The notes below the pieces were generated by a model. That model did no database searches, was not told where the DNA came from, and saw nothing but the letters and a program-made list of their open reading frames with translations. The translations under genes and the position numbers were made by a program. This document shows positions 1 through 38,141 of a stretch of 38,141 nt of DNA, piece after piece. Numbering within the stretch: the first letter of the stretch is position 1; every line of letters begins with the position of its first letter. This DNA is from Bigelowiella natans CCMP2755. Its lineage: Eukaryota; Protista; Cercozoa. The stretch is from contig ADNK01000491.1 of NCBI GenBank assembly GCA_000320545.1, positions 1 to 38,141 on the forward strand. The letters are read 5' to 3'.

Positions 1-158
1 CACACTTACATGAAACGCATTTCTACGTTCAGGCAGTATATATCTTCATGCGCAGTCTACGCTCCCCGCATATATATATGATGTCTTCTTCGTCCTCCCC
101 ACCTCTATCGAATACACTCCTACAAACTCAGAGGACCGATTCGTTTAACACAGACACT

Positions 159-205
<47 letters not shown>

Positions 206-711
206 CATTCACTCATATCAGAACGACTTCCATGCGGTAACACTACGTTTTCTTTCTACGAAACGGTCGGGTCATCGATTGTTCTTCAGGCTGAATTCCT
301 ATCGCTTGAGGTTGGTAAAACAATTACCCTCACTGCCTGTGCACGAGTTAGCTCGACTTTCCCTCCTGTGGAAAAGTAGGAGGAGGAGGTGGTGGTGGAG
401 GAGGAGGAGGAAGAGAAAAGAGTGGGTGGGAGAAGCGATGAAGAGAAATGGGAAAATGCTGTTCGTTCGGATGTAGTAGGCCAGGATATATGTCCAACCA
501 AGCAAAAGTCAGCAGCCATTCATACGAAATCTAATGGCACATCATCATCATCATCATCGCCACCACCATTTCCTCCTGTCCATGGTATCAGTGGATTGAG
601 AGGCTTATCTTTCTCCTCCTAGGAGGGGGGAGGAGGGGTGATGAAGATTTCGTTTTTTAATGGGATGGGATGTACTGTCAACAGTAATGATAGGCTTGCT
701 CTCCACCCCCC

Positions 712-748
<37 letters not shown>

Positions 749-2078
749 TTTCTCGTACACGCGTAGGTGATGGTGTGTTCATAGCATCGATCGGATTATT
801 TGATCATCAGAGTACTACTATTACTGCTACTACTATTACCACCAATACCACTACCACTACCACTACCACTACTACTAGCTACCTTAGGTGGCAGAGGAAA
901 TGGAAGCATCCACATCAAATTAGGAATTCTGCTCAGCAGCAACTTCTTTCGCATCCTCGCATCATCCCACGTGTGAATACCTGCAGAGGTGTTGATAATA
1001 GCGATGGAGAGAAAGAAAGAGAGAAAGAGAGAGAGAGAGAGAGAAAAAGAGAGGACAAAATAGGGGGAGGCAGAGGAGGAGGAGGAGGATGAAGAATTGG
1101 AGGAGGAGGGGGAGGAGAAAAGGGAATAAGATAGAGACGTGAAAATAAAAAGGCATCAGATAAGAGGAAGAGCCCTTCGCACATATCCCATTTAACGGAT
1201 GAAAAATCGATGATAATAATGACAGATATGCCAATACGAACGACATGATACGAGATATCATGCTTGGGTTTGCATGTATTTTGAGAGAGAGAGTGAGAGA
1301 GAGAGAGATGGAAGAGAGCCATATTATTATTAATATTATTATCTTTATTTTCATATCATTGCGCATCGAAAGAGCAACAACTACTAAACCAAGCCCCCCC
1401 CCTCACCCCCCACCTTGTTCTGCCATCCCTACGTCATAAGTCTGAAAATCTTCCATATTCGCTGCTTGCATAGCTGAGATCAAGCTGGAAGAAGAAGACA
1501 ACAACGACGAGCAAAGGAGACAAGAGTAACAGTAAGTAGTAGTTGGAGAAGGAGGGAGAAGGAGGAGGAGGCGACGAGGAGTAATACGGAATGTTTGATG
1601 AAACTCTGAATGATTAACACTCTCTCGGATGATAAATTTAGTCCACCACCACCATTATGATCATCATCATCGTCATCGTCGATCATCATTGGCGTCTGAA
1701 TCGTCTTGCTTTGTTCTTAGTAGTAGTTGCTAGCATGACTGATCTACCTTCCATCATTCAGAGAGGAGTCTGCAAAAACAACAACAACAACAACAACAAC
1801 AACAAGAGTTTAATAATAATGATGATAGTGTGCATGGAGGGAGAGGAGGGAGGAGGAAGAAGAGCAGGAGGCAATTCAATCATCATCATCATTATCATCA
1901 TCATCATCGGCATCACCGCTTCCTATATCTCCTATGGTCAATCTCCTCTTTCTCTTCTTCTCTTCCTGTGCAGCTCCCCCCTCCTCCGCATCATCCATCT
2001 CCCCTGATTGTCCTGCCTCTTCGGACTTTAGGTCGATGTTAATGCCCTCAAGCGATGCCCTGCGAGAGAGAGGGGGGA

Positions 2079-2114
<36 letters not shown>

Positions 2115-2802
2115 ACAGGGAGTAAGGGGAGAAATGTATATTAAATCTCGATATTAGATAAAATCGAGGAGAATGTCACGCAAAGCGAACATCATATACG
2201 TAGTAGTTGTCAAAACAACGACGATGGACTTGACACCAACAATTTCTCTCTATATTTCATGCATTGACGTTGTTCGCCTCTTTCTTCGTTGCGTGTTCTA
2301 TTATCTATCGTGCTGCATTTTTGATCGTAATCACTCGCTCGACCAATTTCTTTTTTCATTTATTCGTTCGTTTAGATTCTCCTTCTTGTTCATTCTTCTT
2401 CTTTTTCGTGGTGGGTTGTTTTTATGATCATCGATGCAGGAGCACCACCACCATCAGCAGCACCTTGCTGAATTGGCTCTAGAGTTGTTGGCTGAGATGC
2501 TCATACGGCGTACAGACGAGAGGGAGTTTCTCTAAGAGTTATAATAATGATAACAATAATAATTATAATAATAAAAATGATAATAATGAAATATCAGCGA
2601 GAGGAGGAGGAGGAGGAGGAGGAGGAGGAGGAGGAGGAGGAGAACCTCACCAGTCGCGAGCAACAACAACAACAACGACAACGAGAGCAAAAGGAGCAGA
2701 AAGAGCATGCAGGTAATAGCAACTGCAGTTGTTCAACTGGTGCGTGGATTATACAACACAACACCCAGTCGAGAAGAGTAATCATCTATCTTGCTGCTAC
2801 GT

Positions 2803-2838
<36 letters not shown>

Positions 2839-3814
2839 AAGAGATATGATCTTTCTGGTGGAGATTATTCTTCTTTTGAATCGTTGTAGTAGCAGCAGCA
2901 GCAGTTGTAAATAGTAGCCTACCGCTTTATTCTTGAGCTTTCGGATGATGTTCCCAAATGTAGATTTTTTCTTAGTAATCGTCGCAGTTCTCTGGTCTGA
3001 GACATGATCGGCATATGCCTAATCACAGGAGGTGGGTGGGGGGTAGGTGAGTGTGCATCATCGCTACTGTAACGATAAACAAAAAATATAATTATGGTTT
3101 GCATTCTCCCCTTTATTTCATTCAACGTTATCCAACAACAACATTATCATCATCATCATCATCATCATCATCAATCCTCATCAATCATTATCGTCGTCGT
3201 CGTTGTCATCCTCGTTAGCTCAGTGACGTACATTTCGCTGCGCCGTCTTGACCAACTGAAGGAAACTGTCATTTTCCTCCACTTTGCGAAGGTATTCCAT
3301 TGCGTCTCTGAACTGCACTAACGCAGTCATCTCCAGGCTTACAGTGATCGCATAAGCTGACCGAGCAAAAATAATAATAAATATAATAATAATAATAGCA
3401 GCAATGATGACGGAGAAAAGACAAAGGCTGCTGCTAAAGGTGTTACATCTAAAAATGATAATAATGATAATAATGATAATAATAATAATATAAATAACAC
3501 TAGTACGACTGCTATTCCTACCAATAGCGATGGCCAAGGAGCTTACTCCAAATCCAATCTGGACACGTTACAAGTTATAGTAAGCACGCAAATCAAACAT
3601 CTGCGAACAACGTGTACTGTATGTGTGCATGTCATGTGGCGTGACAACAGGCCGGTCCTCCTCCTCATCATCATCATCATCCTTTTGACAAATGAAATAA
3701 CGACGACTACAATAACAACATTGGCTTAACTGCTGCTCCTTCAACAAACTATACTACTACTACTACTACTACAAACTACGACGACAACGATGACGACGAC
3801 GAAGAATAAGTAGC

Positions 3815-3851
<37 letters not shown>

Positions 3852-4112
3852 ATAGTAACCCATTCAGAGAACATAAAGACCGCTATGACACCTGATGAGT
3901 AGGTGAGGATGGATAAATAACGGAGGCGGGATGTATTCGCAACAACCACAAGGGAAAATTTCTACCGACACGGAGAGATGACAACGACGACGACGACGAT
4001 AATGATGATGATGATGATGATAATGGCGCTGTGACAATAGGATAGCACAACCAAGACAACCAAATTCGAAGCAGCAGCACATATAGTTGTTCACCTCTCC
4101 CTCCTTTCCCCC

Positions 4113-4157
<45 letters not shown>

Positions 4158-5940
4158 CCCATAGAAATGCCATCAGGGCCTCAAAGTAGATCGCATAGAT
4201 TCTATAGAAGAAGCATCGACGACGACGACGAAAAATGATGGATGATGACTTCGTATTAGTAGTAGCAACGGCAGACTCGTCAATCAATGACTTCTCGGAG
4301 TACTTTCACAGTCGTCGCATACATAAGAAGACCGAGAAAGAGGCCATTCCGCTACTACTACTACTACTACTGCTGCTGCTACTACTACTACTACTACTAC
4401 AATGGTAGTAAGCAGTACACAATCGTTGTTCTTCACCACTACTACTACCACCACCACGTAGTAGCGAATAGCACCTTTCATTGTCCGGCTGGATCTTACT
4501 GCCAGAATGAATGGCGAAGACCGGGAAAACGTTTGGCGAGGCCAGGTACGTCATCTCTTCTTTCTCGAACGAATCTCTGATGAAAAGCAGTAGCAGCTGG
4601 TGAGACGACAACAACAACAACAAGAGAACGCCAAGGAGCGATCGCAAAGGACAGATTGAGTAAGAATCATCTATACGAAATTGAAGTTGGAAAAGCTTTG
4701 CTAGAGCCGCAGCAGCGCACATCTATATTCATCACTAGTTGATGATTGGGCTGGTAGTAATCCCTCTCTCATTATTATCCTTTCGACTCTTGCTTGTCAC
4801 TTCTTTTGTGTAGTATATATAATCTGGTGTGCTGCCGACGTTTCTTGGTTGGTTACTGCTGTGATAGATGTCAATCAATTACTTGAAGTCCAGGTAGGAC
4901 GAGGCCACAAGCGAGATGAAAATCGCAGCCCAGACGAAGGAGAATCCTGTAATTAATTTTGATATTGTCGTTGTCGCTGCTGCTGCTGCTGCTGTGGTGG
5001 TGTTAAAAGTGCCAGTCCCAAGTAGTAGCACCACCGGTTTTCCACCGTGTGAATGCCGTTTCATTGTCATCAATGCATGTAGCAAACGCATCCACATACG
5101 CCGTTTACACAACACATGCAACAATACAGCACGTCAAAGCAGAGATAGGCATCATCATCAACAACATCATAGCGCCACGCTTAGTGTACCTAAGAAACCG
5201 TTCTTACTATTGATACCGACTCCGATTGCGAAGGCTACGATGGGGAGGGCACCGAGAGGCGGAGTTAGAGAGGAGGCAGAAGGGAGTAGAAGGGGATTGA
5301 TTCACCGTGAACATTCATACGTCATCATGAATAATGATAATGACCATTCCTTTAAACTATTATGGATTTTTTTTAATGTGTCCTATAGTCCTCCAATAAT
5401 TTTGTATCATCATCACAAGATAAGATCAAGTATTGCTGGGAAACATGTGTATTAATATGTATAATATTTATATATATATATATATATAATATATATTTGT
5501 TAGCCTTCTTAGTTCTCTCACCAAGGGCGAAGATGGCAATTGCAAGGTAGATGTAGGCGTCAAATGATATGTAGCAGCTTTATAGAAAGAAAGGGGACAT
5601 AAAGAAGAAGAGATCAAGTCAGAGATAAAGATGAGGTAGTGCTGAAGAGGCCTTCACCAAGAAAGGTTGTATCGCTCAAGAGCTTGTTTGGAGAAGGGGG
5701 GAGGGGGGGGGGAAGTGGGCTCCAAATATGTCGTCGTTCTCTCATGCAAATTCAACGGTTAGAGGAAATACAGAATGATGAGAAGCACAGGTAGTTGCAA
5801 GCACCCTCCATCACTAGTACTACCACCAACGTTACCCTGTCAAATAGCCTTGAAAGCAGTCGCAGCATTTATTCTAGGAAGAAGAAAAGCAGGAAGAAGG
5901 CCATCAGGCAGAGCACCACAATCAATCCCCGTATAAATAC

Positions 5941-5971
<31 letters not shown>

Positions 5972-6054
5972 CACATGCATGCCGCAATATTGTACAGCAC
6001 GAGGCAACAGGCTGCTGCTGCTGCATCATGCGACTCGTGTGTGCGTATGTAAAT

Positions 6055-6086
<32 letters not shown>

Positions 6087-6222
6087 CGTGATGGTGATGA
6101 TGATTGTGATGTGATACAGTAACGTTGATATGGCGACGAATTGTATTGGATAAATACCAGGTATTGCACTCCGCGATCAGAGAGAAAGTTACGAAGGACA
6201 TCTCTACATACATGCGTCATAG

Positions 6223-6277
<55 letters not shown>

Positions 6278-6486
6278 GGGGGGAGGGGGTGAGCGAGAAG
6301 ATAGACTAGAAAAATATTACTATCGATGATGTGGGGAAATGTACCAACGATGATATGGGAAACGGAGAAGCGAATATCCAAAAAAACACCAGGAGAGAAG
6401 AAAAATAAATAAAAGACACATCCCTTCTACCACTACCACTACTACCACTACTACTATTACTACCATCACCACAACTATAATCTCGA

Positions 6487-6531
<45 letters not shown>

Positions 6532-6542
6532 TAATATGTATC

Positions 6543-6577
<35 letters not shown>

Positions 6578-6604
6578 TATTTTTATATTGACAGGTGTTG
6601 GTCT

Positions 6605-6642
<38 letters not shown>

Positions 6643-6852
6643 ACCTCGGCGCGAATATGATGAGCAACACCGTGTATAGGACAATGAGAGAGAGGCCCGT
6701 GAACAATGACTGAGTAGTCGGGGAAGAAGAAAGAAACACCAAGGAAAAGGAAGAGGGGAAACCAGCAAGAGGAGGAGACCGTATTCAGTTGCTAGATATC
6801 GTCTTTGTTGGTGCTCTTCGATATTGGGTTCTTTCCTTCCCGCTATCCCCCC

Positions 6853-6895
<43 letters not shown>

Positions 6896-7018
6896 GTGTG
6901 TGGTTTGGCTTACGAAGAAAAGGAGGGCAGCCGCGATGAGGAAGATATAGAAGATCACAACGTTTACTGTGACCATGATTAGCCAGGGATCTTGCGTGCA
7001 TGAGGTTATACGGCGTTA

Positions 7019-7052
<34 letters not shown>

Positions 7053-7595
7053 CCACCTATGACGATGCTCTCTTCATTTTCCTGCGTCGTTCCTGAAGAG
7101 CTATTCGAGACTGATGACGATGGTGGTGGCGATGATGACGATGGCGGTGATGATAGTAATGACCGACAATGGTGCAATACGTTGTTGTTGTTTATAACTC
7201 TTACGAAATCTTTTCTTCACATTTATCATTATTAATTAGCACCTCTCTTTTAACAAATGCACACACAGAGAGTGATACGAAGGCGGCGCACAGCTTATCA
7301 CAAGCAACAGTAATACATGTCTTCCCTCGCCGATAATACTACCTTTGGAGTCGAGCTTGGTGTCAGCACTAGAATGTTGCTTAACATCATCCACTCTATC
7401 GCCATCATCATTGGTTTTCTTCTTTTGCCTCGACTGTGCTAGGATGGCCTGGATCATCGCCAGAATTACCACAAAAAACCATCAAGAGCAACGAAGCCAC
7501 GAAGAATGCACAATAATATCCGCATTAATATCATGATCTCACTGGTACCGTCGCGTAGTCCTCCCTTGCTTCTCCTCCTACAAAACTACCTAAAA

Positions 7596-7633
<38 letters not shown>

Positions 7634-7803
7634 TACTACCCTCCTCTTTTCGGTAAGCTTTTTCCTTTGTGCTTTGAACTTCTGGTCATCCTTAAATCTG
7701 ATGATATTACGATGACCAAAGTAGTACGTAGAGGCAGTAAGGGTTGGTAGTTGTGGTGGTGGTGACGATTGATTGATGGATGAATGGATGTAGTACGGTG
7801 TGA

Positions 7804-7836
<33 letters not shown>

Positions 7837-10800
7837 AAAGACACATAAGGCCTATTATTGATCGAAATACGGCAGCATATCACCATGACTCTCTCTGTAG
7901 AGAAGTACACATTGTTGTTCCGTGTAGCACTCAAAGGAGTGCATCATCATCATCATATTATCATCATCATCATCATCATATTATCATCATCATCATCATC
8001 ATCATCATCGCTTGCTACTCCCTCCCTCCCGCCCTCCCTCCCTGCGCTGAGGTTCACTGACTTGTACGCTGCGAATATAAGAGCTGAAAGCGACGGGAAC
8101 ATGAGGTAGTAGAACAAAAGTCCTAATGCACCCAAACCTAGCAACAACGCACACAATCGTGAGGAGGAGGAGGAGGAGAAGTGATGACAGTAACAGCAGG
8201 ATGTGCAGCAAAAAAGGCCTCTTGGAGACATGGTAACGTGAATAATAAGTAAGTATCTCGGGTAACTTTCATTCCGAATAACATCGATTTTTTCTTTGGA
8301 GTCGATGATGATTCTTGTCCTGTCACTGGATAAAAATCATCGACGATTTCCTTCGATGATGGGGTTGGTAGGTTGGTTGGTTATTGTTGTTGTTGTTGTT
8401 GTTGTTATCTGTGCAAATAAATAGCAGCATCGCTGCTTCATACTGTTCTCGCTGCGAAGCGTTGCCGTGAACAGCAGGATTGCGAAGAGAGTGTGGAAGA
8501 AAAGGGCAACAGCGGCCAATATCGGCTGGAACCAGGTAAACTCCAGGGTGTAAAACCTATAGCAGCAGCAGCAGCAAGAAGGGAAGGAGAAGAAGGAAGA
8601 AGAAGTAGAAGATGGTGATAATGATCAAGGGCTGTGGTTGGAATAATAATAGTAGGTAGAGAAAAAACCGCCACCAAAAGATGATACTGGTAAGTCAAAA
8701 TGATGATGATGATGATCCTGCTGCTGACTGGTTGGTTGTTGTCATGAAGGACGGTGTAGTAGTACCAGTAGTAGTGGTAGAGCATAGAGGTAGTTAAATA
8801 CAACAGACTACGACATTGAGAACAATTCCCCGTTATCACCCCGCCTCCCTCCCCATTTCCTCCATCATCATCATCGTCGGTCTGTCTCGTTCACTGACCA
8901 TTGCGCTGTGGGTAAGAATGCAAAAGCGATACTGTAGATCACGAAGGGAATGCAGTACCCCAGGAAGTCTGCATCGTCCGTTAGCCTGGTAGTTGTTGTT
9001 GTTGTTGTTGTTGTTTTTGTTGCAAAAAAGAAAACGTACAGGCAAAAAGGATGAGGAGGAGGAGGATCAGAGCAACTAGCACGTTTATTAAATACACAAT
9101 ATCTACTGCATATGATCAGAATGCAGTTGTTGTCACCCATCCTCATAAGCAACACCAGTCATTATGACCATCCACCACCACCACTTTCTTCTTCTTTTTC
9201 AATGTGTGGGAGGGAGGCTCACACACGGCGCATTCTTACCCAACAATAAGGCCGAACAGCCCGACGACAAAGAATTCAAGAAATCCCACGAGGAGGAGGA
9301 AGTAATCCTGCCTTGGCAGCCTTCGCATCCACCATAGAAACGAAGCAAGATAAGACAAGCAAAGGGAAATTAGTGGTACTAGTAGTAGTAGCAGCAGCAG
9401 CATGGGAATAATGTGGCGTCTTCAACGTTATAATGGGCGTTTCAACGAGTTAAATTCCCTTCTAGCCATGACTTTCTCAGTCGTATGATTCCTCTTAATC
9501 TCTCTCTCTCTCTCTTCTCTTCTCTTTCCCATCGTCTTTGCTGTGGTTGTGTATTACAACACCATCTTCATCATCATCATCATCATCATTATTATAATCA
9601 TCTCAGTGGAGTCGTCTCTAATATTATCGTCGCCCCCCCTCACCTCATGCGGAAAAGTGACCAACAGAACGGTGCGCAGGGTGGAGACCTGACAGCGTTT
9701 CGTTAGAAATAACTATCGGTGATGATGCCGGTGGTGGTGGTGGTGGCGGCAACAGACGGCAAAATTACAAAGAGACAAGAAATACTTTTACAGGACAGCA
9801 CAAAAGCGCCGTATGAACATTAATGTGTCGGTGGTTGGTAATTTTCTTAGGAAAATAAGCACAGAATCGCCGTCGATCTTTTCTTCGCTTATTATCTGCT
9901 GCGATGTTCGTCGTGCTGCTACGGCTGCTTGCTGCTGTGTGGTAGGTGAGAAAAGGCTGCAACAATGCTACTACTACCCACCTCCCTACCACTACTGTTG
10001 CTGCTAGTACTACCGATGTCGTGGATGCTGCACGAATTGAAAGTCATTCTCGGCCCACTTGACACAGTATAGCACTCCAAGATCGAAGGCCTTTCACAGT
10101 AGTTATCATCGATTAGTGCTAATAATTATCATCGTCATCTTCATCATCATCATCATGATTATCATCATCACGAACGAAGAAAGATCAACATAATAAGAGG
10201 GCATTTACAATATCTCTTTCTCCTTACCCCCTCTCCCTTTCCCTCTCCTCGCCAATCTTATCATCATCATCTCGTCAACTACTACAACTACTGCTACTGC
10301 TACTACTGCTGCTACTACCCAAGGAAAGAAGATGAACACGTTCATTGCGAAGACAGACGTAGACACGAGCCAGACTATCACACCCTTAGAAGAAGGAAGG
10401 GAGAAAGAGAAGAAGAAAACGGTCAGGGTTATGACATAAAAATGGAACAGCACAAGCCAGGAAGGGAAAGGGAAAGGGGGAGGAGGAGGAGGAGGAGGAG
10501 GAGGAGGAGGAGGAGGAAGTGAGAGGAAGTCTGAAGAACAAACACGTCCTATGTGCCAACAACAGTTGTATTGCAATATATCTCTTACTCCTCCTCCCCA
10601 AGGCAGCAACGAACACCGGTGGCAACTAATCATATCATGCCTTGGTATACACATCTCATCATCACTACTCACTCACCGCCAATGCTAGCCAGGTATTCTT
10701 TACAACCACCACGATTGCAATGAGAGGATCCACCTAGATCATTGTTATCATCCAAATTATCATCTTCTTATTCTTCTCTTCCCCTCCCTCTTCTTCGCTA

Positions 10801-10907
10801 TTCGAGAAGGATTTGTGCTTACGTCCGCTAACGTGTTCTCTCATTCAATGAAGTAGTAGGGGTAATACGCGAGATGTGTGTGTGATTAGATAACGACAAT
10901 GATTATA

Positions 10908-10941
<34 letters not shown>

Positions 10942-11096
10942 CAGAGCTACTCTACCACACTTCACCTCTCGTCCCCGGTTATTGAAGAACCTCCAAGTCG
11001 CGTAGGTAGCGGTCACATATGACGCCGTGAACAGAGAAATAATTCCTGTCGTTGTTGTGGTTGTTGTTGTTGATGATGATGATGGTGGTGGTGCGA

Positions 11097-11134
<38 letters not shown>

Positions 11135-12912
11135 GGGAGGCAGTAGTGACATTGAGTACAGAAAAGAGCTACATTGTCATAAAAGCACGTTGTGCAGCAA
11201 GCAATATGTTGTTTGATGCGATGTGATGATGATGTCCCTGTCATTCATTCGTTCGTTGTTGTCGCTGGTGCAACATACCTAATACCCACTGTGCATACGT
11301 TGCATTGACTTCGCTCACCGAAAACCGATCTTGAGCGACAGTGGCTGCTAGTGCGATGTCCAATGCGAACATCACCTGTGGTAGATGAATAAGCAGGAGG
11401 CAGCAGACGTCAATGATGGAGTATAAGTAGTAAAGGAGGAGACGAAAGATAATTGGGATCGGAGCCATGCACAAACAGCAGCATGGTGAGAATTAGGAAG
11501 AGATATAAGGATTTGCAGCTGCGTGCATTGGCTGCTGATGATAGGGTATCGTCTTTAATACAAACACGCACATACACACACAAAACTCGCCCGCACCGTG
11601 AATACAGCCAAGGCAAAGACTTCGTAGTACTCGGAGAAATAATGGCCGAACTGAGGGAAAGAAAGCAGAGAGAGAGAGACAGAGAAGAGAAGACCGGTTA
11701 TTTTACATGGAAATGCGTTGATGGCGATGATGACAGTGACGCGACAGTCTTTTCTCTCTATAAAGCCATCTATTCACTAGCGCCTGAAAGAAGAAGGGGA
11801 ACGAAGAAAATTTCCTTGTCGCACACGTACGGTGGGTGGGGCACGATTCCCTGGCTCAGCATTATCATCGTTATCATCATCATTATCATCATTATCATCA
11901 TCATCATCATTGTCATCATCCTCATCACCCTGGTGTTTTTCAATTGCCCAAGTCTCGACCGCTTCTGAAACTCTGCATGGCGGCAATGATCACGTGGTGA
12001 TAGTTAGCATGGTAGGAGGAGCGACGACAACGACAGTGTTGGTGACAGCTAGATAATGTATATTCCTACCACCACCATCACCTTGCATCAGAAAGACCCT
12101 TTCGGGCGACTGCTGAACGAACCCCAGCTTCTCTAAAATCCTCGTCTTTTCTCTCTTTACGCTCGTCGGTGGATTCAGCGCGTTTACAACCCCGATTCCT
12201 GTCGGTATTGACTTGATGATGATGATGATGATAATGATGATGATGCTGTGTGGTTTGTGGTAGACAACACGCAATCTGCTCGCAAAGCACGCGTCGTCTA
12301 CGTGCATGTCAAGTTTAAATAACTTTTGCCCATCCTCGCTTTCCCTGCTACTATTACTGCTACTATTACTACTACTATATTACCGATGAACACGGCGAAG
12401 ATCAGGAACACTAACGCGTGGCCGACAAAGTAATGTCGGTCCCCAAATATAACCAACAGTACCTTTCGTTTCAAGCCAAAAAAGGAGAAGATGAAGAAAA
12501 GGTAGAAGAAGAAGAAGAAGAAGAAGAGACAGATTCAAATTTCCCCCACAATAGCTATCATTGTTCTCCTTCTTCTCCTTATAGTTGCATCAACAGAAGA
12601 TGTGAAATTCACGATGATAATATAAATAATACCCTTGTGAAGATCATGACCCACACAGCATATAGCGGAGACTCGTATTTGTTGTTCAAGACTGCGCCGA
12701 GAATCGTGAGGTCAATCACAGCCACTGCAGCGGCTGAGGAGGAGGAGGAGGAGGAGGAGGAAGAGGAGGTCCACAAAAACAAACGTTTGTTGTTCCGTCA
12801 GCAAAGCACAGTACTAGTTGATAATCAACGGAAAATACGCGGAATGAAGAGCAAGTCCAATGTAAAAGGCTCACCACCATCGATGATCCATCACTCATCA
12901 TCCACTCACACA

Positions 12913-12955
<43 letters not shown>

Positions 12956-13096
12956 GGGGAGGGGGGAGGGAAAAGGGCGGGGGGACAGCGAGAAACGGTA
13001 TGCGTGTGCGCGAATGTGTTCGTTTTCCTGTCATAGTTGCTGCAAGATAACCTGTGATGAACGCGACAACCCCACGTGTGCCATCTGTGTGCGTGC

Positions 13097-13136
<40 letters not shown>

Positions 13137-13738
13137 CGACGCAGCAATAGTAAGCAGAGCCGATCATCCAAAGATGATCCAAAGCAAACACCACAGTGTG
13201 CGTGCAATAGGGTGCCGGACAAACAACACAGCAACAACAGAAGGAAGGGCGCTCGTCAGTTCTCGAAGTTGAACAAAGACGGAAATCTAGCCTTTGCTAC
13301 TAAAGAACCTCATAGACGATAGAGATGGTATTATTGCTAGGGTTGTTATAGTTTCATCATTGCCAAGTGTGTCGTATTCGTATCGTGGCTGTTTACCGGG
13401 TGCGAGGACTATACCACAGATGCCATAAGCTAGGAGACTCAAGCCCCTAATAAGATCATTAAATCAATCCTCAAATCAATCATCACCAACAATCACATAG
13501 GGGCAGTTATTTCTATCATCTTCCTTGAGTGACTCACCATATACTCAATAGGATGATGTTGATGGTAGAAAAGCCAGCTTGCCCAAAGTAAGGAACCTGC
13601 ATAACGATGACGACGACGATGATGATGATGATAATGATTGGCCATGGTGATCGATCATGATATCGACACGATAGAGAAGACTAAAATACATGAATCTAGT
13701 GCTCCCAGGGAAACGAATCGAAGAAAGATGAGCGAATA

Positions 13739-13782
<44 letters not shown>

Positions 13783-14049
13783 GCACTTGGGATAGAATTT
13801 GTTTCCGCTTGATAAATATTACTAGTTAGGCAGAGATCTATTATTGCTTTTGTTTAGCCCTACTATCTATCTATCTATCTATCTATCTACAGCTTTATGC
13901 TGTGGTGTAGTTGTACCCCTTCTTTGAACATCTTGATTCGCGATTCATTGGTGATATCAGGCCCGCCGCCCTATTTATAGCATGTATTTCGAGAATATAT
14001 ATTTCGCTATTAATCTTCTACTTGCACTCTTAGCTGCATAACGAACGAA

Positions 14050-14093
<44 letters not shown>

Positions 14094-14225
14094 CACACTC
14101 ACACTGCTGACGTTCACATCGAGCGCCTTTTCCTCTTGAAGGGTTCCTAACAATCCTGAAGATAGGAGAAAGTGAGGGAGCGATACAGATGATACGTGCT
14201 AAGATATTCCCATTGTCCTTAGAAC

Positions 14226-14261
<36 letters not shown>

Positions 14262-15555
14262 TATATTATTTATTTACATACCTGCGTTATTCAGCTTTCC
14301 TTCCTTCTCCCCAACTTTGCCTTCTTTGTCAGTCTCAATATCCTCATCCTCTCCGGCCAACCATTTTTCAGTTAGGCTGGAGGCTATTTCCTTGTATTCA
14401 ACGATTGGAAGTACGGGACCTAATGAGTACATTTCAATCAGATTACAGGGAGGGAGGGAGGGGGGGGGTGGGGCAATAGAAAGAGGAAGTGGTCTAAGGG
14501 ATGAGCCTCCCTCTCGAGTTCTTCTTCTGCTTCTCCTTCGAGAGTTTCTTCTTCTTTTCTTTCTCGACCACCTTGAGCGAGTCGAAACACCAGTTGCGTA
14601 ACCGGCAGCATCGAGAACCCAAGGAAAACAGCCGAAAAAGCGACGAAATCGAAATCGGAGCTGAAGATAACCCACAGCTGGAAGATCATGACAAGGACGA
14701 AGGCCAAGGCAAACCCCGTCCGTGGAACAGTATTCATTCTGTAGGAATTACTTCGCCAATGCATGAAAGAGAACCACACCAGCATCTGAAGTACAAAAGC
14801 AAGGGGAGCGAGGGGAAGTTTCATCAACACGTCTTACGATGAAGAATACCATGGAACATACAAAGGAGCCAAGAATACTTCTCCCAAGATCTTCTACCAC
14901 GTGATCTTCGGGAAGACATGAGATGCCGTATAGTAAAATATCATCATATTACCAAAGCTGTGTTGATAGTGATAACTGTGACTCCGTACAGCCTATTGAT
15001 CCCGACTGCGGCCGCAATTCCCCATGCAAGCACCAGAATAAACGGATAGGCCATAAGGACCAAGTCGGCCACGATAATACCAGGTAAAACACGCTCATAG
15101 ACACCAGTCCCTAGGAAACCAGCAGCGTAATTAATTAACGAACAAGGGTAGAATTCATACGTTCTGCGATGGAATATCTCCTCTTCTTCTTCTTCTACTT
15201 CTTCTTCTTCTGACGCTCCTCCTACCCCATTTGATGTCCCATCCCTTTGACGCTCCGAGGAAGTCGAAGAACCACCGGACTTGGTAGTCGGCCTCGTGAG
15301 CCAGAAGTGCCGTCAATGAGAAGAATAGGAGCGTAGGGAGTCCAAAACTTTAGGTGGCATTGATGGTCATACGCAAGCACACATTACTTAAACTATGATT
15401 GTGCAAATTTGTGCTTGATATTATAAACTTAATACTATACCCTCTCGTCTCTAGCTAGTTAGTTTTACATACGCTATGAGATTTATGAAGAAAGCTCTTC
15501 GGTCGAAATTATCATCCAGCAGAGCAGTCTCTGATCCGAACGACGAGGTACTCAT
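1..15555 (-). CDS. DEK1: DEK1-like / TML-type transmembrane calpain gene (membrane domain and start of cytosolic linker); many exons; 3' end beyond the left edge; start codon tentative
   Basis: Phase-consistent exons give MSTSSFGSETALLDDNFDRRAFFINLIAFGLPTLLFFSLTALL...MLVWFSFMHWRSNSYRM...SPLYAVWVMIFTRVLLVIFGDRHYFVG...FPSLSALIFAAYKFKDDQ...GFLGFSFVWAAIFISLVASSYLDFKDSFEKEEMTYLASPNVFPVFAIHSGSKIQPDNERIYAIYFEALMAFLWGVIAVFMFSEWIGFGVSSLAIAIAYAITVSLEMTALVQFRDAMEYL. Exons include 4475-4576, 4158-4201, 3860-3891, 3522-3558 and 3232-3356. This parallels plant DEK1 motifs as recalled: KWKDD, YSPRVLPVYVY, GWGVVA...GAAVSA, MEDAVHFL. No CysPc catalytic domain is seen in the window. Some internal exons are unresolved. 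Confidence 0.75.
6224..6640. repeat. Compound intronic microsatellite cluster (AC)n(AG)n, (CTA/CCA)n, (AT)n, (TG)n, (GA)n; representative of dozens of SSRs in the window
   Basis: Tandem di- and trinucleotide arrays of roughly 15-37 nt are directly visible. Confidence 0.95.
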
Positions 15556-16476
15556 GATGAGCCGCTACCCAATTTCCCTGTGTGTGCAAACGGTCGGAGG
15601 GTAGCTTTCAGAGAGGAATGATTGGAAGGGTGACCATTACACATATTTTTACCGATAAGAGACTTTCACTTATGCTTTTAGGCCAGGGCGCGCGTTTAAC
15701 AAGCGAGATCAATGGGAATATCAAGGAATGCCCCCCCCCCTGTCCAGCGACGATCAAGCGGTTTGTAGATATGTGGATATTCTCTATTTTCTCGAGCTCA
15801 GTCCCGGCACAGGATACTCTCAGTGAATTATGGGGATATTGGACCAAGAATTATAGGATGTTTTTGGTGTACCATCTGCATATCAAAATCCTGCCGATTC
15901 GCTAACTTTGAATTTCCGTCAAGACAGTTGTTGCCGAAGAATCATGCTGTTTAAAAATGATGTCCTGCGTTTGCATCCTGCGACATGGTTTTCGTGGTTC
16001 CGAAACAACATGAATGATGGCTCCACCGCTGTCTCTGAGCTAGCGAGTCTCGACAGAGGTGGGAAATGTGGAGTGAAGCGATGCCTCCGCAGCTGAAATA
16101 GTCTTGTTGATTGAGGAGGATGTGGATGAATCGCACATCTGATGATCCTTTCAACTGCACCATCAAAATCAGTGCCACACTCATTCGTTCAACACCAGAA
16201 GGACGTGCGTTCGGGCATCACAACGGCTGTTGCGGGCAGCGTGAACTTCTGCGCTGTTGCTGTCCAGACCGATGCACATTTTGCCAGAATCGGACAGAAA
16301 CCATGTGAGATATGGTGATATGTGCCCAATTTGTGCTGCTGTTGCACTGACTAGCCTAATCTAGCAATGCTAGAATGCAATGTTGTGCTTGCATGTGTCC
16401 TGCGCATGAGCTGTCACACCTGGACACGCGCATGTGCTAGCATGCGAAACATGCGAGCATGCATCCATTGCATGTA

Positions 16477-16519
<43 letters not shown>

Positions 16520-17469
16520 AGCAGGTTGCAAAATTTGCGCAGCTGCAATAATTGCACGTAGCTGGTGTGCCTAGCTCCACTGCTTAGCTTGCTAGCTTGT
16601 TTTCATGTAGCAGCTGCGTGGCTAGATGGGCGCATGTTGTAGACATTCGATCTGACCGGCCAAATCTATAACTCAGAAAACGTTTGATCTAGGAAACGAA
16701 AAAGCAATGCGGATGTAATGTCTAAACTTGCAGCTTTAAGGCTGCTTCTTTACTGCAACATGCATGCCAAACCTAGCTGCAAGTTGAAGCAGAAGACTTG
16801 TTTGTCATCCCACGCCGCCTATTTGCCTGATCATAAGATTATTTTCTCAGCATAGAGAGACATGTAGACTAATCACAAGGTGAAATAGCGAGGTTAAACT
16901 TAATTCTTACGAGTGTATATTTGATTGTAAGTAAATACAGCAGGCTTAGGGGGCTTCCCGGTACGCTCATCCACCTGATCGAAAGCGAAGATATAGATAT
17001 TAGTTGTCAATATTCTAGATGGATACTAGCAGTCGAAACGTAGACAATAGTGTGGAACATCACTTGTAGAGCCAGCTGGTTTTCAATGACAAGCTCATTT
17101 GGCCCATTGAGCTTGAACGTCTAAGAAGAATATAGACAGTGGGGGTGATGATGGTGATGAGGATGATGATGAAAGGAGGAGGAAGACAATAGCAGAACGT
17201 CTCAGTTGTGCTTTTCCACACTCCAGTGAATTTTTTTATTTGTCACGTGTTAGATTTTTAGAAGATAAGAGCATTGTACGGAGCAAAACAGAAATGTTTA
17301 TATTATATATTGCAACCCCTCTCAAATACATGCATACCATAATCCCAGTACCTGGATGAGATTTCCCGCTGCGGGTTTACCCCATTCCACATGCAGCTCC
17401 ACTGCTCCATCTCGAACCTGCAACAGATTAAACGACACACATGACGGATAGGAATTCTAGTTTGAAAAG

Positions 17470-18538
17470 AGATCATCATCCACCACCCTGACGACACGGG
17501 CATTGTGCTTGCCCCTTTTATCACGACGTGAGAATGATGCAGCGCTTCCGTCCCATGGGTATGCCTATAGCGACAGCAATAGTGATGACAAAACGCAATG
17601 CATCTAACGAGGAAGCTTTTAACTTGATATTCTATATGTACTCAACCAATTGTGGGTACACGGGTGGTTGCGCACATGTTTCTGCAGCCTGTATTTTCCC
17701 AGCAGTTATACTAGTACTTACCTCTTGGATTTCTATTATCGATGCTCGTGTTGTTATGCGGAAATCCTACGTCATAGGCGACCGACAACAACAACAACAA
17801 CAACAATAACAACGACAAAAAAAGTAACATCGGTTACAGCAATATGATGGCTGCCGATGACAATGATGATGACGAAGACATGTGCTTCGGAGTGTCTTCA
17901 ACTTCTACCGAGCACTTCAAAACAGTATTGTTAGCTAAGTTGTTTCCTCCTCCCTAGCAGTTGATTCTTTTTTCTTTTTTTTCTTTCACTCCCTCCTTCT
18001 TGTACCCGTTCGGTAGCCGCCAATGTGAGCCCCCTTGCCAGTTTAGTTGCCTTCCGAAAGAGGTATCCAAGCCCCATCATCTTGAACGATAATAACGTCA
18101 CAATGACGGCGAAGATAGAGATGATTAGTTTTTAATATATCCCTCCCAGTATTCAGTTGTAGGGTACTGATTTTCGCATACTATTACCTTCATGGCTTCG
18201 TCTTGAGCTCCAGAGTCCTTTAATTTCCATTCTCCTGTAGTGGGTAAGAGGCGGTATGCGTGCACACAAACATACAAAAACACACACACAGTCTCTTATT
18301 ATACATGAAATGTATATAATTTGCATATAAATAAAAGTGTGCCTGAGTGTGTATGTGGCTCTCCACGCATATGTACGGATGTTTATGTGTGTGTAGTGTC
18401 AAAAGCAGAGCAATTCATGTTTTTGATGAAGAAATTCAGTATTTCTTCTATCAACCGCTCAAGCCCTTGGCCTTGGTGTATGTCGCAAGCTCCGAAGAGG
18501 CAGTCGAACCAGAGGACCTTGCTCTCGAAACGTTCTAA
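17470..18538 (+). CDS. Hypothetical protein, 3' exons (5' exons not resolved, probably within 16700-17400)
   Basis: Exons 17470-17527, 17878-17924, 18017-18062 and 18409-18538 splice in phase to EIIIHHPDDTGIVLAPFITTHVLRSVFNFYRALQNTANVSPLASLVAFRKRAIHVFDEEIQYFFYQPLKPLALVYVASSEEAVEPEDLALETF*. The composition is globular and non-repetitive; the family was not recognised. Confidence 0.55.
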
Positions 18539-18929
18539 ATAATTTGTCTCAATATTTCTTTTGCTTCTGCAACTCTAAAACAAGCTGATAATGTCACGGT
18601 GAAGATGATAATGTGTAAGCACGGTGTAGAACTCTTTTAACCTGCTCAGCCTTGCGTGATAGCTCCAAAGTGGAAGGACGCGCACCGATGAATGAACTGA
18701 AGCCACGAATACCCCTCCTAACAGTGTATCGAAGAAAGTGTTTTTACATTCTAGATCATTTTGATAATGGCTGTAATAAGTTTCATTGCGCATACCACAT
18801 TCCCTAGCTATAAGGAGCTTATGCATCGTAAAAACATTTTGGTGAAATATAAGTGAGAATCTCAATGTATGGCATGAGATCTAGATACTCGTGGCAGCGT
18901 AGCGACAGAGATAGTTGGTAGTTGTAATA

Positions 18930-19912
18930 TTAGTGAAATATTATCGTATAAATTACTATAAATGTGGTAAGAATAGCAACAGCAACTACCCAATGACTTC
19001 CTTTCCTGTGACTAATGCGCAATGTAGTGCAACGAACGCACCCACCGGCCTGATGTTTCTATATTTAGTTCTTGCACAATAAATAAATATACACACACAC
19101 ACACACACACACACATATGGAGATGGAGACATTGCGGTTCAATGTTATAGCACACATGAGTTCTCGATTTTCTCGATGTGAATCCACGGGTACGTTTCCT
19201 ATCATCTCCACAGAATGGATGCATACCTCGCGACCGTCGTGGCACGCTGCGACAGAGACTCTGGACCCCCAGCTCCAGACTAGATGATGTGCAGGAAAGT
19301 CAGAAGGAGGAAGGGAAACCCAAGAGAAAGAGAAAAGAGTAGGGAGATAGAAGAAGTTAGTTTCCCTACCATCGTTGCCCCTGAAGAAGAATCTAGGTCC
19401 TTCCGGAAGGGCCTTGATATCTGCCTTGTGCCTAATACCGTATATGCGGTGTTATGTTTGCGCTCCTATCATTGTTGAGCGTGCTTAATTCGCTCCATAT
19501 CGCCGTGCTATACTGGCCGCCTATCTTACCCCATCCAACAGCATTTGATGCTGCGCTAAATGGAGTTGTAGCGAGACTCAAGAGTCCATCGAAGGGTGTG
19601 AGCACAGGCGTTGGTCCAACATTGTGTGCTGTTTTAGAAAATGCCAAGAAATGGTGATGGGTTTGGTAATGACAGCACCCTGATACAGAGAGGAAGTATA
19701 TTACATGATGTGCCGAGGACACAAAAGACAGCGCAAGCTCCGACCAAAAGCAACAGAACTTTGGGCGCAACACTCGCCTGACGGAACCGAGAAGCATTAA
19801 GCGAGGGGGGGCAAGAACAAAACGGACACAAAGCCGGGAATATTGAGAACCAAGATTCCACATTCCTCACCGATTGTCGACTTCGTCTTTGGGGGCCAGG
19901 CAACAACAACAT
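18930..19912 (-). CDS. Small hypothetical membrane protein with N-terminal hydrophobic leader and C-terminal TM helix
   Basis: About six phase-compatible exons: MLLLPGPQRRSRQS|ASVAPKVLLLLVGACAVFCVLGTS|SHNVGPTPVLTPFDGLLSLATTPFSAASNAVGW|GTRQISRPFRKDLDSSSGATM|SGAGGPESLSQRATTVAR|KGSHWVVAVAILTTFIVIYTIIFH*. Donors include GTGAGG, GTAAGA, GTAGGG and GTATGC. Confidence 0.45.
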
Positions 19913-20221
19913 ATTATGTCTCTTCTTCTTCTACTCGTAGGATCGTCTTTGGATGGTCTGTGGCTATTTGCTGTATCACGTCGACAGCGCGTGGACAGTG
20001 GGTTCGGCAGCCACAGTCTGGATTCCGGAGACTAAGTTCGAAATAAAGGGGATTTTCACTGAAAATATCCCAATTTTGTTGTCGCTCACTGAATGTCAGT
20101 TTTGGCTTCCGAACGTTTTTTTCTTTGCCGAAAGATCCGCCGGACGGGACGGACCGGACCGACGACGATCTTTCCGTCGAAGCCCCGCCCCCTACTGTTT
20201 GGCTTGCACTGACTCTATTTC
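19913..20221. promoter_or_regulatory. Probable short bidirectional promoter region
   Basis: About 310 bp, free of microsatellites, between the divergent starts at 19912 (-) and 20222 (+). Positional inference only. Confidence 0.35.
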
Positions 20222-21440
20222 ATGATGCAGCGATTCTTGAATAGCACAGCTATCCACGTGTTAACGTTTTGCTGTCTTCTTCTCTTCCTCCTCGCGGCGA
20301 ACGTCATCACGGTGAGGAGATTATCATTTCTTGGTATTAGTCTCCATGCAGCAGCTCCCAGTCATGTCATCAGTGCTCGGGGGATGAATCAACGGACACG
20401 TGGAAGAGAGAACTCCCAGTGGTCTATGTGTGGATCTCGTTTGCAACATTCCAGCACCAATAGGTGGGCGCAAGGGCGGTCCCTGCAACAGCAGCAGCAG
20501 CAGCCGACGCCGCCGCGGCGAATCCCCATGTCTAGAATCACAGTGCGTTGCAAGGAACAGTCTCCCTCATCCTCATCATTCGATGGAAGCAACAGCATTT
20601 CAGAAGAATATAAGACCCTGGTCGAGGCCATGGAGGAATGTGAGAGCTACGTTCGCCGGAGGGAGTCATCGGGCAATCTTCCTCCCGTTCCTGCAATCCA
20701 CAATGCGGCTCTGATGAAAATGATGCTGGGGGGTATAAAGGAGGCAGAAACAGATCTTAGGCGGGCAATTGATGAGGAACTTAAGCAAAATTTCGGAAAA
20801 GACACGGTAAAGCATACTGTCATATCTCATTTATTTGATTGATCCACCATCACAAACAACTTCATGTAATATTCCACTGTCAGCCCTGCCTGGCGGTCGC
20901 AATGCGGTCTCTCGCTGTCACGCTCTCGCAGAATCCAGATCGGGGCGAAGAATATAGAAATGCACTCGAACAGGTGAGAAAGCTTTTTACCAACACATAA
21001 AAGGGCTAACGATGACCCTGGGACGACGGCTGTGTCATCATCATCGAAAATAATTATAAAAGCCCTTTTATAATATCTACTCAGGCACAAGCAATATGGG
21101 GTCGGCTGTATGGCTCGGATGAAAGTCGTAGACTAGAGTTCAAAATGGCAACCCAGCAAGCTCGTAAAACTACGAAGCGTCTTCATATGACGGTCTGTTT
21201 GAGTCGAGTAGTTTACACGTATAACGACGACTAGACGCACAACATTGAGAACGCCACAGCAGCAGGCTTCTCGAATACTGATGGTGGTAGTAGTAGTAGT
21301 GGTAATAGTACTCAGTTTCTCTCTACACATTGTTTCAGGAAGAGTTGAAGAAGTTGGAACTAGAAAACAATCCAGAGTTGCAGAATCCGGTCAATCTACC
21401 CGCGCAAAGATTGATAATAATAGTGTTATAATGATGGTTT

Positions 21441-21485
<45 letters not shown>

Positions 21486-22165
21486 CCCTCTCCCTCCCTC
21501 CTGTACTTTCAGCAGCCAGACTATTTGTGTTCGATATTATCTCATAAAATATACATCACTTTGTTACCGCTTCAGGATTTGAATCCAGCATACCCTGCAA
21601 TTCGTCAATGGAGTAGTATGTTTTTGATATTAACACCGCAACATCGTCAGTCATTCTTACGTGCCCGATATAATGAAATATATTGTATGTGTTGTATGAT
21701 ACCATCGATATGTGTTGATGGTAATGAGTAGCATAGCGGCTGTGCCGATTTATTCATTTCTTGCATTGTCATCATCATCACCAGAGATTATGAGTATAGA
21801 TGAGTGCCAGAGCCTTATACAATATATGGAGCAATCTGGGTGAGGTTTCCACGAAGAAGAAGAAGAAGAAGAATCATTAAATTGTTTTCATGCATTAGAA
21901 CGTGCTATAACTTCTTTATATGACGGTGGAGCAGAGAACAATCTTAACCGCCGTAGATGTTTCAATACGTACATGCTATGACAATCGCCTTTACTTTCCT
22001 TCTTTCTCTTTCTCGTTTTCTTTCTCTTCCTCTTGCTGTTTAAGATAACATGTGTATGTTTTTACGACACATACACCTAGGCGCCTTGAACCTGCGCTAA
22101 CGACTACTGAGGACTACAAGGATGTGGTTGATACAGACAAAAACGATTCAGAGGTTCTCTTTTCT

Positions 22166-22200
<35 letters not shown>

Positions 22201-24344
22201 TCTCCCCTCCCCCGTACCACAACAAAATGTCCGAATGCCAAAAAAGCATAATGAATATTTTGGTCTCTTCCTCTCCACGATTCACCATCATGGTAACACC
22301 CTCAGGAGATGTCTGCTAAAGTTTGGGAGCACCCCATTCTCATGGACGCTGCTATGCGCTTGTCAGCACTCACAGGCAAGTTATGAAACTTGAAGGAGAA
22401 AGTTGGAGTGGGGGGGGGGGGGGGAGAAAAAAGAAGGTAGAGTAGGATAACGACGACAATGTTTTCCTTGATGATGAACTCTCCACAACGATATGTTTCT
22501 GAGTATTCGGAAAGGAGGAGGAGTCCAAGATGATGCCATCACCCTTAGACAGAACTGCTTTGATTTTCTTTCGGATGATGCCACCTGTGGGTGTTTTAGG
22601 AACCGACCTTGGCCAATTTGAGGATGTCAACCTTGTCAAGTAAAATCTTCCCAAATATACGGATGGACTTTTGCATTCTCGATACGATTTCGCATCAACC
22701 TGAATGTCTTGTAGTCTTATTATTATTATGTACACTTCTCACATCCCCTGCTACTTTTCCCTCGTACCACCCTTAATTTTGTTGTCGTCTGCTTTCCCTG
22801 TCAGGTTTAATGCGGGGGGGCATCATGCTGCGCGCTACGACTATTCTCCGTCAAATCGAGAGATGGGTCTCCAGGGCAGGTGATAAAGATGATGTTGGGG
22901 CGGGGGGGGGGGTGATGGTCGCGAATTAGTAGAACGTGCATATCAAAAGATAGTTGATGAGATCATTGAAGATGTGCGTCCAGTCATCTTCATTGCACAT
23001 TTTGCGCTGCTCAGGCTGTCATCATTTCAACTCTTCCTGAACCAAGACTTCCGTGGCGGGGTGAGCAAATATTAAGATCGTAATCATCGTCATCATCACC
23101 ATCGTCGTCACTAAGATCATGATTACCTACTCGAGATGTGAAAACGGTTTGAGTTATCATAAACCATTATACGCTTTTCACAAGCTTGGAAGTAGTTGGG
23201 CATAAGCCTTCACTACTCAGTAATCTGGTGGAAACTCGTTCGGGTCTGATTTTTATATTGTATACACCACCTTCCAAGGCCACGTACTTCCCAAGATTAG
23301 CCGTCACGGTTATCCCTCGTCGCGGTAGTCTGATGTAGCTAAATATATAACTAGCAGCGTGTTTCTGTACTGTCATAATAGTAAAAGCCTTAATCGTGGG
23401 TCCTTGTGGTCGTCGTGTCTCAGGACGAGCCATATGGTTCGGAAACAAGTCGCCAGTCGGTGATGCGGTCCTCATGATACATAATATGTGATGCTGATCA
23501 ATGCCATTATTTGCTTAAATTAGCTCCACCACCACTGCCCTCCCGTTATTCACTTACTTTCTCCTTCGTCTGAATTGGCGCACCACATGAAATTAATTGA
23601 CACATGTAGTACACCTTGATATCAATATACTGATTCTTAAGGGTAAGTGCACTTCGAATATGTAGATTCTAACGCTCCTCCTTTCATTATTTTGCTGCTG
23701 TCAGCCCCACCCTCGTGCACTGTACGAGTCGATCTATGTCGCTTCAGGAACTAAATACATGGTTCAATTCTTTGTGAGGGAGAAAGGTATAGCCTCAACA
23801 TATTTCTTGCAGAGGATTAAAGTGTCATTCGCAAAGTATACATATTTATGGATGAATAAAGTTTGATATCACAGCTCCACGAGAGATTGGGAGATCGAAT
23901 CTTTCCTATATTGCTGCTACAACATAAGATTACAGTACTTCCTCGATGCTGATACATTTTTCGTTAGGCTGGAAAAACGAGTTGATTTGGGGTGACATCC
24001 CTCCGATATCTTCCGAAGTAAAGTGTTGTAAGCGCTAGGAGGATAATATTGTTCTTACGATAACATATACCTATTTGCAACATGCACCGTCTACCGGAGA
24101 GCAAGAGTAGCATTTATCAGAGTTCTCATATATCTTCTGTAATTCTGTCTCTCGCTGTTCTTACTCTAAACAGTTAAATGGCCAGCACTGGGTATCGGAT
24201 AGTTCGGATGGAAATGAGATTGGAGAAAATCCCAAAGAGGAGGAAAAGACAGTAGAAGATGATTTTGCACAATTTTTTGAGGGTGAATTGGCTGCGGTTT
24301 TGGATGATGAGGCGTCGTCGAAAAACGAAACGCACATTTGGTAG
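20222..24344 (+). CDS. Prolyl-4-hydroxylase-like 2OG-Fe(II) oxygenase-fold protein with bipartite (signal + transit-like) leader; Fe-binding His residues substituted
   Basis: Exon 1 (ORF 20222) has a hydrophobic signal (VLTFCCLLLFLLAA) followed by an R/S-rich transit-like segment. Later exons give IMSIDECQSLIQYMEQSG (21785-21839), LSALTGTDLGQFEDVNLVKFNAGGHHAARYD, GRLSSFQLFLNQDFRGGATYFPRLAVTVIPRRGRAIWF, PHPRALYESIYVASGTKYMVQFFVREK and an acidic tail ending NETHIW* at 24344. This follows the P4H consensus order (LS.EEC, Y..G....HxD, YLND..GG.T.F, P..G.A..F, LH...PV..G.K). Confidence 0.85.
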
Positions 24345-25438
24345 AAAAGAAAATAACACAAAGTCATTAACAGGGTAGCTAGGTAGGCAGCACGCGCAGC
24401 ACACTATGTATTTGTACATGATTGAGATACATATTATATATATATATATATATATATATCACAGTAGAGCATGTGTGAAACATCGTAAGCTTTAGCTAGG
24501 ATGACTTCTACACGTACCTATTGGCTGTACGTACGTTGTTCCAAGTTTGCTAAACCATGCAAAGCCACCTGCGCCTCGACAAGATAGCAGTGTTGTCTAG
24601 CTTATGCGTAGTGCATGTATATTGTTCCAGCATATGTTGTCGATCTAACGATCACTATCTTGCCACACATGCACATAATGATAATAACCATACTAGCATA
24701 TAACCACCCACTGCAAGCAAAAGGCATATCAACAGGTAGCTATATGAATATAAGTTTTTATCTCATCATTGCATGCGCTGGTAGTCTGGTAGAGCTGTGA
24801 TTTCTTACATGCTGCGTCACCGCTGTCATTTTTGCATATAATTCACAATCGTGTGACGAATAACTAAATAACATTACATGCATGCAAAAGCACACAGTTG
24901 TAGCCCTACTATGTCTATTGTGATGCTATGCATCACAGTTGTGATTGCTGCAGGCATGCATGCTAGCATGGCTAGATGGTGAGTCGAGTTAGCGAGCTAC
25001 TACTACGTACGCATCATTTGCGGCTTGTCAAAGTTTTTCCACCAGTCCAATCTACACGACCAGCCTCTCCATACGCTACGCTCATATTCGCACCATACTA
25101 GCATACTAGTATACAAGGCGTTTATGGCATGAGTACACTCTTGCAGAAATTAGATTGCACGGAGAAAGCAGATATCCCCGTAAAAAGAATAAAACAACTT
25201 GAAATCAATGAGATGTTTCAAAATTAAGAATTTATTTCCTTATAAAATGACACAAGCTGCAATAAACGTGTATATACAAGTGCAGAATTTATTGTCGCTA
25301 CAGAAAACCTAGATCAGTTTTTCCTAGCACTTCCAACAAGGTAAACTCAATCATAACAATTCCAAACAAAACGTCGTAATATTTTATCGTCAGTATCTAC
25401 TACAACTACTACTACTACTACTACTACTACTAGTTCTA

Positions 25439-28400
25439 CTACTGGTGCTGGTTCTCTTCCCGTCCGTCCACGCTACGAGCAGCCTTCTTTCTAACATTGA
25501 TCTCATTGATCGCTCCTGTCAAATTCACCGCTCCAGCAGACTTTCGATGACCACCTCCTGGGCCGCCGCCTCCTCCGCCTCCTCCTCCTTTTCGCATGAT
25601 GTTTCGAAGAGGAGGCTGGAACTTTTTTAATGGGCTTTGGTGGTGGGAATGATGGTGATGCATGTGCTGGCGAGAATGTGGCGAATAATGTTTCGGAGAA
25701 GAGCGACGGGGATGGTGGTGATGATGATGAAGATGCTGGTGATGAAGGTGCCCATGATAGTTCTGCAGCGGCGGTTGAGCTCCTCGAGACAACGCTATAT
25801 GATTGGCATTAAAGCTTAGAGGCTTGGAATTACCAGAAGACATACTTCTTGAGGCTCTCGTTCGATGCTGTTGTTTCATATCGTGCAGAGGAGCAGCAGC
25901 AGCAGGAGCTGGAGGAAGGGGGTGATATATCTGACTGAATCCTGTGGCGGCTGAAGAGTGGTGCCCGTTGTTTTCATTATTCGATATTGTGTGATGTTGG
26001 AGAGGAGGGTTGAAGCCTATTATGGTGGGGGCACCACCCCCACCGAGGTACTGACTATGGTGATTGTGGCCCCAACTATGAGGGTGGTGTTGTCTTGGAA
26101 CCGACGACCTTTCAGGGGAGGAGTTGTGGTGGCTGTCTATCCTGAATGCTGTTCCATGATGATAAGGATAGTGCGGCGTCACCGGTTGCTGCTGCTGCTG
26201 TTGCACGTGCGAGTTTCGTCCTGGATAGCGCAGTTGTGGCGGTCCAGGGACCCACACCGCCCCTGCGCCTCCCTCCCCCCCTCTGTTGGGACTTTCCACG
26301 TGAAAAGGAGAGAACTCTTGAGCCGTCGAGTTGCTGCTTCGACGGATAGGGCTCATGCCTTGTAACGAGCTCGTTCTGAGCGGACTACCAATAGCAGGAC
26401 TTCCCCGTGGAAGCGATGACGATGACCTGCCCCAGAGACCACTCCCTCCTCCAGGAGACATCCCACGGCCGTGCGAACCAGAGGAGAATAAACCGCCCCC
26501 TCCTCCTCCTCCTCCTCCCCCTCCTAGGTGGACAGGGCTTCCTCTTGCCAGCATGGGTGTGCTAGCGAGGGTTAGAGAGTGCGAATGAGCGGTTTCCCGT
26601 AAGACAGGAGTGTGGTTCATAGGGGTATGGTCCGCCATTTCCTTGGAGAAACTCATGTCGGAAGAAGGAGTTTTTATCATGATCGCCTTACTTCTAGGGT
26701 GATGCCGACTAGGACTATCATAAAGCTTGTTGTCAGCTAATCCATGCCCCCACTGTGCTGTATTCCTACTGCTACTGCTGATTCCCGTTTGATGCTGATG
26801 CTGACGCTGACGCTGATGCTGATGCTGCAGCACAGTAGACTGGGGATGAGGAGGATGGTGAAACCCACTCGTGAATGGCTGCCTCAGCTGCACCGGAGCA
26901 GACCTCTCAAAGGTCAGTGTGTGCTGTTCAGGAGGGACATCAAAACCAAGAGTGCGTTTTTCTGGGCTGAAATGGGAGTTTTTCCTTGATGCTGGTGATG
27001 CTGCTGTGGCAGCCATGTTCTCGCCTACAATGAAAGGATGATCTAGAGCTTCCATGGGAGTTGCCCGCTCTTCCGGGTCTAAACGCAGTAGATTGGAAAT
27101 AAACGCTATAAATGTGCCCCTGGATTCCTTTTCCTTTTCCTTTTCCTCCGCGGATAGGCTCGTTCGGTAGGGATACTTGTAAACAAGAGAATCCAGTCGT
27201 GTGTGCTGCGTATAGTAAGTAGTAGAGGTAGTAGTAGTGATAAGGAGGAGGAAGAGGAGGAGGAGGAGGAGGAGGAGGGTATAAGAGGAATAAATGAAGG
27301 ATCAACTCCAACAACGACTTCGACTTCAAATAATTGGTGCAGAGTAAGGCTTATTTAAATTTCTAGTACCTTGAAGTACCGCTTTGGGTAAACAGGTGTT
27401 TTCTTGTTCTCATCGGCGTATCTCGCAATGGATTTTATTCGATACTCATCAATCATTTTGTCGTGGTCAAAAAAAAGAGATGCTTTCTTCGAACGTCGGC
27501 AGAGACGCTGTGGAACGCCGAGCATTTCAACTATCCTGAAAATCTGGTTGAAAGCGCTAACACCGGGAAAAAGGGGGAGTCCAAGGAACAGCTCAGCAGC
27601 CACACATCCTGAGAATACACATCGCCATTATTATTCAACATCTTTTGTATCACGGGGGTTTACTTCGAATCCATAAATTTAAATTCGTGCAGCATTTCAG
27701 AGAGGAAAGGTATAATCTTTAAAAAAGTTAGCGTGGACTTCTGGCTACTACCTATTGACCACATGTCTATTTTCATGTCGTAAGGAAGGCCTAAAAGGAC
27801 TTCCGGTGAGCGGTAAAATCTTGACTGAATATAAGAGTATACGGTGTGGTTTTTATCGCAAGCGGAGCCGAAATCAATAATCTTTATCTTTGCAGAGTTA
27901 AGGGAGGAGAGTAGAATATTTTCAGGCTTCAGGTCGCAGTGAATCACTCCTGCATTAGCCATCACATTCATAGCCCGTAGTATCTGCCTCAAAATTGTGC
28001 GTATTAGATTGCACGAGAGGCCTCGGAAACGATTCTGTTTGATGAGCTCATAGAGGTTGACACTCAGCATTTCAAAGACCAGACAAAGATGGTTCTTGAA
28101 GGAAAAATGGTCGTGTAGTCGCACAATGTTGTTTTCATCATTGGGATCGAATTTTTGGTTCAGCATGTTTAAAATCTTGATTTCTATTATTGCCTGCCGA
28201 TAATACGCCGGCTTATTCTTGATAACCTTGACCGCAACTTTTTTCTTTGTTGCAAGATCTTCAGCCTTCACAACTTGACCAAAAGTTCCCTTCCCGAGCA
28301 TCTCCTCTACTCTAAAACTCCGGAAAGGACCACTTTCGGAGTGAAGAATATCATTCGCGTACATCACTAAATTTGAGTCCGCGTTGTCCCTCCCAGAATT

Positions 28401-28889
28401 AGACACACCCTTGCAGGGTTTTGACAGAGCTCTCCGGGGTCGGACGCTGGGTTTATACTTAAACTTTGGGTTGCACTGGCGGTACAAATTAGCAATCATT
28501 ACTGTTGTAAGCTTTACCAGGAGCTGGGGTTCATGGCTTTTCTTGCGAATATTTGCACCCAATTCGCGATTCAAAAATCTTTTAAAAGGATGAGAAGAAA
28601 TTTCTGTCGACCCTGATTCATTTGATAAGTAAGCTTTAAAGCGTTTTTCCTGAGCCTCTTTAAGCTTCGACTTCAGATGAAGCTGTTTAAATTCTGTGGT
28701 GATACCGCTCCGAGGCGACAGTTCTTCCTTCTTGTCCTCACTTTTTCGCATTTCGCCCTTTGTTATTTTCTTTCGGATGGGAGAATTTTTTTCATTTCTA
28801 TTGATCGGAAGAACATTTTCTTCATCCTTACCTGGATTTCCGGCACCTTCCGTATGCGAGTTGTTGCTGGGAGTAGGACTCAGATCCAT
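25439..28889 (-). CDS. YAK1: YAK1-type DYRK family dual-specificity protein kinase; exons 28889-27752, 27608-27370, 27205-25439
   Basis: Motifs LGKGTFGQV, VAVKVIKNKPAY, HCDLKPEN, DFGSA, the DYRK activation loop YSYIQSRFYRSPE and DMWSIG|CVAAELFLGLPLFPG. The YAK1-specific pre-kinase segment is present (LVKLT...YRQCNPKFKY...PRRALSKP...NSGRDNADSNLV). Subdomain XI LLRLDPEERATPMEALDHPF leads into the 538-aa low-complexity ORF. Both introns are GT-AG and phase-consistent. Confidence 0.93.
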
Positions 28890-29595
28890 CCCCCATAAAC
28901 AGGAAGCGGGAGCACGATGGGTCGCAGGATTTTAAGACAGCTTACAACTGGAATTTTCGAAAGACGAAGAGATTAGGCGAGAAAGTGGGGGAGCAGCGTG
29001 TGGAGTGGTCTCCCCCCTTGATCTTCGGACCACCACGAGCTTAAAAGAGACCGATTCTGTATCTTTTTTTGGTTAAAACTTGATGTATTTGTTGTCGCGA
29101 CATCGAAATAAACCCCAATTCTTAGAGAATGAGTTTGCAATCAAACCTCTCGCGGAACTTGTTGGGAGTCACAGATGCTCCAGAATTTCAAGTGACGACA
29201 ATCTAATTTGATTGCAGCAAGGCTTAAATCCTATTGGAACACCGCATGTCTGCATTCTTCAAGCATGGTGCATCTAAATCTAGGCAGTGCACACATTATT
29301 TTTGAGCGAATACCCCCCCTCCTAAGATGGACAAATGCTTAATAATTTCTATGTGCGACAAGACTTTTCAAGCTTTTCCCCTCTCCAGTTGCCCTATGAT
29401 CACACCCGATTCTCGTTTTTGGTCGACACATGCAAACCAGCCGAGCACTGCTATCGGGAGAAGGGCGAAAGCAGAAGGAAACTGTGTGTCTGCTTGTCTA
29501 TTCGGTCTGTCTCAGTCGGCAAGCGTCCACTTTTTGACGCGCGCCTAAAGCAGTCCGGAGCAGCCCGAAGCACCAACTGATGAGGTCAGGATAAC
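28890..29595. promoter_or_regulatory. Probable bidirectional promoter / 5'UTR region between YAK1 and the DCP2-like gene
   Basis: About 700 bp, free of microsatellites, between divergent starts. Positional inference only. Confidence 0.35.
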
Positions 29596-31773
29596 ATGAT
29601 ACAAAGATCGGGCTCGTATTGTCTTGCATTCGACACGACAGAGGAGGGCCGAAATGTTATCATCCCGCGGAATATCCTACGAGAGAAGAAAATCGCGAAA
29701 ACCATAAAGATCTGTTTCAGCCTCACCGTCATCGCAATTATTTCCCTCATGGTACCCCTCCCCCAGTCCAATTTTGAGATTGTGATCCATGAAGTTTTTT
29801 TTTACCCAATACTAGGGGCTACAATCTCTCGAACCCATCCAATTCTCTCCCCCATCGGCTATTCGGAGTCAAGCCCAGATTCAGCAAAATAACGTGGAAG
29901 ATGTCTACCAATTTGGATCGTGGATGATGAAAGATATGAAGGTATAATATAACCAGTAGGATGATCATTTTTGTGTTAACAATTATAATGTTTTACAGAC
30001 CCTCCAGCAGTTTGACGAAGGGATGAATTGTCGCATCTGTCCATTGAATGTGAGTCGGAGCGAGGAACGAGCAATTGAAGCTACACTCAACGCTCGTCCG
30101 TCGAATCTGGTAAGCCTTTGCAATTTGTTTCCCTATGCTGCACTCTCTCATTCACTCATCACGTCTTCCAGACAGATTATTTTTCCAGTGTTGCCAAGCT
30201 GTTAGCAAATTTCTCCAAATGTGAATTTCACGAATCCCAAAGGTTGACGCGACTAAAAAGACATCCTCCTTGCCTGCGAGTTGATATATTTTCCATTGAG
30301 GATGATGATATGGTACTACTGTGCAGGAAGAGAAGCCCATCAACACCCTCTTGTAGTCTACGCAAAATATTTCCGTGTCTTCGGAAAATGCACTGGACGT
30401 ACCAGGATCGTTGGGCAAATTCGGGTTCGCAGCTGCCTCCTATTGGCTTCGAAACGTGAGTGAGCAAAGCAGCTGTTTATTCCGTCTATCATCTATCTCC
30501 TTTAGTAAATCTACCATTACAGCTGCTGCTGTTGCTTCAACCAAGCCGTAAAAATGACCGCTATTTTTTAGGTTTTGCCAGGAAGCTTTTGTTCGGTATC
30601 TTACTACCTATATGCGATTGAATATGAGTGCATGCGTGCGTGTATGTAAAGCTTCTATCTGAGAAATCTCCCCCTTCTATTTCCTCCTCCTTCTCTTTCA
30701 TCACGTTTCGTATTCCCTCGTTTACTTCTTCCCTTCTCACAATGGTGGTCAGAGTTTCTGCTCTTAAGGTACTAGGAGAGCGGAAATTTGATGCTTTGAA
30801 AGAAAGATTCAAGCAGGTCATGAACAAAACTTTAGTGGAGGATTCTCCCTTCTCCTCCTCCTCCTACTCCTCCTCCTCCTCCTCTTCGTCTTCTCCTACC
30901 CAGCTAGTCATCACACTACACTATTACTTACAACCGCATTATTCTACAAAAGATTAATTTATTCAACTACTCTAATATGATATCTTAGGCTCTTAGGCAG
31001 GCCCCTGTAATCGGAGCGATCTGCATCGATAACGCCACAATGGACGAGGTGCTGATGGTACGTTCATTCGGGGGCTATACTTGGGGGTTTCCTCAGGGCA
31101 AGCTAGAAGTACAAGAGAGGCCAGTGGATGCTGCCGTCAGGGAGGTACCTGGAGAACGAAAAACAGTAGAAAAGAGACGACGATAATGACAAGTTCATCA
31201 TTACTCTTAAATCACTACGCGAGAAAGCATACATCAATAATGCCTTAGGTGATGGAAGAGTGCGGAATCGATATATCCCACGAGCTGAATCCGGAGACAT
31301 ATATCCAGGTGATCATACAAATATATCCATACACTTCTCATCACCAAAATCATGGGTGGAGTCCGTTAAGCGACGGGACAGAATCCTTGTCGTCGAGGAA
31401 TGCACATGATCGATTTTGTCAGAACTATTTACATTTTTGGGAATGAGGAGGAGACTCATGTTTGAAGCGTCCTTGGAAAGAGCTCATCCATCCCGTTGTT
31501 TCACCATAATGTTTGTTCACTGTACCCTTCTCAAGGTTTATAGGAATGGAAGAATCACCCGATTATATCTCGTCCCACTGGCGAAGGTCTGTACGGCAAC
31601 CATGAGGATCACAATGATGATCATAATAAATACATAGCTGTATATGCTGTAATACATATAGCAGTCAATACTGTATCTTTCCTGCTTATCCCATTCATTG
31701 GCTACTTTGTTGAATTCTCATCTACATAGAAGCGGTGGCCATTGCCGGCACAAAAGCCATCATCATCACGGAT

Positions 31774-31812
<39 letters not shown>

Positions 31813-32345
31813 CGCTAGCCATGACTATGAGATTGGCGAAATCAAGTGGCAATCGCTTCGTGCTCTGGCCACCATCACCACCACCACTACCAAAACTGAT
31901 ACGACAACTACTACTACTGCTATGCAGCAGCAGCAGCAGCATGATGACGATGGCAGGGACGTAGGATATGATGCTGATGATGAACTCGTAGTATCACTTA
32001 GCAAATCGTCTATTCAGAGCAGAGCGGCTGCAGCGATGGAAAGTAGAAGAATGCCCTCCTCACCGCCGTTATCGTCTCCAGCAACACTAACGAGAGGAGG
32101 AGGAGGAGGAGGATCAGCAGCAGCAGCAGCAGCATCGTCGTCGTCTACATCTCCTGATGGTGCTGCAGGCTGCAGTGGCGGGGGTGGTGGATTTCAATAT
32201 AGTGGTTCGCTACGTGACACACTACCCCTGTTGATGAAATGGATTCACCTACATGATCAGCGCCATTATCATCCTTCTCTCACGCAGCAGCACAGGGTTA
32301 GTAGTGAAGTCTCAAATTGCATAATGATGGTAGCAGATATATGTT

Positions 32346-32376
<31 letters not shown>

Positions 32377-32743
32377 ACGACATCTTCGGAGTAGTGTGTA
32401 GTAGCAATGCGATTATTGGCCATCATCCCCCCGACTGCAGAGCCAAGTTCTCTTCACTTCCTTCTTCCTTTTCCTCCTCCTCCTCCTCCTCCTGCTACTT
32501 GCTGTTGCTGGTGATGATGTTGCGTGCGATTAGGAGACCCCTTCCAATGGTGTGGAGGAGACAAAGGAAGAGGAGATCGGGGGCCAGAGCCCACACAACG
32601 ACGACGACGGAAACAACAACAATGATCATCATCTTAGTTGGGGAGAGAGAGGAGGGGGACGAGACTACGATGAGAAGGGTGCTCATCGTGAATTTCGGAA
32701 GCGACTCCACCGAATCCTACAAGATTGGCGAAAACGCGAGTAA
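29596..32743 (+). CDS. DCP2: Dcp2-like mRNA decapping Nudix hydrolase with N-terminal hydrophobic leader
   Basis: A complete Nudix box GKLEVQERPVDAAVRE|VMEECGI (GX5EX7REUXEEXGU) is split by intron 31145-31248. It is preceded by Dcp2-type APVIGAICID...EVLMVRSFGGYTWGFPQG and a Box A-like segment (LLANFSKCE...RKIFPCLRKMHWTYQD...LPPIGFETFCQEAF), and followed by RLYLV and EIGEIKW. Exon 1 (29596-29751) ends ICFSLTVIAIISLM. The last exon ends RILQDWRKRE* at 32743. Confidence 0.85.
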
Positions 32744-33009
32744 CAGTGAATGATTTTGTAACATAGGTTTCTTCTTCTTCTTCTTCTTCTTCTTCTTCTT
32801 CCCTACTTCTCCTTCCTATTCTTTATCTTTAGTGAAAGCGGTAGCGTGACACATCCACTAATCACGATTATAGGGAGTTCCAGCGATGTGAAGACTTGAT
32901 GCTTTTCTCCGAGGATACCCCATGTCCCACACGCCGTCGGCACGGAAAAGATTGGAAAGCGAGGTCAATGATTGATCCTGATTATGATGATGATGATGAT
33001 GTATATCGG

Positions 33010-34037
33010 TCAGTGGCGTGAGAAGGGTAACGAGGCAATATCGAGGAGGATGTCAGCGCTAGAGCGATTGTACTCCTCGTTGAGTGTTGGCAATCTGATT
33101 GTTTGATTAAGAAGGAGATATGGAGTAGAGGGAGCGCGTGGACGCAAATGAAAATTTTAATGACTTTTCACGTTTTTCCCACGCACGATCGCACGCAAAG
33201 CAGCAGGCAATAATGCTATACGTAAACATATTTTCACAGGGTTAAGATGCTCATTTCTTCGCTGAATCCACAAAAATGCGATACGGTGAGTTTCACCCTT
33301 AACACATTGCGTGCACGTCATCCATCCCAATACTATTGGTATCCATTCTCTCCTCTCCTCCCCCCCTTCTCACCGTTTAGAAATGGTTGGAGGACGCATT
33401 TGAGAGGGTAGAAAGGATGGAGAGCCCTTTACGCGGCGCGCTTGTCGTCATATCAATTCTCGAGATCTTGAAGAAAGCGGATGATGATGATATATTCTCT
33501 GATTGGTAGGCCCACCAATCACAGCAATTCCCCCTTAATTTCGGTAGGATACCTGCATCACGTTCCATGCATGCTCGGTCATGGACGTGACCTTTGGTGA
33601 AACGTCCAATGATGGTGTCGTGTCCTTGCAGGTACATGGGATTACTAGACGATGATTTCAGATCCTATTGTATGCACTTGATCGATGCGTTAAACGTCCA
33701 ACGGATGGTAAAACAAGCTTTAGCGTAGTACGTGTAAATAGATAGTAAATGCAAAGCTAGCCAATTACTCTACACTTGTTTTAAGCTTAGATTCTGATTT
33801 CTGTGGTGATTGGCAGATATAGTTCACACCATTATGTAACACGTAGAAGTTGCTAGGATAGTGCAGGTGGTTGTTGTGGTCATGCTAACGATTATCTGGG
33901 CTTGGTGCTGTGATTATTTGTAGTTCTTTTTAGCGTACATCCATGCGACAGTTGTTATTGAATGTAAAGATGATAATTGAATATATATTGTTTATTTGGT
34001 AACGACGCATGTCTAGACGTATTTATTCCAGATAATT

Positions 34038-34077
<40 letters not shown>

Positions 34078-34187
34078 TTATATATGACTAAACTGCCTGG
34101 TCGAACTAGTTCTAAGTATGCGCAAAGCAAGAGCATCGCTGTAATATTAGAGAACACATGAAATTTATTCATTCGATCCTCCTGCAT
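33010..34187 (-). CDS. Possible small hypothetical protein with signal-like N-terminus
   Basis: Tentative exons: MQEDRMNKFHVFSNITAMLLLCAYLELVRP|GHDTIIGRFTKGHVHDRACMERDA|ARRVKGSPSFLPSQMRPPTISKR|LPTLNEEYNRSSADILLDIASLPFSRH*. The model needs a weak GC donor, and alternative splicings exist. Confidence 0.25.
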
Positions 34188-34557
34188 GTCCCACTGCGCT
34201 GATGTGATACGCGACAACGCTACTTCGCTATACACGATAAATATACTTGTTTGCGAGCGCATTTAGTCCTGCTAGCTTGCTAGCCTATCTATTGCATTGT
34301 GCCGTGCGAGCTAGCGAGGCCCGCATGCCTAATGCATGCTCACAAAGCTTCGGACTGACAACCTATTTAACAATTTACACATTTCAAGAGCACGTAATGC
34401 GACGTGAGATACTTGTCATTGAAAGCTGCCGGCAAGCAGGGCCGATATACACAGCAAGCTAGCAACGGGGTTGATCCGCGTAAAATTCATGAAGCAAGAT
34501 ACTTCAAACGCATCTGCAATAGTCTTTAACTTAGGGGGAGGGCTAGAGGGGAATAGA

Positions 34558-36528
34558 TCATTTGTTGACATTTTTTGTCAAATGCTGTTGATGCTTGGCC
34601 TTCACATGCTTTAGCATAGAGAGCATATCTGGAGAAGGGAAATCTGCGACAGTTGCTGAGCAGCAATCTGCAAGCTGTTTGAAGACAGGCTTCATCTCTC
34701 GATGAACCACTTCTGGATTCTATGTACAAAGAAGCATGTATAACTGACAATATGTTACCTTCATAAATAAATCAATATATTCAATACGTTCATTAAACTT
34801 ACCACGCTGTCCATGATCGTCTGAAGCAAATCGATTGAATTGAACATAAATTCATCAGAAAATTGTACAGAAGATCCACCGGGCTTAGGAGTCGTCTTTC
34901 CCTCTTCTTCTGTAGAATGTATTCTCTGATGGAGCTGGGCAAGGACGTGCTTGAATTGCGAAGTTGCAGCTTGGCTAAACTTATCCGGAATCCGGCGCTT
35001 TGGCTTGATGTTCGTGGTAGTATTTTTTCCATCACCAGCATCATCATCATCGTTTCCACTGCTGCTGTCGCTTCGATTAATCATGCGGCAACACAGGCGT
35101 GCCACCTCAGTCGCCAGAGCCTTCAAGGACAAAGATTCGCCATCACCATCATCGCAGTCTTCGTCAAGTATGAAAGCGATTGCCACAAGAACGTGCGCGA
35201 GATCATTCACTGCCGTTGCCGTGAGGATATTGCCCGAAAGGATCAGCATCGATTCCGCTAAGCGCATCTTCGAGGATGAAGATATGGAAGACGTCAGAGG
35301 CGAAGAAGATGGCAATGCCGATGACGACGACGGTGCTGATATTGAAGCTCGTCCTCTTGTTGCAGCCGATGTTGAAGTTGACGAAGAGGATGACGATGAT
35401 GATGGCAGTAGTAAAGAGTGGAGTGCAGTGGATAACTGCAAAGCTCCTCTTGCCTTCACGACAACTTTTCGCACGTCTTCTGAAGAGCAGACCTGACACC
35501 AACCAATCATGGAGAGTAGATGTAGTAGTAGTAGTAGTAGGAGGAGGAGAAGAAGAAGCACCATCTGTGAGGAATTACAATACAGCATTGGAAGAAAGAC
35601 TCTCGTCGTTCATTATCAGAAGATAGGGTTATGCGAGATGGTATAGATATCGAAATACACTTTCGGTGATCGTGATTGGTTCATTTTAAGGATGATAATA
35701 TTTTGAGCATGGGAGAAGAAAGAGAGAGAGAGAGAGAGAGATAGGAAGAAGAGGGGGGGGGGGGGGGGAGGAGGCAAATTTTCTAACCATTCCGTTCAAA
35801 AGCGCAAGTGCAGATTCAACTTTCTGGAATAAGAGCTGACGCTCTTCATCGGAGTTGTCATTGCACATGTTGATTGATGATGACGAAGTCGATGCTGCCG
35901 TTGTTGCTGCTATTGCTACTGATGATGATGATGATGATAATGATGATGATGATAGTAATGATGGCAAGGATGACGATTCATCTCGTTCGATTCCATTTCT
36001 TTGCTCCCTCTCACTGCCGCAACAAAACTTAATGTCGGTTGCTAAAGCCAGAAGAAATGGCGCAACGTGCACGCCAATTCCCAGCAAGAAGGAAAATATC
36101 TGAGAGGGAGGGAGCGAAAAAAATCAAATATATTTAAAAGGAGTGGATTAAGAAAACTGTTAATCTACGTCTAGAAGACAACGACGACCCTTTTGCTCAA
36201 CTCGTCGTCTTCGCAGTCATTCACTTGAGATAGCATGATCTCGGCACCTCCGGCCTTTTAGAAGCAAAGCAAAAATGTGTGATTAGTCCGAGGAGGGCCA
36301 GAAGAAGAGACCGATGCTACTGCTAAGGTTATTTCACTTGTTCTACCGAAAGAAAATCCCGTGTGCCTGCAGTGTTGTTCTGCAGCAAATTGCCCAGAGA
36401 GAAAACTGCCGCACACGCTACCTGTAAGAAGAGAGGAATCGTCGACTTAATACTGCACTAGTTAGTAACTATGGCTGGGAAAGGAAGTGGTGTTGTGGTA
36501 AATTGTGTGAGTGTGTATGCGTGTGTGT

Positions 36529-36570
<42 letters not shown>

Positions 36571-36686
36571 GAAGCTCCTACTTTATTGGACATTTTATTC
36601 TTTTGAAGCTCGGTGAGTATCTGATTCCGTGTAAAATTAAGCGTGGGGAGAATGGAATGAACACAAACAAACGCTAAATATATACG

Positions 36687-36733
<47 letters not shown>

Positions 36734-36754
36734 TGCACCCACACCATACAAAAG

Positions 36755-36810
<56 letters not shown>

Positions 36811-37679
36811 TGTGTTTGTGTATGTGTATGTGCACGCGCGCGATGTTAGCCAAGAGATAAATAACACTTTGCTCAAAATTTGTTTCTTCTTCTTCTTCTT
36901 CTTCTTCTTCTTTATTCAACGGATGACAGCAAGATAGAGCAATTTGCGACCACTCACCGTTTGAACCAAAGCAAGCTCGTGCGCCAACTCCTGCACTTTG
37001 GGGCATTCGTAGGAGAGATTTATCAGGGCTGTCAAGGCACCATAACTGCCATATCAAGACAACAAGAAGAACAGGAACAAGGTCAAGCATATTCGTGCAT
37101 GCTAGATCACGAAATAAGGGTTATTATAATGTCTACTCCCATCCTTCCCATACTGTTTTTTGTTTGAATGCGTGCTCCTGTTATCAATATTATTATTATT
37201 ATTATTATTATTATTATCATTATACCGAAGCTCTTCGTCTTGGTGTTTTAGATCACGGAGAAGGCCCTGGATCATACTGTGCGAGGAGGTGAAGAAGAAG
37301 AAGAAGAAGACACAACAGAAGCAGCAGCAGGGATACAAATGATGTACACCACGTTATTATTTATTACTATCAAAGATCCGAGTTCTGTAGGTCGTTCTCT
37401 TGATTGTACAACGTTTTTCTATCTTCGTTTGCTATTGTCACCAGAGCAGTATTTTGCTAGATTCATCAACTACTACCTGCGCGTGGCAAGCGAGCTCTGC
37501 ACGGCTGGTGAACCCTTGAATAATACAATAACAGCAGCAGGACGAATCGCATGGATCTCACTGAGAGGGATATACGAACTTGTTTCTTTCTGTGGTTTTC
37601 TTCATATTGCTGCTGTATTCATATCTCTGCTTACCTTCTATCCCTCGATGTAAGTGATACACAGATGAAACATAGAGAC

Positions 37680-37721
<42 letters not shown>

Positions 37722-37986
37722 TTTATCAATTTATATACAACAACAACCCATGCAAGGTGGGAGATTGCGATCCACACCAGAGCAATAACCCGCGTGTCCG
37801 TCCCTTCTTTGGAGATAAAATTGGTGAATTTAAAGCTTTTATCATCAAACAACAGCAACAACAACAAAAGTAGCAGTAAGTGAGCAAATGTGCGTATTCC
37901 CTCCTCACCGAAATCTGAAGACTCCTCCAACCCCCTTTCAACTATGGTCTTTAGAGTGCGGACAAAGCCCTTAGCCTTGTACCACG

Positions 37987-38025
<39 letters not shown>

Positions 38026-38099
38026 ACGCATTATGAGCGGTCGGATTGATGCAACATACAAACATGATGTGGAGCTGTTTATTGTTACTACTACAACCG

Positions 38100-38130
<31 letters not shown>

Positions 38131-38141
38131 ATGCAACTGTG
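34558..38141 (-). CDS. Armadillo (ARM) repeat-containing protein; 5' end beyond the right edge
   Basis: Spliced exons read TRVIALVWIAISHLAWGSPAVQSSLATR, SMIQGLLRDLKHQDEELRYGALTALINLSYECPKVQELAHELALVQT, ILTELQKNKMSNKVACAAVFSLGNLLQNN and AGGAEIMLSQV, which show ARM-type A..AL.NL helices. They are followed by the helical exons within ORFs 35686-36087 and 34761-35588, and a last exon NPEVVHREMKPVF...TKNVNK* with its stop at 34558-34560. Confidence 0.75.
36676..36816. repeat. Compound intronic microsatellite (AT)n, (CT)n(GT)n
   Basis: Tandem arrays directly visible inside an intron of the ARM-repeat gene. Confidence 0.95.

What the first reader, a model, noticed from the sequence alone, without database searches (positions are those of the whole stretch)
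29596..31306. mRNA-decapping enzyme (Dcp2) with a secretory-type leader: candidate host-encoded decapper for the nucleomorph/periplastid compartment
Seen: an intact Dcp2 Box A-like region and Nudix box, preceded by about 130 extra residues. These include a basic stretch plus hydrophobic helix (REKKIAKTIKICFSLTVIAIISLMGL) and a weakly charged Q/S/P-rich segment (QSLEPIQFSPPSAIRSQAQIQQNNVEDV). Established: Dcp2 is normally cytosolic with no signal sequence. In chlorarachniophytes, nucleus-encoded proteins for the periplastid compartment (the relict endosymbiont cytoplasm where nucleomorph mRNAs are translated) use a signal plus transit-like leader that is less positively charged than stromal leaders. 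Inference: this divergent copy is imported into that compartment, giving the host nucleus control of endosymbiont mRNA turnover.
Basis: partly seen in the sequence, partly recalled or inferred. Interest (0 to 1): 0.78.

Follow-up and report, generated by a model that had tools for sequence, protein, structure and literature searches.

The report
Decapping enzyme with endosymbiont import leader
This algal nuclear gene makes a spliced transcript for a Dcp2-type mRNA-decapping enzyme carrying an unusual signal-like leader, also present in a second chlorarachniophyte genus, which likely sends it into the leftover cytoplasm of the captured green alga, where it would help break down nucleomorph mRNAs.

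Summary
RNA-type contigs from 6 of 6 such runs laid splice the three leader exons to Box A and Nudix exons, and 3 single contigs span the hydrophobic exon to the Nudix exon. The protein is Dcp2-like by sequence (S. pombe Dcp2, E 5e-21) and fold. Cap residues W43/D47 and the Nudix glutamates are kept; R190/K191, Y92 and Y220 are not. The only close relative found is an Amorphochlora amoebiformis protein, 41% identical. It also has a basic-plus-hydrophobic N-terminus and about 85-115 extra residues; 0 of 7 other Dcp2s tested do. A published nucleomorph gene list for two chlorarachniophytes has no dcp2. Import into the periplastid compartment is the best reading (0.62), but it is inferred. No localisation or signal predictor was run, no second leaderless DCP2 was shown in this genome, host versus green origin is unresolved, and the Amorphochlora leader is net positive. 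'Host control' of turnover is not shown. Verdict: new variant of a known kind; interest 0.6.

The parts
29394..29595 (+). 5' untranslated region as far as contigs reach; holds two out-of-frame upstream ORFs (ATG 29430, 35 aa; ATG 29580, 4 aa)
   Evidence: contig starts 29394-29456; ATG scan; the true start site cannot be read from contigs
29596..29751 (+). exon 1, aa 1-52: 28-residue N-terminal stretch, basic stretch (aa 29-38, 29680-29709), hydrophobic segment (aa 39-52, 29710-29751)
   Evidence: RNA join; predicted helix 25-54
29816..29941 (+). exon 2, aa 53-94: Q/S/P-rich, near-neutral transit-like segment ending in an F-[GA]-S-W motif shared with the Amorphochlora protein
   Evidence: low pLDDT at 56-83
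29999..30109 (+). exon 3, aa 95-131: rest of the N-terminal extension
30172..30242 (+). exon 4, aa 132-154: helix in the place of the first Box A helix, motif degenerate
   Evidence: not matched by the Pfam DCP2 profile
30327..30455 (+). exon 5, aa 155-197: Box A core with W178 (30394-30396) and D182, equivalents of S. pombe cap-binding W43 and D47
   Evidence: alignment to 5j3t_B; role of W43/D47 from PMC6900585 passages
30572..30595 (+). exon 6 (24 nt), Box A; the following intron is sometimes retained
   Evidence: retained form in P0004 and an X2 contig 30572-30781
30753..30816 (+). exon 7, end of Box A and linker
30989..31144 (+). exon 8, aa 228-279: Nudix domain start and first part of the Nudix box (G264, K265, E270, R278, E279)
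   Evidence: Pfam NUDIX E 2.8e-07; invariant columns in 15 sequences
31249..31308 (+). exon 9, aa 280-299: rest of the Nudix box (E282, E283, G285)
31536..31586 (+). exon 10, Nudix strand
31730..32296 (+). exon 11: poly-Ser insert, the loop whose Glu aligns with the conserved R-K-E-I Glu while R and K are replaced, a long low-complexity insert, then the last Nudix helix
32534..32739 (+). exon 12, C-terminal extension, in frame
   Evidence: RNA-type contigs of X3, X5, X15, X17
32874..33021 (+). exon 13: acceptor shown by RNA; read straight on, it stops at 33021 (622 aa)
33240..33728 (+). three further in-frame GT-AG exons (33240-33285, 33381-33505, 33632-33728), predicted only; with a donor after 33017 they would give 710 aa
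   Evidence: not covered by any lay of reads; no Pfam match for the two of the three that were scanned

Best explanation
The gene encodes a divergent Dcp2-family enzyme with a transcribed N-terminal leader that likely acts as a signal peptide plus transit-like peptide, sending the enzyme into the periplastid compartment, where it would remove caps from nucleomorph mRNAs. Shown: exon structure, leader joined to enzyme, Dcp2 fold, W43/D47 and Nudix catalytic residues, and a leader-bearing relative in Amorphochlora. Inferred steps: the basic-then-hydrophobic segment enters the secretory route with the enzyme on the luminal side (positive-inside rule, own knowledge); the near-neutral second segment carries it across the second plastid membrane but not the inner two; the leader is removed; the Nudix glutamates bind Mg and hydrolyse the cap held by W178/D182, supplying a step that the annotated nucleomorph gene list lacks. 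The likely job is bulk housekeeping turnover of abundant nucleomorph transcripts rather than gene-specific control.
For: RNA joins in 6 of 6 RNA-type runs. The 10 best of 20 PDB sequence hits are yeast or human Dcp2 chains, and the top Foldseek hits are Dcp2, best E 1.6e-14. The only relative reached by the leader plus Box A query, apart from one unrelated repeat protein, is GAB5363183.1 of Amorphochlora amoebiformis. It has a basic N-terminus, a hydrophobic 15-mer (KD 2.27, aa 9-23) and its Box A Trp at residue 159, against 178 here and 38-68 in 7 control Dcp2s of 5 clusters whose best 15-mer in the first 70 aa is at most 0.97. The two leaders share a weakly similar stretch (score reached by 202 of 5000 shuffles). 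The pair forms a 100/99 clade on a long stem. No dcp or decapping entry in the B. natans and L. oceanica nucleomorph gene list. Net charge -1 over aa 55-94 and 12 RNA-shown introns fit two PPC criteria of Curtis et al. as quoted in PMC5115734. A plastid-type leader in the same window has 9 K/R and 1 D/E in 60 aa. The B. natans table predicts nucleomorph targeting for an RRP6 and a CAF40-like model, so other decay factors are also predicted imports.
Against: No localisation data, and no signal predictor available. The hydrophobic segment starts late (aa 39), so it could be an uncleaved anchor. The Amorphochlora segment after its hydrophobic stretch is net positive (7 K/R, 3 D/E in 35 aa; 11 and 6 in 60 aa), closer to a stromal leader. 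PMC3542566 section 14 says it is unclear how PPC and plastid proteins are told apart. A second, leaderless DCP2 was not shown: the one DCP2 row seen in the stored part of the B. natans table (e_gw1.153.3.1, 711 bp, 'no-signal') could not be assigned to this or another locus. Half of the cap pocket is altered: R190/K191, Y92/K93 and Y220 equivalents are not kept. In-frame Met at 89, 90, 93 and 103 could yield a leaderless form. None of the 5 XRN and 2 eIF4E rows seen is predicted to be imported, although such short models often lack N-termini. The organism is inferred from one named relative, not given.
Confidence: 0.62

Rival explanations
1. The single DCP2 of the cell, serving both compartments: initiation at ATG 29596 gives the imported form, and initiation at Met89-103 gives a cytosolic form.
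For: In-frame Met residues lie between the hydrophobic segment and Box A in both proteins (aa 89, 90, 93, 103 here; aa 58 in P0006). Two upstream ORFs precede the first ATG. Dual targeting by alternative initiation is reported for chlorarachniophyte hisRS and glyRS (PMC4494062 passages). No second DCP2 was recovered.
Against: Those searches also missed almost all ordinary Dcp2s (1 of 1402 and 3 of 3968 candidates passed), so they cannot show absence. The protein sits on a very long branch and has lost motifs common to the other Dcp2s in the alignment, unlike a main cytosolic copy. A homology-type DCP2 model of 711 bp exists in B. natans and fits this locus only by skipping the Box A exon.
Confidence: 0.13
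2. The leader is a plastid (stromal) signal and the enzyme is a repurposed Nudix hydrolase acting on plastid RNA 5' ends or nucleotides.
For: The Amorphochlora transit-like segment is net positive. Cap-pocket residues R190/K191 and Y220 are changed. A CCR4-like model is predicted as plastid-targeted in the B. natans table.
Against: This gene's segment is neutral to acidic, unlike the Arg-rich leader at 20222. W43 and D47 equivalents, which read m7G, are kept in both genera, and plastid mRNAs have no m7G cap (own knowledge).
Confidence: 0.11
3. The hydrophobic segment is an uncleaved anchor that tethers a host decapping enzyme to the cytosolic face of the ER or of the outer plastid membrane.
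For: The segment starts 38 residues in and is predicted as one long helix, 25-54.
Against: Five basic residues lie just before it and none just after, which favours the enzyme facing the lumen (own knowledge). In Amorphochlora the segment is at aa 9-23, a classical signal-peptide position.
Confidence: 0.08
4. A secretory-pathway or catalytically decayed Dcp2 paralogue with no role in mRNA decapping.
For: Box A is under the Pfam cut-off here; long low-complexity inserts split the Nudix domain; an intron-retaining form lacking the Nudix domain exists.
Against: All Nudix-box residues and W/D cap residues are kept in two genera only 41% identical; no stops across 13 exons.
Confidence: 0.06

Closest known systems
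Dcp2 / NUDT20 (S. pombe Dcp2, PDB 5j3t, 5n2v)
   Same: Box A plus Nudix order, W43, D47, K129 and E143/E146/E147 equivalents, fold
   Different: About 130-residue leader with a hydrophobic segment; degenerate first helix; F44, Y92/K93, R190/K191 and Y220 equivalents changed; low-complexity inserts inside the Nudix domain; C-terminal extension with no Pfam match
Amorphochlora amoebiformis AAMO2058_000861500 (GAB5363183.1), hypothetical protein, partial
   Same: 41% identity over 195 aa of the enzyme part; signal-like N-terminus; shared leader motif; same loss of the Y-K pair; 100/99 clade
   Different: Signal at the very N-terminus, net positive second segment, no poly-Ser insert, Box A above the Pfam cut-off (42.1 bits), keeps a Tyr near the Y220 position
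Nucleus-encoded nucleomorph/periplastid proteins of chlorarachniophytes (POLD, POLH, RFC1, RPA1 by GFP; Nup98, Rae1 and CIA factors by prediction)
   Same: A normally cytosolic or nuclear housekeeping protein with a bipartite leader whose gene is missing from the nucleomorph list (PMC5635652, PMC6411479, PMC6105332 passages)
   Different: Not localised; no mRNA-decapping enzyme is named among them in the texts searched; origin not resolved

Membership tests
Dcp2 (NUDT20) | Nudix domain with intact Nudix box | tested here: met
   Pfam NUDIX 44.2 bits over cut-off 21.1; G264, E270, R278, E279, E282, E283, G285 invariant in 15 sequences
Dcp2 (NUDT20) | Box A domain N-terminal to Nudix | tested here: inconclusive
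   Pfam DCP2 E 1.3e-4, 22.6 bits, under cut-off 28, profile 21-81 only; the Amorphochlora relative passes at 42.1; phmmer aligns aa 159-314 to S. pombe 24-178; helical in the model
Dcp2 (NUDT20) | Cap-reading W43 and D47 | tested here: met
   W178 and D182 align with W43 and D47; roles from PMC6900585
Dcp2 (NUDT20) | Cap-sandwiching R190/K191 loop and first-base aromatic Y220 | tested here: not met
   The loop reads D-Y before the conserved Glu and no aromatic aligns at Y220 in the window protein; the region borders low-complexity inserts, so the alignment is less sure. Tyr at this place is also absent from control P0007.
Dcp2 (NUDT20) | Releases m7GDP from capped RNA; binds Dcp1 | not testable with these tools
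   needs a bench assay; no Dcp1 of this organism was on hand
Chlorarachniophyte periplastid/nucleomorph-targeted preproteins | Host organism has a nucleomorph | tested here: inconclusive
   closest named relative is A. amoebiformis and an MMETSP transcript encodes the same protein; the species of the window is not given by any search
Chlorarachniophyte periplastid/nucleomorph-targeted preproteins | N-terminal signal peptide | tested here: inconclusive
   basic plus hydrophobic segment in both genera by hydropathy; no SignalP available; cleavage site not determined
Chlorarachniophyte periplastid/nucleomorph-targeted preproteins | Transit-like segment of low or negative net charge | tested here: inconclusive
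   met here (-1 over 40 aa, -2 over 77 aa), not met in the Amorphochlora relative (+4 over 35 aa); criterion as quoted in PMC5115734
Chlorarachniophyte periplastid/nucleomorph-targeted preproteins | Function absent from the nucleomorph genome | tested here: met
   no dcp or decapping entry in the annotated list for B. natans and L. oceanica, with rpb1 and prp8 found as controls; unannotated nucleomorph ORFans could hide one
Chlorarachniophyte periplastid/nucleomorph-targeted preproteins | A separate leaderless host copy exists | tested here: inconclusive
   no genome held; one 'no-signal' DCP2 row in the B. natans table, not assignable
Chlorarachniophyte periplastid/nucleomorph-targeted preproteins | GFP fusion localises to the periplastid compartment or nucleomorph | not testable with these tools
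   bench experiment

The most novel reading that the evidence does not exclude
Chlorarachniophytes share a dedicated, host-encoded Dcp2 with a rebuilt cap pocket and a new C-terminal domain that works without Dcp1 inside the endosymbiont cytoplasm and sets the half-life of all nucleomorph mRNAs, giving the host one post-transcriptional lever over a nucleus that has lost transcriptional regulation.
Probability: 0.2. Interest if true: 0.82.

Novelty: new variant of a known kind. Interest (0 to 1): 0.6.

Why it matters
Nucleomorph genes are reported as expressed about 19-fold above nuclear genes, with much antisense RNA (PMC6009652 passages), and as nearly unregulated over the day (PMC5635652). 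The annotated nucleomorph list holds no decapping or 5' decay gene. How these RNAs are turned over is therefore open. This gene and its Amorphochlora relative name a concrete candidate, and Amorphochlora is the transformable species, so one GFP fusion and one enzyme assay would test it. A Dcp2 routed through the secretory pathway is unusual, but import of housekeeping proteins into this compartment is an established pattern.

Tried and rejected
No whole genome was held, so no search for a second DCP2 was possible. Word-index searches returned only this gene's cluster, the Amorphochlora protein and one leaderless Dcp2; they miss most Dcp2s and show no absence. P0005 from the representative search is an unrelated repeat protein, rejected. 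Scans for loci like the leader-bearing pair found none among 286 pattern matches in metagenome contigs and 70 in viral contigs. No RNA holder is on record as RNA. Raw-read run X21 laid only 9 reads and run X20 is unspliced: neither bears on expression or the start site. The Atlas gave no usable hit for aa 1-135. Matching this locus to B. natans model e_gw1.153.3.1 or fgenesh1_pg.1_537 by length or neighbours was inconclusive. Origin: a tree joining the pair with 9 sequences that I took as green-algal-like from recalled motifs (no call labels them) is neither found nor rejected, p-AU 0.342 (L033 and L012 left out; 15 of 80 loci were used, chosen as non-redundant with long open frames). My first model ending at 32401 was wrong and was replaced. 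The VIA structure comparison never ran. Weak Pfam hits (Sar8_2, Cytadhesin_P30, T7_gp14) are far below cut-off and rejected. No earlier findings of the scan were returned. PMC2722280 was not held; supplements of PMC4494063 and PMC7883536 could not be read.

Full report
Observation. Laying public runs showed the same ten introns between 29752 and 31729 in 6 of 6 RNA-type contig sets (X1, X2; X3, X5, X15, X17; the tool marks their RNA status as a guess, but spliced joins show they derive from transcripts). One contig spans exon 1 to the Nudix exon in X1, X5 and X15. Main contigs start at 29394-29456, before ATG 29596, which is the first in-frame Met; contigs cannot show true starts or exclude shorter transcripts. 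Database proteins P0001-P0003, one an MMETSP ORF labelled complete, have the same leader with one or two substitutions.

What the enzyme is. Residues 159-314 match S. pombe Dcp2 at E 4.8e-21. A model from 15 sequences (mean pLDDT 68.3; 80-96 over most of aa 171-320; leader low) finds Dcp2 structures first in Foldseek. W43 and D47, which PMC6900585 names as m7G-binding (passages), are kept as W178 and D182, and so is the whole Nudix box. Against full canonical activity: Pfam Box A scores under its cut-off and misses the first helix, and the R190/K191, Y92/K93 and Y220 equivalents are changed, with low-complexity inserts beside them. That the first helix and F44 form the Dcp1 contact is recalled, not checked.

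The leader. A hydrophobic 15-mer alone is not rare in this repeat-rich window (31 of 139 ATG ORFs). The decisive comparison is the relative: a search of 1.84 billion representatives with aa 1-227 gave 3 hits, this gene's own cluster, an unrelated repeat protein and P0006. P0006 is Amorphochlora amoebiformis AAMO2058_000861500, 41% identical over 195 aa. It begins with a basic stretch and a hydrophobic 15-mer at aa 9-23 (KD 2.27 against 2.41 here) and has its Box A Trp at residue 159, whereas 7 control Dcp2s from 5 clusters have it at 38-68 and no 15-mer above 0.97 in their first 70 residues. The two leaders share a weak similarity (202 of 5000 shuffles reach the score). The pair groups at 100/99 on a long stem. 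So a signal-like leader on this Dcp2 lineage is shared by two proteins about 60% diverged. The organism of the window is inferred to be a chlorarachniophyte from this relative; Bigelowiella natans is my guess and no call names it.

Which compartment. After the hydrophobic segment this protein has 3 K/R and 4 D/E in 40 residues, while a leader-bearing ORF at 20222 in the same window has 9 and 1 in 60. PMC5115734 quotes the PPC criteria of Curtis et al. as many introns and a transit peptide net charge of -1 (passage); this gene has 12 RNA-shown introns and net -1. The Amorphochlora segment is net positive, however, and PMC3542566 says the sorting rule is unclear (section 14). The charge rule from Hirakawa et al. 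2009 and 2010 is recalled; those papers were not available.

Need in the compartment. The nucleomorph gene list for L. oceanica and B. natans has no dcp, decap, xrn or exonuclease entry, while rpb1 and prp8 are found (PMC4035089 supplements); over 100 ORFans per genome are unannotated. In Table S1 of PMC5635652 (file cut when stored; the last row seen was 6178, of about 22,000 genes), 35 RNA-degradation rows were read: 2 are predicted nucleomorph-targeted (RRP6, CAF40-like), and the one DCP2 row is 'no-signal', 711 bp. That label is weak, since short XRN fragments carry it too, and I could not tell whether the row is this locus. The uncut table and the Curtis et al. 2012 PPC list, which I could not see, may already predict this protein as imported.

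Origin. The tree does not place the pair: joining it with nine sequences that I took as green-algal-like costs 2.35 log-likelihood units, p-AU 0.342. Neither endosymbiont nor host origin is shown.

Mechanism. Best reading (0.62): signal plus transit-like leader, import to the periplastid compartment or nucleomorph, Mg-dependent cap hydrolysis, housekeeping turnover of nucleomorph RNA. Rivals: single dual-targeted DCP2 (0.13), stromal Nudix (0.11), membrane-anchored host enzyme (0.08), decayed or secretory paralogue (0.06).

Literature. 'nucleomorph' with 'decapping' gave 1 unrelated paper (listing only). None of the 40 listed of 346 papers on nucleomorphs or chlorarachniophytes contains 'dcp2'. 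'Dcp2', 'signal peptide' and 'secondary plastid' together gave 0. One search was uninformative. Term searches in PMC6461891, PMC12730881 (text and cut supplement), PMC4494063 and PMC6559170 found no decapping mention. PMC6009652, PMC6411479, PMC4494062 and PMC6105332 were seen as passages only. The library lacks most subscription journals, so absence from print is not proven.

Verdict. A real, expressed, two-genus Dcp2 variant with a secretory-type leader; periplastid import is likely but untested. New variant of a known kind; interest 0.6.

Noticed in passing
window 25439-28931 (-): A protein kinase gene (Pfam Pkinase E 7.9e-43; YAK1/DYRK-like by recall) lies head to head with the Dcp2 gene. 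Its contigs reach 29005 and the Dcp2 contigs start near 29400, leaving about 400 nt of likely shared promoter.
   Followed up: partly
window 20222-20842 (+): ORF start with a hydrophobic signal-like segment and an Arg/Ser-rich segment (9 K/R, 1 D/E in 60 aa), a likely plastid-targeted protein with no Pfam match.
   Followed up: partly
window 29430-29537 and 29580-29594 (+): Two out-of-frame upstream ORFs in the 5' region; the 4-codon one stops just before the main ATG.
   Followed up: no
window 30596-30752: Intron 6 is retained in P0004 (227 aa, no Nudix domain) and in an X2 contig at depth 13.4 against about 43 for the spliced contigs.
   Followed up: partly
window 32090-32200: P0001-P0003 end at 445-465 aa inside the G/A/S repeats, before the last Nudix helix; likely assembly breaks, but a strain difference is not excluded. 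Their poly-Ser run is shorter than the window's.
   Followed up: partly
window 29740: One low-depth unspliced contig of X20 shows A>G, a conservative Ile-to-Val change in the hydrophobic segment; P0001-P0003 carry Thr36Ile beside it.
   Followed up: no
L033:1438-2289: An intronless, very divergent Dcp2-like gene with Box A on a 277-kb metagenome contig; possibly a giant-virus copy (inference only).
   Followed up: no
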